DNA of 64,000 bases from a bacterium (lineage in GTDB: Bacteria > Patescibacteriota > Minisyncoccia > Phycocordibacterales > UBA6899), in contig JAYTWK010000055.1 in the NCBI GenBank assembly GCA_043743715.1, forward strand, positions 10,242 to 74,241, read 5' to 3'. Under the pieces are notes generated by a model that saw nothing but the letters and a program-made list of their open reading frames with translations, had not been told where the DNA came from and ran no database searches. Of the stretch, positions 1 through 64,000 are shown piece after piece. The translations under genes and the position numbers were made by a program. Each line of letters opens with the position of its first letter. Positions within the stretch are counted from its first letter, which is position 1.

Positions 1-240
1 TCGTCTCAGGTGACCTGTACAAAGCATTGCGTGAAAAAGTCAGCGGTGATGGCTTTCTTGAATTCCTTCTCGGGAGTAAGCACATCTCAACGCATACGGG
101 ATATCTTCTCCCTGAGGTTACAGGGCAAGGGCTTGAGATTAAAGACAGCCTAAGTTCAAATAAAAAACTACATGGAGGTATTTGGCAATTTTATCGCCGT
201 GTTCGATTCTTACTGAAGCGGATACTTAAAAAGTGACAGG

Positions 241-2244
241 CTAAGGCAATAGAAGAATAGTGCGTAATCCTTTGAGTAGCGCGAGATATTTTTCCTTCTT
301 CTGTGGAGTAAGAGCCTGATATGCGGCAAGCTCGCGCAATTCTTTTGCGATTTTCCAGAGGCAATAATTTGTCAACGTTTCTTTATCTATATACATACCG
401 CTTTTCCCTTCGATCGATTGCTCGTTATAGACCAAAAAGATCTTCGTAGTCCATGACCCATCGGTATCAGTCGTGTAAAAATCGATACTGTCGAATACAC
501 GGCAAGAATGCTCTCGGTAATTCGTCCAATCAATAAAAAATAGAGAGTGCCCGTCGGTTAAAACATTCCCAAGGTGGAGGTCACCGTGAATGGGTGATGT
601 GACTACTTTTGCCTTATGAAGATAATCAGTCCAAAATGACCCGGCCCCATCCAAACTTTCAAGAAAAGTCTTAAGAGGTGTGTAGTCGAGTGCGTCCGTA
701 AGAGACATGGGTAATTCATGTGTAAGTGTTGCTGCTTTTGCGTCTACAAAAAAAGTTTGAATCCTCTCATCATCATAAGAGACATGGGATAATCTTTGGG
801 TAATTGAGATAGGCCCGATAAAACGATACGATGGGATATATTTGTTGAACACTTGATCATTCGCTGCTTTTTTTAAATTTGCGCGTTCTCGCCTCATCTC
901 ATAGAGCGCGCCGACCGACAATGGAACTTTTATGACTACCCTGGGAAGACAAAAAATGAGTGACTGCATTCGCGTTTTTGAAAATCCTATTACTGATGTC
1001 TCTCCTTTAAGTACGATCGGCTGAAATAAGCGCTCGACAAATCTTTTGTCAGCATAAAGCTCTTTGCGGATCATTCGCGTGACATCACTTCTTTTGTGTA
1101 CAGTACTGTCGATGGTGATCTTTTTGCGCGTAAGCAAGGTTTCAGCAACAGACTTCCACTTCGCGTCTTCACTCACAAGTTCAACTCTTGAGATCTCTTT
1201 TTTTCGCTCCCATATGATATCGAGGTCACCAGTGAAGCGTATGACAAGATCAATCGGTGGAATAACGGCTTGATATATATATCTCAACATGTGCCCTCCA
1301 AGAAAAGGAAATCCCGGGACTCTATCGATGAGAAAAAGGCGATAACGGCCATCCCCCTTTTTTTGTGCTACGCGGCAAAAAAGATCGAGCGGGTAAAACA
1401 CGTAAGTTAAGCACTTTCTCAAAACTCTTCCATTGTGCCCGTGATAGAGACGACCAATCAACTCCGAATACCAGTGCTTTTCTCCAAGATAAAGCAGTGA
1501 TGTTTTTATATCAAATTCCTCACAAAGGTCTACAATCGCTGTTGACTTCCCTGCTCCATCCGGGCCTAAGAATAACACGGTGTATCCGAAGCCTGAATGA
1601 AAGTTTTTCTTTGCCGGATATGTTGCAGCTACTTGAGTGAATCTCCGATATATCACTTCTTTGGGAAGCACTCCGCTTACGCCGTCCTTTTTGAGAAGTC
1701 CCGACTCATAAAACGCACGAAGGGTTTCCCAATCTTCAGCATCTGTTGGGGTTTTTATTTCTCCCCTGTATCGAAGGAGATAATCTGAAAACTCATCAAG
1801 ATGTCGATCGGATATGTTCTTTTTCTCAAGCGTAATATGGAGCAGATATATAAGAAGTGCGTAAGTTCCGCTCGGTCGGAATTGCCCCATGCTATTCTTT
1901 ACACCTTGATCAAAAACGTCCTTTGGTTCGTTGGCGACGAGTAGGTTACCGCTCGTATCACGAAATTCAATCCGAAACTTCACATCAAGTGACACGGGCG
2001 CATCCCCATTCGTTGGCAAGAAATAAAAGAATGCATGAATCAGATCTTCAGCCGGCTCACGTCGCATAAGCCAACCAATCTCGCTGAGAAGTTTCAAAAA
2101 GTCTGACTTACTTTCCTCCTCGACAAAAAGATCAATGTCTCCAGCATCATGTGAGCCGTTCTCAAAATGCGACGCCAAAATTGAGCGAATGCCTTTTCGT
2201 TCAAGACTTTGAAACAAGTGGCGGATGGCTGCTGTTCGCGTCAT
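241..2244 (-). CDS. Multi-domain protein with an N-terminal nucleotidyltransferase-like region, a central P-loop NTPase/kinase region and a C-terminal APH/choline-kinase-like phosphotransferase domain.
   Basis: One continuous 667-aa ORF. The N-terminus has GSHDAGDIDLF (GS...DxD nucleotidyltransferase-like). The middle has a Walker A motif GPDGAGKST. The C-terminus has HGDLHLGNVLTDG and FIDWTNY, typical of Brenner-type APH/ChoK kinases. Its stop overlaps the next gene by 4 bp. Confidence 0.5.
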   Translation of the reverse strand: MTRTAAIRHLFQSLERKGIRSILASHFENGSHDAGDIDLFVEEESKSDFLKLLSEIGWLMRREPAEDLIHAFFYFLPTNGDAPVSLDVKFRIEFRDTSGNLLVANEPKDVFDQGVKNSMGQFRPSGTYALLIYLLHITLEKKNISDRHLDEFSDYLLRYRGEIKTPTDAEDWETLRAFYESGLLKKDGVSGVLPKEVIYRRFTQVAATYPAKKNFHSGFGYTVLFLGPDGAGKSTAIVDLCEEFDIKTSLLYLGEKHWYSELIGRLYHGHNGRVLRKCLTYVFYPLDLFCRVAQKKGDGRYRLFLIDRVPGFPFLGGHMLRYIYQAVIPPIDLVIRFTGDLDIIWERKKEISRVELVSEDAKWKSVAETLLTRKKITIDSTVHKRSDVTRMIRKELYADKRFVERLFQPIVLKGETSVIGFSKTRMQSLIFCLPRVVIKVPLSVGALYEMRRERANLKKAANDQVFNKYIPSYRFIGPISITQRLSHVSYDDERIQTFFVDAKAATLTHELPMSLTDALDYTPLKTFLESLDGAGSFWTDYLHKAKVVTSPIHGDLHLGNVLTDGHSLFFIDWTNYREHSCRVFDSIDFYTTDTDGSWTTKIFLVYNEQSIEGKSGMYIDKETLTNYCLWKIAKELRELAAYQALTPQKKEKYLALLKGLRTILLLP

Positions 2245-3761
2245 ACGTGTGAAGACAGAGATCGTTTCGCCTCTTTGACAAATTCATCCAAAAGACCAGG
2301 TAATTCTTTTGTATCCCCTTCTTCCCAGACACGGACATAGTCACACGCAAAGCTGGTATCATACGCTGCAGCAACAAAGTTCTCGAGTCTCCGTTCATAC
2401 TCCGGTGTATGCAAGTTTACCTTCAATAGCTCATTAATTTTTTCTCCCAAGGTTGTCATGTCGGTATGCTTTGTAACATTGGGGAGCTTGAGTGTTGTCC
2501 CAGAGTCACCCATTTGGATTGCAGGCTTATTGAGAAATGCTGCTTCCGCGATGGTACTACTATTGGGACTCACGACTAAGGCAGCACGATCAAGCACGTG
2601 TGCTGAAGGGATTCGGTAATCGATAAAAGCAACATTCACCGTTCGTGCAATTTTCTCGATATACGATGGTGGTCGCATGCCGACCATGGCTGGATGTTCT
2701 TTCACTACCAAGACATAGTCATCGGGTAATGACTGAGCAATGAGTCGCGCAACTTCAATTTGATTGTTAAAAAATGGCGAAGTGACATCAATACTCGCTT
2801 CGGGTTGTACTTGGAGTGGAAAATACACAAAATTTTTGATGGTATCAAATGCATCGTACGAAAAATGATCCATGAATTTTTGATATCGGTCAGCACAAAA
2901 ATGATCACGAAAAATGATACGTGGTGGCCGATAATCGGTAGTGATGCCGAGCCGCTTTACGTAATTTTTTTTCGGATCCATAACCCAACGCAAGCTCTGG
3001 TGGAATGGTGAAAGGATGTGGCGGATCTTTTTAATTAGAGGTCGGCTCTTTTTTAATTTTTGGAAAGGTGTTTCTATCTGTGCCCGCATTCCTCTGCGTA
3101 CTCCGGAAATATATGTTTTTGCCTTATGGCGATTGGCTGACTCAGCACTGCGGTCGAGTTCATCAATACGATCCCAGAAGGGTCCCGCATTATCTTGATA
3201 GCTGTGGGTAAATATCCAACTTCCCTTTATCTTATTGTCAGTAATGGCAAACATAGGCACACCATGGGCTTTGGCATAGAGGCTAAATACAATATGTGGA
3301 AAAGAAACAAAATTGGGAGCAATGATAAGGTCAGGCTTAAATTCGGTGAACATCTTTTTCGTGAGTGCATACATCGCAAGAATGTATTCAACGGTTTCCT
3401 TGTCTGAAACGTTTTGCTTAAAACCATAATAATACTTATCTTTATATGAACGCACGAAACTCCGAAGAGCCCCAACAATCGGCCAGATTGAAACAATCTT
3501 GAGTTCACGACAAACTTCAGTGAGATCGAGTGATGGATCGATATTGTAATCCAAAGGATGCTCGATGACATCGTCGTTACTTTCGATCATTTCGTAAACA
3601 ACCTCTTTCTGGCTACGAATAAACTTATCGCTCGATGGCTTGAAGGTAAGTGCAGCTAAATTGCACCCTTCGCTTTGAAGACGCTTGGCAAGTGGATGGC
3701 CTATTGCAATTGCCCAATTGCGCTGCTGAAAAATGAGAATGCGCTTTCCTGTGAGATTCAT
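2241..3761 (-). CDS. Capsule polysaccharide biosynthesis protein of the KpsC/KpsS/LpsZ (Capsule_synth) family, a putative beta-Kdo or nonulosonate transferase.
   Basis: 506 aa. VVKEHPAMVG... matches the K-x-HP motif region of the KpsC/KpsS family, and the overall length fits. It is translationally coupled to the kinase-fusion ORF. Confidence 0.4.
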   Translation of the reverse strand: MNLTGKRILIFQQRNWAIAIGHPLAKRLQSEGCNLAALTFKPSSDKFIRSQKEVVYEMIESNDDVIEHPLDYNIDPSLDLTEVCRELKIVSIWPIVGALRSFVRSYKDKYYYGFKQNVSDKETVEYILAMYALTKKMFTEFKPDLIIAPNFVSFPHIVFSLYAKAHGVPMFAITDNKIKGSWIFTHSYQDNAGPFWDRIDELDRSAESANRHKAKTYISGVRRGMRAQIETPFQKLKKSRPLIKKIRHILSPFHQSLRWVMDPKKNYVKRLGITTDYRPPRIIFRDHFCADRYQKFMDHFSYDAFDTIKNFVYFPLQVQPEASIDVTSPFFNNQIEVARLIAQSLPDDYVLVVKEHPAMVGMRPPSYIEKIARTVNVAFIDYRIPSAHVLDRAALVVSPNSSTIAEAAFLNKPAIQMGDSGTTLKLPNVTKHTDMTTLGEKINELLKVNLHTPEYERRLENFVAAAYDTSFACDYVRVWEEGDTKELPGLLDEFVKEAKRSLSSHV

Positions 3762-3828
3762 ATTCGACGAAATAAGGTAAGAAATAACATGAATAGTCTA
3801 TCATGATGGCCCCTCTTCGCAACGAGAA

Positions 3829-4602
3829 ATGTGGCTCACAATTGACCATGTTTTCGAGCTAGGCTATCATTCGACCATGATAACAAACGCTGAATTCGAT
3901 AAGTTGTATGAGGCACACGGCTTTGCATCTCAGCGCAAATACCCGAACGAACAACTTATTCAATTTCTCGCAGCAAACTTTTTTGCAATACCAAAAAATG
4001 AACGTGCGGAACACAAGATTCTTGAGCTTGGCTGTGGTAGTGGCGCGAATCTCTGGATGATTGCCAAAGAAGGTTTCGACGCACATGGAACTGATCACTC
4101 TCCTTCGGGCATAGAATTATGTAAACAACTTCTTGATTTCTATAGCGTTACAGCAAAACTTGCCGTTGGCGACTTCCGCAAGCTCGAATATCCCGACAAT
4201 TATTTTGACGCGATTGTTGACATTGTCTCACTTCAGCATACTGACCTACAAGGTCATATTGAGTCATATAAAGAGATCGTGCGATGCCTCAAACCTGGTG
4301 GTAAGTTTTTCTCTTGGCATCTCGGCGATAAAAGCATCTCTTTCCAAAGTCACAAGGGGATATTTCTTGATTCACAGACAATTGACAATATCGGCGTCGG
4401 CTTGCCACTTTCTGGAAATGGACCGACATGTTTCCTTAACCCTGAAATAGCCAAAAAATTGCTCTCGAACGCAGATTTCCAAGCAGTTGAGATAGAACTG
4501 GTAGTTCGAACCTACAGAGAAATGACGCAGTCTGTTGAATACCTTGCAATCTCAGCCACAAAATCTATTACTACTCCTGGACGGTTGAAGTCTCTTTCGT
4601 AG
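3829..4602 (+). CDS. Class I SAM-dependent methyltransferase.
   Basis: Motif I ILELGCGSGANLWMIA and an acidic residue after beta-2 (DAHGTD). Length is 257 aa. It is one of the few plus-strand genes. Confidence 0.7.
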   Translation: MWLTIDHVFELGYHSTMITNAEFDKLYEAHGFASQRKYPNEQLIQFLAANFFAIPKNERAEHKILELGCGSGANLWMIAKEGFDAHGTDHSPSGIELCKQLLDFYSVTAKLAVGDFRKLEYPDNYFDAIVDIVSLQHTDLQGHIESYKEIVRCLKPGGKFFSWHLGDKSISFQSHKGIFLDSQTIDNIGVGLPLSGNGPTCFLNPEIAKKLLSNADFQAVEIELVVRTYREMTQSVEYLAISATKSITTPGRLKSLS

Positions 4603-5803
4603 CACGCATAAAATACAGAAGCAGATCTGCAAAATATTTTGCCGCCCAGTTGAGTGATTGGTAGGATTGATATTCTCCTGAGATTGGCCAACTCCCCCAC
4701 ATTGCACCAATGCCTCCGCCAAGTTTTTCATCAAAATTATTTTGGCAGGTCTTGAGAAATTCTTTTGCCCGTGAGGCTTTTTCCTTGTAAGAGCTTTCGC
4801 CCGACCTCTGATATACCTTCATTGCGGTCACACCAACCTGTGCAATCCCGGTTAAGCACTCAAAGTGAGCAGCTGCCTTCCAATCGCGGTCAAGTCGCCC
4901 TGGAATGTGTCCGTCTGCATCCATCTGTTCGAGTACTCCATCGAGCGCAAGCTTCGCACCATTTACAAACTTTTCTTCACCAAGCAATACTCCAATGTCG
5001 AAGAGGCCATCGATGGTATACCCAATCGTATGAAGGAGTGGACGTTCTGCCTCCCAGAAATCAGAATTATTGAACCATCCATTCTCTTCTTGCACAGCCA
5101 TAGTTGCAAGAGCCGAACGTCGAGCCAGAGCGATCCATTCTTTGTTGCTGAGCGCGACACCCCATGCTCCGACCGGTGCGAGCGCATAGACCATATAGGT
5201 CGTCATGTATTGATCGACAGACGAAGGGTTACCGGTAATGTAGCGACCCTCTTTGTGGTGTTCTTGCTTGGCAATCCACGATATAGCACGCGTAGCCGCA
5301 TGTTTGTAGCGCTCGTCCTTGGTTTCTTTGTATAACGCAAGATACCCGCGTAACACTTGCCCGGTATCGAACACTGCAGGCGCTGCAGGCTTGCCAATGT
5401 TTCCTGCATGAACTGCACCGTCATCACGTTGAATAGCAAGCTCCCACTCACCCATACGTTTTGCCCGATCAAGAAATGTCTCATCACCCGCATATGCTGC
5501 GACATCCATCATTGTAGGAATGATATATCCGGTTGTTTCTGGATATGAAGGCTGCCAACCATCTGCATTTGATTTAGATGAGGGAAGAAGATCATTTCCT
5601 CGACTTACACCATCATCGGGTGTTGCATCTTGAGCACGAGCTATCCATGCTACCGTTCTCTCAAGATGCACTTCGTCGGTTCCGATAAACTTTTGGTTTT
5701 CAGCTGAAAATTTTTTTATCGTGGAGCGTGCGCAAAGTTTTGCACGAAGCATCGCAAGGCGAGCACGCATCTCTTTGTGGTGTGTTTCTTTAAATTCCTT
5801 CAT
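4571..5803 (-). CDS. Predicted (alpha/alpha)6-barrel protein resembling N-acylglucosamine 2-epimerase or six-hairpin glycosidase-like enzymes. Function uncertain.
   Basis: 410 aa, helix-rich with Trp/Gly-rich repeats (DGWQPSYPETTGY, GAWGVAL, ENGWFNNSDFWE) typical of six-hairpin toroid enzymes. No catalytic motif could be confirmed by eye. Confidence 0.3.
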   Translation of the reverse strand: MKEFKETHHKEMRARLAMLRAKLCARSTIKKFSAENQKFIGTDEVHLERTVAWIARAQDATPDDGVSRGNDLLPSSKSNADGWQPSYPETTGYIIPTMMDVAAYAGDETFLDRAKRMGEWELAIQRDDGAVHAGNIGKPAAPAVFDTGQVLRGYLALYKETKDERYKHAATRAISWIAKQEHHKEGRYITGNPSSVDQYMTTYMVYALAPVGAWGVALSNKEWIALARRSALATMAVQEENGWFNNSDFWEAERPLLHTIGYTIDGLFDIGVLLGEEKFVNGAKLALDGVLEQMDADGHIPGRLDRDWKAAAHFECLTGIAQVGVTAMKVYQRSGESSYKEKASRAKEFLKTCQNNFDEKLGGGIGAMWGSWPISGEYQSYQSLNWAAKYFADLLLYFMRATKETSTVQE

Positions 5804-6056
5804 TATAGTGTACCCTCTGATAACAAAAAAACGGCTAAAAAGTTGTATGGGAGCTGCTTTTGCGGCGAACTCTGAGTGTGTCTAGTATACAGAGGACCAC
5901 ACGTATTTCAAATCACTAATACGCTATAACAAAACATAAGCAAAACGACGCAGCACACGAGTATTTCTACTATCGTATCATGACAAGGCAATCAGGATGC
6001 GGTGACTCACTCCATCCCTGGGCTGACGCCATGGGGTATTTGTGTGTGAATAAATA

Positions 6057-6515
6057 TCAAGATTTTAGGCGTGCTATTTTTCTACTGAGTCGATAGTAGA
6101 GCACATCATCTTGTTCTTTTTCAAGAACAAAGCCGACCGACTCTGCCATACTCATCGACGCCTTATTCTCACTCTTTACCTGTGCAGTAAGATTGCCTTC
6201 AAGTGTCTCACATGCCGCTCTCAGCATTGCTTTTCCTATGCCTTTGCCGCGCATAAGAGGGGCAACAGTCCATGAAATTTCATATGAACCGTCGGTATCT
6301 TTATCTGCACGAATAGTCCCTGCAGGAACTCCCTCATGTTCTGCAACAAAAAGAATGCGATCGGGATTCGTGATTACCCCGGCGAGCCATGTGAGGTGGT
6401 TTTCGAGAGGAACGATATCCGTATTGAATGATTGCCTGCGGGTCTCTGGATCATTGCGCCATGTGAGGAGTGCTGCCGCATCATCCATGGTTGCTTTACG
6501 TAAAGTGATCTGCAT
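6057..6515 (-). CDS. GNAT-family N-acetyltransferase, PseH-like candidate.
   Basis: 152 aa. N-terminal LTWRNDPETRR motif as in PseH/WecD-type sugar N-acetyltransferases. GNAT motif A region RGKGIGKAMLRAA. Confidence 0.6.
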   Translation of the reverse strand: MQITLRKATMDDAAALLTWRNDPETRRQSFNTDIVPLENHLTWLAGVITNPDRILFVAEHEGVPAGTIRADKDTDGSYEISWTVAPLMRGKGIGKAMLRAACETLEGNLTAQVKSENKASMSMAESVGFVLEKEQDDVLYYRLSRKIARLKS

Positions 6516-6524
6516 AATAATTTC

Positions 6525-7151
6525 TTATCTGAACTTATAAGTACCCTCTAAGATCTGTTGCCTTCCCTTCTCCTCGATTTCAGCAAGTTGCTTCATCCAA
6601 TCGCTCGCATATGCCGTTTCAATAACGTCACTCCAGAGTGAAGGATCGTTCTCGAGAAGCACGTCTTCCGCTGCGACGAACTCCACCTTTGCATGCTCGA
6701 TAAGTGAGGGAAATTTGAACTCAAGTATTGTCTGCGTGCGCGGTATATGCCAGCGATTGGTCACTACGGAAAATGTCTTCCCGGGATGTTCTTCAGTAAA
6801 TCTGCTGAGCTCGATGAATTCCTGATAAGTATTATTTGACTCCTCTTCGAGTATGATTTTTTCAAGAGGAACTCCGGCATCAGAAAGCTCATCGCGCAAT
6901 ATGTGAGCAAGAAGCGGTCGCGCTTCGGTCGTACCCGAGGGAACGCCATAACCTTTGCCTCCGCCGGTGAAGATCATTGTCTGTGAATGACGGGTTGCAA
7001 GCAATGCGCTTGCCAGGACGCGTAGCTTGCCGCCGGGTGCACCGAAACGCGTCATGTCTTCTCCTGACAGATCAGTACTGATCCATCTGCCTCTACTATC
7101 TTGCTTGATTCCCCCGCAAAGCAGGTGGATATAGTCAAAAGTATTATGCAT
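6525..7151 (-). CDS. DUF218/YdcF-ElyC-SanA-like protein.
   Basis: 208 aa. A central GGG motif (MIFTGGGKGYG) and an overall pattern like DUF218 envelope-biogenesis proteins. Weak call. Confidence 0.35.
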   Translation of the reverse strand: MHNTFDYIHLLCGGIKQDSRGRWISTDLSGEDMTRFGAPGGKLRVLASALLATRHSQTMIFTGGGKGYGVPSGTTEARPLLAHILRDELSDAGVPLEKIILEEESNNTYQEFIELSRFTEEHPGKTFSVVTNRWHIPRTQTILEFKFPSLIEHAKVEFVAAEDVLLENDPSLWSDVIETAYASDWMKQLAEIEEKGRQQILEGTYKFR

Positions 7152-7196
7152 TGCAAATATGACTAGTGCTGAAATGACCAGAATAGTTAAGAATAG

Positions 7197-8273
7197 TTAA
7201 GACTTTTTATCGATCAAATCCCATGATAATGGAGTGCCCATCTCAATGTCTTCTGTAGCGGTCTTGCCGAGTACTTCATCGATATACTTGGTCTCAAGTC
7301 CGTCGCCGGGACGGATCGAGCGGACATTCTTTTCGGTGAATTTTTCGCCTTTTTTGATATCGGCAGAAACAAAGAGTGACCGGCGATAGCGCTTATTCTG
7401 TTCCTCATCCTTGGTGCGTGGTCCATATGTCGGTTTGCCCATCATCATCTCCTGCTCGCGAATCTGGTTCACCATCTCGGTGAACTCCGCTGGATCAAGC
7501 GAGAAACGATCATCAAGGACCGCAGGGTCGTGCTTTACAACCAGGTGTTTTTCAATGATTGATGCCCCGACAGCCGCTGCAAGCACAGGTGCTTTTACTC
7601 CACCCATGTTGTCGGAGAAACCGACTACGACGTCGAACTCGTCCTTCAGATGGTGCATCGTACGCAGATGGGTCTCTTCACGTCGCTCCTTATCTGCATA
7701 TGAAGTAGTACAGTGAAGCACCGCAATATCCCGCGCTCCGGCATCACGCAGCGTCTTTACTGCTTGCGCGACCTCGCCGAGTGTCGCGAAACCCACAGAG
7801 ACGATCACCGGTTTTCCGGTCTTAGCGACTTTGCGCAAAAGAGGAATGTCGGTCGACTCGTATGCAGCAATCTTGAACAACGGCACATCGAGCGAAAGAA
7901 GGAACTCAACTGCCGTGGCATCGAACGGCGATGAGAAGAACTCGAGCCCAAGCTCATGTGCGAGTTTCTGCAGCTTTGGATGCCATTCCCATGGCGTATA
8001 GGCCTCTTTGTAGAGATCGTAAAATGTCTTACCTTTCCAATTGTCCGGATTGCTATCACCATCGACCCTAAACCACTTCTTGGTCGAATTGAGAGTCATG
8101 GTGTCCGGTGTATAGGTCTGGAGTTTCACCGCATCAGCGCCGGCCTTTGCAGCAGCGCGCACGATCGCTTCCGCTTGCGCATAATCCTGCTGATGATTGC
8201 ATGATACTTCGGCGACAATGAATGCCGGCTGACCATAGCCCACTACGCGATTTCCTACATTGAATGTTTTCAT
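7197..8273 (-). CDS. Nonulosonic acid synthase (NeuB/PseI/LegI family).
   Basis: 358 aa. N-terminus GYGQPAFIVAEVSCNHQQDYAQAEAIVRAAAKAGADAVKLQTY is the canonical NeuB TIM-barrel start. A C-terminal SAF/antifreeze-like domain is present (...RSIRPGDGL...). Confidence 0.85.
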   Translation of the reverse strand: MKTFNVGNRVVGYGQPAFIVAEVSCNHQQDYAQAEAIVRAAAKAGADAVKLQTYTPDTMTLNSTKKWFRVDGDSNPDNWKGKTFYDLYKEAYTPWEWHPKLQKLAHELGLEFFSSPFDATAVEFLLSLDVPLFKIAAYESTDIPLLRKVAKTGKPVIVSVGFATLGEVAQAVKTLRDAGARDIAVLHCTTSYADKERREETHLRTMHHLKDEFDVVVGFSDNMGGVKAPVLAAAVGASIIEKHLVVKHDPAVLDDRFSLDPAEFTEMVNQIREQEMMMGKPTYGPRTKDEEQNKRYRRSLFVSADIKKGEKFTEKNVRSIRPGDGLETKYIDEVLGKTATEDIEMGTPLSWDLIDKKS

Positions 8274-8280
8274 AAAAGAA

Positions 8281-9057
8281 TTATTGCTTTATCTTCGTAT
8301 TGTTCGCGATCGACTTCGCGAGCCCTTCATTGCGCTTACTCTTGGTATTTTTCTCTCTTACTTCGGGATGTGCATCGAGCGCAGCAATGTACTCGAGATA
8401 CCCGGCATCCGGTGCAGTATGCTCAATCAAAAAACTGATTACCTCAAAATCCTCGGGCGTGTCCACCGTCAGACGATACGCTGAAGTGTCCGTATCTGCC
8501 GATACCCCTCCCTGACGAAATTCGGGATGATTGCGGATGTACGGGGTCACATGTTCGAGTTCTGAAAAGAGCGTCGCTTTTTCCCCAGCTTCCATGAGCG
8601 CAGCGCGGGAGAACACTTCGACATCCATTCCGTCGGGATAAGTCTCTCCTCCAGAGGGGACGTTGCTCACATAATCAAACTCTGGCTGTTTGAAAAAAGT
8701 GACGACCTTATCAACCACCAGCGGATCGATCAAGGGGCAATCCCCAGTCACCCGCACAATGATATCATATCCGGGAAATTTATTTGCGCTCTCAATATAG
8801 CGTGACAACACATCATCAAGTGAACCTCTCACACACGAGAAATTTATTTTTCGGCACAATCTCTCAATCACGTCATCATCACTCGTGGTACTCGTGGCGA
8901 CCACGATCTTATCAATCGTCATACATCGCGACAAACGCTCAAGTTCATACTGTAGCATCGGTATACCCCCCACATCTTTTAGCACCTTACCTGGAAGCCT
9001 AGTCGAGGACATTCTCGCCTGCATGATCGCCAGAACCTTGTGTGGAGCGTTGTTCAT
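8281..9057 (-). CDS. Acylneuraminate/pseudaminate cytidylyltransferase-like (SpsF/PseF family).
   Basis: 258 aa. N-terminal VLAIMQARMSSTRLPGKVL matches SpsF/PseF-type CMP-sugar synthetases. It overlaps the upstream kinase gene by 4 bp. Confidence 0.75.
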   Translation of the reverse strand: MNNAPHKVLAIMQARMSSTRLPGKVLKDVGGIPMLQYELERLSRCMTIDKIVVATSTTSDDDVIERLCRKINFSCVRGSLDDVLSRYIESANKFPGYDIIVRVTGDCPLIDPLVVDKVVTFFKQPEFDYVSNVPSGGETYPDGMDVEVFSRAALMEAGEKATLFSELEHVTPYIRNHPEFRQGGVSADTDTSAYRLTVDTPEDFEVISFLIEHTAPDAGYLEYIAALDAHPEVREKNTKSKRNEGLAKSIANNTKIKQ

Positions 9058-10151
9058 AGTTCAAAATACTTCGCTTCGGCGATGGTCGCGGTCTGTTTAT
9101 CAAGATCACCCTTCCACGCCGGATTACCATTGAAGTAATAGTCCTTCATTGCATAGGAGAGGCGTGAGAGCGCTTCGTTCCTGATGAAATATGGGATTGA
9201 CTCAAGCTCCCCGCTCGTAAGTGGCTTCACTTCCGAATACGCATCGAGGAAGGCTCGTGTCGCCTCCTTGGTGGCATTATCGATGTCTTCGGGTGCCATA
9301 TGCACAATATATTGGCGAACAAGGCGATGGAGAGAAAATGCGACTGCGCGCATAGGCTCAAGCATACGCAGTGAATCAAGATCGATGATCGCGAGAAGCT
9401 CCGTACCGTCGGTCAGTATGTTGTGCGGGTGAAGGTCAAAATGCACGAGTGAACGTTCAGTATCTGCATACATATCAGGTGCGGTACTCATAAGCGCATC
9501 ACGCAGAAGACCTTCGTGCGAAAGAAGCCGTGCATCAAACTCGGCATCTCCACGTGCGGTATCCGTCTGTTTTGCGGCTAAAAAAATACGCTCCCAAATA
9601 TCCTCATCGTATATGCGCAGATCGAGAGTCGCCTGTGGAAATGCCACTGCCTTGCCAAGTGCTTCTTTGTTCGGAACATCGACAAGGGAGTCATGGAGTT
9701 TTGCAAGCTCATGAGCGACCGATGCTATTTCCGGGAGTGTCCCACGATAATGATTGCCGTCAAGAAATTCAAATGCAGTATATGTGTATGCCCCTTCCCG
9801 CTCAAATGTATTCTCTTCGTTCGAACGTAATATTTTCGGGGCCCGTACTCGCTTTGCTTGTAAATGATCGAGCACGGAGGCCGTCGCTTCAAGGAGTGCC
9901 TTATCGCGTTTCTCGCCGTACCTGCGGATCAATATTACGCGATTCATACCTGCACGTACGAACGTCACCTTGAAATTATTGCTATTGATTTCGGTTTCAT
10001 CTACCTGTTCTACGGAGAGTATCCGATCTCCTTGTTCTCCGTAATGCTTCAGAAATACCTCTATAATCTCCTGATTTACCTCAGGTGCAACCTCTCGATA
10101 GGCAATCTGCCATTTGCTGTGATTATTGGGGAGAAAAATCTGTGATTGCAT
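9054..10151 (-). CDS. APH/choline-kinase-family phosphotransferase.
   Basis: 365 aa. Brenner motif HFDLHPHNILTD and IIDLDSL. Length and glycine-loop region fit the small-molecule kinase fold. Confidence 0.65.
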   Translation of the reverse strand: MQSQIFLPNNHSKWQIAYREVAPEVNQEIIEVFLKHYGEQGDRILSVEQVDETEINSNNFKVTFVRAGMNRVILIRRYGEKRDKALLEATASVLDHLQAKRVRAPKILRSNEENTFEREGAYTYTAFEFLDGNHYRGTLPEIASVAHELAKLHDSLVDVPNKEALGKAVAFPQATLDLRIYDEDIWERIFLAAKQTDTARGDAEFDARLLSHEGLLRDALMSTAPDMYADTERSLVHFDLHPHNILTDGTELLAIIDLDSLRMLEPMRAVAFSLHRLVRQYIVHMAPEDIDNATKEATRAFLDAYSEVKPLTSGELESIPYFIRNEALSRLSYAMKDYYFNGNPAWKGDLDKQTATIAEAKYFEL

Positions 10152-10970
10152 ATTGATATGCTATTGATTAGTATTGAGTACGATAGCATGGACACAAACG
10201 ATGTAAAGGATCCCACAATTACCCAGGATGAAACTGAACGAACTTCAGGGCCCTCACCAGTGAGTCATGGTTCTCATTCAATGGGATCTTTGTCTTTGTC
10301 GTCACTCGGCCAAAGTACAAGTGAGGACACTTCCACTTCTTCCTCGTTAGACAAAGTAAAGCAGATAAAAACGGTAATATTCGACTGGGCCGGAATCTTC
10401 TGTAATCCCGGCGAACCGTTCGCGCACCCTGATCTTATCGCGCAAACCGGACTTACGGTGGACGAAATGGGTGCAGCAACAAAGGAGCTTTCGAACCTAT
10501 ACTACCGCGGGAAAATGACCACCTACGAATTCTGGAAAGGGGTCATACAGCAGTTCGGTCTCAATGACCTTACCTCAGGCGCCCTTGGTGACGCATATCT
10601 CTCATCGTATACCCTCTACCCCGGCATGCTCGAGTTTGCGAGTGGACTGCGTCCGCGCTACCGCGTGGTGCTGCTTTCGAATCTGACCGACCTCATGATG
10701 CGCGACATCATGGAGACGCATCATATCGAACGCTATTTCGATCATCTGGTGTTCTCCAATACGATTGGCATCATGAAGCCTGAGTTCGGAGCATATGAAG
10801 CCGCGCTTGCTGTTGCCGAGTCTACTCCAAGGGAGACACTGTTCATCGATGACTCTTTGAAGAATGTCGAGGCGGCAAAGTCACACGGCCTGTCTGCCTT
10901 TCAATTCGAGGGCGGCTCGGTTCCTAGAATGAAAGAGTGCATGAAGGAATTCGGGATTGTCACCGACTAA
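10146..10970 (+). CDS. HAD-superfamily hydrolase/phosphatase with an N-terminal Ser/Thr-rich low-complexity segment.
   Basis: 274 aa. Motif I VIFDWAGIF (DxA/D-like) and a C-terminal LFIDDSLKNVEAAKSHG motif IV. It is divergent from the kinase gene. Confidence 0.6.
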   Translation: MHIDMLLISIEYDSMDTNDVKDPTITQDETERTSGPSPVSHGSHSMGSLSLSSLGQSTSEDTSTSSSLDKVKQIKTVIFDWAGIFCNPGEPFAHPDLIAQTGLTVDEMGAATKELSNLYYRGKMTTYEFWKGVIQQFGLNDLTSGALGDAYLSSYTLYPGMLEFASGLRPRYRVVLLSNLTDLMMRDIMETHHIERYFDHLVFSNTIGIMKPEFGAYEAALAVAESTPRETLFIDDSLKNVEAAKSHGLSAFQFEGGSVPRMKECMKEFGIVTD

Positions 10971-10984
10971 CGCAAGCAAGAAAC

Positions 10985-12325
10985 CTACGCGGAAGGCTTA
11001 TTGCGGGGACGTACCGCCTCTCCTTCGAGCGCTTCACGTACTCTCCCCTCAGCAATTGCTTTCGCCATCACTGCGAACACCTTATCGAGCCGCTTCGCAA
11101 CCTCGAGTACGTCTTTCACTTCAAGCGAGTAGTTGGTGAGATTTGAACAACCGCTAAGGATCCCGTTTTTTGCCGCCTCCTGGATGAAAAGACTTTTCAT
11201 GATCAGATCATCTTTACCGTTCGCATCTTTGAAATTGAACATTGGGTGCGGGCCGATGCCTTCTCCTTGAGTCGGAATGCCATGTTTTTTTGCCAGTTTG
11301 TTGTAATGCGAGAGCAGTAACTCTCCGGTTTTCCATAATTTCTTCTGCACATCATGAGTGCGCATGAATTTGAGGTTTGCTATCGCCGCAGCAATGCTCG
11401 GCAGATATCCGGCCGAAGTCATTGAGAAAAATACGTCCTGACCTGCGAGCACGTCCATGATCTCTTTCTTTCCGCCGAGGACCGAGAGCGGCTCGCCGTT
11501 CGATATCGCTTTGCCGTAAGTCACAAGGTCCGGGGTGACGCCGAAATATTCCGCTGCCCCTCCTTTTGCAAGCCGGAATCCGGTGACCAGCTCATCGAAC
11601 ATGAGTACTGCACCGTGCTTATGTGTGAGGTCTTTTACCGCCTGAAGGAATCCATCTTTCGGAAGTACGGTTGAAACTGCTTCCATTGTGACTATTGCTA
11701 TCTGTCCGGGGTACTCCTCGAAAATCTTCTCAAGTGTTTCTATCTTGTTGTACGCAAATTCATGAGTGAGGTCTTTGACTGCCTGCGGCACTCCGACACT
11801 ACGCATCGGATGCGTCGCTATAGTCCAGTCGGTCCAGCCGTGATATCCGCATTTTGCAATATGGTCTCTTCCGGTATATGCACGCGCGACACGTACCGCA
11901 GCACTCGTCACATCAGCACCGTTCATCGCAAACCGTACCGACTCAACGAACGGAATCATGCGTTTGATTTCTTCTGCGAGTTCTACTTCGATGTCTCCTG
12001 GGAGTGTGAAGATGGCGCCGCGTTTGCGCTGAGCGAGCACGGCTTTCTCTATCAGCGGGTACTGATGCCCCAGAACGATGGCACCGAGCGAAGAGCCAAG
12101 ATCGATATATTCATTACCGTCGACATCCCACACGCGGCAGCCCTTCCCTTTCGCGATAGCATAGGGAGAAACCCCGCGCACGAACTGATCCGGCGCTTTT
12201 GATAGCGTCTGAGAAGCACGTGGAATGATCTGTTCTGCACGTGCAAGCAGTTTTTTTGATTTTTCAACGCTGCGTTTTTTGGTTTTCATACTGATATGAT
12301 TACTTATTAATCTTCTTCCCTGCAC
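10985..12325 (-). CDS. Class-III (HemL/glutamate-1-semialdehyde aminomutase-like) PLP-dependent aminotransferase.
   Basis: 446 aa. Motifs GCRVWDVDGNEYIDLGSSLGAIVLGH, FDELVTGFR and the PLP-lysine context TYGKAISNG. Confidence 0.8.
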   Translation of the reverse strand: MQGRRLISNHISMKTKKRSVEKSKKLLARAEQIIPRASQTLSKAPDQFVRGVSPYAIAKGKGCRVWDVDGNEYIDLGSSLGAIVLGHQYPLIEKAVLAQRKRGAIFTLPGDIEVELAEEIKRMIPFVESVRFAMNGADVTSAAVRVARAYTGRDHIAKCGYHGWTDWTIATHPMRSVGVPQAVKDLTHEFAYNKIETLEKIFEEYPGQIAIVTMEAVSTVLPKDGFLQAVKDLTHKHGAVLMFDELVTGFRLAKGGAAEYFGVTPDLVTYGKAISNGEPLSVLGGKKEIMDVLAGQDVFFSMTSAGYLPSIAAAIANLKFMRTHDVQKKLWKTGELLLSHYNKLAKKHGIPTQGEGIGPHPMFNFKDANGKDDLIMKSLFIQEAAKNGILSGCSNLTNYSLEVKDVLEVAKRLDKVFAVMAKAIAEGRVREALEGEAVRPRNKPSA

Positions 12326-13322
12326 GCTTTAACGCGAGAAGCATATTCACTACCTCGGAGCCATGTGCGATATCTGAAATCGCGGGTTTCTTTTTTTGGA
12401 TAACCTCAAAAAAGTATTTTAACTCACGGAGATACATGTCATTACGCGCCTCATCTTTACTTTTGCCTTGATAACATACTTTGCGCTCCATGCTACCCTT
12501 CTTCGGGTCATACCACTCGACAGTATTCGTAGGAAAATCCCATGACACAATGCCTTTCTCACATTGAATTTCTACCAAGTGACGCTTGGGAATGCTGAAG
12601 TAATCAAGTGAGACTGATGCCTCTACCCGGGATGTAAAGCGCGCTGAGATAGACGCATAATCTTCCGCATTCATCGGATGCGGTCCGACATTTCCATATA
12701 CTGCAGAAGCATGCGTGACCTTCCCAAATAGCACGGTGAGATAATCAAATACGTGTGAGCCAGAATCGAGGATCACACCGCCGCCGAGTTTTTTGTTCGC
12801 AGCATAGGTCTTGCGATAATCTACTCCCTTACGTGAACCGGCAATGTCGTGCCCAACCACAACTCGTACGGACAAAACCTTTCCGAGTTTATTCGACTGA
12901 AGTATGTCACTCATAAACACGAATCCCTGATTGAAACGATAGTTGCAGGCAACCATGACCGTACGCTTCGACTTTTTTGCAGCTTGCTTCAGTTCAATTA
13001 TCCCTTCATTTGTATGTGAGAGTGGTTTCTCGATGAATATGTGGCAACCTGCCGCGAGTGCCACGCGCGCAGTTTTCACATGCAGGTTCGTTGGATTGCA
13101 AACAAATACAACCGCGAATGCCAAAAGTGTTTTTGCGTCTGGCGACGAAACTGTCAACACTCCTGCATCACGGAGTTTCTTCTCGTCGACGTCATAGACC
13201 GAGACATTCTTGTATCCGAGCGACAGCAGATTGTGATAGTGGCGCTGACCAATCGAGCCGAAGCCGATGACAAGTATCGGACTCTGTTTTGTGACTTCGC
13301 TGTGTGTGTTGCGTCTCGCCAT
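12300..13322 (-). CDS. Gfo/Idh/MocA-family NAD(P)-dependent sugar oxidoreductase (WbpB-like).
   Basis: 340 aa. Rossmann N-terminus ILVIGFGSIGQRHYHNL. The alpha/beta C-terminal domain is typical of the family. Confidence 0.7.
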   Translation of the reverse strand: MARRNTHSEVTKQSPILVIGFGSIGQRHYHNLLSLGYKNVSVYDVDEKKLRDAGVLTVSSPDAKTLLAFAVVFVCNPTNLHVKTARVALAAGCHIFIEKPLSHTNEGIIELKQAAKKSKRTVMVACNYRFNQGFVFMSDILQSNKLGKVLSVRVVVGHDIAGSRKGVDYRKTYAANKKLGGGVILDSGSHVFDYLTVLFGKVTHASAVYGNVGPHPMNAEDYASISARFTSRVEASVSLDYFSIPKRHLVEIQCEKGIVSWDFPTNTVEWYDPKKGSMERKVCYQGKSKDEARNDMYLRELKYFFEVIQKKKPAISDIAHGSEVVNMLLALKRAGKKINK

Positions 13323-13323
13323 A

Positions 13324-14433
13324 TTATTTTGAAAAATACGCTTTTATCGTACGGGCAATATATCCGACTTCATCCTTCGTAAGGTCTTGGAACAGCGGGA
13401 TGGTGATGGCGGTCTCATGATATTCATCCATCACGCTCAAGCTGGTCTTTTTGTATCCATGCTTTCGGTAATAAGGATGACTGTATACCGCAGGATAATG
13501 GAAGTTGACTCCGATATTGTGTTCTTTCAGAAAATTGTACAGCGGCAGCCTGTCTTTTGGCGAGCGCGTGCGGATCATATAGAGGTGCCAGGCGCTCTTC
13601 GCTCCCTTCGTCTCTTTCGGAAGTACGATCTCGGGGATTCCTGCGAGGGCCTTTTCGTACCATGCGACCACACGATTGCGCCTTGCAATGAATTCCTTAA
13701 GGCGAACTATCTGCGATGCGCCAAGCGCCGCATTGATGTCAGGAAGACGATAGTTGTACCCGAGCAGGGTCATGACATTGAATCCTTTTGCGTCTTTCTC
13801 GATGCCATGACTGCGTAAGCGCAATAGTTTTTCATAAAAGGCTTTGTTGCTCGTGAGTACTGCCCCACCCTCACCCGTAGTGATAGATTTGACCGGATGA
13901 AAACTGAACGTCACCAAGTCGCCTCTTGCGCCAATCATATTTTTGCCATACGACGCGCCAAGTGCCTGCGCGCCGTCTTCAATCACCAGCAATTTGTACT
14001 TGTTGGCGAGCGCATAAATCTTCTTCATTTCCGGAGGATTGCCCGCGAAGTGTACTGGTACGATGGCGCGTGTCTTCTTGGTGATAAGTTTTTCTATCTT
14101 TGATTCGTCGATGTTATACGTATCTTTTCTAATATCGCAGAATACCGGTTTTGCACCGACCGCGAGCAGCATGTTGGTGGTCGCAACAAATGTGTTCGGG
14201 CTGGTAATGACTTCATCTCCTTTCTTAAGACCTGCGACAAGGTATGCGAGATGGAGCGCGGCAGTACCGTTCGAAACTGCGACCGCATACTTCGCGCCCG
14301 TCACTCTCACGAGTGCATCCTCAAATTCCCTCACCTTCGGACCTTGTGTCAGCCAGTCTGAATGAAGTGTGTCGGTTACTGCTTTGATATCTTTCTGATT
14401 GATATTCTGATGCCCGTAGGGAATAAATTTCAT
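13324..14433 (-). CDS. DegT/DnrJ/EryC1/StrS-family sugar aminotransferase (PseC/WbpE-like).
   Basis: 369 aa. N-terminal IPYGHQNINQKDIKAV..., VSNGTAALHLA and PLP-lysine context SFHPVKSITTGEGG. Confidence 0.85.
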   Translation of the reverse strand: MKFIPYGHQNINQKDIKAVTDTLHSDWLTQGPKVREFEDALVRVTGAKYAVAVSNGTAALHLAYLVAGLKKGDEVITSPNTFVATTNMLLAVGAKPVFCDIRKDTYNIDESKIEKLITKKTRAIVPVHFAGNPPEMKKIYALANKYKLLVIEDGAQALGASYGKNMIGARGDLVTFSFHPVKSITTGEGGAVLTSNKAFYEKLLRLRSHGIEKDAKGFNVMTLLGYNYRLPDINAALGASQIVRLKEFIARRNRVVAWYEKALAGIPEIVLPKETKGAKSAWHLYMIRTRSPKDRLPLYNFLKEHNIGVNFHYPAVYSHPYYRKHGYKKTSLSVMDEYHETAITIPLFQDLTKDEVGYIARTIKAYFSK

Positions 14434-14511
14434 GATGGGTTATTGCAAATGATAACGGCCAGAAAGCTGTAATGTAGCAAATTATAACATATATCCTGCG
14501 CCTACCTTTAC

Positions 14512-14540
14512 TTGACATCTATAATAAGTAATGCTAAATT
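14512..14540 (+). promoter_or_regulatory. Sigma70-like promoter candidate for the plus-strand membrane-protein gene.
   Basis: TTGACA (14512-14517), a 17-nt spacer, then TAAATT (14535-14540), about 45 nt upstream of the ATG at 14586, in a divergent intergenic region. Confidence 0.3.
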
Positions 14541-14585
14541 AATGTACGGAAATTCACTCGTCCCTCTACAACCTGAAAGGCAGTC

Positions 14586-15644
14586 ATGGACATCAAACGC
14601 CTCTGGCACTTCATCGCCATCCCATCCCTCCTCTTCCTCTTCTGGTTCGCGTACCAGAGCTGGTCTGGCGCTATACGTGTGCACTTCTACGCTCCGCTGT
14701 GGCTTTACCTCCTGATCGCCTTCCTTCCAGTGAAGTGGGCTTCCAAGCAGGTATCGGGTCAACACTCGAGAACCAAGCGATTCCTCATTCAATACTCCTT
14801 CGCAATATGTTTTGCGCTGGCCTTCCATCTATGGAGCGACGGCTTCACTTGGGACCGTCGCAGCTCTCTCGTGTACATGATCGGCATGATCGAGGCGGCT
14901 GGGACCTTCGCGATGTGGAAGGCAACCGAGATATCCCTTGCAAAAGTGTCGCTGTTCTCGTTCATGGATGACCTCATCCCAATGATGATCTCCGCGCTCG
15001 TGTTGAACGAACTTGCGAAGATCTCTCCTCTCACAGGCTTTGGCGTGATCATCTGCCTCTCTGTTGTCGGCTACTTCATCTCTTCTGGAAAGAAAGAGAA
15101 GCGACAACTCGAACTGGAGAAGCGTAAAAAGGATGGCATGAGCGACGAGCACATAGCCGATCTCGATCGGCTTTCGCGGAGTGGGACATTTTTCAAGTAT
15201 GTTGCAATGTACAGCATCGCTTGGGGCGTCTCGATGTTCTTCGCACGCTATCTGTCGTTCAACCAGCTCACTCCCGGAAATTTTGCGATCGGTAAATACT
15301 CGGGTGCATTCACCACCGCGCTCTTGATCTTTTTCTTCTACAAGGACAGCTCGGCAAGCCAGCAGGTCGGGAAGGCCTCGCTTTCCGTGCGAGATTTTGT
15401 ATTCATGTTGTACTACTCGTCCGCGATCGTGCTGTGCGCCATGCTCAGCTATGCGGTCGCACGCACGACCGAGCAGAATGTCTATCAACCGCTCGTCATG
15501 ATTGGTGAAGCGGTCGGCGGGACATGGATCGGCTGGAAGTTCTTCGGTGAAGGAAGGCAGTTCAACAAGAGCGAACGCATCGCAGTCAGCATCGGCCTCC
15601 TCGGCATCGCAGTGATCGGCCTAGCGACCTACCTCAAGGCCTGA
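14586..15644 (+). CDS. Polytopic integral membrane protein of unknown function.
   Basis: 352 aa with about 9-10 hydrophobic helices. No recognisable motif. It is followed by a rho-independent terminator. Confidence 0.4.
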   Translation: MDIKRLWHFIAIPSLLFLFWFAYQSWSGAIRVHFYAPLWLYLLIAFLPVKWASKQVSGQHSRTKRFLIQYSFAICFALAFHLWSDGFTWDRRSSLVYMIGMIEAAGTFAMWKATEISLAKVSLFSFMDDLIPMMISALVLNELAKISPLTGFGVIICLSVVGYFISSGKKEKRQLELEKRKKDGMSDEHIADLDRLSRSGTFFKYVAMYSIAWGVSMFFARYLSFNQLTPGNFAIGKYSGAFTTALLIFFFYKDSSASQQVGKASLSVRDFVFMLYYSSAIVLCAMLSYAVARTTEQNVYQPLVMIGEAVGGTWIGWKFFGEGRQFNKSERIAVSIGLLGIAVIGLATYLKA

Positions 15645-15654
15645 ACGCTACCAA

Positions 15655-15691
15655 CCCCGTATCGGGTCATCGATACGGGGTTTCTTTTTTT
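15655..15691 (+). terminator. Rho-independent terminator.
   Basis: Stem CCCCGTATCG / CGATACGGGG with loop GGTCAT, followed by TTTCTTTTTTT, 11 nt after the stop of the plus-strand gene. Confidence 0.7.
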
Positions 15692-16872
15692 CATATGATC
15701 TGCTTCTGTTCTTGTTCATCAGCCAAACGCATTTCTCTCAATATCAGCATGATTCCGGGAATAGCGAGTAACGAGAGAACAGCACCGATACGAAAACACC
15801 AAATGGGATCAAGCAGAAGATTCATACCGATGCCGAGCACCACGCTTCCGGTAGTCCAAACATAATATCCTGATATGACCCCGAGGAGCCCTTCAGCCGG
15901 ATAAGAACGCCGGAGTGTACTCATGGTGAGTGGCTGTATCAGCGCCGCTGATGCACCCAAACACAGCGCAGTGAGAAGCGACGCAGTGAGTCCGATAGAG
16001 GTGGAGAACATATACGCTGATAGTGCCATGACGCAAAGCGCAATGATAAGGAGAGTGGGATACCGTCTTGGTGAAACATTAAATGTCGCAAACATGATAC
16101 CAAACACCGATCCGAGCTTCAGCACTGCGCCAATCGGACCTACCCAAATGACCCCAAACATGTCGGCAAGTCGTAGCGAGAGCGAAGTGAAACCTATCGC
16201 CGCCAGAAAACTTGCCGCCATAATGGCAAGAATGGAATAGCGAAGCGCTCCCTCTCTCCATATCTCTGCACGATGAGATACCGCCGTCTTTGGAAGCTCA
16301 ACATCAAGGACCCGCAGGAGGAGGAGTGTACCGCACGCAGTCACAAGCGCCATGATAAGGAAGAACGCCTGCTCACCCCATGCAGCAGCAATGAAACCGC
16401 CGGAGAATATTCCCGCTGCGCTTCCTCCGAGTGCACCGGAGACCTCGAGCCCATACCCTCGTCCGATATTATCACTTGAGACATGTGCGATGATTCTGTC
16501 TGCAGATACCCAAAGCAAACTCGCTCCAACACCGATAAGTGCAGAGCAGATGATGATAATGGGAGGAGAACTGAGCGCCGCACCTACAGGAAATATTGCA
16601 TAGGTCGCAGCTCCGACAATGAGCGAGCGACGCGGACTTCCGAACCATGCAATAATGGTCGGTGCATAACTATTCACCGCAAGGTAGACAGAATATAAAA
16701 GAAGAAGTGAGACTATCCCTAATGTCTTAAATCCCGCATGTTTCAAAAACACGGAAAGGAACTGCTGAGCCCCACCGAACCCGAAGAATACAAAAAAGAA
16801 CCCAATCCCTATAGCAACAGGATTGTACATCGTTTCAAGTGATTTCACTTTGCTCTGCATGATACGTATCAC
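15691..16872 (-). CDS. MFS-family transporter.
   Basis: 393 aa, about 12 TM helices, glycine-rich helices typical of MFS. Overlaps the downstream lyase gene by 4 bp. Confidence 0.6.
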   Translation of the reverse strand: MIRIMQSKVKSLETMYNPVAIGIGFFFVFFGFGGAQQFLSVFLKHAGFKTLGIVSLLLLYSVYLAVNSYAPTIIAWFGSPRRSLIVGAATYAIFPVGAALSSPPIIIICSALIGVGASLLWVSADRIIAHVSSDNIGRGYGLEVSGALGGSAAGIFSGGFIAAAWGEQAFFLIMALVTACGTLLLLRVLDVELPKTAVSHRAEIWREGALRYSILAIMAASFLAAIGFTSLSLRLADMFGVIWVGPIGAVLKLGSVFGIMFATFNVSPRRYPTLLIIALCVMALSAYMFSTSIGLTASLLTALCLGASAALIQPLTMSTLRRSYPAEGLLGVISGYYVWTTGSVVLGIGMNLLLDPIWCFRIGAVLSLLAIPGIMLILREMRLADEQEQKQII

Positions 16873-17564
16873 TCTTCAAGCCGCCAGTAGCCGTTCTTCT
16901 GCATCTTCTCCTCTATCGCATGCGCACCCATGCCTGCAACGCGACTAAATACAAAGAGCGCTTTTGCCGCAGCAGGGTCCATCCCAAGTGCGAGTACTCC
17001 AGCAGCAAATGCCCCATCGATATTGAGGGGAAGTTTCTTCCCTTTTTGTTTTTCAAGCAGCTGCTCAATAGCATAAGCTTTCTCAAATGCCACAAGTGGT
17101 ACTTTCCCTTCTTTTGCTTTCGAATAAATAATGGTCGCACGCGGGTCTTCGTCTTTGTATACCTTATGTCCGAATCCGGGAATAAACTTCGCTTCTTTTT
17201 CAAAACGAGTGACTATCTCCTCTGCACTTTCGTCTGATGCGAGCACTCTTCCTGATGCTTCGCCTGCTCCACCATGCGCCTCTCCTATTGCAAGGATTCC
17301 TGCCGCCATCCCAATATGGACTGAATTGCCAGAAGCGACCGATACGCGAGGTACATAGAGTGACGGCGCCTCAATGCCGTGTTCAGCAGAAGCGACCAGC
17401 ATCGCATCGAGAAGTATGCGTTCTCCGTCTGATGGAAGTTTCCCGGTATAAAGCAGAAATACCGTATCAACAAATGAATGTTGCTTCATAAGCTCGGTCA
17501 CCTTGTGCCCGTAGATCTCATGCTCTCCTCCTTCGGTTTTACTAATGTTTGTTTCGTGCTTCAT
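16869..17564 (-). CDS. Citrate-synthase-fold short protein, citryl-CoA lyase (CCL/AclA C-terminal-like).
   Basis: 231 aa. Contains the citrate synthase signature PGFGHKVYKDEDPRATI and LVASAEHG. Much shorter than a true citrate synthase, as in CCL. Confidence 0.65.
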   Translation of the reverse strand: MKHETNISKTEGGEHEIYGHKVTELMKQHSFVDTVFLLYTGKLPSDGERILLDAMLVASAEHGIEAPSLYVPRVSVASGNSVHIGMAAGILAIGEAHGGAGEASGRVLASDESAEEIVTRFEKEAKFIPGFGHKVYKDEDPRATIIYSKAKEGKVPLVAFEKAYAIEQLLEKQKGKKLPLNIDGAFAAGVLALGMDPAAAKALFVFSRVAGMGAHAIEEKMQKNGYWRLEE

Positions 17565-17598
17565 ATTTTTATTTGTGAATTTTACTACGCTCTACGAA

Positions 17599-18507
17599 CT
17601 ACGTACTACCTACTAGTTTCTTAAGTATAACAACGATCTCTTCCGGGGTCTCGGCAATGTACGCACCGGCGGCCCGAAGCTGAGCTTTCTTAACCGATGC
17701 CTTGCCGTTGTCTCCCTCGACGATAGCTCCCGCATGTCCGAGCATGGTACCCGCAGGAAGAGTCTCTCCGAACACACCGGCAATTATTGCGACAACCGGT
17801 TTTTTAATCTTTTTGTCCTTTATTGCTTGTGCGAGACGATTCTCATATGTGCCGCCAAGTTCACCGAACACAACTATTGCCCTGGTGTCCGGATCCTTCT
17901 CAAACAACAATGCAATATCAAGCAGATCGGAACCAATCAATGGGTCTCCGCCGATACCGAGTGCGGTCGACTGACCGATACCCGCTTCAGTGAGGATGCG
18001 CGATATCTCCGAAGTCATACCTCCACTCTTTGAAATGACTCCGATATTCCCGGCCATGAACACACGCTCCGCAAGCCCTCCCGAACCGATGCTGCCAAGT
18101 TTCACTTTGCCGGGAGTAATGACCCCGACCGATGAAGGTCCAATGACCATCGCGTGTTTCTTTTTTGCAAGCGCATACATACGCGCAACATCGAGTACTG
18201 GGACTTTCTCACTTAGGATGTTCACAATTGAAATACCCGCGTTGAGTGCTTCTTCGCACGCCTTTCCGACAAGTTTTCCTGGGATAACGATGAGTGAGGT
18301 GTTTATCTCGGGAAATGCATTTATCGCCTCAGCAACGCTTTCGAATACCGGAACACCCTCCGCTGTGGTTGTTCCGCCCTTCCCCGGAGAAACTCCCGCG
18401 CAAACCACGGTACCGTACGTTGCCATTTCCTTGGCCGCACGCCCACCCTCTTTGCCGGTAATCCCTTGGACAAGAACTCGTGTATATTCGTCGATTAAAA
18501 TACTCAT
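17599..18507 (-). CDS. Succinyl-CoA synthetase alpha-like subunit (CoA-binding plus phosphohistidine domain), candidate citryl-CoA synthetase small subunit.
   Basis: 302 aa. Motifs VLVQGITGKEGG and MLGHAGAIV (phospho-His loop). Confidence 0.8.
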   Translation of the reverse strand: MSILIDEYTRVLVQGITGKEGGRAAKEMATYGTVVCAGVSPGKGGTTTAEGVPVFESVAEAINAFPEINTSLIVIPGKLVGKACEEALNAGISIVNILSEKVPVLDVARMYALAKKKHAMVIGPSSVGVITPGKVKLGSIGSGGLAERVFMAGNIGVISKSGGMTSEISRILTEAGIGQSTALGIGGDPLIGSDLLDIALLFEKDPDTRAIVVFGELGGTYENRLAQAIKDKKIKKPVVAIIAGVFGETLPAGTMLGHAGAIVEGDNGKASVKKAQLRAAGAYIAETPEEIVVILKKLVGST

Positions 18508-18622
18508 CCCGTTAGAAGTAGGCCGCGAACAGTAGTGTTCGCATGCTGACTTTATTAGTATTGATAATATAATTTTGACTCATGGAATTGTGATATGTGT
18601 CGTGTCCGCGACTTCTAACGGG
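18508..18622. repeat. 115-bp intergenic element with 12-bp terminal inverted repeats (copy 1 of 3).
   Basis: CCCGTTAGAAGT ... ACTTCTAACGGG. It abuts the start codon (18505-18507) of the minus-strand gene. An internal palindrome GCGAACAGTAGTGTTCGC is present. Matching copies are at 54647-54764 and 61012-61132. Confidence 0.7.
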
Positions 18623-18624
18623 AC

Positions 18625-19683
18625 TCATGATCTTTTCATTAATTCGACTATTCTCTTGGCAGAATCAGACATCGAAAGTTCCGGGCCATATACCTCAATA
18701 TTGAAACCTTCTTCTTTTGCGAATTTTTCTAGCATGGCTTTCGCTTCAGGCTGACGCGGACCGTCTCTTCGAATGACAATGGGGTACAGAGGTTTCGGGG
18801 TCACTTTTCTTAATCCGGCAACAAATCCAAGTAGAGTTTCATAGATATCTGTAAAATTTGCCGTGCCTCCTATCACCCATGCACCCCTTAGACCCGGGCG
18901 CGAAAGTACCCGGAGAGTCAGTCCTTCGACCACTGATGCAAGTGGGTTTCCTGAATATTCGACATAATTTGCCGGTCTTCCCTTTTCATTCACTAATATA
19001 TCGATGTTGAGCATCGATGCGCCGCCGCCTGAAGCGATGACAGCAATGTCGCCATCGAGATCAACGTACGGACGCTCCTGTGAAAATGCATCGTCGATCA
19101 CCATCTTCGCGTCCCCTGCTATTACCTTTCCTTCCTTGGTAATGAATAGCGGATTAATCTCCGCAAGGACAAGGTGTTCTTCGCAAAAAAGTTTCCATAA
19201 TGCAGAAATAACAGCAGATAATTCAGGAGACGGTGAGATACCGGCGATGCGAAGCGCGGCATTCACGAATACCTCATCTACACCGACAAGCACATCTATT
19301 GCGGTAATCGATGCACTGCCGACACCGGTGCCGCCTTTTTTATTGAGTGAAAGAATTGGAGCGCGATGCTCGCTCGAGTACGAGATGCTGAGATACAGCT
19401 CATCGGTATACGCGATAAGTTCTTCAGCAAGGAGTACTTCGGGCTTCATCCCGTCGATTGTGAGTGTAAAGAGTTTCGGTAATACAATCTTCAATTCTGT
19501 TTCATCCTTCACTATGATGATTCCTCCTTTCTTCATGCGGTCGCCGGTAGCAACCTGTGATTTCAGAACCATCGGATAAGAAAGTTTCGGGAGTGCGGCG
19601 GAGTTTAGAAGCAGTTCGAATTGCGGCGTTGCTATTCCATAATTACGGAATAGTTCTTTTCCTTCATGTTCAAGCAACTTCAT
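18625..19683 (-). CDS. Succinyl-CoA synthetase beta-like ATP-grasp subunit, candidate citryl-CoA synthetase large subunit.
   Basis: 352 aa. ATP-grasp N-terminus MKLLEHEGKELFRNYGIATPQ and a C-terminal CoA-ligase domain. Confidence 0.75.
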   Translation of the reverse strand: MKLLEHEGKELFRNYGIATPQFELLLNSAALPKLSYPMVLKSQVATGDRMKKGGIIIVKDETELKIVLPKLFTLTIDGMKPEVLLAEELIAYTDELYLSISYSSEHRAPILSLNKKGGTGVGSASITAIDVLVGVDEVFVNAALRIAGISPSPELSAVISALWKLFCEEHLVLAEINPLFITKEGKVIAGDAKMVIDDAFSQERPYVDLDGDIAVIASGGGASMLNIDILVNEKGRPANYVEYSGNPLASVVEGLTLRVLSRPGLRGAWVIGGTANFTDIYETLLGFVAGLRKVTPKPLYPIVIRRDGPRQPEAKAMLEKFAKEEGFNIEVYGPELSMSDSAKRIVELMKRS

Positions 19684-19694
19684 ATTATTTTTCT

Positions 19695-20246
19695 TTATTT
19701 TCTTGGGCTCTGATACTCGTCACGCAAAAGTCCGTACTTGAACATATCTTTCCACTCACCGTTCTTGTACATCTCATGGCGAAACCTTCCTTCCTCTTTA
19801 CATCCGAGTGCGAGCGCAAGCTTCTGCATGCCGACATTATCCTCTGACGTGCCGAGATAGATGCGGTGGAGGTTCAGCTGGTCAAATCCGTGCTCGACGA
19901 TGAGCGTCATCGCTTCTTTCCCGACGCCTTTACCCCAAAAGCTTTTGTCGCCGATAAGGATAGCAAATTCTGCCGATTGATTGGTCTTGTCAATATTCTG
20001 TAGACTGATGTTCCCGATATGCACATCGGTCGCTTTGTCACAAATAGCGAGGATGAGATTGTCGTGTGAAGCGATAGTACTCTCGTAATACGCGAGCATA
20101 TCTTCGTCGTACTGCGGGAAGCGATGGTGCGAATTAAATTCACAAATCTCCACATCATTGAACCAATCGCGATACTTCTCAGTAAGATCCTCCTTTCCGA
20201 TAGTTCGTAGGTAGATATTCGTACCTGAGAGAAATGGTTTTTTCAT
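19695..20246 (-). CDS. GNAT-family N-acetyltransferase (RimL/PseH-like).
   Basis: 183 aa. GNAT motif A GKGVGKEAMTLIVEHGF. Sits immediately downstream of pseB. Confidence 0.65.
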   Translation of the reverse strand: MKKPFLSGTNIYLRTIGKEDLTEKYRDWFNDVEICEFNSHHRFPQYDEDMLAYYESTIASHDNLILAICDKATDVHIGNISLQNIDKTNQSAEFAILIGDKSFWGKGVGKEAMTLIVEHGFDQLNLHRIYLGTSEDNVGMQKLALALGCKEEGRFRHEMYKNGEWKDMFKYGLLRDEYQSPRK

Positions 20247-20257
20247 GATGGGAAGAA

Positions 20258-21274
20258 TTACTTAGAGCCCTTCATCAATTCTTCCATGCGGTCAATGATG
20301 CGCAGCAGTTCTTCTTTTGGCATCGCATTCACTTCGCTATCACTTGAAAAATGGAAGTCAGGCGCGAGTTCTCTTCCTTTATCAAGAAATTTCTGGGCCT
20401 TCGTCCTGCTAAACAGATTAGTATTCTCCGGCAGTACCACATAATAATCACCGAAATCCACCGAATGGCGTGCTTCTTCGCGCGTGAGAAGTATTTCATG
20501 TACTTTCTCGCCCGGACGTATGCCAATGATATTGCGTTTTGCTTTGGGTGCAATAATATCGAACAGATCGGCGAGCTTCATTGTCGCCGCTTTCGGGATG
20601 AAGATCTCGCCTCCCTCCATATTCGTCAGCGCGAACAGCACTATTTCGAATGCCTTATCAAGATCAATCCAAAAACGTGTCATGCGCTCGTCGGTGATAT
20701 GCACGGTATGCGCACCCTTGTTCTGTATCAGTTTCTCAACGATGCTGCCGCGACTACCGACGACATTGCCGTAGCGCACAACACTAAAACGCGTTTGCCC
20801 GCCTCCATATGCATTGCCTGCAATAAATAGTTTTTCTGCGCAAAGTTTCGTAGAGCCGTAGAGATTTGCGGGCATCGCAGCTTTATCAGTCGATACCAGT
20901 ACTGCACGCTCTACACCCTGGTCGATAGCCGCTTCAATCACATTCTGACTGCCAAGGATATTGGTCTTCACCGCCTCGAACGGATTGTATTCAAGTGCGG
21001 GGACTTGCTTTAATGCTGCCGCATGCACCACAATGTCGACACCGTGGAACGCGCGCTGTAGTCGCGGTAGGTCGCGTACATCGCCCAAGAAGAAGCGCAA
21101 ACGCTCATCGGGAATCTCTGCCTCCATGACCGATTGCTTAAGTTCGTCGCGCGAAAACACGATGACCTTCTTGGGATCGCCATTCGCAAGGATATGCTTG
21201 ATGAAATTCTTTCCGAATGATCCTGTGCCGCCGGTGACGAGTACTGTCTTTCCTTTTACAATTTCTAAATCCAT
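20258..21274 (-). CDS. pseB: UDP-N-acetylglucosamine 4,6-dehydratase (inverting), PseB/FlaA1 type.
   Basis: 338 aa. Very close match to the H. pylori FlaA1 / C. jejuni PseB pattern: KTVLVTGGTGSFGK, IVFSRDELKQ, VVRYGNVVGSRGS, LYGSTKLCAEK, TRFWI. Confidence 0.85.
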   Translation of the reverse strand: MDLEIVKGKTVLVTGGTGSFGKNFIKHILANGDPKKVIVFSRDELKQSVMEAEIPDERLRFFLGDVRDLPRLQRAFHGVDIVVHAAALKQVPALEYNPFEAVKTNILGSQNVIEAAIDQGVERAVLVSTDKAAMPANLYGSTKLCAEKLFIAGNAYGGGQTRFSVVRYGNVVGSRGSIVEKLIQNKGAHTVHITDERMTRFWIDLDKAFEIVLFALTNMEGGEIFIPKAATMKLADLFDIIAPKAKRNIIGIRPGEKVHEILLTREEARHSVDFGDYYVVLPENTNLFSRTKAQKFLDKGRELAPDFHFSSDSEVNAMPKEELLRIIDRMEELMKGSK

Positions 21275-21303
21275 AGTGTTCCCATATTACTGACGAATAA
21301 TCC

Positions 21304-22314
21304 TTAAATCAAGCGCGCTGCGCTTTTGGCATTTCTTACACGGATGATGTCTTCGAACGGCAGCGGGGCCTTTTGTTTCCCCAGGAGTGTAATGCTGATG
21401 GTCCGGATCCCACAGAGTACCGAAAGCACCATCGCAACGGTCTCAGTACCGATAACTACCTTTGCAGAAAGAAAGTCGCGGACGATATCTTTTTCTTTTG
21501 ATTTCTCGATAATGACCGTGCGAGCATAATGTTTGATTAAGTCATCGTAGCGCGTGTGGTCATCAGCTGGGTGGAAACGAAGCCGTATGTGATGAGGGGC
21601 TTTTTGTCGAGGAAGATTTGCCAGTAGTTCTCCAAATATCTCCTCCATGCCAGCTACCGCGTCGCTTAAAAACAGTACACCATGGGGACGAGCCGACCCT
21701 AACTTCTCTTTTGTATATCGTTCCTTGACCGCCCTAAAATACTGATTCGGCATGTAGCGAACACTTATCTTCGGAAAGAATTTTTTTGCCAGGAGAAGTG
21801 CGGGGCGATCCCCCACCCAGATTTGATCAGGTAGTCTATCTCTCCAGTTTTTTTCAGGATAACCGAATCGTTCGCGAAAATTTGACCATGACTCGAGGTA
21901 CACCACACTCTTTAGCCCCTTCATTCGAGCCAGAAGAAGTGCTGTAGATTCAATCTTCGTCATCCAGCCACTCCCAAAGAGTGCATAAGAAACGTCGAGA
22001 TGCTGGTCAATCACCAATGCGATCACTCGTCGCTCTTTTGTGACGCGTGAAATAGTTATTCCCTCACGCTGGAATATCTTTACTGCGGGTCCAGCAGCAT
22101 ATACATGAAACTCATTTTTGTCTCTTCGTGCTCGTATGTGGGCAGCAATGATCTCAGCTCCTCCCGCATCATGGGCGATGACAAGAACCTGCGGCAAAAG
22201 TGAAGCAGGTTTCGCGCTTGGATGTCGCGATCCTATGTGAAGTGATTTCTCTTTTTTCATATCTCGCGTGTATGCAGAATGAACATTAGCGTTCAAAATG
22301 TATCTCCTCACCAC
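21304..22314 (-). CDS. GT-B-like protein of uncertain function, possibly a PseG-like UDP-sugar hydrolase or glycosyltransferase.
   Basis: 336 aa. Two-Rossmann-like layout with an N-terminal VLVIAHDAGGAEIIAA. No secure family assignment from sequence alone. Confidence 0.3.
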   Translation of the reverse strand: MVRRYILNANVHSAYTRDMKKEKSLHIGSRHPSAKPASLLPQVLVIAHDAGGAEIIAAHIRARRDKNEFHVYAAGPAVKIFQREGITISRVTKERRVIALVIDQHLDVSYALFGSGWMTKIESTALLLARMKGLKSVVYLESWSNFRERFGYPEKNWRDRLPDQIWVGDRPALLLAKKFFPKISVRYMPNQYFRAVKERYTKEKLGSARPHGVLFLSDAVAGMEEIFGELLANLPRQKAPHHIRLRFHPADDHTRYDDLIKHYARTVIIEKSKEKDIVRDFLSAKVVIGTETVAMVLSVLCGIRTISITLLGKQKAPLPFEDIIRVRNAKSAARLI

Positions 22315-22954
22315 TCACTCCCTTACTCTCGAGCTGTGACCGCATTGCGCCGACAAACTCCGTCCCTCCACAAATATAGAATCCCGCTTGACTATCTCCG
22401 CATCCGGAAAGAAATTTTGTACTCTCCTCTTCATCAGTAACAATATTGTATTTAAAATGTGGGTGCAAATCTGCAAGTCCACGTAGCTCCTCGAGCAATT
22501 CGTCGTAACCTTCAGGCTCTTTGTAGAAGAGTAGCTGCACTGGCTCTTCGGTGGTACGTTTTTTTAGAAGTTCAAGAATCATGGGAATGATCGGTGCGAT
22601 TCCCGCACCCGCACAGATGAACACCGCTGGCTGTTCTTTCTCTTCAAGCACGAAATTTCCCTTTGGCATACTTCCTCGTATCTTCTCATTGAGAGCAACT
22701 CTCGAGAAAAAATTAGAAGCAAGACCTCCGGCACGCATCTTAATGATGACGTCGATGACTCCTTTTTCAGGATGAGAGGCAATAGAAAATGAGCGTTCTT
22801 TAATTTCCTTTCCATCTGGAATGAGCAGTGTGAGGTACTGCCCTGGATGAAAATCAAAATTAATCCCATCAACAAGGATAAGCTCACACAAGAGTACATC
22901 TTTCGCGATCATGCGTTTCTGTGCAACTCGTAGTACTAAAGGGAAATCTTTCAT
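22286..22954 (-). CDS. FNR-like FAD/NAD(P)-binding oxidoreductase (ferredoxin-NADP reductase module).
   Basis: 222 aa. FAD-binding R-x-F-S motif RSFSIAS after HPGQYLTL. NAD-binding GAGIAP in VFICAGAGIAPIIPM. Confidence 0.6.
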   Translation of the reverse strand: MKDFPLVLRVAQKRMIAKDVLLCELILVDGINFDFHPGQYLTLLIPDGKEIKERSFSIASHPEKGVIDVIIKMRAGGLASNFFSRVALNEKIRGSMPKGNFVLEEKEQPAVFICAGAGIAPIIPMILELLKKRTTEEPVQLLFYKEPEGYDELLEELRGLADLHPHFKYNIVTDEEESTKFLSGCGDSQAGFYICGGTEFVGAMRSQLESKGVSGEEIHFER

Positions 22955-22958
22955 GTTG

Positions 22959-23831
22959 CTATCTGAGGTTATTTTTCCACTCTACAAGGAATGGAAATCT
23001 TCTTTTAATCTCATTCTTCAACATCTCTTTGCCTTTGAGTAATCCTACTGCACCAGAAGGTGGCTGGGTATGATTCCCGCAGATGATATTGCCTTGATTA
23101 TCTACCTGTCCAAAATACGAAACCAGGATATGCCCTGGGTGTTGGATGGTCATACCCCCGTGTCCTTCAGTTTTCTTCAAGAATTCGATCCCTTCTTGCC
23201 CAAAGTGTCCACCAATACTGAGCGAAGCACAACCGAACGGTGGAATTTTAAAGGGCTTGCCAACAAGTATATCTCCAGAGAGATTGCTGAGCTTCGGAAC
23301 AAGCTCGACTGAATCTTCATAGGACATGTCTGAGGAGTGATTGATAATAATGTTGAAGGTATCAAGTTCCCCCCCCTTCACCACGACCGGACAGAACATA
23401 AAAAAATTCTTCTTTGATCTGTCTGGTCCTGCATTGACCTCATTAAATGGCCCAATCGCAAACAGTGTCCCACCTGAAGCTGAGTTCCAGTGGAGTGCGA
23501 GATCCTTTGAAGTGAGCGTCTTTTTATTGAATTTTTCACCGCTCACACAAAGTAATATCGTACCCTCTACGATCGCGTCACTAAAACGCTTCTCAATTTC
23601 ATCAGTATCGAGCACAAGCGACTCACTCGGCATAAGTGTTCTTTGGATAATCTGGTGCTTTCTCGTCATGATCCCTTCGGGCGGGAATATGACTGCAGAT
23701 ATCTCTTCGACTCCAGACGAATCATTCTGATAGATAAATAAGCTCTTCGTCTTATCTTTCGGTATACGAAAATATCCAGAGAAGAAAAAATTCGATGGTG
23801 GGATGGTGAGCTCAGGTTTCATAAGCATCAA
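22959..23831 (-). CDS. Hypothetical protein, apparently beta-rich, with no recognisable family.
   Basis: 290 aa. Consistent coding frame. Its start overlaps the upstream hypothetical gene by 4 bp (ATGA). Confidence 0.4.
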   Translation of the reverse strand: MMLMKPELTIPPSNFFFSGYFRIPKDKTKSLFIYQNDSSGVEEISAVIFPPEGIMTRKHQIIQRTLMPSESLVLDTDEIEKRFSDAIVEGTILLCVSGEKFNKKTLTSKDLALHWNSASGGTLFAIGPFNEVNAGPDRSKKNFFMFCPVVVKGGELDTFNIIINHSSDMSYEDSVELVPKLSNLSGDILVGKPFKIPPFGCASLSIGGHFGQEGIEFLKKTEGHGGMTIQHPGHILVSYFGQVDNQGNIICGNHTQPPSGAVGLLKGKEMLKNEIKRRFPFLVEWKNNLR

Positions 23832-24628
23832 AGGTGGTCCCCCTTAAAGGTCTCGGCGCCTTCCATAATGATCAGCGGTTTTCCGAGAATATTTGTTCCA
23901 CTCATCCGAATGCTAAATGGCTCATTGCCAATATGAGCGCCAAGGTGAGGTTCAATGTCAAAGAGGTTAACTTTGTTAGCACCAAGCGAGGTTTCAATGT
24001 TGGGAAGAGTAAGCGAGAGCGACTCACGTTTTGCATTGATGACTGCGAGCGACATGGACGCACTACTTCCTCTCAATTGTGAACCATTCGCATAAAGAAG
24101 ATTTGGAGTACTGTCTTCCGGAAGCATGAGACCGGTCGAAGTCCGGTCATACTCATAAAAACTCGCGGTGGGAAAACCGAGACTATGCATCAGTATCTTG
24201 TGTGTCCTCCCTTTGGTCCTTCTGGTAAGTTCAGTGAAGAAAATCGTTCCAAACGGCTTACTTGCGGTGTACTCTTTGTCATCAAATGCAATCTTCACCC
24301 ACAGTATACCGAATGCGCCATATTTCTTTTCATCAGAGAGCGTGATAACCGCGCCAGCACTTCCATGGAGTGTTCCTGTTTTTGTTTCGATCTTGTTTCC
24401 ACTTGCACTAAAAATATCAACCGACCACTTTGCTCCGGCGTCACTCGAATCGGTAAGCAATGGGAAATAGTTCTGTATGTATATCCGAGTCTCAAACGCT
24501 GTACCGCAAACGAAATACGAAATAGCCCCAACTGGATTAAAAAAAATCTTCGGCAAAAGAACATCAGTCAGTTTCTTTTTTCTGACATGCTGACGAAAGA
24601 TGAAATGCGCGTTTTTGCCTATGTTCAT
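23828..24628 (-). CDS. Hypothetical protein with no recognisable family.
   Basis: The frame is open to 24766, but the upstream 46 codons overlap the C-terminus of the previous gene. An internal Met (MNIGKNAHF...) at 24628 is the more plausible start, giving 267 aa. Confidence 0.35.
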   Translation of the reverse strand: MNIGKNAHFIFRQHVRKKKLTDVLLPKIFFNPVGAISYFVCGTAFETRIYIQNYFPLLTDSSDAGAKWSVDIFSASGNKIETKTGTLHGSAGAVITLSDEKKYGAFGILWVKIAFDDKEYTASKPFGTIFFTELTRRTKGRTHKILMHSLGFPTASFYEYDRTSTGLMLPEDSTPNLLYANGSQLRGSSASMSLAVINAKRESLSLTLPNIETSLGANKVNLFDIEPHLGAHIGNEPFSIRMSGTNILGKPLIIMEGAETFKGDHL

Positions 24629-24647
24629 AGCATAATTATTCCGTTCT

Positions 24648-25451
24648 TTACTTCTTAAGTTGGAACACAAGCCTCGTCTTGCGCCCAGGAGTATGATCGA
24701 CATCATCTCTCCAGAATACATGACCGACTTGCTCGCCGAACAGTGACAGCACACCAGCGATATCACACACCGTGCCTGTACTGTATCCCACCTCCTCGGT
24801 GTATGTCAGTGAACAAGCAATCAGCGCTCCCGGTTTCGATACGCGCACAATCTCTTTGATAGCTTTCGGAAGATCGTAGGCGTAGCGCAGTACCCATGCA
24901 CAGTTGACGGTGTCGAACGTATTGTCATGAAAGGTCATCTCGTGGAGATCCATGATCAGAATACTCGGGCAATAGGTGAAGAGATCGATGCCGACAACAT
25001 CTTTGAATCCGTGCGCCTTAAAGAGAAGTAGTTCGCCTTCGTTCTTCGGTCCAATTGAAAGGGTCTTTCCATTCTTGTTTGCATGAGCTGAAATCAAGAG
25101 ATAGAGAAGTGACTCAGCGCGACGGGAAAACCGGAACACATCGAACTTATTCCAAAAATTGTGATCAATGACGTTGACGTTGTGCTTTGACTGCTCAGTC
25201 ACGGAAATGACGTCAAACACGAAACCGCGACGCGCAAGGAAATACATCGCTCGTAGACCGTACACCGCCTGCAGAACCATTCTCCCCTGCATGAGGTATT
25301 CACGGAAAGAACCTATAAACAGGGGGCGCTCGGGGTAGACGAGCATCTTTATCATCAATTTCAGTCCGCCTTTTCCTGCGAGCCGGAGCGCCTCATGTAG
25401 CGTCACTTTCATCGGAAGCATACTCTCCTCCTTCTTATTGATTGTTTCCAT
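24648..25451 (-). CDS. Divergent class I methyltransferase-like protein.
   Basis: 267 aa. Motif I-like LSIGPKNEGE, an acidic motif II VVGIDL, motif post-I MDLHEMTFHDNTFDTV and ...VSKPGALIA. Confidence 0.45.
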   Translation of the reverse strand: METINKKEESMLPMKVTLHEALRLAGKGGLKLMIKMLVYPERPLFIGSFREYLMQGRMVLQAVYGLRAMYFLARRGFVFDVISVTEQSKHNVNVIDHNFWNKFDVFRFSRRAESLLYLLISAHANKNGKTLSIGPKNEGELLLFKAHGFKDVVGIDLFTYCPSILIMDLHEMTFHDNTFDTVNCAWVLRYAYDLPKAIKEIVRVSKPGALIACSLTYTEEVGYSTGTVCDIAGVLSLFGEQVGHVFWRDDVDHTPGRKTRLVFQLKK

Positions 25452-25520
25452 GTAGAGAACATGTTACCCTAGCCAAATATTCTAAGCAAATGGGCGTTGT
25501 GGCGAAATTATTCATCCAAA

Positions 25521-26840
25521 TTACTTAATTTCAGTGCGCCCTCGATAGACCTTGTGAAAGGCAGAGACTACGTCATCAAGATCACCTTTGGTCATTCCGG
25601 GGCGCATCAGTTCGTGCAGAAATAATTCCGTATAGTGCATCCGCTCAGTGACCGGACACATGCCTTTTTCGTACTTCGCTACGCCTTTATAGAATTCCGA
25701 GCGGAACGGAAAACCCTTTGAACCAAATGCAATCTGTTTCTGAAATATCGGTTGAAGGTAGAGCGGTTTTACATAACCACCGGAGATGAGCGGTCCGTCT
25801 GATTCACGCAAGAGAGACGCAGGGAGTTCTGCGCGTACCGCCTCGAGGAATTTATCGCGCGGAACCCCAACGACCTTTTCATCGTAATGAAATGCCTGCA
25901 CATAATATGCATGGGTTGCACTGTCGCGTACTTTTGCCGGTCTGATACCGGGCATATCTGAAAGTTTCTCAGCGAAATATGCCGCGTTCTTCTGGCGCTC
26001 GGTGATGAGCCCGTCGAGTTTCTTCAGCTGTTCACGACCTATTGCCGCATGAATCTCAGTCATACGATAATTCTGTCCGACCATGTTCACAAGATTGGTA
26101 ACACCCTTATCTTCAACCACAGCTTCAGCATGATTACGGATAAGCTGAAGCCGCTCGGCAAACAGTTCATTGTCGGTGACCACCACAGTCCCCTCTCCGG
26201 TGTGAATATGTTTGTGATAGTTGAGCGAGTACACGCCGATGTCCGCGAGGGTGCCGGCAAACTTCCCTTTGTACATTGCACCCGGTGCCTGAGCACAATC
26301 TTCGATGACGATGAGGTTATGCTTCTTGGCGATGGCATTTATTGTCTCGGCATCATATGGCTGACCCAAGATATCGACCACCAAGATGGCTTTGGTGCGG
26401 GGTGTGATTGCATTCTCGACCGATACCGGGTCAAGGCAAAAATATTCAGGTTCGATATCAGCGAAGACCGGTACTGCTCCGTAAAAGAGTGCGGCGGTCG
26501 CAGACGCTATCATGGTGTACGGCGAAACGATCACCTCATCCCCCGGCTCGATTCCTGCAGCTCCTATGGCGGCAATAAGTCCCGAGGTTGCAGAATTCAT
26601 CGATACAGCGTACTTGGCGCCAAATTTTTCCGCCCACTCTTTCTCGAACGCCTGTACTTCACTGCCTCCATAGAAATCGGGGTCCCAGCATCCGAGATAC
26701 TTCGAGAGTACTCCCGAGTCGAGGACACGCACGGCAGCCTCTTTTTCTTCCTTGCCGATGGTATTGTAGCCTGGGAAGAGTTTATCTTTGCTGCGCACCG
26801 GAGTGCCGCCGTTTATTGCAAGTTCTGACGTGTCTGACAT
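25521..26840 (-). CDS. DegT/DnrJ/EryC1-family PLP-dependent sugar aminotransferase (long form).
   Basis: 439 aa. AVSMNSATSGLIAAI, DEVIVSPYTM and PLP-lysine context YSLNYHKHIHTGEG. Confidence 0.8.
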   Translation of the reverse strand: MSDTSELAINGGTPVRSKDKLFPGYNTIGKEEKEAAVRVLDSGVLSKYLGCWDPDFYGGSEVQAFEKEWAEKFGAKYAVSMNSATSGLIAAIGAAGIEPGDEVIVSPYTMIASATAALFYGAVPVFADIEPEYFCLDPVSVENAITPRTKAILVVDILGQPYDAETINAIAKKHNLIVIEDCAQAPGAMYKGKFAGTLADIGVYSLNYHKHIHTGEGTVVVTDNELFAERLQLIRNHAEAVVEDKGVTNLVNMVGQNYRMTEIHAAIGREQLKKLDGLITERQKNAAYFAEKLSDMPGIRPAKVRDSATHAYYVQAFHYDEKVVGVPRDKFLEAVRAELPASLLRESDGPLISGGYVKPLYLQPIFQKQIAFGSKGFPFRSEFYKGVAKYEKGMCPVTERMHYTELFLHELMRPGMTKGDLDDVVSAFHKVYRGRTEIK

Positions 26841-26851
26841 GATAATGAGAG

Positions 26852-27856
26852 TTATTTAGCTGAGGCGAGTAATCTGAGTGATGTCTGCTGCGTTTGTATT
26901 GCTTCAGAAAGTGTAGACATGGGCTTTACTTTCTTATCGAGGAGGAGTGCCGCATGGGTATAGAGGTGTTCAAACATATGATCAAGCCCTGTTTTCATTG
27001 TGACCGGTTTTGCGAGTGCACGAAATCCTTTGTACATCGGATCAGGTACTACATCCTGCATTGTTACCTCAAAACCAAAGTTGGTGAAGTGGATACGTTT
27101 TTTTTCCGTGTATATCTCAAGCTCAAACACCGAATATGCCTTTTCGTCTCCGGTCATTATTGAGAACTGAGGACAATGTTCAAACGTCGCAAATCCTGAA
27201 ACACTGGGAGCTGTTTTGGAATGATCAAGGGTTTTTGAAAGTCCCTTGATGCTTTTGAGTTTGCCGAAGAAGAAATGAGCTAAATCGAAGAGATGCGGGC
27301 CATTGTGCAGTATGCCGTTGGTATAGATGCCGTTCGCAGATATCACATTGCCGTATGTACCCTTACGAAGCGCACCCTGCACCTCGTGCACAACAGGGTC
27401 GAAGTGGCGAGAAAAATTGACCAGAGTCGGAATTTTCATCGGCATCACTCTCTCGGTGAGGCGCTTAAGTTCCTGTGTCGACATTCCAACAGGTTTTTCG
27501 CAAATGATAAGCTTTGGTCTTTCGAGTGAAACTTCCTCAAGCAGTTTCGCATGCGTATCATCAGGAGTTGTAATCACAACGATATCCGGACGCTCTGCGA
27601 GCATGCTCTTCAAATCAGGATAGAACTTGGTTTTCCATTTATCTGCCTCGTGCTTCCCGGCAGTTTTGTCGACCTGGTTTGTCATGCCGATAAGCCTCAC
27701 GCGGGGATGGACGGTAAGTGCATGTGCATGCGTAAGTATCGCTTTCGACTTCGGATCATCAAACGTCGACGCTATTCTCCCGCTGCCGATAATAGCTGCG
27801 GTATAGATTTTAAAGTGTTTAGAGTTCATATGCTTTTTTTTGCTTGGTTTCTGCAT
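26852..27856 (-). CDS. Gfo/Idh/MocA-family oxidoreductase.
   Basis: 334 aa. N-terminal KIYTAAIIGSGRIAS. Family-typical length. Confidence 0.7.
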   Translation of the reverse strand: MQKPSKKKHMNSKHFKIYTAAIIGSGRIASTFDDPKSKAILTHAHALTVHPRVRLIGMTNQVDKTAGKHEADKWKTKFYPDLKSMLAERPDIVVITTPDDTHAKLLEEVSLERPKLIICEKPVGMSTQELKRLTERVMPMKIPTLVNFSRHFDPVVHEVQGALRKGTYGNVISANGIYTNGILHNGPHLFDLAHFFFGKLKSIKGLSKTLDHSKTAPSVSGFATFEHCPQFSIMTGDEKAYSVFELEIYTEKKRIHFTNFGFEVTMQDVVPDPMYKGFRALAKPVTMKTGLDHMFEHLYTHAALLLDKKVKPMSTLSEAIQTQQTSLRLLASAK

Positions 27857-28586
27857 TGATGGCGACGACCTCGGGATGATTCCGTAAATACTTTACGATA
27901 GCAGTTGCTGAGAAGTATGGATCCTGCGGCAGTAATGCATCGGCGACCGCGCATAGTGCTTTGTAGTCATTCTCCTCATCGAGCGTCATGCGTAGGTCAG
28001 GACCATACGTGTCTTGGTCAGCTTCAAAATTGTAGCAGCGGAAACGGTCCTTGTGGGTGTAAATATAGTATGAAACATGCGTGCGGTCTACTGGGTCTTT
28101 TGTAAGTGTGTCGACCTCAGCAAGTGCCTTAGTCGAAAACACCTGTACATCGAATCCGTTGGCGAATGTCTGATGGTCGGGCTCGGTTGTGTTGCCAACA
28201 TAATCCACCTCATGTTCGAAGTATTCCGATATCCCCCGGTCAACGATTTCCGCGTCCATAAACGGGCAGTCAGAAGTAATTTCGACGATCACATCTGCAT
28301 GTGCATATGTAGCTGCACCAAGTACACGTCCGAGTACGTCTTCTTCACTGCCGCGGAATACTGAAACACCGAGATGCTCTCCGAGCATGACTATCGGCTC
28401 GTCGGCGGCATTCACGGTGGTTGCAATACATATACCGTCGAGGTATCTGCTCTGCCTTAGGCGCATGATGAGCATCTCAAGCGCAGGCATTCCCGCAATG
28501 GGGCGCAGCACCTTCCCCGGCAAGCGCGATGAGGTCATGCGCGCTTCGATGGTCGCAATGATGCGTTCATTCTGTTTCTTGTACAT
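27819..28586 (-). CDS. SpsF/PseF-type cytidylyltransferase, paralog of 8281-9057.
   Basis: 255 aa. RIIATIEARMTSSRLPGKVL. Confidence 0.7.
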   Translation of the reverse strand: MYKKQNERIIATIEARMTSSRLPGKVLRPIAGMPALEMLIMRLRQSRYLDGICIATTVNAADEPIVMLGEHLGVSVFRGSEEDVLGRVLGAATYAHADVIVEITSDCPFMDAEIVDRGISEYFEHEVDYVGNTTEPDHQTFANGFDVQVFSTKALAEVDTLTKDPVDRTHVSYYIYTHKDRFRCYNFEADQDTYGPDLRMTLDEENDYKALCAVADALLPQDPYFSATAIVKYLRNHPEVVAINAETKQKKAYEL

Positions 28587-29646
28587 GGTCGTTTTGATCT
28601 ATAACTTTTATATAACCGTCTCTGAACGCCTCTGTTTCTTTGAGAAAAAGTGCTTTGCTGTAATACCTCACTCCGCGCGATTCATCGACAAATGTCCCGC
28701 CGAAGCCGCGTTTGAAGCGGGCGATGTTCTTGATCTTATCGTCAGTAATATATCCGAACTGTGCTGAAGGATTAGCAGGCTGTCCGACATCTATCCATTT
28801 CACTCCCTTGTTTTGAAAATATTCCATCGCACTCCACATGAGGATGTGATAGAGCGGGAGATGAGTCATCTCTGGGTCAGCTGCGGCGGATGCATAAACC
28901 GCCTTATCCTCGTACATCTCATAGTATGCATAGGCGATAACTTTCCCTTTGTATCTGACCCCACAGAGTATCGCATTGCCGTCGGTGAGTTTTTTGTATT
29001 GTGAGTCGAACGAATCTTTTGAGCGAGTCACACGACCAGCGTCAATACGATGCAGTTCACGGTATTCTTCGTGCAGGTCATAATCCGAATGCATCTTATC
29101 GACAACAAACCGCACGTAGTCAGGATTTTTGAGTACGGTTTTAATATCCGAACGGTGTCCCCTTCGGGAGTGCCTAAGGAGATCGCCCGGGAGTGTAAGG
29201 TCGATGAGATAGGTGAGGAATGAATCATCAAGGTAATCGTGCGCGAGCAAGAAGTTGTACGGATACGATGCTTTGAGGAGCGGATCGATAACGAACATAG
29301 TCTTGGCTACGTTTTGCGTGCGGGCTACTTTGTCTATATAACCCATCAACTCTTTACGTGCAAAGTCACTGGTGAAGAGCGGTGCCATGGTATGTCTTCC
29401 ACTGAAACTGATGCTGCGCACTCCGTCTTTTTCTTCTATTGGTAAGAATACCGCGCCGACCGGTTCGTTGTTTTGAATAACTACTGCACTTTCATCAACT
29501 TTCAGTAATTCGCGGCTTTCCGACATCTCGATAAAATTCCGTATCGCGCTCTGCATGTATCTGGGGCCTGCTGATGTGCGCAGGACGAGTGTATCCCAAT
29601 GCTTCCAGAATATTTCCTCCTGCTCTTTCTTTTTTATGAGTTCCAT
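28567..29646 (-). CDS. FemAB-like/GNAT-fold acyltransferase family protein.
   Basis: The ORF is open to 29715, but the likely start is MELIKKK at 29646. The C-terminal half (AILCGVRYKGKVIAYAYYEMYEDKAVYASAAADPEM...LYHILMWSAMEYFQNKGVKWIDVGQ) resembles FemAB/BioF2-like acyltransferase domains. Confidence 0.4.
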   Translation of the reverse strand: MELIKKKEQEEIFWKHWDTLVLRTSAGPRYMQSAIRNFIEMSESRELLKVDESAVVIQNNEPVGAVFLPIEEKDGVRSISFSGRHTMAPLFTSDFARKELMGYIDKVARTQNVAKTMFVIDPLLKASYPYNFLLAHDYLDDSFLTYLIDLTLPGDLLRHSRRGHRSDIKTVLKNPDYVRFVVDKMHSDYDLHEEYRELHRIDAGRVTRSKDSFDSQYKKLTDGNAILCGVRYKGKVIAYAYYEMYEDKAVYASAAADPEMTHLPLYHILMWSAMEYFQNKGVKWIDVGQPANPSAQFGYITDDKIKNIARFKRGFGGTFVDESRGVRYYSKALFLKETEAFRDGYIKVIDQNDHVQETE

Positions 29647-29662
29647 ATGATTATGCGTTTGG

Positions 29663-31453
29663 TTATCCGTGAGTGATCTGCTGCATCTTTGCCAAATATG
29701 AATCGGGACGGGCAAGCAATGCTTTAGGATTACCCTCTTCGAGTACCTTACCGCCGCCTAAGGTGATGATACGATCAGCATCAAGCACCGTCGAGATTCG
29801 ATGCGCGATTGCAAGTACGGTTACTTTTCCTCTCATATTTTCCATCGCCTCTTTCACTTGAGCCTCAGATTCATTATCAAGCGCACTGGTCGCTTCGTCA
29901 AAAATAACGATCTCTGGTTTTCGGGCAAGCGCCATAGCGATACCGATACGCTGCTTCTGCCCACCCGAAAGCATCACGCCTCGTTCGCCGACCTCTGTGT
30001 CCCATTTTTCGGGAAGCTCCTCGATAAAATCATAGATATTAGCGAGTTTTGCTGCCTCCTTCATTGCATCATCGGTAACTGACTCGTCATAAAATCTGAT
30101 ATTTTCTCGGATACTCCCGTTCAAGAGGAACACTTCCTGTGGAACATAACCGATATGCGTGTGCCATTCTTTCTGAATAATCTGACTACTCTCAACTCCA
30201 TCGAGGAATATTCCCCCACTGCGAGTTTGAAACAGTCGCAGCAAGAGGTCAACGAGAGTTGTCTTGCCTGCGCCCGAAGAACCGACGATACCGACCAACT
30301 CTCCTTTTTTTATAGAGAAAGATAATCCATTGAATATTTCTTTTCCATTTTCATACGCAAAATGTACGTCACGAAACTCGAGTTTACTATTGAATACAAA
30401 TGGTGCTGTTCCAATCTGCAGATCCTTGTTCTTTTTTGCGATATCGCTATAGTGCAGCACCATACGAGCATACGGAGCGTACTCGCGCACTGAAAAGACG
30501 TAACTTTGAACTTGAATGAGGTAAGAAAATATCTGTTTAATGACGTATATGATTGCCGCAAGCGATGCCAGATTGAAACCTGGGATCTTGCGTGCAAATA
30601 AAAGTACAGCGACCACAAGTGCTACAGAAATTGGTTCAAGCATCGCACCAGGAACGGCGATACTCATGCGAATTTTTAAACTCTCACGAGTAACGTTTTC
30701 AAAAAGCGGCCTTGCCCGTTGGGCCACATCGCTTTCGACACCTCGTGCTTTGATGATCTTCATTGCGAGAATACTCTCATTGATATGGTGCGCGATCTCG
30801 CGATAAATCTCCTCAACCCGCATCGAAAGGCGCTCTACCTTCCTTGGAAACATCCGCATGAGTCCAAATGCAACAACAACAGTCGCAAGTATCGAGAGAG
30901 TGATCCTTGAGGAAATATTAAATGCGATGATGCTATATGCGATGATGGTCGTGATGGTCATGAGCGCAGCGCTTGTCTGTTCAAGCAGCATTCCTGTTTT
31001 TTCAATATTTTTAACCATGACTGTTTCAACGTGCCCAAGCTTTTGCGTCAGCAAATACTGCCAATTCGACATGAGTACGTCTTTAAGCAGTGCGAGACGG
31101 GTCCTTTCCTGATACAGGAGCGTCGCACGATAATTCACATATGTTGCCAGTAATGTCGATAAAGTTTTTAGTATGAACAAGGAAAGGATAAAAAAAATCA
31201 CATAGCGAAAGGTAAAAGGAATCCCAAAAAATGAGAAGAACTGCATGAGATGGACTGAGATGATGTCTGTCCCAGGAGTACCACTCCCTGTCATGAATGA
31301 GAAGAGAGGTATGACCGTTGATACGCCGATACCGCCCAATAGTCCATTTACGAAACCGAGTACGGTAAGCAGCGCGATCTGTCGCTTATACGAGCCAAAC
31401 GAGCGCGAAAAGATGGAAAAAAAATCCCTAAGTGATATTGCCTGTGACTCCAT
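29663..31453 (-). CDS. ABC transporter, fused permease and ATPase (MsbA/exporter type).
   Basis: 596 aa. Six N-terminal TM helices. Walker A GSSGAGKTT, signature LSGGQKQRIGIAMAL, Walker B IVIFDEATSALD. Confidence 0.85.
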   Translation of the reverse strand: MESQAISLRDFFSIFSRSFGSYKRQIALLTVLGFVNGLLGGIGVSTVIPLFSFMTGSGTPGTDIISVHLMQFFSFFGIPFTFRYVIFFILSLFILKTLSTLLATYVNYRATLLYQERTRLALLKDVLMSNWQYLLTQKLGHVETVMVKNIEKTGMLLEQTSAALMTITTIIAYSIIAFNISSRITLSILATVVVAFGLMRMFPRKVERLSMRVEEIYREIAHHINESILAMKIIKARGVESDVAQRARPLFENVTRESLKIRMSIAVPGAMLEPISVALVVAVLLFARKIPGFNLASLAAIIYVIKQIFSYLIQVQSYVFSVREYAPYARMVLHYSDIAKKNKDLQIGTAPFVFNSKLEFRDVHFAYENGKEIFNGLSFSIKKGELVGIVGSSGAGKTTLVDLLLRLFQTRSGGIFLDGVESSQIIQKEWHTHIGYVPQEVFLLNGSIRENIRFYDESVTDDAMKEAAKLANIYDFIEELPEKWDTEVGERGVMLSGGQKQRIGIAMALARKPEIVIFDEATSALDNESEAQVKEAMENMRGKVTVLAIAHRISTVLDADRIITLGGGKVLEEGNPKALLARPDSYLAKMQQITHG

Positions 31454-31496
31454 AGACTCTAGTATAACCTGATATGGAGGCGAAAAGTCTCACCGT

Positions 31497-32114
31497 TTAT
31501 GGCTTTTGTAAAAAGTATATTTCTATATCTAAAGATCCTGACCTTTTTGATATACTAAAGAGCTTATTCCATTTTTCACAAATCCTCTGCATTTCTCTTT
31601 CAGATATTTTGAGATTTTTCCTTCTCCTTATGACATCGCCTATCCTTTCCTTCAGAGTGATCCTATGTGCCCTTACTGAAATCACCGCAATTCCATTTTT
31701 ATTGAGTAGTGAAAATATTTTATCGATATTTTTTTGACTAGGGCGATCATACATTCCTGTGACAAAATCAATGATCACATCAAAGGTTTTTTGAGACTGG
31801 AAATCTTCAAAAAGGACAGCAGTAAACTCGTGCTCAGGATTCAGTTTCCTTGCCACGTTCACCATTTTCTCACTCCAATCAATGCCGGTGAAATGATCGA
31901 GGTTTTTTAGGAGTTTGAGATACCCAGCTGTACCACAACCGATCTCGAGAAGATTATATTTTTCCAAAAGTCCATCTATGACCAAGTACGGCAAATGACT
32001 TTCCCTATAATCAAATCCTGCTGAAAGATGAGACTTTGTGTAGTATGCAACCCACTCATCTTCACTTTGGAATTGGGATGGAATCAGTTTTTGTTCAGCG
32101 TGATGTTCATTCAT
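31497..32114 (-). CDS. Class I SAM-dependent methyltransferase.
   Basis: 205 aa. LLEIGCGTAGYLKLL. Confidence 0.6.
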   Translation of the reverse strand: MNEHHAEQKLIPSQFQSEDEWVAYYTKSHLSAGFDYRESHLPYLVIDGLLEKYNLLEIGCGTAGYLKLLKNLDHFTGIDWSEKMVNVARKLNPEHEFTAVLFEDFQSQKTFDVIIDFVTGMYDRPSQKNIDKIFSLLNKNGIAVISVRAHRITLKERIGDVIRRRKNLKISEREMQRICEKWNKLFSISKRSGSLDIEIYFLQKP

Positions 32115-32197
32115 GTGCGGAATGTTTTTTACACTTGCATAGTAGCAAGTAAGTACCCTCGGAGCAAGCGAAGCACGACACTACGCAGACAAATAGA

Positions 32198-33958
32198 TCA
32201 TTTCGGTTGAGTGGCGTAGATGTAGACACCACTCAAAATTGTCGCAGGAGAAATGTCCGACAACTCCTTGAGAACTGTACCTGTCAACTCAGTTGAGGAA
32301 AATATATAATCCACGCGATACTCCTTCAATTGGGTCTCAAGATCGCTTTTCAAAAATTCTTTATACTGGCGACTTACATCTTCCAAATGTCCTGTGAGCC
32401 ATGCATCTCTTGTGATACTAAATGCCTGTGTCCAATTCTCGGAATACATTGAGCGTACTTCCCCGTCATGAGTATCAAGAAACTTATCGATTCCCTCTGC
32501 GGTCACCCCATTCATGCGAAGACTAAGTAGGTAATTGTGGAGTAGTCGATCTTCGGGTATGCCATAAAATGCATAGCCCGAGGAGTAGACGTCGCATCGC
32601 GTATAAGCCGGGATGAGACGCTCGAGCGTTTTGTCGAAGTCGGTTACGAGTACGACACAATCTTTTTGAGGCAAGTGATTGAGAAATGCGAGCGCAGGAG
32701 CTGATTGTTGTAATTTTTTAAAATCTGAAATGCGATACATATAACTTCCTGCTGAGCTCACTCCTGAATACAGAGCAATGAGACTGATGAGTAGCACTCC
32801 ATATATCCATAACCGTGGAAAAAGATTTCTCCACACAAGATATGAGGTGGTGAAGAACATTATAAAACAGAACGGGATTGTGTACTGAACAAAATGATAC
32901 GGCCAAATTTCACGACCAGTGATCACTTGCTCATTAAATACCATCCATGATGCGAGCATAAGCGTGAAGATGAAAGACCAGGCATGCACATGTGGAGAAA
33001 AGATTTCTTTCTTTTTCTTGAATACATATGCGTAGAAAAAACTGAATACCACAAAGATTGAGGTCGCGATCAATAGTTTGTTCCACATTGGAGCATGAGT
33101 AAAAAACATACCATTGCGCCCTTCAAGCTTTCTTCCCGCCTCCCCTCCGAGCGCATGTAGAGTTTGATACCAATATGGTGCTTGGAGGAGGAGCGTGATG
33201 AAGAGTACTGAGAGAACCCGCTTTGCCTCTGTCCACTTTTTTTGAAATAAAAAGACTACGATGCATGCAGCAAGAAGTGAGAGCGAAATCGCAAGACTGA
33301 AGAAATAACCGACCGTACCTGCAGCAAGTATCCCCGCGAGCACAATATCGCTTTTGCGTCCTTTTTCTACGACATTCCAAAGAGAGACAAGCAAGCCAAA
33401 CACCAGTAAACTACCGGTAATAGGGTTCACCAACCGCGTCCAAAGTATCAAGTGTGTTGTATGAATGCTGCCCGAAAGAAGTCCTTTCAGGTAATGAATG
33501 TCTATCAGCTCCATCCCAAGCGTCACCATAAGTCCAATAGCAATGGCATTTGCAATAGCAGCATAACCTTCTCCTCCTGTGAGTTTTCGTATAAAAAGAT
33601 AGACTAGGAAAAACAGTAGCGCTGGAAATAAAAATTTACTCGCGATAATTACACAGGCAAGCCCGAAAACAAGCGCGGGTATCGCATAAAAATAATCTCC
33701 GATCGGATAGACAATCGCCGGTGAATCTTTGTACTCGTAGAGATGCGGAGAAGTTACCATTGGGTGTCCGTCGAGTACTTCGTGTATGAGTGAACGATAG
33801 GTCAGCTCGTCATCGATGTACAGAAATTCAAGACCCTTATAGCCCCCTCCGAGCGCAAGCGGTGCAAGGAATTGCGGAAGGACACAGAGTGTTCCGACAA
33901 CAATCGAACATGCAAGTGCGATCCCGTGCCGTGATACATATCTTCGCAATCGTTCCAT
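32198..33958 (-). CDS. Large polytopic membrane protein, GT-C-fold glycosyltransferase-like. Paralog of 39992-41779.
   Basis: 586 aa. More than 10 TM helices then a ~200-aa soluble C-terminal domain. The first extracytoplasmic loop carries FLYIDDELTYRSLIHEVLDGHP...YPIGDYFYAIP, alignable with the YIDD loop of the other large membrane protein. Confidence 0.4.
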   Translation of the reverse strand: MERLRRYVSRHGIALACSIVVGTLCVLPQFLAPLALGGGYKGLEFLYIDDELTYRSLIHEVLDGHPMVTSPHLYEYKDSPAIVYPIGDYFYAIPALVFGLACVIIASKFLFPALLFFLVYLFIRKLTGGEGYAAIANAIAIGLMVTLGMELIDIHYLKGLLSGSIHTTHLILWTRLVNPITGSLLVFGLLVSLWNVVEKGRKSDIVLAGILAAGTVGYFFSLAISLSLLAACIVVFLFQKKWTEAKRVLSVLFITLLLQAPYWYQTLHALGGEAGRKLEGRNGMFFTHAPMWNKLLIATSIFVVFSFFYAYVFKKKKEIFSPHVHAWSFIFTLMLASWMVFNEQVITGREIWPYHFVQYTIPFCFIMFFTTSYLVWRNLFPRLWIYGVLLISLIALYSGVSSAGSYMYRISDFKKLQQSAPALAFLNHLPQKDCVVLVTDFDKTLERLIPAYTRCDVYSSGYAFYGIPEDRLLHNYLLSLRMNGVTAEGIDKFLDTHDGEVRSMYSENWTQAFSITRDAWLTGHLEDVSRQYKEFLKSDLETQLKEYRVDYIFSSTELTGTVLKELSDISPATILSGVYIYATQPK

Positions 33959-33959
33959 A

Positions 33960-34721
33960 CTATTTCTTTTTTACAACACAATAAAGTAACGCAGCAACAG
34001 TATCACTTTCTGGCCAATGATTGAAAATGATGTCGGGTAATTTTATTGGAAAGGTCAGGAACATGACAAGATTAAGTAGAAGTGAATAGAGTTGTGGCGA
34101 GCCAAAAGAGAAGATGGCAGCAAACATATGATTTAGATGTGCATTGAGAGCAGAGAAAGGACCAGCACGCACTCCGATCTCAATCACTTCAAAATCTGCG
34201 AAAAGTTCAAGTGCTCCTTGTTTTGAAAAACGAAAATAATCTGATGGAGAAGAGTGGAATGGATAGAGAAATGGCATTACAACATATGCAGTACCCCCAC
34301 TCTTAAGTAGACGGTACATTTCTTTTACTGCAACACGTGGGTCGCGCAAATGTTCCAGAACCGTGTCGGAAATGATGAGTGAAACACTTCCATCAGAAAG
34401 TGGTATCGAGTGTACATCAGCAACGATCTTTACTCCTTTGTATGGATGAATATCAACATTGACCACATCAGGACGAACAAGTTTTGGGCCTGAGCCAATA
34501 TTCAGTATCATTCCATCTTGTTGATACTTATCAAGATACGATCTTGCAGATAGACCTCCAAAAAAAAGAGGGCCAAAAGTGACACCGATGAAATAATAGA
34601 ACTTCGGCCAACGCTTGAAGAAATCGCGAATATCTTCGGTTTGAGTTTCTCGATCACTATTCATATCAAGATTTAATGGCCCTAAGGATCCACCCGGAAT
34701 TGTTCGGCGGAGGATTGACAC
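33960..34721 (-). CDS. Class I SAM-dependent methyltransferase.
   Basis: 253 aa. ILNIGSGPK...VNVDIHP...DTVLEHLRDP. Confidence 0.65.
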   Translation of the reverse strand: MSILRRTIPGGSLGPLNLDMNSDRETQTEDIRDFFKRWPKFYYFIGVTFGPLFFGGLSARSYLDKYQQDGMILNIGSGPKLVRPDVVNVDIHPYKGVKIVADVHSIPLSDGSVSLIISDTVLEHLRDPRVAVKEMYRLLKSGGTAYVVMPFLYPFHSSPSDYFRFSKQGALELFADFEVIEIGVRAGPFSALNAHLNHMFAAIFSFGSPQLYSLLLNLVMFLTFPIKLPDIIFNHWPESDTVAALLYCVVKKK

Positions 34722-35433
34722 TTATATCGCTAAGTGGGAGACCTTGAGTAAGTGCAGCCACTTCTTCTTTTTTCCAATAATTCGCTACATCAGGAATGAG
34801 CTGATCAAACACGATACTATGAATATGCCAAAAATCGAACGTGGAAAGTTGTTTGAGGTATTCACTAGGTCCACGGAACATCTTTACAAAGAGAAAAAGT
34901 GGGATCGAACAAAAATACGATAAGAAATGTACGACTGAAGGTGGTAGTTTTGAAGTGATATGAAGCCGAACAGGATCTACGTACTTCACGATCCATTCAT
35001 TCCCCTCGTAACCGTACACCCAAAGGAGGAGCTTCCCTCCCGGCTTAAGAGCATTCACCATGTTCTTCACCGCAAGTTTAGGATCCTTTAAGTGGTGAAT
35101 AACGCCTATGGAGAAAGCAATATCGAATTCGTACTTCCAGTCTATTTCGTAAACACTTTTGAACAGCACCTGCGAAGCTGGAAAGTCCTTGAGTGTTTCC
35201 TTGGCACGTGCGACCGAACGTTCATCGTAGTCGAATGCGATACCGGATGCAGCGCCCCATTTCATCGGCCAAAGACTATTACGCCCCATGCCGCAGCCAA
35301 CATCGAGAATGCGCTTCCCTTTCCAGTCATCCGGGGTCATGGGACTGGTCCAGTTGCGGAACTGCCCTTCATAGTTCTCATCGACCCATGAATATTTGTC
35401 CCATTCATAGCCAAAACGGTTTTGCGAAGACAT
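34666..35433 (-). CDS. Class I SAM-dependent methyltransferase.
   Basis: 255 aa. RILDVGCGMGRNSLW, AFDYDERSV. Confidence 0.65.
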   Translation of the reverse strand: MSSQNRFGYEWDKYSWVDENYEGQFRNWTSPMTPDDWKGKRILDVGCGMGRNSLWPMKWGAASGIAFDYDERSVARAKETLKDFPASQVLFKSVYEIDWKYEFDIAFSIGVIHHLKDPKLAVKNMVNALKPGGKLLLWVYGYEGNEWIVKYVDPVRLHITSKLPPSVVHFLSYFCSIPLFLFVKMFRGPSEYLKQLSTFDFWHIHSIVFDQLIPDVANYWKKEEVAALTQGLPLSDISVNPPPNNSGWILRAIKS

Positions 35434-35537
35434 AAGTTCACCTAGTGTATCAGCACGATTTGGCTAAAACAAGCCGAAAAAATATTAGACAAACGGTAGG
35501 ATTTTGCCCCGCGCATGCATTCTGATAGACTCTGAGA

Positions 35538-36263
35538 GTGAAAAGTGTCCATTATGAAACCCTCTACAGCCACGAAGTGAAGCACTGGTGGTATGCCGTC
35601 AGGCGCTGCTTGGTGCACAATCTCATTCGTACCTATACCAATGGGTCTGATCTCGCAATTCTCGACATCGGCTGCGGCACCGGGGCGCTTACCAAAGAAC
35701 TCGAACGCTACGGCACTGCGACTGGCATTGATTTCTCGCAGCAAGCGGTCGATTTTTGTAAGTCACGCGGGGTGAAGGACGTGCGCCTTGGCAGTGTGGA
35801 GGAGACAGGCTGTCCTCCCGATTCATTCGATGCGGTGCTTTGTCTTGATGTACTCGAACACCTGCCGGACGACGAGACCGGCATGACTGAGATCTATCGT
35901 GTACTCAAACCGGGCGGGACAGCGATTATCTTTGTACCGACATTCCAGTCACTATGGAGCGTGACCGATAATGTGAGTCAGCACTATCGACGCTATCGGC
36001 TACCGATACTCGTCGAGAAATTTGAGCGACTGGGTTTCACTACCCTACGCAGAAGTTACTTCAATACGTTTCTCTTCCCGCTCATTGCACTTGTACGCAT
36101 CAGCGTGAGACTACTTGGTATCAAAATGGAATCTGAGGCAGAGACCGGAGACGGCCTGGTCAATAAAATATTATTTGTGATATTCGATCTTGAACGCAGA
36201 TGTCTCAAATTTATGAACTTCCCATTCGGAGTTTCAGGAATGATTATTGCCAAAAAGAAATAG
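35538..36263 (+). CDS. Class I SAM-dependent methyltransferase.
   Basis: 241 aa. ILDIGCGTGALTKEL, GIDFSQQAV, LDVLEHLPDD. Confidence 0.7.
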   Translation: MKSVHYETLYSHEVKHWWYAVRRCLVHNLIRTYTNGSDLAILDIGCGTGALTKELERYGTATGIDFSQQAVDFCKSRGVKDVRLGSVEETGCPPDSFDAVLCLDVLEHLPDDETGMTEIYRVLKPGGTAIIFVPTFQSLWSVTDNVSQHYRRYRLPILVEKFERLGFTTLRRSYFNTFLFPLIALVRISVRLLGIKMESEAETGDGLVNKILFVIFDLERRCLKFMNFPFGVSGMIIAKKK

Positions 36264-36305
36264 GCAGGTTGCTCTTAACTCTGTCCCCCGTTTATTCTTT
36301 TCATC

Positions 36306-36343
36306 ATATTCGCTAATTTGTGCGATAGAACAAATTAGCGAAT
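36306..36343. promoter_or_regulatory. Palindromic operator-like site 1 (a possible bidirectional hairpin).
   Basis: TATTCGCTAATTTGT-gcgataga-ACAAATTAGCGAATA, a perfect 15-bp inverted repeat. It is near-identical to the site at 36997-37035. Confidence 0.5.
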
Positions 36344-36396
36344 ATGAGTTCAGATTTTATTTTGGGCACATTTCTTACGGAATTCGCATCATTCAC

Positions 36397-36888
36397 TCAG
36401 TCTTCCAAACGGAAGTGTCTCCTGAGCCATTTATCATTCTCAAGTGTATCGACGACCAAATACAACACTTCCTTCCCGATCTTAAAATCTGCCTTAAGTG
36501 TTGCGAGCAGACTTTCGCATGGATACGGATACACCCACACGCTTTTCTGAATTGGGGTGAAATCGAAATACTCAAGAGCATCTCGAAGCTCTCTGCGCAT
36601 GCGCTTTCTGTCTTCCTTGATATCGTAGATTACTACGCGCCACTTTCCATCCCAATGCTTTGGCTTTGTAATTTGACTCATTTCGTACTTCATGCGCGAG
36701 AGAGCATCCTCGCCCATTGTGGTGAGAGCAAGTACCTCATCACCCTTTCTCATTACAATTTTTATGTATCCCTTTTCAATGAGACGGCGCGTTCCGCGAG
36801 AGATATCATAACGCGGATTTGATTTTCGCGAACTACTCAAAGTAGCCCCGAAGTATTTTATAGCACTTGAAGTAATCTGCTCAAGCAC
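36397..36888 (-). CDS. PaaX-like family transcriptional regulator (short form: wHTH plus PaaX_C-like domain).
   Basis: 163 aa. The N-terminal winged-helix-like RRLIEKGYIKIVMRKGDEVLALTTMGEDAL and the C-terminal HWDGKWRVVIYDIKEDRKRMRRELRDALEYFDFTPIQKSVWVYPYP match the PaaX pattern (WdG.W..v.y..pe..R..R..l...L...GF..L..svWv.P). Confidence 0.5.
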   Translation of the reverse strand: MLEQITSSAIKYFGATLSSSRKSNPRYDISRGTRRLIEKGYIKIVMRKGDEVLALTTMGEDALSRMKYEMSQITKPKHWDGKWRVVIYDIKEDRKRMRRELRDALEYFDFTPIQKSVWVYPYPCESLLATLKADFKIGKEVLYLVVDTLENDKWLRRHFRLED

Positions 36889-36996
36889 AACGACTCCAGT
36901 TTGCGCAATGGTCTTTAGGATTATTCCCTGGATATCATTTGTTTCTGTTTGCCCCGTTTGTAATACAACATTTTTCGAATATAAAACGAGTCTATA

Positions 36997-37035
36997 TTAT
37001 TTGCTAATCTGTCCTATCGGACAAATTAGCAAATA
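36997..37035. promoter_or_regulatory. Palindromic operator-like site 2, upstream of the PaaX-like regulator gene.
   Basis: TATTTGCTAATCTGTCC-tatc-GGACAAATTAGCAAATA. It shares the core GCTAAT(T/C)TGT ... ACAAATTAGC with site 1. A T-run follows (GAGTTTTTTTATTTG). Confidence 0.5.
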
Positions 37036-37107
37036 ATATAGACGCTGAGTTTTTTTATTTGCGGACAGGGGTTCAGAAAACGAAAGAGGGCTATATTACA
37101 GGAAATC

Positions 37108-38976
37108 TTAATAACGCTTCCCCCACTCAAGTAGCGTCAGAAGATTCCAGAGTTTTTTACGGTGGTCACGTGCTCCCGACTGGTGTTCGTCCCATAAGTC
37201 GCGAACATAGATCGACGAGAATAATTCATTGCGCATCGGGTTCTCATCCAGCAGAAGTGACTCGGCCCACTGCTTGAGGGGCCCTCGCAGCCAGGCGCCC
37301 ACCGGAATACCGAAGCCTTTCTTTTTGCGATGTATGATATGGTTCGGAAGTTTACCTTCCATCAGCTTTTTGAGGAGGTACTTTCCGGTCATGCCATGCA
37401 ATTTCATTGCGTACGGGAGACGATTCACAAATTCAACCAGTTCATAGTCAAGAAACGGCGCGCGAGCCTCGAGACTGGCGAACATGCTCGCACGGTCCAC
37501 CTTCACCATCACCTGATCCATCATGTAGCTGCGCTGGTAGGCATACAGGAGCCTATTGTGGTCATCATGCGACTCGGACTCCTTGAAATAGCGTTTCGCT
37601 TCGCTGTATGGATCATTTTCTTTCAAATGCTCATGGATCGCCTTCGTGTACAATTGTGAACGGTCACTCGTGTTAAATGTCCCAAGCCAGCGCATGTGGC
37701 GGCCGACAATATCTTTCTCTCCAATTCCGTCGAGGTATTTTTCAAGTTTAAACTTCAGATTAAAGTTGGAGTATGAGGTTGGAAGCTTCTCGTGCAACTT
37801 ACGAGGAAGGCCTTCGCGGATAGCATGCGGAACATGCTGCAACATGGAGTACAAACGCTCGGCTTGAAATGTCGGATATCCTGCCAAAAGTTCGTCTCCA
37901 CCGTCGCCACCGAGTGCCACTGTGACGTGTTCTTTCGTATAGCGTGAGAGGAGGTAAGTAGGGATGATAGAGGCGTCCGCCATCGGTTCATCAAGAAGGA
38001 AGAACACCTGAGGGAGAGCGGCGAGCGAATCCTCACCGCTCAATATCTTGTGATGATGAATGCTCCTGATATGCGCGGCAACCTCTTTCGCATACATAGA
38101 TTCGTCGAAACTTTTTTCTTCAAAACCAATCGAGAATGTATGGATGGGTTCGTCTTTGAGTCTTGTCGCATAATACGCGACACTCGAGCTGTCGAGTCCG
38201 CCGGAGAGAAATATTCCGAGCGGGACATCGGATATCAAGCGACCTTCGATAGCAGAGACGAATTTTTCTTCAAAAGTGTGCGTCGCCTCTTCGAGCGAGA
38301 GGTCGAGGGAATCCCAAGCAGGATTCCAGAATTTTTTTATTTCAATCTTACCGTCGTGAAATGTGAGGTATGCCCCCGGCTCAAGCTTCTTGATCCCCTT
38401 GTAGATACTCATCGGTGTTGGGACATAGTCGAGTGCAAGATACGCATCGAGCGCGGTGTAATCGAGCGAGCGGGTTACCGACGGATGACAGAGCAACGTT
38501 TTGGGTTCCGAACCAAAGACAAGTGTGTCACCAAAGTGCCCGTAGTAGAGCGGCTTCTTCCCCATCCTATCGCGTGCAAGTAGCAGTTTTTTTGCCTTCT
38601 TGTCATACAGTGCAATACCAAACATGCCGGAGAGTTTTTCAAAACACGCCTCACCGTACTGCTCATACAGCGCAATGATAACTTCGGTGTCCGAGGTGCT
38701 CCGGAATTTGTATCCGTTTGATACGAGCTGCTTCTTGAGTTCACGATAATTGTATATCTCGCCATTGAACACGATACCGACTGAATTGCTTGCATTCCAC
38801 ATCGGCTGATGCCCTGAAGGTGTGAGGTCGAGGATAGCGAGTCTCCTGAATCCGAGACCGATTCCGCGTTCGAAGTATTTTCCCTCATCGTCGGGGCCGC
38901 GATAGCGGACGGTATCGACCATGAGCTCAAGGTCTGCAACCGTTCCCTTCCCGCTGAATCCTGCGATGCCACACAT
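37108..38976 (-). CDS. Asparagine synthetase B-family glutamine amidotransferase (WbpS/PseA-like sugar amidotransferase candidate).
   Basis: 622 aa. N-terminal MCGIAGF (Ntn Cys2) and the PP-loop SGGLDSS. Confidence 0.85.
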   Translation of the reverse strand: MCGIAGFSGKGTVADLELMVDTVRYRGPDDEGKYFERGIGLGFRRLAILDLTPSGHQPMWNASNSVGIVFNGEIYNYRELKKQLVSNGYKFRSTSDTEVIIALYEQYGEACFEKLSGMFGIALYDKKAKKLLLARDRMGKKPLYYGHFGDTLVFGSEPKTLLCHPSVTRSLDYTALDAYLALDYVPTPMSIYKGIKKLEPGAYLTFHDGKIEIKKFWNPAWDSLDLSLEEATHTFEEKFVSAIEGRLISDVPLGIFLSGGLDSSSVAYYATRLKDEPIHTFSIGFEEKSFDESMYAKEVAAHIRSIHHHKILSGEDSLAALPQVFFLLDEPMADASIIPTYLLSRYTKEHVTVALGGDGGDELLAGYPTFQAERLYSMLQHVPHAIREGLPRKLHEKLPTSYSNFNLKFKLEKYLDGIGEKDIVGRHMRWLGTFNTSDRSQLYTKAIHEHLKENDPYSEAKRYFKESESHDDHNRLLYAYQRSYMMDQVMVKVDRASMFASLEARAPFLDYELVEFVNRLPYAMKLHGMTGKYLLKKLMEGKLPNHIIHRKKKGFGIPVGAWLRGPLKQWAESLLLDENPMRNELFSSIYVRDLWDEHQSGARDHRKKLWNLLTLLEWGKRY

Positions 38977-38981
38977 ACTGG

Positions 38982-39950
38982 TTACAGCAAAGGCTGCTCA
39001 AGATTTATGGTCTTTTTGATAGCGTAGGGACGTTTACCTTGCGATTCGTAGTAAGTGCGCATCATCATCTCGGCGATGATACCCATGAGGAAGAACTGTG
39101 TACCGATGATGAGGAGTACTCCTGAAAGTGTCGGCAGTGGGGTCTGAATCAGATCTATCTTGAGTGCGAAGCGCAAAACGATTGCAGCGACAAGTATGAC
39201 AAAGGAGAAGAAGAACGACCAGAAGCCGGCATACGCAAAGAAATGCATTGGGCGGTTCATGAATTTCTCAAGGAATTTGAGAAGCAGGAGATCCGGCAAG
39301 ACACGCAGGACCCGGGAAAATCCATAATTACTCTTGCCATGGATACGCGGAGTGAACCTCACCTCGACTTCACCAATGCGCGCTCCGTGACGCTTTGCGT
39401 ATGCGGGAATAAAGCGGTGCATCTCACCGTAGAGGGTGATGTTCTTAATAATGTCTCTACGGTAACCCTTCAAGGTACAGCCAAAGTCATTGAGCTTCAC
39501 GCCGGTCACTTTTGAGATGAGTGAATTCGCGGCGAGTGACGGTATCTTTCGAGTGACGAATTCCCCTTTCCATCTATTCTTCCTCCAGCCGGACACAACG
39601 TCGTACCCCTCGTCCATCATGTCGACGATAGTTTTGATATCCTCGGGATCATTCTCTAAATCACTGTCGATAAGAATAACGATGTCACCAGAAGACACTT
39701 CGATGCCGGCGGCGATTGCGGCGGTCTGTCCGAAGTTATGTCTGAAATGGATGACTTTTATCCTGGAATCTTTTTGTGCTATTTCGGTAAGCGCGGCGAA
39801 GCTACTGTCCTTCGAACCGTCGTCAATACAAATAACCTCGTATGGGTTACCCATGCGCGTCAGCACGAGAGTCAAACGCTCATATAACAAAGGGATATTC
39901 AGGGCTTCGTTGTAGATAGGAACTACAATGGAGAGCGATTCATTAGTCAT
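38982..39950 (-). CDS. GT2 polyprenyl-phosphate sugar synthase (GtrB/ArnC/DPM1-like, with C-terminal TM helices).
   Basis: 322 aa. LSIVVPIYNEALNI, EVICIDDGSKDSS, DSDLENDPE (DxD). Two C-terminal hydrophobic helices. Confidence 0.8.
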   Translation of the reverse strand: MTNESLSIVVPIYNEALNIPLLYERLTLVLTRMGNPYEVICIDDGSKDSSFAALTEIAQKDSRIKVIHFRHNFGQTAAIAAGIEVSSGDIVILIDSDLENDPEDIKTIVDMMDEGYDVVSGWRKNRWKGEFVTRKIPSLAANSLISKVTGVKLNDFGCTLKGYRRDIIKNITLYGEMHRFIPAYAKRHGARIGEVEVRFTPRIHGKSNYGFSRVLRVLPDLLLLKFLEKFMNRPMHFFAYAGFWSFFFSFVILVAAIVLRFALKIDLIQTPLPTLSGVLLIIGTQFFLMGIIAEMMMRTYYESQGKRPYAIKKTINLEQPLL

Positions 39951-39991
39951 GAAGCAATCATAACAACCGACCCCAGAACAGGCAATGTTGC

Positions 39992-41779
39992 CTACTCTGG
40001 CAGTACCTTGTAGATGACGAAACGGCTATCTTCGTAGACTTTCGTAATGCTCGACAATTTTTCCGGATGAAATGCGGTGTCGAGTTCTTTGTCTTTCATA
40101 ATGTATGAGACATGGTATTTGACCACCATGCCCGGAAGGTTCTTCATGATTGTATCTTGATATGCTCGGTACATATCTACTGCCATGGGGGTATTCATGG
40201 TTACCGAATTTGTCAGTTCACCGCACACATAACCGAGCATGGAGAGATGGAAAATGCGACAAAGCTTCACTCCTCGATTATGGGTATTGGCGAGATGGTG
40301 CGCTTTTGAAACTCCGGCGAAGTTGCCCGAATCTTTTGCAATGCTCGAAACGGTTATCTGTGGCTCACTCAGTGTGTTCGCAAGGAGATATCGTTCTTTG
40401 AGTTCATCGTTGGACGCCAGCTGAAGGACACCAACACCACTGAAAAGGACATAGTGCTTTGTGTATATTGGAAGCGTACCACTAAGTGTCGAGTGGGGAT
40501 CTACCCATATTACTTGGGGTTCGCTTTCGGCAGCATCAAGCCACTTGTATGCCGGGATATACTCCTGAGCGCGGGTCATCGCCGCAATACGTTCTGCCGG
40601 ATGAAGGAATGTGCCAAGATCACCTGCATACGAAGCATTCCCCATAAGCACGATAAAAGAAAGTATGGCGAGCGTCGCCTTCTGCCTGAAGTGGAGGCGC
40701 AAAATCTGCGGTCTTGCTTTCATCAATTGATACACGAGCACGATGGTGCCGACGATAAGCCAGAGAATAATAAATCTACCGACATGCTGCGCAATCTCGA
40801 GTTCTTTGCCTGTAATGAGATTACTCAGCGACACGATGCTCATCGAGATACCGAGTGACACATAGAGTAGTACGAAGCGTCGATATATTGCATCATTACG
40901 CAGCACAGAAACCCAGTGCGAAGAAAAGAAGAGGCAGAGGCATAGCGCAATCACCCACAGTGCTGTTTGAAACGCGAGTGCGGTCGGAAGATGAGTATAT
41001 ACGAGTCCAGTTCGCTCCATAGTTTGCCAGTAGAACGGATGGTGTATCTGCTTGAGAGTAAATGAGATGAATGGTATGAGAAAAATCCCCGTCAGTGCCG
41101 AAGCTTTCGCGAGTGAAATAAAACGCATCCGTTCTTTTTTAAAGAGTGTAATGCAAAAAAGCAGCACCATCACTACACCGACTATCTGCCATAGGTATCC
41201 GTAGTCATAAAATGTTGCTGCGGCGGTCGCGGCAAGAAAAAGCACGCTGCTTTTCTTTGCCGGAGCTTTATCCCAAATAAATAGTGCGAGCACAAACAAT
41301 AAGTAGAACGGGAAAACTATCTGCATCGACACAGGCCTAAGAATGAGGAGATACACCTGCGTGAATGTAATGAGCGCACCGATTGTACTCCATCGCTTTG
41401 AGAGACCGAACATGGTGAGGCTGACATAGACCAAGAGTCCGAACACCAGTGACCAAAATGAGAAATCAATACTCATAGTGGCAAACAAAGGTAGTCCCAC
41501 GAGCATGGGAAGCGCGTACATCCAATCCGGAAAGACGAATGCAGGCGCAATATCTGCGCGATGTTCAATAAAATAGGGATTGCCGAGCCACGGATAACCG
41601 TCGACTACCTCCTTCATGCGTACATAATAATAATTATCGTCGATGTATGACGGTGGCACTCCTTGAAACTTGTCCCCAAGATAGTGCACTACCTCATACA
41701 CAGGAAGAAGCGACAAAAGAACTATTGCCGCCGCAAGCAGGGTGAGATACTTTTTATGTGTTTGGAAAAATTGACTCAT
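39992..41779 (-). CDS. Large polytopic membrane protein, GT-C-fold glycosyltransferase-like. Paralog of 32198-33958.
   Basis: 595 aa. More than 10 TM helices plus a C-terminal soluble domain. The first loop has PSYIDDNYYYVRMKEVVDGYPWLGNPYF...FPDWMYALP. Confidence 0.4.
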   Translation of the reverse strand: MSQFFQTHKKYLTLLAAAIVLLSLLPVYEVVHYLGDKFQGVPPSYIDDNYYYVRMKEVVDGYPWLGNPYFIEHRADIAPAFVFPDWMYALPMLVGLPLFATMSIDFSFWSLVFGLLVYVSLTMFGLSKRWSTIGALITFTQVYLLILRPVSMQIVFPFYLLFVLALFIWDKAPAKKSSVLFLAATAAATFYDYGYLWQIVGVVMVLLFCITLFKKERMRFISLAKASALTGIFLIPFISFTLKQIHHPFYWQTMERTGLVYTHLPTALAFQTALWVIALCLCLFFSSHWVSVLRNDAIYRRFVLLYVSLGISMSIVSLSNLITGKELEIAQHVGRFIILWLIVGTIVLVYQLMKARPQILRLHFRQKATLAILSFIVLMGNASYAGDLGTFLHPAERIAAMTRAQEYIPAYKWLDAAESEPQVIWVDPHSTLSGTLPIYTKHYVLFSGVGVLQLASNDELKERYLLANTLSEPQITVSSIAKDSGNFAGVSKAHHLANTHNRGVKLCRIFHLSMLGYVCGELTNSVTMNTPMAVDMYRAYQDTIMKNLPGMVVKYHVSYIMKDKELDTAFHPEKLSSITKVYEDSRFVIYKVLPE

Positions 41780-41781
41780 GA

Positions 41782-42399
41782 CTACTTAATCAGAAACACA
41801 TCATATCCGCCGACTTGATTACTCGTGAGCTTCCCTGTCGCTTTATCAATCAGATATGCAAGGTCGCACATGAGCGCGCTACGACCCAAGGGCGAGACAC
41901 GTATCCATGCTTCGGTCGCGGCGCGCACTGATTGCATTTCCATCGTTGCAAAAGGCTTCGAGAGATATTCGAGGATATCTTTGGTGAAACGCCAGTAGTC
42001 TTTATAGTAGCCGCGCTCGGCATGATAGTAGTAGAGGAATGGCACATAGATGAAGCAGTAACCGCCAGGTTTCAAAACGCGATACATTTCTTTGAATGCT
42101 TTCGTTGGGTCTTCCACATGCTCAAGGACTGAGATACAGATGATTGCGTCGACTGAATTATCGGGAAACGGCAGGTTGTGAATATCGCCCACCAAGTCGG
42201 GATGGTAATCAGGGACCGGGTCCATTACTTTATAGTCGACCTTATCGGCGAGCGGAATGAGCCATGCGCGCTTCGGGTCATAGCGATTATTCTTCTCCTT
42301 CGCGATGCGAAGCCCGCCGCCGATGTCGATAACGGTTTTACTGTCTTCGAAGATTTGTTTCATCTTCTGTTTAAAAAAAGTATCCCAGGGCTTTTGCAT
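41782..42399 (-). CDS. Class I SAM-dependent methyltransferase.
   Basis: 205 aa. VIDIGGGLR, ICISVLEHVEDP, VLKPGGYCFIYVP. Confidence 0.65.
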   Translation of the reverse strand: MQKPWDTFFKQKMKQIFEDSKTVIDIGGGLRIAKEKNNRYDPKRAWLIPLADKVDYKVMDPVPDYHPDLVGDIHNLPFPDNSVDAIICISVLEHVEDPTKAFKEMYRVLKPGGYCFIYVPFLYYYHAERGYYKDYWRFTKDILEYLSKPFATMEMQSVRAATEAWIRVSPLGRSALMCDLAYLIDKATGKLTSNQVGGYDVFLIK

Positions 42400-42435
42400 T
42401 TGTACTCACCATTAGAGCGACTTTCGGTCAAAACA

Positions 42436-43590
42436 TCAAGTTCCTCTCGGAAACACATCCCTGAGGATTGACTGTGCGCGTTTTTCCCAAGAATATCCCT
42501 CTACCCTCTTCTTTGCGTTTGCACTGTGAAATTGTGCCCGCTCCGGAGACATGAGTATCCCCTCGATCCCCTTCGCAAGTGCGAGCGGATTGTCAGCTTC
42601 GACAAGTGTTGCAGTGTCTTCATCGAGAATTTCTCTCAAGCTCGGGAGGTCGGACGCAACGATGGGAATCCCCGCGGCCATGTATGCAAAGAGTTTCAGC
42701 GGTGATGTGAAACTAATCGAAATCTCATTCTTGCCATTACTCGGGAGTATCAGCACGTCTGCGGCGCGCAGATTGCGCGCGAGTTCTCTGTATGGACGGT
42801 AACCAAGGAACAGGACTTTGGGATGCTTCACCTTCAGTGCTTCGAGCTCATAATCTTCACCGCCAATAACCACGGGAGTGATTCCTTCGGGAAGAAAGCG
42901 CGATGAAGAAAAAAGCGTATCGACACCTTTCCAGCCGTCGAGCCTACCAACATACAGCGCGACTTGCCTGTCCTTTGGAATACCAAGATACTCACGCGCT
43001 TCATGCTTTGAAATGGGCACCGCAAAATGAGCAAGGTCGACACCGTCATGGGCAACTAATATCTTTTCTCTTGCGACACCATGCTTCTGATAAAAGTCTT
43101 TGAGTCCTTGTGAGATTGCGATAATTTGCGTGGATCGAACCGCCATCTTCCTGGCAAAATAATTCCATGCGCCGGTATGGGTCTCCCATACGACTCTGCG
43201 TATAGGGAGGAATGAGAGTGGGTAAAGGATGCTTTCGTCCCGTCCAAAAATTGCATCAGCGTACTTTCCTCTCACGTGGAAGTATGCGGAAACAGCGAAT
43301 GAGATCGTCTCAAGCAGAAATCCCAGCTTTCCCCATTTGACTGAATCGATGACCCAGAGCTTAGTGATGATAAAATTTTCCTTTACTCCGTAATATGTGA
43401 ACGCATCACTTCCAATGTGTGTGTGTCGATTTGGAACAACGAGCTCGACTACTGCGCCGGCACGTGCGAATGCTTCGCACATCTTCATGATCTGTACTCC
43501 ATGCGCCTTCTCAGTCGGCAATCGAACATTCGCGACATACATAATCTTCTTCATATGTTTATTTCTTGATAGCGGAAACCATATATCCAA
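42436..43590 (-). CDS. GT4-family (GT-B) glycosyltransferase.
   Basis: 384 aa. N-terminal EKAHGVQIMKMCEAFARAG and a C-terminal EX7E-like region LPSNGKNEISISFTSPLKLFAYMAAGIPIVASD. Confidence 0.75.
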   Translation of the reverse strand: MDIWFPLSRNKHMKKIMYVANVRLPTEKAHGVQIMKMCEAFARAGAVVELVVPNRHTHIGSDAFTYYGVKENFIITKLWVIDSVKWGKLGFLLETISFAVSAYFHVRGKYADAIFGRDESILYPLSFLPIRRVVWETHTGAWNYFARKMAVRSTQIIAISQGLKDFYQKHGVAREKILVAHDGVDLAHFAVPISKHEAREYLGIPKDRQVALYVGRLDGWKGVDTLFSSSRFLPEGITPVVIGGEDYELEALKVKHPKVLFLGYRPYRELARNLRAADVLILPSNGKNEISISFTSPLKLFAYMAAGIPIVASDLPSLREILDEDTATLVEADNPLALAKGIEGILMSPERAQFHSANAKKRVEGYSWEKRAQSILRDVFPRGT

Positions 43591-44221
43591 TAGGTGAAGG
43601 ATGTGCTTTCACTAACGTAGTCGGCAAGAGTCTATCAATCAGGAGTCCGAGTGTGAAGAACGGCAGCCGGATAATATTGAAAAGGAATACCGGATGCAGC
43701 AAATACATCGCCGCGCTTCCCCTTTCTCCATATGGAGTAATTGAGATATCACTCCACTCCGTCATGATAAGTTCTTTCATAAGCCCTTCACTGGTGAGAC
43801 GTACATAATCGTGGGGTTCACGCATTTCATTGGTGATAAACGGTGACGAGAAAATAAATTTACCTCCTTGTTTCAGTACCCGTTTCGCTTCAGTAAAGAA
43901 TGCCACTCTGTCTTCGAGTATGTAGAGTGCATTCATGCACAAGAGTGCCTGTTCACTTGCATCAGGAAACGGCAGTGGCTTGTTGAGGTCAACTACCACA
44001 TCGACGCCCGGACGCATGACATAGTCGGTGACTACGAGCGTCACTCCTTTGGGAAGATACTTCCTATAACTATGTCCACCTCCCGCAAGGTCGATCACCC
44101 GGCCGGAAAGTGAGCGCGTACTTTCTCTTAGCGCTCTGTTAAACAGAATACGGCCGAGCGACTTTCCTGCAAACACTTGTGAAATAAAATTCTTCATGCG
44201 CGTTTGAGTTTTTGATACCAA
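43559..44221 (-). CDS. Class I SAM-dependent methyltransferase.
   Basis: 220 aa. VIDLAGGGHSYRKYL, VLKQGGKFIFSSP. Confidence 0.55.
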   Translation of the reverse strand: MVSKTQTRMKNFISQVFAGKSLGRILFNRALRESTRSLSGRVIDLAGGGHSYRKYLPKGVTLVVTDYVMRPGVDVVVDLNKPLPFPDASEQALLCMNALYILEDRVAFFTEAKRVLKQGGKFIFSSPFITNEMREPHDYVRLTSEGLMKELIMTEWSDISITPYGERGSAAMYLLHPVFLFNIIRLPFFTLGLLIDRLLPTTLVKAHPSPIGYMVSAIKK

Positions 44222-44958
44222 TCAACTGAACGGGAAATCTTGCCGAGGAATTGCGTGAGAGTGGTAAGTTTATCTATTGAGTTGCGTCGCAAGCGCAGGA
44301 GGTCGGCACCACTTGAGACACTGCCTTCTCTCACGGTGACTGCGGCCTTGAATCCTATTTCGCTCACGATTTCTACTGTCTCATCAGTATGATTGCCGTA
44401 TGGATAAGCGAACAGGTCACAGGATTTATTCAAGAGTGTTTCAAGGTACTCTTTTGATTCAACAATCTCTTTTTTTGCAAGCGCCCTATCAAGCTTCGCG
44501 AGTTTCGGATGTGATACCGAATGCGGCTCAAAATCAATCAGTCCCGATGCATGCATCACATGCATGTCGTCTGTGGTAAGCATGTCATCATTATGCTCAC
44601 CACACTTGCCGATAAGTCCGGTGGTGATAAAGATTGTCGCAGGAAATTCGTATTCCTGAAGTATCGGGAACGCATCGATAAAATTATCTCGATACCCGTC
44701 ATCAAAGGTGATGACTACTTCGCCACCGCGTAGCGTGTGCTCCTGCATACGCGAAAGCAATTCGGCGAAAGTAATAACCTCCCTATGCTCTTTATTCAGA
44801 AATTCCATTTGTGCGCGAAATTTGTCGGGACTGACAACAAAAAAATGTTCACTGTTTTTTTTGACCGAGTGGTACATAAGGATGCTGGCCTTCCCATCCA
44901 GCTCTTGCGGAAAAAGTGCTGCACACCGAAAAAAAATATTTTTGAGTGTCTGTTTCAT
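44194..44958 (-). CDS. Polysaccharide deacetylase (NodB/CE4 family).
   Basis: 254 aa. VVITFDDGYRDNF (TFDDG motif), ATIFITTG, FEPHSVSHP. Confidence 0.8.
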   Translation of the reverse strand: MKQTLKNIFFRCAALFPQELDGKASILMYHSVKKNSEHFFVVSPDKFRAQMEFLNKEHREVITFAELLSRMQEHTLRGGEVVITFDDGYRDNFIDAFPILQEYEFPATIFITTGLIGKCGEHNDDMLTTDDMHVMHASGLIDFEPHSVSHPKLAKLDRALAKKEIVESKEYLETLLNKSCDLFAYPYGNHTDETVEIVSEIGFKAAVTVREGSVSSGADLLRLRRNSIDKLTTLTQFLGKISRSVDWYQKLKRA

Positions 44959-45581
44959 GATCGTTTCGAGAGTACGAAGAAATGATGGTACTGATTCTCA
45001 TGTGGAACGAATTCCTTCTCGAGAGTGAAATGCTTTGCGAGCACCTTACGAATGACGTTTAGTTCATAGCCCTTTTTCCCTATCTCAAAGTAGTGTTCAC
45101 CGCCAAATACATGGGTTGGGTGATATGGCAGTTTCCAGGCGAGTTTGAGTTCTTTGATGAACGGCAGTTTCAGGGAGAATCGTATCGACGGTCCGAAATG
45201 CGGGAGACTGATGATGACATGCTCCTTCCCGACACGTGAAAGTTCGAGAAGTGCGCTTTCAAATCGCTCAAACGGCAAATGTTCGAGGACTTCAAATGCA
45301 ACGACCATATCGACATCATTATCCGGAAGCGGGATATGCTCAACCTCACCGACGATATCCGGATGGAGGTCTGCCGCAATATCGAGCGAGCGATACGAAG
45401 TCTTCGTATTCTCCCGCAAATAATGCCCTATGACACCGTCTCCCTTCCCTACCTCGAGCACACTATGAGGCGTGAGTGCGAGTATCTCGCGCAGCTGATA
45501 ATGATAACTCGACCAGCGGTCGAGTCCGCAGTATTTTTCGAATCTATATGCCTTTTTGTCGACTTGAACTTCCATATGCAT
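44955..45581 (-). CDS. Class I SAM-dependent methyltransferase.
   Basis: 208 aa. VLEVGKGDGVIGHYL, FEVLEHLPFE. Confidence 0.55.
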   Translation of the reverse strand: MHMEVQVDKKAYRFEKYCGLDRWSSYHYQLREILALTPHSVLEVGKGDGVIGHYLRENTKTSYRSLDIAADLHPDIVGEVEHIPLPDNDVDMVVAFEVLEHLPFERFESALLELSRVGKEHVIISLPHFGPSIRFSLKLPFIKELKLAWKLPYHPTHVFGGEHYFEIGKKGYELNVIRKVLAKHFTLEKEFVPHENQYHHFFVLSKRS

Positions 45582-45986
45582 TTATGGGTTGCGCTCTTTG
45601 AAGATCACGTGCTGATACACGAAGTATGAAAGAAATGCGATGAGTCCCTGTGAGATGATTTGCCCGAACAAATAATGCAGTCCTACGTATTCCACAAAGA
45701 TATACAGGAGTGCGGTACCGATAAGGATATTCACTCCGGCGGTACCAAGATACATCAGCATCTGTTTCTTAATCAGCGTATGAGTCTGCTCTTTGAATGT
45801 CCAGTATTTCTGAAGCAGAAAACTGACGAAGAATGCGGCGATAAATGCATAGACCGAGGCGAGCACATACCACATCTTCACATAGTCTGTGAGAATATAG
45901 AGGATACCAAGATTCACTACCGCGGCACTACCTCCGGCAATGAGGAACCTGATCATTTTTGCGAATCGCTTGATGGTATGTTTCAT
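45582..45986 (-). CDS. GtrA-family small membrane protein (polyprenyl-phosphate-sugar flippase-like).
   Basis: 134 aa. RFLIAGGSAAVVNLGILYILT...QKYWTFK. Four TM helices. Confidence 0.7.
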   Translation of the reverse strand: MKHTIKRFAKMIRFLIAGGSAAVVNLGILYILTDYVKMWYVLASVYAFIAAFFVSFLLQKYWTFKEQTHTLIKKQMLMYLGTAGVNILIGTALLYIFVEYVGLHYLFGQIISQGLIAFLSYFVYQHVIFKERNP

Positions 45987-45990
45987 GCTG

Positions 45991-46908
45991 TTATGCTCGT
46001 GAATTCCGTTCTATTGTGATTTCCCCAGTCTTCTTGGCGAGCACAAATACATTGTCGCGCAGATTTATCGGAAGCGCGAGTTTACGCAGAAGCGGTGTGT
46101 CCGATACGCGCGCCAGAGTTTCCCAGAATGCGAGTTCCTGCCAAGCCGCGAGGGTCTTGAACACATATGCCGGAGAGAATTTCTTGCCAATCTTCTTCAC
46201 CTCAAGCACCTCAAATCCGGTGTCACGCAAGAGCATGGTGAGATTGCCCGGAGCATAATAGTAGAGATGCTCGGGCGGGACAATGAGATGCCATCGCTTT
46301 CCGAGCACCCTGGCCCACAGACTGGACCTATCGACCGTGTTTATTGCGAGCATACCGCCGGTGGGGAGCATACGGTTGAGCGCGAGGAGATATGCGCGAG
46401 GATCATCCACATGCTCGAGCACATCCCACAGTGTCGCGGCGTCAACTTGCACATTCATTTCCCCGGTAATACTCCCTTCGGTCATCTCGTGTCCGCGTGA
46501 ACGAGCGACGCGCGCAGCATAAGGTGATATCTCACTGCCGTACGTCTTCCAGCCTTCGCGCTTTGCGATATCAAGAAAATATCCGGTCGCCGCACCGACG
46601 TCGAATACACGCTTGCCGGGCGCAAGTGCTTCAAGCTTCTTCAGGTACAACTCGAATACTTCGCGCATCGGCTCTTTGTCTTTATCGTAGTCAGTGTAAC
46701 CGGCGCTTCGCTTTTCTTTGTCAGTGCCATCATTTTTAAAATAATTCTCACCGTATATGCTTGCGAGATCTTTCGGGATAGGATGCACAAAGGTAAAATC
46801 GCACTGCGTACAGTCATAGAGCTTGTGTCCGTTCTTCTCGCAAAAAAATCCGGTCTCACTGGAGCCGCAGATATGGCATACCGGCAAGTCCACAGGTGTT
46901 TCTTCCAT
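45991..46908 (-). CDS. Class I SAM methyltransferase with an N-terminal zinc-ribbon domain.
   Basis: 305 aa. CHICGSS...CTQCDF (4-Cys ribbon), RVFDVGAATGYFLD, WDVLEHVDDP. Confidence 0.65.
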   Translation of the reverse strand: MEETPVDLPVCHICGSSETGFFCEKNGHKLYDCTQCDFTFVHPIPKDLASIYGENYFKNDGTDKEKRSAGYTDYDKDKEPMREVFELYLKKLEALAPGKRVFDVGAATGYFLDIAKREGWKTYGSEISPYAARVARSRGHEMTEGSITGEMNVQVDAATLWDVLEHVDDPRAYLLALNRMLPTGGMLAINTVDRSSLWARVLGKRWHLIVPPEHLYYYAPGNLTMLLRDTGFEVLEVKKIGKKFSPAYVFKTLAAWQELAFWETLARVSDTPLLRKLALPINLRDNVFVLAKKTGEITIERNSRA

Positions 46909-46911
46909 ATA

Positions 46912-47631
46912 TTACTTTTTATAACCGAGACGCTGAGCGAATAGTCGTAGTGGTGTCTTCAGGCCCTCGCGCACGATATGATGCGAGATCTTCGACTCTC
47001 CTTCGCGGCGACTTTTGAAGATGATGGGGACCTCTTTGGTGCGTGCATGCGCATGATGTACCGCATGGAATTTAAACTCAATCTGATATGCATAGCCCGA
47101 TGAACCAAGCTCGTCGAATCGCATATTGCGCAATGTATCAGTACGCACACCGATGAATCCTGCGGTCAAATCATTAATACCACTCGCGGTGAAGAATCGC
47201 GCATACATATTGCCGTACTTACTCAGCATATATCGCCACTTTTCCCAGTTCTCGACTCCCCCACCCGTCACATAGCGCGAACCGACGACGAGGTCATGCT
47301 CGTCGAGTGCTTCGAGCATGGGAGCGAGATACGACGGATCATGCGAACCGTCCGCGTCCATCGTGAAGACATAGTCATAGTCGCCATGTTTCAAGACTTC
47401 ACGTATCGCGTGCTTATATGCGACACCAAGTCCTTGCTTGCCGGGGCGCTTCAGAATTGCGAGTTGCGGATAGCGAGTGACCATCTCGTCAACCACCTCA
47501 CCTGTTCCGTCCGGAGAATTATCATCGATCACCAATATCTGCGCTTCAGGAAGCACGTCGAAAATCTCGGGAATGATATCCTGCACATTCTCACGTTCAT
47601 TATAGGTCGGCAGGAGTACGATATAGCGCAT
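46912..47631 (-). CDS. GT2 polyprenyl-phosphate mannosyl/glycosyl transferase (DPM1-like, soluble form).
   Basis: 239 aa. RYIVLLPTYNERENV, LVIDDNSPDGT, FTMDADGSHDP. Confidence 0.8.
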   Translation of the reverse strand: MRYIVLLPTYNERENVQDIIPEIFDVLPEAQILVIDDNSPDGTGEVVDEMVTRYPQLAILKRPGKQGLGVAYKHAIREVLKHGDYDYVFTMDADGSHDPSYLAPMLEALDEHDLVVGSRYVTGGGVENWEKWRYMLSKYGNMYARFFTASGINDLTAGFIGVRTDTLRNMRFDELGSSGYAYQIEFKFHAVHHAHARTKEVPIIFKSRREGESKISHHIVREGLKTPLRLFAQRLGYKK

Positions 47632-47655
47632 ATGCTTCGCCCACTATAGCAAAAA
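47621..47655. repeat. 35-bp direct repeat, copy 1 (the start codon and 5-prime UTR of the GT2 gene).
   Basis: ATATAGCGCATATGCTTCGCCCACTATAGCAAAAA is identical to 48649-48683. It covers codons M-R-Y-I and the upstream leader on the minus strand. Confidence 0.75.
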
Positions 47656-47747
47656 TGAGGCTGGAGAGAAAATGAACGGAAATTTGAAATGCACTTCGAA
47701 GAAATGCTGGGGGGTTATCTGAGATTAACTATTATGGGCGTGACAAT

Positions 47748-48263
47748 CTACTGAGGAGAAGTTGAAGCTATCGCTTGGGCCAAGTTCGCGCACGGCGACA
47801 AATCCCGTTGACCAAAGCCGACCAAAATATCGTAAAACGCACGAATAGATTGATGTCGGGTAGCTGTGTTCGCAGTCAGGTCACCGGTGTTGAAATTAAG
47901 AAGAGCGCGGGTTGCATTCCTGGTCGCACAATACTGTCTCGACATCAATGTGAGGGCGCTGCTTCTGTTTGCTGGCGTTGGTGACGCGACCATGATCTGA
48001 AATATCTGTGCGTTTGCCATTGCCAGCGGAAAATCTGATGTGCCGCCGAACTGCTTCGCAAGCACCCGCTCCACATCATCTCGCACGCCATTATTATTTG
48101 AATCCACTCCAGCTAGTGTTGCGTCATTCAACGCTGAGGGTGGTTCAGGTGGGACAGCAACTCCATTTATCATAGTGGTATTACTCATTGTGTTTGCAAC
48201 AATAAAAACAGCAAGTGCAGTGACTGCAGCACCCACAACTAACCACGGAACGATCTTATTCAT
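47748..48263 (-). CDS. Signal-anchored secreted or periplasmic protein of unknown function.
   Basis: 171 aa. N-terminus MNKIVPWLVVGAAVTALAVFIV, near-identical to the N-terminus of 48749-50266. Confidence 0.4.
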   Translation of the reverse strand: MNKIVPWLVVGAAVTALAVFIVANTMSNTTMINGVAVPPEPPSALNDATLAGVDSNNNGVRDDVERVLAKQFGGTSDFPLAMANAQIFQIMVASPTPANRSSALTLMSRQYCATRNATRALLNFNTGDLTANTATRHQSIRAFYDILVGFGQRDLSPCANLAQAIASTSPQ

Positions 48264-48645
48264 CCTAAAATTCTATCACATTAGAACCAAACGCTATAGT
48301 ATGTCCATTTTCCAATGTACGTTTTAATTGCTATAGCGGATAAAACGTACATTCTACTTTTTCGCGGACTTCAGTTTTTTGGAATTCTTTTTGAGCCAAG
48401 CAGCGATAGGGGCGAGTTCGAGCTTGTCAGTAACGACCGAAAGGACAAATTGCTCTACGTCAGGATTTGTTGCAGTAAACACATACCCATTCGTCTCCAA
48501 GAAACGCCCCGCAAGTGCGAAGCTGGTGCGCTTATTGCCGTCGACGAACACATGATACTTCGCAGTACTTTCTAAGTAGCAAGCGGCTTTCATGAATACA
48601 TCGGGATACACATCCTTGCCTCCAAAGGCAGTCTTTGGACGCTCG
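48225..48645. repeat. ~420-bp direct repeat, copy A (5-prime end of the secreted-protein gene, the intergenic region and the Doc toxin core).
   Basis: About 85% identical to 50228-50642, including the block TATAGTATGTCCATTTTCCAATGTACGTTTTAATTGCTATAGCGGATAAA(A)CGTACATTCTACTTTTTCG. Confidence 0.7.
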
Positions 48646-48659
48646 ATGATATAGCGCAT
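48354..48659 (-). CDS. Doc (death-on-curing) Fic-family toxin with an intact core but a replaced N-terminus.
   Basis: 101 aa. Fic/Doc motif HVFVDGNKRTSFALAGRFLETNGY. The first 4 codons and the upstream 30 nt are identical to the start of the GT2 gene (the 35-bp repeat). No adjacent antitoxin. Confidence 0.7.
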   Translation of the reverse strand: MRYIIERPKTAFGGKDVYPDVFMKAACYLESTAKYHVFVDGNKRTSFALAGRFLETNGYVFTATNPDVEQFVLSVVTDKLELAPIAAWLKKNSKKLKSAKK

Positions 48660-48683
48660 ATGCTTCGCCCACTATAGCAAAAA
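48649..48683. repeat. 35-bp direct repeat, copy 2 (fused to the Doc core).
   Basis: Identical to 47621-47655. Confidence 0.75.
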
Positions 48684-48748
48684 CCGAACGGAAGCGAAAA
48701 TTGGGTGCCGTAGTGGATGGATTTCGAAACTGCTTGGTGGGCAAATGA

Positions 48749-50266
48749 CTATTTGAGACTGAGTTTATATATCGAAACAAGGGTTGAAGATCCTACTTCC
48801 TTTGAAGTTTCAAAATACAGGATGCCAGAGGTTGATTTGTCCTCAACGAAGTTCCTTACATCATACTCTCCACTTATTTTTTGCCCATCGTAAATGAGAC
48901 TACCTTTTGCGGTTGGTTGCGGTTGGTCAAGGGTGATGTATGCAAGTTTCCCATTAACAGCTTTTAGAGAGAAGGGATTTATGATACCTGTTAGTTCTTT
49001 CTGATCATAAAAGGTGTGATATTCTCTGGCCGCACTGTCATATATTGAATATTCAAGCTTCCCAGCAATTTCACTAAATTGAGGATGGCTATCCATCTTT
49101 GTCTTCACGACTAATCGATTCCCGAGGAAAAGTCGTGTCTCTTTGGAAGCATAGTCCGTTACGAGGTAGGCTGGCTTCCCTATGACCTCAGTCAGTTTTT
49201 CAATACTGTTACCGGATTGAATCATGTTGCCATCAAAGTAAAGTTGCTGAGAATCCTCTGCTGTTTTACCACTAATGTAAGCGAGCTTCCCCGAAATTTT
49301 TCTTATCTCAATATTATATGAGCCGTCAGCAGTAATTTTTTTTCCATCTTCAAAAAGTGTTTGAGTGGTAGGATATTCGCTTCCTATAAATCCGCCAATA
49401 TCCTTAGGTGGGGTTTTATCGACATAGTTGAAAGTGGTATACGCAAGCTTACCATTATCCTCCTCTACGTAGTCTGGTATTTCAGTGGCAGAGATGACTG
49501 CTCCCCCATTGTAAAAAAGAGTATCAATATCAGCAGAAAAATCATGAATAATATACGAAATCCCTTTGCTGGTCTTTTGAAAGTTCTTTATGTCTTGCCC
49601 AGTTACAATTTTCTTTCCATCAAAGAGTAATGTCTTCTGTTTTGACGTTTTATCATAGACGGTATAAGCAAGTTTCCCGTCTACTTCTTTAATGTCAAAC
49701 ATATCAGTCAAACTTGTAACAGGAGCGGTCGCGAGCATCTCTGTACCATAATAAAGTGAGTGGGCTAAGGATTTTGTGTCATTACTGATATACATAAGTT
49801 TCCCAGCCAATTCCTGCATAATAAAAACATTTTCAGCAATCTTTGCCTCGTTCAAGAATAAAGAATTACCAAGATTATGTTTTATGGTGTATGCAATGTC
49901 ACCAGATGGAAGGAGGACGGATTCACCGAGATAAGTACCGGTACGGTCATTTGATTCCGCGAGTGTTTTAGCAACCTTTGCGTTGATAGTTAGTGTCTTT
50001 ACTAAAATTGGCTTCGACGATTGAGGGATACCCGCGACTGGATCAGCTGTACTTGTGCTACTACGATCAGTTGAGGTTGACACGGACGAACCCGCAAGAC
50101 TCTGCGTAACTGCTATAGTCCCTGATGCTTCTGGTTCAAGAAGTGAGCTCGAAGCAATATTACTCACAATAATGGTGGGATGATTTGTTAACAGATATCC
50201 TCCGACAAATACTGCGAGCACCAGCACCGCACCCCCGGTCACCAGCCATGAAACGATTTTATTCAT
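48749..50266 (-). CDS. Signal-anchored secreted protein with about 8 tandem ~38-aa repeats (beta-propeller-like).
   Basis: 505 aa. N-terminus MNKIVSWLVTGGAVLVLAVFV. Recurring units L(F/Y)(F/Y)DG-K-I...(D/N)GKLAY(T/I), e.g. DGKLAYTVYD, NGKLAYTTFN, SGKLAYISGK, GKPAYLVTDY, AGKLEYSIYD, NGKLAYITLD. Confidence 0.5.
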   Translation of the reverse strand: MNKIVSWLVTGGAVLVLAVFVGGYLLTNHPTIIVSNIASSSLLEPEASGTIAVTQSLAGSSVSTSTDRSSTSTADPVAGIPQSSKPILVKTLTINAKVAKTLAESNDRTGTYLGESVLLPSGDIAYTIKHNLGNSLFLNEAKIAENVFIMQELAGKLMYISNDTKSLAHSLYYGTEMLATAPVTSLTDMFDIKEVDGKLAYTVYDKTSKQKTLLFDGKKIVTGQDIKNFQKTSKGISYIIHDFSADIDTLFYNGGAVISATEIPDYVEEDNGKLAYTTFNYVDKTPPKDIGGFIGSEYPTTQTLFEDGKKITADGSYNIEIRKISGKLAYISGKTAEDSQQLYFDGNMIQSGNSIEKLTEVIGKPAYLVTDYASKETRLFLGNRLVVKTKMDSHPQFSEIAGKLEYSIYDSAAREYHTFYDQKELTGIINPFSLKAVNGKLAYITLDQPQPTAKGSLIYDGQKISGEYDVRNFVEDKSTSGILYFETSKEVGSSTLVSIYKLSLK

Positions 50267-50642
50267 CCTAAAATTCTACCACGTTAGAGCCGAACGCTAT
50301 AGTATGTCCATTTTCCAATGTACGTTTTAATTGCTATAGCGGATAAACGTACATTCTACTTTTTCGAAGACTTCAGTTTTTTGGAATTCTTCTTCAGCCA
50401 GGCGGCGATGGCGGGAAGTTCGAGCTTGTCAGTAACGACCGAAAGAACGAAGCATTCAACTTCATCGTTTGTTGCCTCAAAAATATATCCGTTGGTTTCC
50501 AAAAAACGCACCGCCGGCGTAAACTTGTGGGCATATTTTCGTCCACGAACACATGGTACTTCGCAGTACTTTCTAAATAGCAGGCTGCTTTTATAAAGAC
50601 ATCGGGATACTTGTCTCTCCCTCTCCAAAGGCGGTCTTTGGA
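50228..50642. repeat. ~420-bp direct repeat, copy B.
   Basis: See copy A. Contains the degraded Doc copy. Confidence 0.7.
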
Positions 50643-50760
50643 CGCTCTATGATGGAGCGCAGGAGTTCGATCTCGCGCACGCCATGCGCGCCGCTTGTGG
50701 CGTCGACAATGCGCGCATGGATTACCAGCACTTCCGTTTCTGTCAGATATCGAAAGGTCA
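50356..50760 (-). pseudogene. Doc-toxin pseudogene with a frameshift and a destroyed Fic motif.
   Basis: The N-terminal 39 codons (MTFRYLTETEVLVIHARIVDATSGAHGVREIELLRSIIE) are intact at 50644-50760. A 1-nt deletion then turns HVFVDGNKRT into HVFVDENMPT and shifts frame. The C-terminal part is readable in another frame (ORF 50356-50628: ...RFLETNGYIFEATNDEVECFVLSVVTDKLELPAIAAWLKKN). Confidence 0.6.
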
Positions 50761-50766
50761 TCGCTG

Positions 50767-51009
50767 TTATTTTTTTGAAAGCGCGTCGGGTGCGGGGCGG
50801 TAGCGCCTGATGAAGCTATCGGTCCAATCTACAACCTCACGATCAATATCATCGCCAGAAACTGCCTCAATCACCATACGTTTCGACTTCTTATCGACTA
50901 TCACATTCACCTGGTCGCCAATAGCAAGACCAAGCTCCTTGAGAGAGCCTTTTGGAATATTGACCGCAGCGGACGAACCGACTTTGAGTACTTTTTGAGT
51001 CATGCTCAT
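50767..51009 (-). CDS. AbrB/MazE/SpoVT-type antitoxin (Phd-like partner of Doc).
   Basis: 80 aa. Swapped-hairpin motif KVLKVGSSAAVNIPKGSLKELGLAIGDQVNVIVD. Sits immediately upstream of the Doc pseudogene. Confidence 0.65.
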   Translation of the reverse strand: MSMTQKVLKVGSSAAVNIPKGSLKELGLAIGDQVNVIVDKKSKRMVIEAVSGDDIDREVVDWTDSFIRRYRPAPDALSKK

Positions 51010-51044
51010 ATATAATATGGGTCACGTGCCATGGTTCCCGAGAA

Positions 51045-51102
51045 CCGAACACACATCTCATGTTTGTTGTCGTACGACAACAAACATGAGATGTGTGTTC
51101 GG
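51045..51102. repeat. 58-bp perfect palindrome.
   Basis: CCGAACACACATCTCATGTTTGTTGTCGTACGACAACAAACATGAGATGTGTGTTCGG. Fully self-complementary, with no T-run after it on either strand. Lies between the Elp3 gene end and the antitoxin gene start. Confidence 0.8.
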
Positions 51103-51124
51103 CAAACTTTATTAAATGCAAACA

Positions 51125-52777
51125 TCACAGCCCCTTCACCATATACGTACCCTCAAGATGGTAGCCGAGATTGCGGTAGTATTGCCTCACACCGATACCG
51201 GAAATGACTGCGATTTTTTTATAACCTTTTTCTTTTGCTATGTTTTCTGCTTCTAACAAGAGTCGTCGCCCGAAGCCGACATGCTGACCCTGACTACCGT
51301 CCGCACCAACCTTGGTGTGCCTGCCGTAGGTATGGAGTTCGCGTATGAGCGCGGCACCTCTTAAGGTCGGAAGCGGCGCATCCTCTCCCCCGTTGTCGGG
51401 GAGGCGCAGACGAGTGAATGAGACAAGCTGTTGCTTATCTTTATTCTCATAACTCAGGAACATCTCGGTGCCCGAAGGCGTGCGATAGGTAATACTCGAA
51501 AGCGTGAAGTCGTCCGCGTTCACGACCGCCTCGCGCACTTCTCTGCAGCGGATACAGCGGCAGCGCCAGCCATTCATTTCCATATCCTTATCCATCACCT
51601 GACGCAGATTCGAGACTGTACTACCTGCTTTGATGTATGACGCGGGAATATCGCGATATACGCGCAAGATTCGTACATACGGCGGGACCAGCTTCTTTTC
51701 TTCGCGCATCACCTCGATGAGTTCCGGGTCGGTATATGCTTTGAATCCTCCTTGCTTCCAGGTTTCGTATAGTTCGCTGTGTTCAAGCACCATGCACGGA
51801 TAAATCTTGAGCATGTCGGGATGAAAATCTTCGCCTGAAAACAGTTCGGCGAACATACTGATGTCGCGCTCCTTAGTCGAACCGGGAAGATTTGGCATCA
51901 TGTGATAGACCATCTTAAATCCGGCATTTCGCAGGAGCTCGGTCGCGCGCTTTACTCGCTCTATCTTCATGTCGCGCTTCGTGAGTTTGAGTACGTCGTC
52001 ATCTAAATGCTGCACACCTATCTCGACCTTGGTCACACCAAATGTGCGCAGTCGTTCTATCTCAAACTGCGTGATGTAGTCAGGTCGCGTCTCGATTGAG
52101 AGTCCGATCATGCGACACTTCGCGCTCTCATTCTCATCCTGCAGTTTGAGGATATAGGCCAGTCTATCTTTGTATTCCTCGGTGCGTGAATCTTTGCCTG
52201 TACCGTAATCATTGCATGCGCGATAGCTGCCGATGAGAAACTCTTCTTGATACGATGGGTGATAGAAACTCCAGGTGCCGCCAATCACAATCATTTCAAT
52301 CTTGTCTGTCGGATGTCCGTTCATCTCGAGCGCCTTGAGTCGATTCGTGATCTGCATGTACGGATCGAAATCGTTCATCAGCGCACGCGCAGCTGCCGGC
52401 TCCTTGGCGAGATAACTCTTCGGCATTGAGACATCGGTCGGACAATAGGTGCACCGGCCCGGACATGCGAACGGTTTCGTGAGGAGTGAGACGACCGCGA
52501 CCCCGGAATTCGACTTCGTCTTTATCTTGCGCAAGAGGAGCAGCACTTCTTCGTCGCGCCCTTCGCTGCCCTCAGCAATCATTTCTTTATAGAGCGCGAT
52601 GAGCTCGGCCTGTGATGGCAGGTCACTTTTTCTTGCGGCAGCATGACGTACACCGTCTTTCGGGTAATGCATCTTGCTGCGGACATGCGTGAGGCGCGCC
52701 AGAAGCACATCATCCTTGATGATCTGCTTCCTCAGGCGATCAACGTCCTTATCGGTTTTGAGGGCTGCAAATAACAC
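51125..52777 (-). CDS. Elp3-family radical-SAM plus GNAT enzyme (tRNA wobble-uridine modification-like).
   Basis: 550 aa. Radical SAM cluster motif CPGRCTYCP (CxxxCxxC-like, C-x3-C-x2-C). C-terminal GNAT domain GFGRRLLLEAENIAKEKGYKKIAVISGIGVRQYYRNLGY. Length matches Elp3. Confidence 0.7.
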   Translation of the reverse strand: MLFAALKTDKDVDRLRKQIIKDDVLLARLTHVRSKMHYPKDGVRHAAARKSDLPSQAELIALYKEMIAEGSEGRDEEVLLLLRKIKTKSNSGVAVVSLLTKPFACPGRCTYCPTDVSMPKSYLAKEPAAARALMNDFDPYMQITNRLKALEMNGHPTDKIEMIVIGGTWSFYHPSYQEEFLIGSYRACNDYGTGKDSRTEEYKDRLAYILKLQDENESAKCRMIGLSIETRPDYITQFEIERLRTFGVTKVEIGVQHLDDDVLKLTKRDMKIERVKRATELLRNAGFKMVYHMMPNLPGSTKERDISMFAELFSGEDFHPDMLKIYPCMVLEHSELYETWKQGGFKAYTDPELIEVMREEKKLVPPYVRILRVYRDIPASYIKAGSTVSNLRQVMDKDMEMNGWRCRCIRCREVREAVVNADDFTLSSITYRTPSGTEMFLSYENKDKQQLVSFTRLRLPDNGGEDAPLPTLRGAALIRELHTYGRHTKVGADGSQGQHVGFGRRLLLEAENIAKEKGYKKIAVISGIGVRQYYRNLGYHLEGTYMVKGL

Positions 52778-52832
52778 TTGCCAAGATTAGCAAATTGTTT
52801 GATTACTGGTAATTGACAACATGCATTATTAA

Positions 52833-53585
52833 TTGAACTGTGCAGCTTGTTTTTCTTTTTGTGCACGATACACTCAAGGAATGCGAGCTAATACTTCTAA
52901 AAAAATCCTTACCCAAAACCGAGAATCGTATGACAGGATGGCGAAAGAATTTTCCGGGACACGAAACACATTCTGGGAAGAGCTGGTATTCCTCAAGGAA
53001 CATGCGAACCCGGACATGCGGGTCTTGGATATCGGCTGCGGCAACGGCAGATTTTATCCGCTGGTGAAAGAGCGCACGGTACAGTATACCGGCGTCGATA
53101 ATTCACGAGGGCTATTAGATGAAGCGCACAGGAAATTCCCCGATGCAAATTTTGTACAGGGTGACGCGACAGCACTTCCCTTTCCCGACAATACGTTTGA
53201 TATTGCTTACTCGTTCGCGGTCGTGCATCACATCCCGGGACGCGAATTACAGAAAAAATTTTTTAGCGAGGCAGCGCGCGTGCTCTCCCCCGGAGGTACG
53301 CTCATCATCACTTCCTGGCAGCTCTGGCGCCCGCGTTATCTTTCACGACTACTTCCACAGCTACTCCGAAGTATTTTCTTTCTATCGCCGCTTGATGTTG
53401 GCGACATGATGCATACCTTTGGAAAGAATAAACATGTGCGATACCTACACGCATTCACCCACAAAGGACTTCTCCGTCTTATAGAAAGAAACGGCTTTGA
53501 TATCGTCGGCAGCGAGATAGTCGGTCGCGCGAGTGGCTCAGGCGAAAAAAATATTCTTGTCATCGCGACGAAAAGAATCGCATAG
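52833..53585 (+). CDS. Class I SAM-dependent methyltransferase.
   Basis: 250 aa. RVLDIGCGNGRFY, GVDNSRGLL, FAVVHHIPG, VLSPGGTLIITSW. Confidence 0.7.
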   Translation: MNCAACFSFCARYTQGMRANTSKKILTQNRESYDRMAKEFSGTRNTFWEELVFLKEHANPDMRVLDIGCGNGRFYPLVKERTVQYTGVDNSRGLLDEAHRKFPDANFVQGDATALPFPDNTFDIAYSFAVVHHIPGRELQKKFFSEAARVLSPGGTLIITSWQLWRPRYLSRLLPQLLRSIFFLSPLDVGDMMHTFGKNKHVRYLHAFTHKGLLRLIERNGFDIVGSEIVGRASGSGEKNILVIATKRIA

Positions 53586-53593
53586 GATCCCGA

Positions 53594-54646
53594 TCATGCC
53601 TTCCCGAGAAGGGCGAGAATGTTGGTGATGAGTTGCTCAAGTCTTGAACGCTCTGATACTTGTCGCAATAGAAATGCATTGAGTGCTGCCTTATCGCCAA
53701 GTTTGATATAACGCTCGATTTTGTTTGCGCAGTCTTCCGGGTCGCGCAACTTGAAAACCAGTTCGTCCGCATGCGCTCCGAAGTATCCACGGAACGCTTC
53801 GTTTGAAACAATGGCAGGAATACCTGCGGCCATTGATTCAAGAACCGCCTTATCCATGCCGCCTGTCGGACACAGATTGAGTGAGAGGTCACTCTTCCAA
53901 TAATAGTTCGCAATTTCTCTATTTGGCACATTGCCGACAAAAACGACGTCCTCCTCGAGTTGGAGTTCCGAGATCAGTTCGTGGAGCATCTTTTCGTACG
54001 CGATATCCCCTTCCATCACCGCTTCACCGATCAGCATCACTTGAAGCTTGTGTCCGCGGTCGAGAAGAACACGGGTCGCGCGGATAAGGGTATCGAGATT
54101 CTTGATCGGAGTGATGCGACCGACTGAAACGATGGTAAACATGTCGTCATCTCTTTTACTATTTGTCGGTTTGGCAAATTTCGCAAGGTCGACCGCCTGA
54201 CCCATGAAGTTGCGCTTTTTGCTTTCGATGCGGAAGCTCTCTGGGGTTGAGGTATATGCGACATCAATCAATTTCTCCGCGACGCGCAGCTTGAGGTCGA
54301 CATTGCGGTGGATATACCACAGCGCAATCTTCTTTCTCAGGAGTTTCCACAAAGGCGCGCCCAGGATTACGTACGGCGGATTCATGTGGCAGAACACATG
54401 TGTATAATCATTGCGATATTTCCAAGAGTACCAGTAAAAACGCCTGACATATTTAAAAAGCGAACGACCATTCTCTTTGCCGAGCGAGAGTACTCGGACA
54501 TTGGGCGGAAGATTGTATGTTCCGGTCTCAAGAGAAATGACCGTGAGTTGTTCGCACTTCTGTGAGAACAGCACCAGCCAGTCGTGGAAGAAGCCGAAAT
54601 ACCCGTCGTCCTTATTGACCTTTTGAGTGATAACGAGAAGTTTCAT
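53594..54646 (-). CDS. GT4-like (GT-B) glycosyltransferase.
   Basis: 350 aa. C-terminal region ISVGRITPIKNLDTLIRA and CPTGGMDKAVLESMAAGIPAIVSN (EX7E-like). Confidence 0.65.
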   Translation of the reverse strand: MKLLVITQKVNKDDGYFGFFHDWLVLFSQKCEQLTVISLETGTYNLPPNVRVLSLGKENGRSLFKYVRRFYWYSWKYRNDYTHVFCHMNPPYVILGAPLWKLLRKKIALWYIHRNVDLKLRVAEKLIDVAYTSTPESFRIESKKRNFMGQAVDLAKFAKPTNSKRDDDMFTIVSVGRITPIKNLDTLIRATRVLLDRGHKLQVMLIGEAVMEGDIAYEKMLHELISELQLEEDVVFVGNVPNREIANYYWKSDLSLNLCPTGGMDKAVLESMAAGIPAIVSNEAFRGYFGAHADELVFKLRDPEDCANKIERYIKLGDKAALNAFLLRQVSERSRLEQLITNILALLGKA

Positions 54647-54764
54647 CCCGTTAGAGGTAGGAAGTGCTGCACTTCCGTAGTTTATTGTTAAATATCATAT
54701 GCAGATTTTTTGTAATATTTTCATCATATCTCGCGTAGCACCCAAACCGCGCACCTCTAACGGG
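54647..54764. repeat. 118-bp intergenic element with 12-bp terminal inverted repeats (copy 2 of 3).
   Basis: CCCGTTAGAGGT ... ACCTCTAACGGG. An internal perfect 17-bp palindrome GGAAGTGCTGCACTTCC at 54660-54676. Abuts the start codon of the GT4 gene. Confidence 0.7.
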
Positions 54765-54800
54765 ATTCATTATTCATATAAGCGATTATAACAGAATGCG

Positions 54801-55649
54801 CTACTCGTCGCCGTAGACCTCACGCAGGACTTGCAGGCTTTTTCCAGTATCACGAAGCATCTTATTGTTCTTCCGAACAATCGCATCAAGAAGCGCGATT
54901 CCTTCTGTGTCATCCGGTAGACGTTCCACATATGATTCAACCATTGCAGCAAAATCCTTTATGAAACAACTACCTCCTGCACCGCGCCCATCTTTGTGGA
55001 TCGGATCAAGATATTTCTCGGGAAACCAGGGATTGTGCAGGATAGCTTCCTTCACCGACTCCCACTTAACGCCATGCGCATGCGCGAGATCGTACAGAAG
55101 ATTGGTGTAGACAATCATCATCACCCCCATGGTGTTATGTGTATATTTGATGAACTCGGCGTCGACGGCAGAAACCTTCATGACGTGTTTCGCTTTTGGG
55201 AATATCTCTTCGACGAGCTGTGCTGCTTCATGATGAGCGCGGGTATCGCCTGCAAGCCCGATAATATTGCGTGAGGGCCGATCGACATCCTCGCGCGCAT
55301 ATGCCTCACGTAGGAATTCCGGGACATGAAGGATGGTGAGGTGCGGATGCTCTTCCTGGAGCCGAGCCGTCGTTCCCTTCTGCACGGTAGATTTGATCAC
55401 CACCGTCTGTCCTTTCGAAAGAATAGTGAGCGCATCACGCACATAACTGTCGTCAAACGCACCGTCTACCGATGGGGTTGGTACCGCAATGATCACCAGA
55501 TCCGATTCCTGGATCCTCGATTTATTTTCGATATGCATAGGGTCAAGACTGTAGCGAATGACTTTGAAACCGCGGTCCTCAAAATTGTCGGCATAATTCT
55601 TTCCGACATACCCCTGACCGATGACACCGATGACAGGTTTAGTGTTCAT
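54801..55649 (-). CDS. UDP-glucose/GDP-mannose dehydrogenase-family protein lacking the C-terminal UDP-binding domain (paralog 1).
   Basis: The ORF is open to 55685. The likely start is MNTKPVIGVIGQGYVGK at 55649, overlapping the upstream paralog by 4 bp. Motifs IIAVPTP, VPEFLREAYAREDVDRPSRNIIG and the catalytic-Cys motif GAGGSCFIKD. Only ~35 aa follow the Cys motif. Confidence 0.55.
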   Translation of the reverse strand: MNTKPVIGVIGQGYVGKNYADNFEDRGFKVIRYSLDPMHIENKSRIQESDLVIIAVPTPSVDGAFDDSYVRDALTILSKGQTVVIKSTVQKGTTARLQEEHPHLTILHVPEFLREAYAREDVDRPSRNIIGLAGDTRAHHEAAQLVEEIFPKAKHVMKVSAVDAEFIKYTHNTMGVMMIVYTNLLYDLAHAHGVKWESVKEAILHNPWFPEKYLDPIHKDGRGAGGSCFIKDFAAMVESYVERLPDDTEGIALLDAIVRKNNKMLRDTGKSLQVLREVYGDE

Positions 55650-56656
55650 GATGATACGGTTTCTTGCGACATCTTGCACACACAAGTGGCTCCCTTGTCG
55701 TTCACCTTACACACACAGAGTACTTCATCACCGTAGACACTCTCAAGAAGGTCGAGGTCTTTGTGGGTGGAGCGCAGCAGGTAATTGTTTGTCGCTTCAA
55801 ACGAGCGCAGTAAGGAATGCGCATGCGTATCCTCCGGGAACACTTCTTCATAATGAAGACGCAACGCCGCGAAGTCCTTGATGAAGCAGTGCCCACCCGC
55901 GCCCCGCCCCGCGATCTTCCCCATATGCGTATGCTGATGCACCGGAAGCATGTGCGAAGCACCGATGCGCGAGTCGGCGCTCATGTTCCTTGCAATGATA
56001 TCCCAGTTTGCTCCGTGGTGCCGCGCGAGGTCATAGAGCGTGTTCATGTATACCACTTTCATATAGAGAAAATTGTTGCCGCCGTACTTGGTGAGCTCGG
56101 CCTCAGGCGCGCTGCAGATTACCTTGTACGGTGCGGGCGGAAGCACCGAGAGCACCTCCTCTGCGCGCGCTCTCCACTTAAGATCGTCGACGTACTTGCT
56201 CGGAATGCCGATAATATTACGCTCAGGCTCTGCAATATCCTTCTTGACCGAAGTCTCGCGCAAAAATTCCGGAGCATGCATGACGAATACTCCCGGATTC
56301 TCCGCTGCAATACGGTCAGTGGTACCGGGAATGATAGTCGATTTAATCACCACCGTCTGTCCGGGGCTCGTGTGCTTCATCGCCTGACGCAGGATGCTAT
56401 CATCGAAGCCTTCGGGTGTGGTCGGGGTCGGGACCGCAACGAAAATGATGTCTGCTTCTTTGAGCAACTCTTTGTTTTTGTTGTATGGCTCCTCATGCGC
56501 AAAGCGGATAGTAGAATGACCGCGCTCTTCGAAGTTGTCCGCAAGGTTTTTGCCGATCCATCCCTGTCCAATGAACCCAAGAGACAGTTTCTTGCTTGTA
56601 TTCATAGTATCCATAACTGCACATGCTCTCAAATTGTCGCACAACCCTCTATGCAT
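55646..56656 (-). CDS. UDP-glucose/GDP-mannose dehydrogenase-family protein lacking the C-terminal UDP-binding domain (paralog 2), with a Cys-rich tail.
   Basis: 336 aa. LGFIGQGWIGKN, FVAVPTPT, APEFLRETSVKKDIAEPERNIIG, GAGGHCFIKD. C-terminal tail CVCKVNDKGATCVCK. Confidence 0.55.
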   Translation of the reverse strand: MHRGLCDNLRACAVMDTMNTSKKLSLGFIGQGWIGKNLADNFEERGHSTIRFAHEEPYNKNKELLKEADIIFVAVPTPTTPEGFDDSILRQAMKHTSPGQTVVIKSTIIPGTTDRIAAENPGVFVMHAPEFLRETSVKKDIAEPERNIIGIPSKYVDDLKWRARAEEVLSVLPPAPYKVICSAPEAELTKYGGNNFLYMKVVYMNTLYDLARHHGANWDIIARNMSADSRIGASHMLPVHQHTHMGKIAGRGAGGHCFIKDFAALRLHYEEVFPEDTHAHSLLRSFEATNNYLLRSTHKDLDLLESVYGDEVLCVCKVNDKGATCVCKMSQETVSS

Positions 56657-57608
56657 CGTGCTTTTTCAGATGTGGCAAAAGATGCTCGACATGCCACTTG
56701 TATTGTTCGGCCAGCCCGTCTTCGAGTGATACTTTCGGAGTGAAGTCGAGAAGCAGCTGGGCTTTATCGATGATTGCCTCGGTCTCCTTTTGGTCGCCGT
56801 AACGTGGAGGACTCTTCACCAAGGGTGCCTTTTCGCCGACGATGCGTTCAATTATAGCGATGCCCTCGCCGGTGGTGTGCAGTTCGCGTGAACCGATATT
56901 GATAATCTCGCCTTGCGCTTTGTCTATTCTATCTAGCGCGCGAATGGTTGCATCAACGATGTCACTAACATAGGTAAAGCTACGCAGGTGTTTTTCGCTG
57001 CCTTCATGCAGCGGGAAGGTTTTCCCCGTCTTCATCGCATGGATGAGTTTATGGTACAGCTTCTCAGGCCTCTCGCGCGGGCCGAATACGGAGAACAGTC
57101 GTAATGCGGTGACCGGCAATTTATTGCTACGATATTTGGAAAGTGCGAGCTGCTCTGCCGCAAGCTTGGTCACCCCGTAGGGTGAGGTCGGCTTCGGGGC
57201 TACCTCTTCACTACCGCGCGCTGAAACTCCGTACACTGACGAAGTCGAGATGTGAACGAATGCAGAGAGCTTCGGGAGCGTGAGCGCATACGTGAGGAGT
57301 GCGTGTGTGGCAGAAATATTATTCTGCACATAGTGATCGAATTTGGTGCCCTGTGAGATGCCTGGCTGCGCCGCGAAGTGGAGGATCGCGTCAACATCCC
57401 CGAAGGTAGCAAAGTCGTGTGTATTGATGTCACTGATGACAACTGCGCCACCCTTCGCCTTCACATCACTCAAATTCAATTCTTTGATGCGAGGGTCGTA
57501 GTACGGGTCGAGATTGTCGATACCAATAACCTTATCGCCGCGAAGTAAAAGCGCCTCCGCAACATGAGAGCCGATTGCCCCACCGATACCTGTAATGAGC
57601 ACTTTCAT
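56649..57608 (-). CDS. NAD-dependent epimerase/dehydratase (extended SDR), e.g. UDP-hexose or UDP-uronate 4-epimerase.
   Basis: 319 aa. MKVLITGIGGAIGSHVAE. Catalytic YGVTKLAAE (YxxxK). Confidence 0.8.
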   Translation of the reverse strand: MKVLITGIGGAIGSHVAEALLLRGDKVIGIDNLDPYYDPRIKELNLSDVKAKGGAVVISDINTHDFATFGDVDAILHFAAQPGISQGTKFDHYVQNNISATHALLTYALTLPKLSAFVHISTSSVYGVSARGSEEVAPKPTSPYGVTKLAAEQLALSKYRSNKLPVTALRLFSVFGPRERPEKLYHKLIHAMKTGKTFPLHEGSEKHLRSFTYVSDIVDATIRALDRIDKAQGEIINIGSRELHTTGEGIAIIERIVGEKAPLVKSPPRYGDQKETEAIIDKAQLLLDFTPKVSLEDGLAEQYKWHVEHLLPHLKKHDA

Positions 57609-57615
57609 AGATGTA

Positions 57616-58662
57616 TCATCCTAAGAGCTGGAGTATCGTTTTAGCTAATTTTTCAGAGTCGTGGCGGATGAGGGTGCGGCGTAGGAGGTCAACCTTTGGG
57701 ACATTGGCGAGACCGTCAGAAAGCAAGTTCGTACCGATGAGCTCAAAATCACCCTTCAGACACTCAGCGCTGCAGACGACCGGCTCCCCTTCATCGGCAT
57801 ACTTGTGAATGAGCCGTGACGGAGCTTTCTTATTGTTGTAGATGACGACATCAAACACGCCCGTCGTATTTTTCCTCTTATCTTTTCCTTTGGGTCGGCC
57901 TATATATTTCTCCAGTACTTTTACATAATCCGAAACGACGAAATTGTCGGTATGACCCTGCTGACTCATGAGATTGGTGACGTATACTTTCTTGGCTTTT
58001 GAAGCAATGAATGCCTTCCCAACCCCTCTGACCAAGAAGTTTGGCAGGACTGATGTGTAGAGCTTGCCGGGACCAACGACGATGAGGTCGGCTTCTTTTA
58101 TCGCCCGCAGCGCTTTCGGATTTGCTTTGGCCTTCGGAGTAAGAAAAATTTTCTTAATGCCATATTTCGAAACCAATTGGTAATCCATGAAAGCGCTTTC
58201 ACCCAAGAGAACTTTACCGTTCTTGAGCTCGGCATTCAAGGCTATCTTATCGAGCGTCACCGGTATAACGCGCCCGCGAATATTCAAAATTTTGGAAGCG
58301 ACGTCGAGCGCGCTATCAAGGTTTCCGGTCACTTGCTCGAGGGTCGAGATGAAGATATTGCCGAAACTGTGGCCCTTCAAGTCGCCGCGGTCGAAGCGGT
58401 GGTTAAACAACTGGCGCATCACCATATCGGCATCGGAAAGCGCCACAAGACACTGACGCAGATCCCCCGGCGGAAGCACCCCGAATTCGTCGCGCAAGCG
58501 GCCGGTCGAGCCACCGTCGTCCGCCATGGTAACGATTGCTGTGAGGTCCAGAGGGTAATGCTTGAGCCCAGAGAGGACGGTAAAGGTACCAGTGCCTCCG
58601 CCGATCACGACGACCTTTTTATGTTTTTCTCCGGGATCCTTTTCGGGGTGTATTTGTTCCAT
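57616..58662 (-). CDS. CofD/YvcK (UPF0052, gluconeogenesis-factor/LPPG transferase-like) family protein.
   Basis: 348 aa. N-terminal KKVVVIGGGTGTFTVLSGLK and TAIVTMADDGGSTGRLR. Confidence 0.75.
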   Translation of the reverse strand: MEQIHPEKDPGEKHKKVVVIGGGTGTFTVLSGLKHYPLDLTAIVTMADDGGSTGRLRDEFGVLPPGDLRQCLVALSDADMVMRQLFNHRFDRGDLKGHSFGNIFISTLEQVTGNLDSALDVASKILNIRGRVIPVTLDKIALNAELKNGKVLLGESAFMDYQLVSKYGIKKIFLTPKAKANPKALRAIKEADLIVVGPGKLYTSVLPNFLVRGVGKAFIASKAKKVYVTNLMSQQGHTDNFVVSDYVKVLEKYIGRPKGKDKRKNTTGVFDVVIYNNKKAPSRLIHKYADEGEPVVCSAECLKGDFELIGTNLLSDGLANVPKVDLLRRTLIRHDSEKLAKTILQLLG

Positions 58663-59893
58663 GTTTTTGTTTTACGGTCTTATTTGCTTTTTCTGTATGT
58701 TGCTCTGCCTGTTCTTCGTTTGGTTGCGTGCGTACTTCCATTACTTGGGCTGTCGGCACAACATGCGCGGCATATTCCCAGCTTTTCTTATATAACGCAA
58801 GGGTTTCTACTTTGGTCGCAAGCTGCCGGACGGCATCTTTCGCTTTCTCGCCGAGGCTCGCCCGTAGCACATCATCAGAAAGAAGTCTGAGCATCGCGCT
58901 CGCAAGGGTCTTTTCGTCCGTCGAGGGAACTACCACTCCACACTCACCATCGTGGAGTACCTCCCCCGCGAGTCCGACGTCCGTCATAATAACAGGAAGT
59001 CCTGAGGCCATCGCTTCGACCACCGCCATCCCCCATCCCTCGTACAAGGACGGCTGCACGTACAGGTCAGCATTCTTATAGTACGAAGCGACATCTCTCG
59101 CCCACGGCAGGAGTACCACCACGTCTTTAAGATCCAAAGAGTTCACAAGCGAAAGCAATCGCTCACGTTCGGGACCGGAGCCGATGATAAGCAGCATCGC
59201 GTCCGCCTTCGCACGATGCACCTCTCTGAACGCGCGGATCAGCTTGTTGTAATTTTTTTCCGGCACAAGCCTGCCGAGCGAAAGAATAATGCGCGGATAG
59301 AGCGGATACGACTTATGGAGATCAAATGAGGGCTTGGCAGTAATGAAATGTTCTACATCAACAAAAATGGGGATAACGGCTATCTTCTCCGGCGGCACAC
59401 CAAGCGCAAGCACGTTCCTTTTCACTCTCTCTGAGACCACACGAATGCCGTCTGCGCGGGTAAGTAGAAATGATGCGATGAAAAATTCGAGCTTGTTACG
59501 CAAGCGCTCGCTTTGCCATGCGGCGCTCCACGGATCGGTATGCAATTGTAGCTGGAGCGGAAGCGCAAATTTTTTCGCCAGCAGATATCCAATCGCACCA
59601 ACGAGGAACGGGTCTTGCGCGCTCACGAGCCACGTATCGTTCAGATGTCTTTCTGCTAAGATCCTCTTCCCGAGTGCATAAGCATCGGGAAGGTATGCAA
59701 ACTTATTTTTCGAACTTGTCGAGTGAAGCGTGAGCGATGGACTCACCTCTTGCAGAGTAAAAGCACTACCCGAAGGAGCAAGTACAATGACGTGTATATG
59801 GTTAACGAGTGCCGCCTGCTCGATGAGGCGGGTACGTACAGGCGAATCGGCTTCGAACAGTGCCCTGTCGGTTGAGAACATCAGTAGTTTCAT
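58619..59893 (-). CDS. GT4-family glycosyltransferase with a Lys/Glu-rich C-terminal tail.
   Basis: 424 aa. GRLVPEKNYNKLIRAF, EGWGMAVVEAMASGLPVIMTD. Tail ...EQAEQHTEKANKTVKQKHGTNTPRKGSRRKT. Confidence 0.75.
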   Translation of the reverse strand: MKLLMFSTDRALFEADSPVRTRLIEQAALVNHIHVIVLAPSGSAFTLQEVSPSLTLHSTSSKNKFAYLPDAYALGKRILAERHLNDTWLVSAQDPFLVGAIGYLLAKKFALPLQLQLHTDPWSAAWQSERLRNKLEFFIASFLLTRADGIRVVSERVKRNVLALGVPPEKIAVIPIFVDVEHFITAKPSFDLHKSYPLYPRIILSLGRLVPEKNYNKLIRAFREVHRAKADAMLLIIGSGPERERLLSLVNSLDLKDVVVLLPWARDVASYYKNADLYVQPSLYEGWGMAVVEAMASGLPVIMTDVGLAGEVLHDGECGVVVPSTDEKTLASAMLRLLSDDVLRASLGEKAKDAVRQLATKVETLALYKKSWEYAAHVVPTAQVMEVRTQPNEEQAEQHTEKANKTVKQKHGTNTPRKGSRRKT

Positions 59894-61011
59894 GAGATGA
59901 CTTGCTTTAGTTCTTTTACAATATTGGTGATCATGCGTTCTTCGGTGAATGAAGAGACGAAGAAACCCGCTTCTTTTGCCATGTGCTGTGCAGCCTTGCT
60001 GTCCGAAAGCACCAGGAGAAGTCCTGCGGCAAGTGCAGCCTTGTCATTGTAGGCTGTAAGGATTCCCCGCTTACTTACTTGTTTATTTACCTCGAAAAGT
60101 TCAGTGTTTCCACCAACGGCGGTCGTCACCACCGGCGTCTCGAGCGCCATCGCTTCGAGAAGGAGGTGCGAGAGGCCTTCGTATCCGGTATTGAGCGCAA
60201 AACAGTCCGCCGCGCGGATGCGCTTCATGAGCGTGTCATGCTTCACCAAACCCAGGAACTTCACGAAGTTATATTCATGATTATTCGCGTACGCTACGTA
60301 TTCCGAATCATCCCCGCTTCCTGCTATCTCAAGTTGTACATCAGGAATATCTTTTTGAATAAGGGCAACGGCATCCATGAGTTTCTTAAATCCCTTCCAC
60401 GGTACGAATCTGCCAACCGAGATAATGGTCGGTCGGTCGATTCCCAACTCATGCCGCAAGTCCTTTTTCTCTTCCTTCGGAAGATTCGCTTTGAATGAAT
60501 TATAGACCACGACTATTTTTTTTGGTTCTATGCCCCAACTACTCACGATACCCTTTAGGTAATAACTTGGAGTAACCACCTTCGCAGAGTGACGCGCGAC
60601 TGCAGTTTGTAAAAATCGAAATAGCTTTACGAGCCATGGATAATCTTTGCGCTTTACGAATTCATCGAGATTTTCTTTGACTCCCGCACGTTGCGTGCCC
60701 TGCTCCCATGCGTAATCACCAACCATCTTCAGCACCAGGGGTTTTCCGGAAAGTTTCGAGACGATGTATGCGGGAACTCCGGCAGATACGAGATCGAGCG
60801 TGTAAATAAGATCAACGTCCTTCGCGAGCCGCCACAATGCAACAGTGTATCGCAAATGACTCACTATCTTCGGGTAATGTCTGAATTTACTGAACGAAAG
60901 AAGTGACACCTCGATTCCGGCTGATGGAAGTGCAATTTCAAGCGCCCGCGCATATGTCGCCGGTCCTCCATCGTCCGGCGGATATAGTGGGGTTGCAATG
61001 AGAATCTTCAT
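59890..61011 (-). CDS. GT4-family glycosyltransferase.
   Basis: 373 aa. N-terminal MKILIATPLYPPDDGGPATYA. C-terminal EGLSHLLLEAMALETPVVTTAVGG. Confidence 0.75.
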   Translation of the reverse strand: MKILIATPLYPPDDGGPATYARALEIALPSAGIEVSLLSFSKFRHYPKIVSHLRYTVALWRLAKDVDLIYTLDLVSAGVPAYIVSKLSGKPLVLKMVGDYAWEQGTQRAGVKENLDEFVKRKDYPWLVKLFRFLQTAVARHSAKVVTPSYYLKGIVSSWGIEPKKIVVVYNSFKANLPKEEKKDLRHELGIDRPTIISVGRFVPWKGFKKLMDAVALIQKDIPDVQLEIAGSGDDSEYVAYANNHEYNFVKFLGLVKHDTLMKRIRAADCFALNTGYEGLSHLLLEAMALETPVVTTAVGGNTELFEVNKQVSKRGILTAYNDKAALAAGLLLVLSDSKAAQHMAKEAGFFVSSFTEERMITNIVKELKQVIS

Positions 61012-61132
61012 CCCGTTAGAGATTAAGCAAATTAATAATGCTCATGGGGTAGCTCTTCATATTCACAGAAAAGGTGTTCATAGTGGTGGGTGTGCCGCGG
61101 AAGGGTGCTGCACACTTCCTATCTCTAACGGG
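61012..61132. repeat. 121-bp intergenic element with 12-bp terminal inverted repeats (copy 3 of 3).
   Basis: CCCGTTAGAGAT ... ATCTCTAACGGG. Contains GGAAGGGTGCTGCACACTTCC. Abuts the start codon of the GT4 gene (61009-61011). Confidence 0.7.
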
Positions 61133-61295
61133 ATTCATACGAATACCCACAGTCTAGCGCACCAAAAGGTGTCAGGAAAGGCTTGAAAACATGCTCAGGA
61201 ATGACGTCGTCGCTAATTTGACTTTTTAATAGAATGATGCTATTATGTATGTAGAGTCGCCGAATGTCTCGGTGAACTTAGCAAGGAGCATTTGA

Positions 61296-61892
61296 ATGAA
61301 AACGTTCCATGAAAATCCGACCACGAAGCTTTCGTGTGTCTTCATCAAGCCGGAAGAACTCTCTCTGGCATTCGATCGGCTCGTGTCGGTCTGCACCGAT
61401 GTCATCTTCGTCGACCAAGCCGGTCGCTTTGTCCTGGCCTATCGCAAGATTCACTCGGCCTACGGCTGGTGGTGGAAGGGCGGCTCGAAGCGCAAGGGTG
61501 AGACGGACGCGGAGTCACTCTCGCGTCTCATGAAGCGGGAAATCGGCTTCGTTCCCGAAAACATTTTCCCGCTCGACGTTGTCGACCACTATTGGGAGAC
61601 GCGCCAAGAAGCGCCCCAGGAGCACGGCAAGCATGATGAACTCCACGTCAACTACGTCGAGGTCGACGAAGAGACGATTGCGAAGATCAAGCTCGACCCG
61701 TCGGAGTACGATGCAGAGCGCGGCTTCATGCGCTACGACGGCAGTCAGGATGTGCGCTCAGTCATCACCGAGATGTTCCGTCGCTACCACGCGCTCAAGC
61801 AGCCTGAGGTGCGCACCGCACTTGAAATTGCGAACCAGACGCTCGCGAAATTCGGCCTCACTGCCACGCCTTTCGGCCTGACCTCGAACTGA
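61296..61892 (+). CDS. Hypothetical protein, possibly a degenerate Nudix-fold hydrolase (paralog 1).
   Basis: 198 aa. ...VLAYRKIHSAYGWWWKGGSKRKGETDAESLSRLMKREIGF loosely fits the Nudix box G-x5-E-x7-R...E.GF, with unusual Trp residues. A paralog lies immediately downstream. Confidence 0.35.
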   Translation: MKTFHENPTTKLSCVFIKPEELSLAFDRLVSVCTDVIFVDQAGRFVLAYRKIHSAYGWWWKGGSKRKGETDAESLSRLMKREIGFVPENIFPLDVVDHYWETRQEAPQEHGKHDELHVNYVEVDEETIAKIKLDPSEYDAERGFMRYDGSQDVRSVITEMFRRYHALKQPEVRTALEIANQTLAKFGLTATPFGLTSN

Positions 61893-61912
61893 AGGGACAT
61901 TCGGAAGCACAC

Positions 61913-61940
61913 AAGGGCTCGCCATGCGCGAGCCCTTTTT
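61913..61940 (+). terminator. Rho-independent terminator between the two Nudix-like paralogs.
   Basis: AAGGGCTCGC-catg-GCGAGCCCTT followed by TTTTT, 20 nt after the stop at 61892. Confidence 0.7.
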
Positions 61941-61968
61941 CATATAATTTTTTTGCTATACTAGAGAG

Positions 61969-62526
61969 ATGAACCCTGGATCACACGATGAACTTGAAGT
62001 GATACCTCACTTGGGAACGTTTCACGAAGATCCTCATCATCACATTGAACCTATCCGGCTCACCGACCACGAATACGCGCTCGCGACTCAGGCGCTGCTT
62101 GTCGTCTGTACTGATGTCGTTCTGGTTGATGAGGAGGGACGCTATGTCCTCGCCTACCGCAGGCATCCCGCTGCAGAAGGCTGGTGGTGGAAGGGTGGTT
62201 CATGGAAAGCTCAAGATACTCGCTCGGAATCGATTGCTCGGATACTCGAGCGTGAACTTGGATATGCTCCACGGAAAGTTGTCATGCTTGCGGTCTTTGA
62301 TCATTTCTGGAGCTTGCGTGGCGAAGTCCCTCATGATGCAGGGCGACATGATATTATCTTTCTTCACTACGTCGTTGTTGACGAGGCAACTATTGCAAAT
62401 ATGAAACTGGATGAACGCGAATATGAATCCGAGCGCGGCTTCATGCGCTACGACGGCTCACAGGAAGTGCGGCCGGTGGTGAAGGCGGCATACGAGCTCT
62501 ATATGAGTACGCGCAATGGGCACTAA
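61969..62526 (+). CDS. Hypothetical protein, Nudix-like (paralog 2).
   Basis: 185 aa. VLAYRRHPAAEGWWWKGGSWKAQD... and a shared C-terminal ERGFMRYDGSQ(D/E)VR block with paralog 1. Confidence 0.35.
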   Translation: MNPGSHDELEVIPHLGTFHEDPHHHIEPIRLTDHEYALATQALLVVCTDVVLVDEEGRYVLAYRRHPAAEGWWWKGGSWKAQDTRSESIARILERELGYAPRKVVMLAVFDHFWSLRGEVPHDAGRHDIIFLHYVVVDEATIANMKLDEREYESERGFMRYDGSQEVRPVVKAAYELYMSTRNGH

Positions 62527-62544
62527 ATCACAGTACCGAGGATA

Positions 62545-63540
62545 TTATTTACCAGTCCTTCGTCCCTTGATCCACTCTGCCGTTGGACCCAGTCCATTCT
62601 CAAGTGTGGTCTTTGGGGTCCAACCGATGAGCGCTGTAATCTTTGTGATATCAACCTCACGCCGGAGTGAGGTGTTGGCAGAAGTTTCGATCACCGTATG
62701 CGAGAACTCACGATCATCACCGAAGTGTTCCCAGATCAACTCGCCCAGCTCAAGGATGGAGTGGTGTGTTGCGTTGCCAATATTAAAGTCTTCATTGAGT
62801 ACACTTTCATCACCCTCGGCAGAGCGGATGACTATCTCGACAGTTGCCTCGACCGCATCATCGACATAGACGAATGCTCGGGTCGCTTCGGGGTCACCGA
62901 GAAATTCAAGTGGATATTGCCCGCTGAATACTTTTTCCAGCAGTGCGGGAATCACGTGAATGTCGCCGGGTGACGATCCCTTGGAATCCTCACCAGGTCC
63001 GTAGATATTGTGATAACGAATGATGGTGAACGGAAGTCCGTATTGCACCGCAAATGAACTACAGAAATATTCGCCAACGAGTTTTGAGAAAAAATATACA
63101 TTGGTGGGAGGTTTGATATCGGGGATATCTTTTTCGGTGTATGGAAATTTTGGCGGGTGCTGGAATACTCCTGAACTTGAAGAATATATGACCGAACCGA
63201 TTCCATTTTTGACCATTGCCGGATAGACCGCAGAATCGATGAGTGAGTTATTGGTAATGATGTCTGCCTGATGTTCATGCATGTAATTGAGCGGGCCAAT
63301 ATCTGCTGCCAAATGCAGGACGGTGTCGGCACCCCCGAGTGCGATCTCTGCCTCTTTAGGAATGCGCAGGTCATGGCATCGAAATTCCAGACCCGGCGGG
63401 AACGACATTCCGCGCTCTTCAGGACTTACGATATCAACGACAATGACTGGGTAGCCTCTCTTCTTAAGAGCAAGCGCGACACGGCTTCCTACATAGCCGG
63501 TACCGCCAGTGATGAGTATTGTTTTCTTTTGCGGGTTCAT
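62545..63540 (-). CDS. NAD-dependent epimerase/dehydratase (extended SDR), a candidate UDP-glucuronate 4-epimerase or decarboxylase.
   Basis: 331 aa. KTILITGGTGYVGSRV. Catalytic YFFSKLVGE (YxxxK). Overlaps the upstream UGDH gene by 4 bp. Confidence 0.8.
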   Translation of the reverse strand: MNPQKKTILITGGTGYVGSRVALALKKRGYPVIVVDIVSPEERGMSFPPGLEFRCHDLRIPKEAEIALGGADTVLHLAADIGPLNYMHEHQADIITNNSLIDSAVYPAMVKNGIGSVIYSSSSGVFQHPPKFPYTEKDIPDIKPPTNVYFFSKLVGEYFCSSFAVQYGLPFTIIRYHNIYGPGEDSKGSSPGDIHVIPALLEKVFSGQYPLEFLGDPEATRAFVYVDDAVEATVEIVIRSAEGDESVLNEDFNIGNATHHSILELGELIWEHFGDDREFSHTVIETSANTSLRREVDITKITALIGWTPKTTLENGLGPTAEWIKGRRTGK

Positions 63541-63995
63541 GTTGTTTTGAAAATGGAAGAATACCCAAGATTTGCATACGCGATACCTTCTCCTTCGATC
63601 ATCTCACGACGGTAATTATACATACCCCACGGGTCGATGAGCGCCTTATCCGGCTTCCCTTTCCAGGATAATGCGAGGTCGATGTTTTCGTAACGCGCAT
63701 TGCGGTGCATCAGAATGACGATATCTCCGTTTTCGGGAACCTCATGGAGTTCCTCTATCCTGCCAATCTTCCACTCGTCGAATACATCCGGAGCAACATG
63801 CGGATCATATCCACTGATACTCTCGTAGCCGCGTGACTGCAAAAGCTCTATGACATCATGTGATGGCGAACTGCGGACATCTGAGGTCGCCGGCCTCCCC
63901 TTGAATGCGAGACCCGCTACTACAATGTGCGGCTTGTCGGCATTTCCCGATTTGCGATGCATGGCATCAACGATATCTGCGACATGTGAGGGCAT
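63537..63995 (-). CDS. UDP-glucose/UDP-sugar 6-dehydrogenase, C-terminal (UDP-binding) part. The gene continues beyond the window edge.
   Basis: VAGLAFKGRPATSDVRSSPSHDVIELL matches the UDPG_MGDP_dh C-terminal motif (GLAFKxxTDDxRESP). The reading frame stays open upstream of the first Met through position 64000. Confidence 0.65.
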   Translation of the reverse strand: MPSHVADIVDAMHRKSGNADKPHIVVAGLAFKGRPATSDVRSSPSHDVIELLQSRGYESISGYDPHVAPDVFDEWKIGRIEELHEVPENGDIVILMHRNARYENIDLALSWKGKPDKALIDPWGMYNYRREMIEGEGIAYANLGYSSIFKTT

Positions 63996-64000
63996 CAGGT

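Follow-up and report, generated by a model that had tools for sequence, protein, structure and literature searches.

To our knowledge, every characterised UDP-sugar 6-dehydrogenase grips its nucleotide with a dedicated third domain, whose contacts in the human UDP-glucose dehydrogenase (hUGDH) are made by Phe338, Lys339 and Arg442. Classical ugd genes are found paired with UDP-glucuronate (UDP-GlcA) 4-epimerase genes, as in pneumococcal cap1K/cap1J and Klebsiella ugd/gla. The window described here, the whole 64,000-nucleotide stretch of DNA that was analysed, contains a tandem pair of UGDH-like genes, A and B, belonging to a large conserved family that dispenses with the nucleotide domain yet keeps the entire catalytic machinery, and of which no member has been characterised. 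The pair, with outer ORF boundaries at 54801-56656, comprises the following elements.

54801..55649, minus strand: gene A, an A-type two-domain UGDH-like dehydrogenase of 282 aa
54966-54968, minus strand: codon of the catalytic Cys228 of A
55646..56605, minus strand: gene B, a B-type two-domain UGDH-like dehydrogenase of 319 aa
55886-55888, minus strand: codon of the catalytic Cys240 of B
55910..55957, minus strand: His-rich insertion loop of B (~residues 217-232, SHMLPVHQHTHMGKIA), between the DSRIG arginine and GRGAGGHC
55649..55723, minus strand: C-terminal Cys tail of B (residues 295-319, VLCVCKVNDKGATCVCKMSQETVSS), a CxC-x9-CxC module

Gene B starts at the ATG at 56605 (the gene caller's choice, 56614, would give 322 aa) and stops at 55646, and gene A runs from a probable ATG at 55649 to a stop at 54801, the A start and the B stop codon (TGA) sharing an ATGA overlap. 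The two products are 43% identical. A first-pass annotation had taken them for tandem UGDH-like paralogs devoid of the C-terminal domain, and a Pfam scan agrees, finding in both the NAD-binding N-domain PF03721 (A 68.8 bits, B 59.1 bits, cut-off 27) and the central dimerisation/catalytic domain PF00984 (A 44.1 bits, B 50.6 bits, cut-off 25.4), with no match to the C-terminal UDP/GDP-binding domain PF03720 in either at E ≤ 0.01. The N-domain is trimmed as well, its alignment covering only profile positions 70-180 in A and B, with ~35 residues missing between β2 and β3 of UGDH. The motifs that the annotation had quoted, PEFLRE...P(S/E)RNIIG and GAGG(S/H)CFIKD, are present, as is the CVCK-type Cys tail of the second paralog, and the distance from the catalytic Cys to the C-terminus is ~54 residues (C228 of 282 in A) rather than the ~35 originally given. 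Against the nucleotide sugar dehydrogenase model TIGR03026 both proteins align over model positions ~70-300 of 413 and score (A 129.8, B 112.9) below the curated cut-off of 189.8, and the equivalog models nearest to them describe two UDP-glucose dehydrogenases, AglM and TuaD, though with scores far under the cut-offs of these models. Structure prediction, which had been proposed as a check, yielded an AlphaFold2 (AF2) model of A (pLDDT 94.4) whose closest structures are UGDHs, with TM ~0.8 over the query and ~0.5 over the target.

Homology searches returned 2638 matches for A and 5755 for B, and 567 clusters at 50% identity reach E ≤ 1e-30. The best 120 matches of each paralog all measure 176-379 aa, and PF03720 is found in none of these 240 homologues. 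A and B fall into two old subfamilies, the sequences being grouped by identity clustering, of a family that spans the Patescibacteria, and A-type and B-type genes are also found singly elsewhere; by the source names of the homologue matches, from which taxonomy was taken, the family is apparently confined mostly to Patescibacteria (CPR). A single-protein scan of genome contigs returned only two close relatives, and a literature search brought up no relevant paper on truncated or two-domain UGDH or on the envelope glycan genes of Patescibacteria.

The idea that A and B are pieces of ordinary three-domain UGDH genes, cut short or shifted out of frame, has their short length alone in its favour, and this explanation is practically negligible. 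Searching with the full-length enzyme (tblastn) detected no C-domain near the pair in any frame, the genes recur undamaged on an independent assembly (L001) and in relatives that are 56-81% identical, the family forms hundreds of 50%-identity clusters of equal length, and it possesses a C-terminal motif of its own. The codon pattern points the same way: L002 and L003 differ from the window genes by synonymous-only changes at ~125 codons against 55-86 amino-acid-changing ones, and both paralogs are under strong purifying selection. Since homologues share their length, no C-domain lies in any frame and selection is purifying, A and B are not fragments, and the absence of the UDP-binding domain is natural. 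The view that they are dehydrogenases reduced in domains but complete in catalytic residues has thus withstood the frameshift objection raised alongside it.

Residue conservation was assessed in 237 homologues with a length of 270 aa or more, taken from the matches of the two homology searches. T88, E111, K168, N172, C228 and D232 (A numbering) are kept in all 237, and correspond to hUGDH T131, E161, K220, N224, C276 and D280, the catalytic roles of which have been described (PMC3184952). The GxGxxG motif (G11/G13/G16 in A) is likewise invariant, and an acidic residue occupies position 36 in 221 of the 237. Inspection of the same set revealed His, Arg and Lys residues that are invariant and specific to this family, namely His218 and Arg222 in the pre-Cys loop motif PVHKxGRGAGGxC and Lys270 in the family's own C-terminal helix SGKDLDLLxGVYG. 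Some family members carry optional extensions, either a Cys-hairpin or acidic tails of ~70 aa.

The paralogs diverge most visibly in the loop preceding the catalytic Cys, which exceeds that of UGDH by four residues in A and by 11 in B. The DxRIG arginine of this region (Arg260 in hUGDH) acts in trans, reaching from the partner subunit to touch the glucose (PMC3184952). D(S/P)RIG is retained in at least 90% of B-type sequences, and A-types have NPW(F/Y)P instead, with Lys or Arg four residues further on; in A itself the loop reads NPWFPEKY where UGDH has DxRIG, with Trp at the arginine position. Within the His-rich loop of B, residues S217, H218, M219, P221, V222, H223, Q224 and H227 reach 90% conservation or more among B-types, up to full invariance, and the loop is modelled at low pLDDT (55-71). 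The Cys tail of B is kept in 30 of its best 120 B-type matches and in two A-types, and is retained in L002 and L003 despite synonymous codon changes. In the AF2 model of B it forms strands at residues 296-302 and 305-311, where block-mean pLDDT is 71-74 before it drops to less than 50 at the very end of the protein, suggesting a conserved optional module predicted to fold as a β-hairpin. This CxC...CxC hairpin is probably an add-on for metal binding or protein–protein contact.

The genes surrounding the pair give it a glycan-related context, and are as follows.

53594..54646, minus strand: GT-B glycosyltransferase (GT1_350), 350 aa, the conserved downstream partner
56649..57608, minus strand: SDR of 319 aa, probable UDP-glucuronate 4-epimerase, directly upstream of B
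57616..58662, minus strand: YvcK/GlmR-family (CofD-related) protein (TIGR01826), putatively UDP-sugar-binding or possibly a uridylyltransferase
58619..59893, minus strand: GT4 glycosyltransferase (GT4_424), 424 aa, the conserved upstream partner
59890..61011, minus strand: GT4 glycosyltransferase, 373 aa, a conserved cluster member
63537..64000, minus strand: 3' end of a 453-aa WecC/TviB-like NDP-sugar dehydrogenase with C-domain, distinct from the short pair

The gene order GT4-GT4-(YvcK-SDR)-DH-GT, where DH is the short dehydrogenase, is conserved across L002-L011. The SDR, syntenic and 70-81% identical in L002-L005 and L011, finds its top PDB match in the Bacillus cereus enzyme UGAepi (6ZL6/6ZLA, E 2.6e-56; for the identity of 6ZL6 as BcUGAepi see PMC11519531), followed by MoeE5. 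Full-length alignment with 6ZL6 places HISTSSVYG, SPYGVTK and GPRERP in register, and the SDR keeps T126/S127/S128, Y149/K153 and R185, Arg185 and the Thr/Ser network being responsible for carboxylate binding in BcUGAepi (PMC12338863). On the strength of these sequence features it is probably a UDP-glucuronate 4-epimerase. The YvcK-type protein scores 311.3 bits on TIGR01826 (cut-off 196). Related SDRs accompany the short dehydrogenase in other arrangements: in L006 an S-type short dehydrogenase overlaps a GAE-type epimerase gene whose product best matches 5U4Q, deposited as 'dTDP-glucose 4,6-dehydratase', and which we take to be of GAE type from its next-best matches (BcUGAepi and MoeE5) and from its motifs, and the long SDR of L010 is closest to a UDP-GlcA decarboxylase, its similarity to UXS being weak. 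ORFs of 165-193 aa located 3' of YvcK in L009 and L010 resemble HAD-like phosphatases weakly and are unrelated to the Nudix-like pair of the window. Rfam detected no known RNA family within the window.

The segment 63537-63995 had been annotated as the C-terminus of a full-length UGDH. It is indeed the tail of a full-length dehydrogenase, the final 152 residues of a 453-aa protein crossing the window end, but its type is that of the UDP-ManNAc/UDP-GlcNAc dehydrogenases (TIGR03026 354.5 bits; 22% identical to A) and not of UDP-glucose dehydrogenase. The possibility of a standalone C-domain gene co-occurring with the short enzymes led nowhere in L001-L010, where tblastn with the window C-domain matched only the full-length gene; a 169-aa ORF following the L008 dehydrogenase was considered as such a partner and rejected, as it corresponds to the N-terminal half of a glycosyltransferase from the downstream family. 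Nor does the earlier suggestion of a CMP-nonulosonate substrate find an echo in this cluster, which holds no nonulosonate genes; its conserved neighbours, a UDP-GlcA 4-epimerase-like SDR, a YvcK-type UDP-sugar-binding protein and GT4s, instead indicate UDP-GlcA chemistry.

A and B have the fold of a UGDH, its catalytic set (Thr, the two PEFLRE Glu, Lys, Asn, Cys and Asp) and a position in a glycan-synthesis operon. The explanation toward which we lean, by a modest measure, is that they constitute a minimal NAD-dependent UDP-glucose 6-dehydrogenase supplying UDP-GlcA/GalA to the adjoining transferases. Such an enzyme would dimerise via its central domain as UGDH does, and oxidise the C6 hydroxyl of a gluco-configured hexose to a carboxylate through a Cys thiohemiacetal and thioester at the expense of two NAD+, with UDP-glucose as the likeliest substrate. 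From the product, UDP-GlcA, the adjoining epimerase-like SDR would make UDP-GalA, which the flanking GT4/GT-B transferases would incorporate into an acidic envelope glycan. In place of the lost domain, the longer pre-Cys loop (His218, Arg222) and the C-terminal helix (Lys270) presumably bind the nucleotide diphosphate, and partner glycosyltransferases may help to hold it. Since A and B are paralogs of old standing, each of which is also found alone, the pair may represent a heterodimer or two enzymes differing slightly in sugar specificity. Context speaks for UDP-glucose, with UGAepi-like SDRs next to the short genes, as does the fact that AglM and TuaD are the nearest equivalog models. The sole full-length dehydrogenase nearby is WecC/TviB-like, so that no obvious supply of UDP-GlcA is expected from that enzyme; however, the 64 kb covered are part of a genome in which a canonical UGDH may exist elsewhere, and this counts against the UDP-glucose explanation. 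So does the epimerase neighbour, which is not universal, L007-L009 and L012 containing no clear UGAepi-like gene and the SDR of L010 resembling UXS weakly, and so do the TIGR03026 scores of both proteins, which fall short of the cut-off. We know of no UGDH-family enzyme without the UDP-binding domain that acts on a nucleotide sugar, a further point against it, and the transferase fusions and half-transferases described below would be explained no less well by a non-nucleotide substrate.

These fusions speak for the main alternative, a somewhat unlikely one, that the dehydrogenase forms a complex with the flanking GT-B enzymes and oxidises glucose either held by a transferase, whose binding domain it would borrow in trans, or already transferred to a lipid- or glycan-linked acceptor, the uronic acid then being made on the growing glycan. 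In-frame fusions of the dehydrogenase involve precisely the transferase families that flank it, and occur in both orientations, with GT1_350 at its C-terminus in P0241 and P0245 and GT4_424 at its N-terminus in P0242 and P0247, each two lying in separate 50%-identity clusters; P0326 is fused to a GT2 and P0255 to a hydrophobic domain (~380 aa). In L008 and L011 the dehydrogenase stop codon lies within the start of a separate ORF (165-169 aa) that corresponds to the N-terminal half of GT1_350, the GT4-GT4-DH-GT order is conserved, and loss of the third domain should open the active-site cleft, as suggested by the structural match and PMC3184952. (A fused protein with a GalE-like SDR half, P0297, was considered as evidence for UDP-hexose chemistry and set aside, its dehydrogenase half being devoid of GxGxxG and PEFLRE.) Nevertheless, oxidation of this kind has no precedent in the UGDH family, adjacent pathway genes often fuse so that a shared substrate is not proven thereby, some fusions are possibly gene-calling artefacts and the half-transferase ORFs possibly decaying genes, and the UDP-GlcA 4-epimerase-like neighbours imply a uronic acid pool at the nucleotide level. 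A more explicit version, which we consider rather unlikely, hands substrate holding over to a docked or fused GT-B or a stand-alone half, so that glucose would be oxidised when presented or just after transfer, uronic acids would arise at the glycoside level and not as UDP-GlcA, and the Cys-hairpin and acidic tails would serve as docking modules.

Two other explanations move further from the UGDH reaction. It is improbable that the proteins are non-sugar alcohol dehydrogenases of the β-hydroxyacid/6PGDH-like kind, or that one of them is a regulatory pseudo-enzyme. Their first ~100 residues marginally match PF03446 (NAD_binding_2; 22.3 and 27 bits, cut-off 21), the two-domain plan is that of the 6PGDH-like superfamily, and A is without the trans-acting arginine that B retains. 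Yet NAD_binding_11 gave no Pfam match in A or B, the helical domain being PF00984, and the sugar-binding PEFLRE and UGDH-specific Cys, Asp, Lys and Asn are invariant in both paralogs, which are under purifying selection and always located inside glycosyltransferase operons. Still less probable is a route in which glucose-1-phosphate is oxidised to glucuronate-1-phosphate and uridylylated by the YvcK/GlmR-like protein to provide UDP-GlcA for the epimerase. The YvcK gene is syntenic with B-type genes (in L002-L005 and L009-L011), the GlmR of Listeria has uridyltransferase activity (PMC10128056), and the invariant His, Arg and Lys near the Cys loop could bind a single phosphate; but YvcK is absent from S-type and some A-type loci, its relatives are more familiar as regulators that bind UDP-sugars (PMC7525490), and the pathway is without precedent in bacteria.

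Should a short loop and a helix prove able to replace the nucleotide domain, the family would represent a UGDH in minimal form, of use to enzyme engineers; otherwise its substrate would be something different from a free nucleotide sugar. Both outcomes would inform how cell-surface glycans, almost unstudied in ultra-small, host-dependent bacteria, are built there, and the fixed GT4-GT4-DH-GT operon, with or without YvcK and the epimerase, represents a defined, testable pathway.

By both structure and sequence, the nearest known relatives of A and B are the UGDHs (Ugd/TuaD/AglM and human UGDH; PDB 3VTF, 3GG2, 2Q3E, 1DLI), with which they share the GxGxxG Rossmann domain, the central helical domain, PEFLRE, and the catalytic Thr, Glu, Lys, Asn, Cys and Asp in register. 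UGDH possesses the PF03720/GLAFK UDP-binding domain and ~35 N-domain residues that A and B are without, whereas the latter have a longer pre-Cys loop with invariant His and Arg, their own C-terminal helix and optional tails. Superfamily and four-electron chemistry are also common to the UDP-ManNAc/UDP-GlcNAc dehydrogenases (WecC, Cap5O, TviB), but A and B score far lower on the NCBIfam models of these enzymes than on those of UDP-glucose dehydrogenases, and the WecC-type gene ~7 kb upstream, within the same cluster, encodes a three-domain protein only ~22-25% identical to them. The β-hydroxyacid/6PGDH-like dehydrogenases offer the same plan of a Rossmann fold and an all-helical dimerisation domain in ~290 aa, yet the helical domain of A and B is the UGDH central one with its Cys nucleophile, and their context is glycan rather than organic-acid metabolism. 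Finally, like the dehydrogenase of a classical ugd–gla pair, A and B adjoin a GAE/UGAepi-type SDR in a polysaccharide cluster, but unlike it they are two-domain, tandem-duplicated, and tied to YvcK and a fixed trio of GT-B transferases.

Adjacent minus-strand genes in the window encode A and B, two short proteins resembling UDP-glucose dehydrogenase (UGDH):

56605-55646, minus: gene B, 319 aa, from ATG 56605 (MNTSKK...) to TGA 55648-55646; the gene caller gives an alternative start at 56614
55649-54801, minus: gene A, 282 aa, from ATG 55649-55647 to the stop at 54801

The TGA of B and the ATG of A therefore overlap in ATGA, and the two products share 43% identity across their entire length. 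The first-pass annotation had described both as dehydrogenases without the C-terminal UDP-binding domain, and a Pfam scan bears this out, detecting the NAD-binding domain (68.8 bits in A, 59.1 in B; cut-off 27) and the central domain (44.1 and 50.6 bits; cut-off 25.4) and no UDP-binding domain in either protein. All motifs quoted at that stage are found, although the proteins extend ~54 residues past the catalytic cysteine rather than the ~35 claimed; their N-domain likewise lacks ~35 residues relative to UGDH. Their alignment to the NCBIfam nucleotide-sugar dehydrogenase model TIGR03026 covers only ~70-300 of 413 positions and scores below the cut-off, and among equivalog models they score best against AglM and TuaD, both UDP-glucose dehydrogenases. 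The stretch 63537-63995, previously read as a full-length UGDH C-terminus, is indeed the end of a three-domain dehydrogenase (453 aa, cut by the window edge), but one of WecC/TviB-like type, with 22% identity to A.

An artefact, that is a frameshifted or truncated UGDH, is excluded by same-length homologues, the lack of a hidden C-domain, an independent assembly and purifying selection. Homologue searches gave 2638 matches with A and 5755 with B, and the best 120 of each measure 176-379 aa and carry the two Pfam domains only, a few being shortened by ending on short contigs. A family profile run against 1.84 billion cluster representatives returned 567 clusters at E<=1e-30, with a size of 255-310 aa in nearly all of the best 150. 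The fragment explanation, which the first-pass annotation had itself raised, found no backing in a tblastn search with the full-length neighbour as query, which recovered no C-domain around A and B in any reading frame. Identical A and B genes are carried by an independent assembly (L001), and comparison with the orthologues of loci L002 and L003 (72-80% identity) counted ~125 codons with synonymous changes only against 55-86 residue-changing ones, and thus both genes are under purifying selection. Judged by source names, the hosts are Patescibacteria (Saccharibacteria, Lloydbacteria, Kaiserbacteria, Pacebacteria/Paceibacterota). NCBI labels the family 'hypothetical protein' or 'NAD(P)-binding domain-containing protein', JGI automatically as UDP-glucose 6-dehydrogenase, and a literature search found no description of a two-domain UGDH. 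This form is widespread, conserved and uncharacterised.

The catalytic apparatus is retained. In A numbering, T88, E111 of PEFLRE, K168, N172, C228 and D232 are invariant in 237 homologues and E115 of PEFLRE is present in 231, corresponding to human UGDH T131, E161/E165, K220, N224, C276 and D280, whose roles have been described (PMC3184952). Further invariant or near-invariant residues are family-specific: H218 and R222 lie in the loop PVHKxGRGAGGxC, four residues longer than its UGDH counterpart, and K270 in the C-terminal motif SGKDLDLLxGVYG. With this motif the protein stops, at the point where UGDH would continue into its third domain. AlphaFold2 gives confident models (pLDDT 94.4 for A, 88.5 for B); the solved structures closest to the A model are full-length UGDHs (TM ~0.8 over the query, ~0.5 over the target), and this structure search found no two-domain relative. 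Sequence clustering yields three subfamilies, ~50% identical to one another and ~25% to the neighbouring full-length dehydrogenase. The A-type has the loop NPW(F/Y)PxKY and the S-type the motifs PEFLSE and ADPYIxNRY, while the B-type loop ADPRIGxSHMQPVHQYxHMG retains the arginine of DxRIG, which in human UGDH extends into the sugar site of the partner subunit, and contains an additional 7-residue His-rich insert of low model confidence.

The tail of B, VLCVCKVNDKGATCVCK, is not read-through. Among the 120 best B-type matches, 30 carry its consensus LC[VIL]C[KR]-x8/9-C[VT]C, as do two A-types, and orthologue comparison finds the tail preserved across synonymous codon changes. One Cys-tailed A-type (P0046) and one Cys-tailed B-type both have a longest contig of 5243 bp and so probably lie on the same contig. 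A beta-hairpin is predicted here, with the four cysteines of the tail on two neighbouring strands (block-mean pLDDT 71-74). Remaining B-types are tailless or bear a ~70-aa acidic helical tail (27 of the 120 best matches), as in Lloydbacteria locus L005:

6918-7997: B-type, with a ~70-aa acidic helical tail replacing the Cys tail
8001-8912: A-type

Lloydbacteria A and B have a common C-terminal end, D(L/I)TAIEEIITEKE, and the tails may be interchangeable modules for docking or for binding metal.

In the window the minus-strand operon runs GT4(373)-GT4(424)-YvcK-SDR(319)-B-A-GT(350), and its order and orthologues are conserved in a Saccharibacteria MAG and its relative (L002, L003), in Lloydbacteria (L004, L005) and in L011. 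Singleton B-types (L009, L010) sit in GT4-GT4-GT4-DH-YvcK-x-GT, where DH is the short dehydrogenase, singleton S-type and A-like genes (L006-L008) in GT4-GT4-GT4-DH-(SDR)-GT, and in L012 an A-type adjoins a GT2. As A and B are paired in some loci and single in others, the duplication is lineage-specific, and the occurrence of each type alone argues against an obligate heterodimer. SDR(319), directly upstream of B, best matches Bacillus cereus UDP-glucuronate 4-epimerase (6ZL6/6ZLA family, E 2.6e-56), then MoeE5, and keeps T126/S127/S128, Y149/K153 and R185 (residues and structures: PMC12338863, PMC11519531). In L006 the S-type gene overlaps the gene of an SDR that has GAE-type motifs and counts BcUGAepi and MoeE5 among its PDB matches; a long SDR in L010 is closest, weakly, to UDP-GlcA decarboxylase. 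The YvcK-family protein (311 bits; cut-off 196) belongs to a family of UDP-sugar-binding proteins and uridylyltransferases (PMC7525490, PMC10128056). These SDR and YvcK neighbours are pointers to uronic-acid nucleotide chemistry. After YvcK in the singleton B-type clusters lie small ORFs (L009 10858-11439, L010 10828-11325) that begin with DxDxT (FxDFDRTIF) and match HAD phosphatases weakly, a hint that this variant of the pathway may pass through a phosphorylated intermediate.

Several other features accompany the glycan operon in the window:

51125-52777, minus: ELP3-like radical-SAM protein (Radical_SAM + Radical_SAM_C), flanking the operon
52833-53585, plus: class I methyltransferase, flanking the operon
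54647-54800, minus: 154-nt A/GT(350) intergenic region folding into a long-range stem
61296-61892 and 61969-62526, plus: second tandem paralog pair, Nudix-like, 198 and 185 aa
62545-64000, minus: separate module, full-length WecC/TviB-like NDP-sugar dehydrogenase (453 aa in L001) overlapping a 331-aa SDR

The first two are syntenic with the operon in L002-L005 and L011. In this fold a perfect 12-nt pair, CCCGUUAGAGGU...ACCUCUAACGGG, closes right against the GT(350) start codon, with an inner hairpin GGAAGUGC/GCACUUCC; the region's MFE of -43.9 kcal/mol (z = -3.7) was equalled by 0 of 200 shuffles, and no Rfam match was found. It could occlude the GT(350) ribosome-binding region or act as a terminator/attenuator. 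The Nudix-like proteins (47% identity, motif GWWWKGGS, weak PF00293 matches only, no NCBIfam match), encoded inside the glycan cluster on the strand opposite to the operon, may be nucleotide-sugar pyrophosphatases. The best PDB matches of the 331-aa SDR are Thermotoga maritima GalE, GDP-mannose 3,5-epimerase and UXS, and with this module the glycan may contain a second acidic or modified sugar of another kind.

No standalone gene for a UGDH C-domain occurs in loci L001-L010. The search of cluster representatives also surfaced multi-domain relatives, in which the short dehydrogenase is fused at its C-terminus to the GT(350) family (P0241, P0245) or at its N-terminus to the GT4(424) family (P0242, P0247); these partners are the very families that flank the dehydrogenase in the operon, and each orientation is represented by two separate clusters at 50% identity. 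Others are fused to GT2 (P0326) or to GalE-like SDRs (P0297, which is degenerate, and P0344), or join the short core to an APS kinase (P0323, 451 aa), a ~380-aa multi-pass hydrophobic domain without Pfam match (P0255, 667 aa) or an N-terminal HTH domain (P0330, 361 aa). Stand-alone ORFs of 165-169 aa (L008 9860-10369, L011 6482-6979), each overlapping the short dehydrogenase stop, encode the N-terminal half of GT(350) only (41-43% identity to window 53594-54646), and no C-terminal half follows in either locus. Such fusions and half-glycosyltransferases, like the open architecture, fit the main rival explanation, by which the dehydrogenase depends on partner glycosyltransferases or oxidises already transferred glucose; this has no precedent, and we regard it as rather unlikely. 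A different or non-catalytic role is improbable, and a Glc-1-P route coupled to YvcK slightly more so.

Taken together, the findings support a functional two-domain dehydrogenase, embedded in a conserved glycan operon, that would oxidise C6 in the manner of UGDH. We lean, with some reserve, towards a C6 dehydrogenase for which UDP-glucose is the most economical substrate, because the sugar pocket, like the catalytic residues, is that of UDP-glucose dehydrogenases, UDP-GlcA-using SDRs are recurrent neighbours, and the sole nearby three-domain dehydrogenase belongs to the ManNAc/GlcNAc class. Candidates for gripping UDP in place of the third domain are the longer His/Arg loop and the terminal helix with its Lys. 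A and B would work like UGDH, yet they lack two features by which that family is currently defined, a PF03720 domain and a score above the TIGR03026 cut-off.
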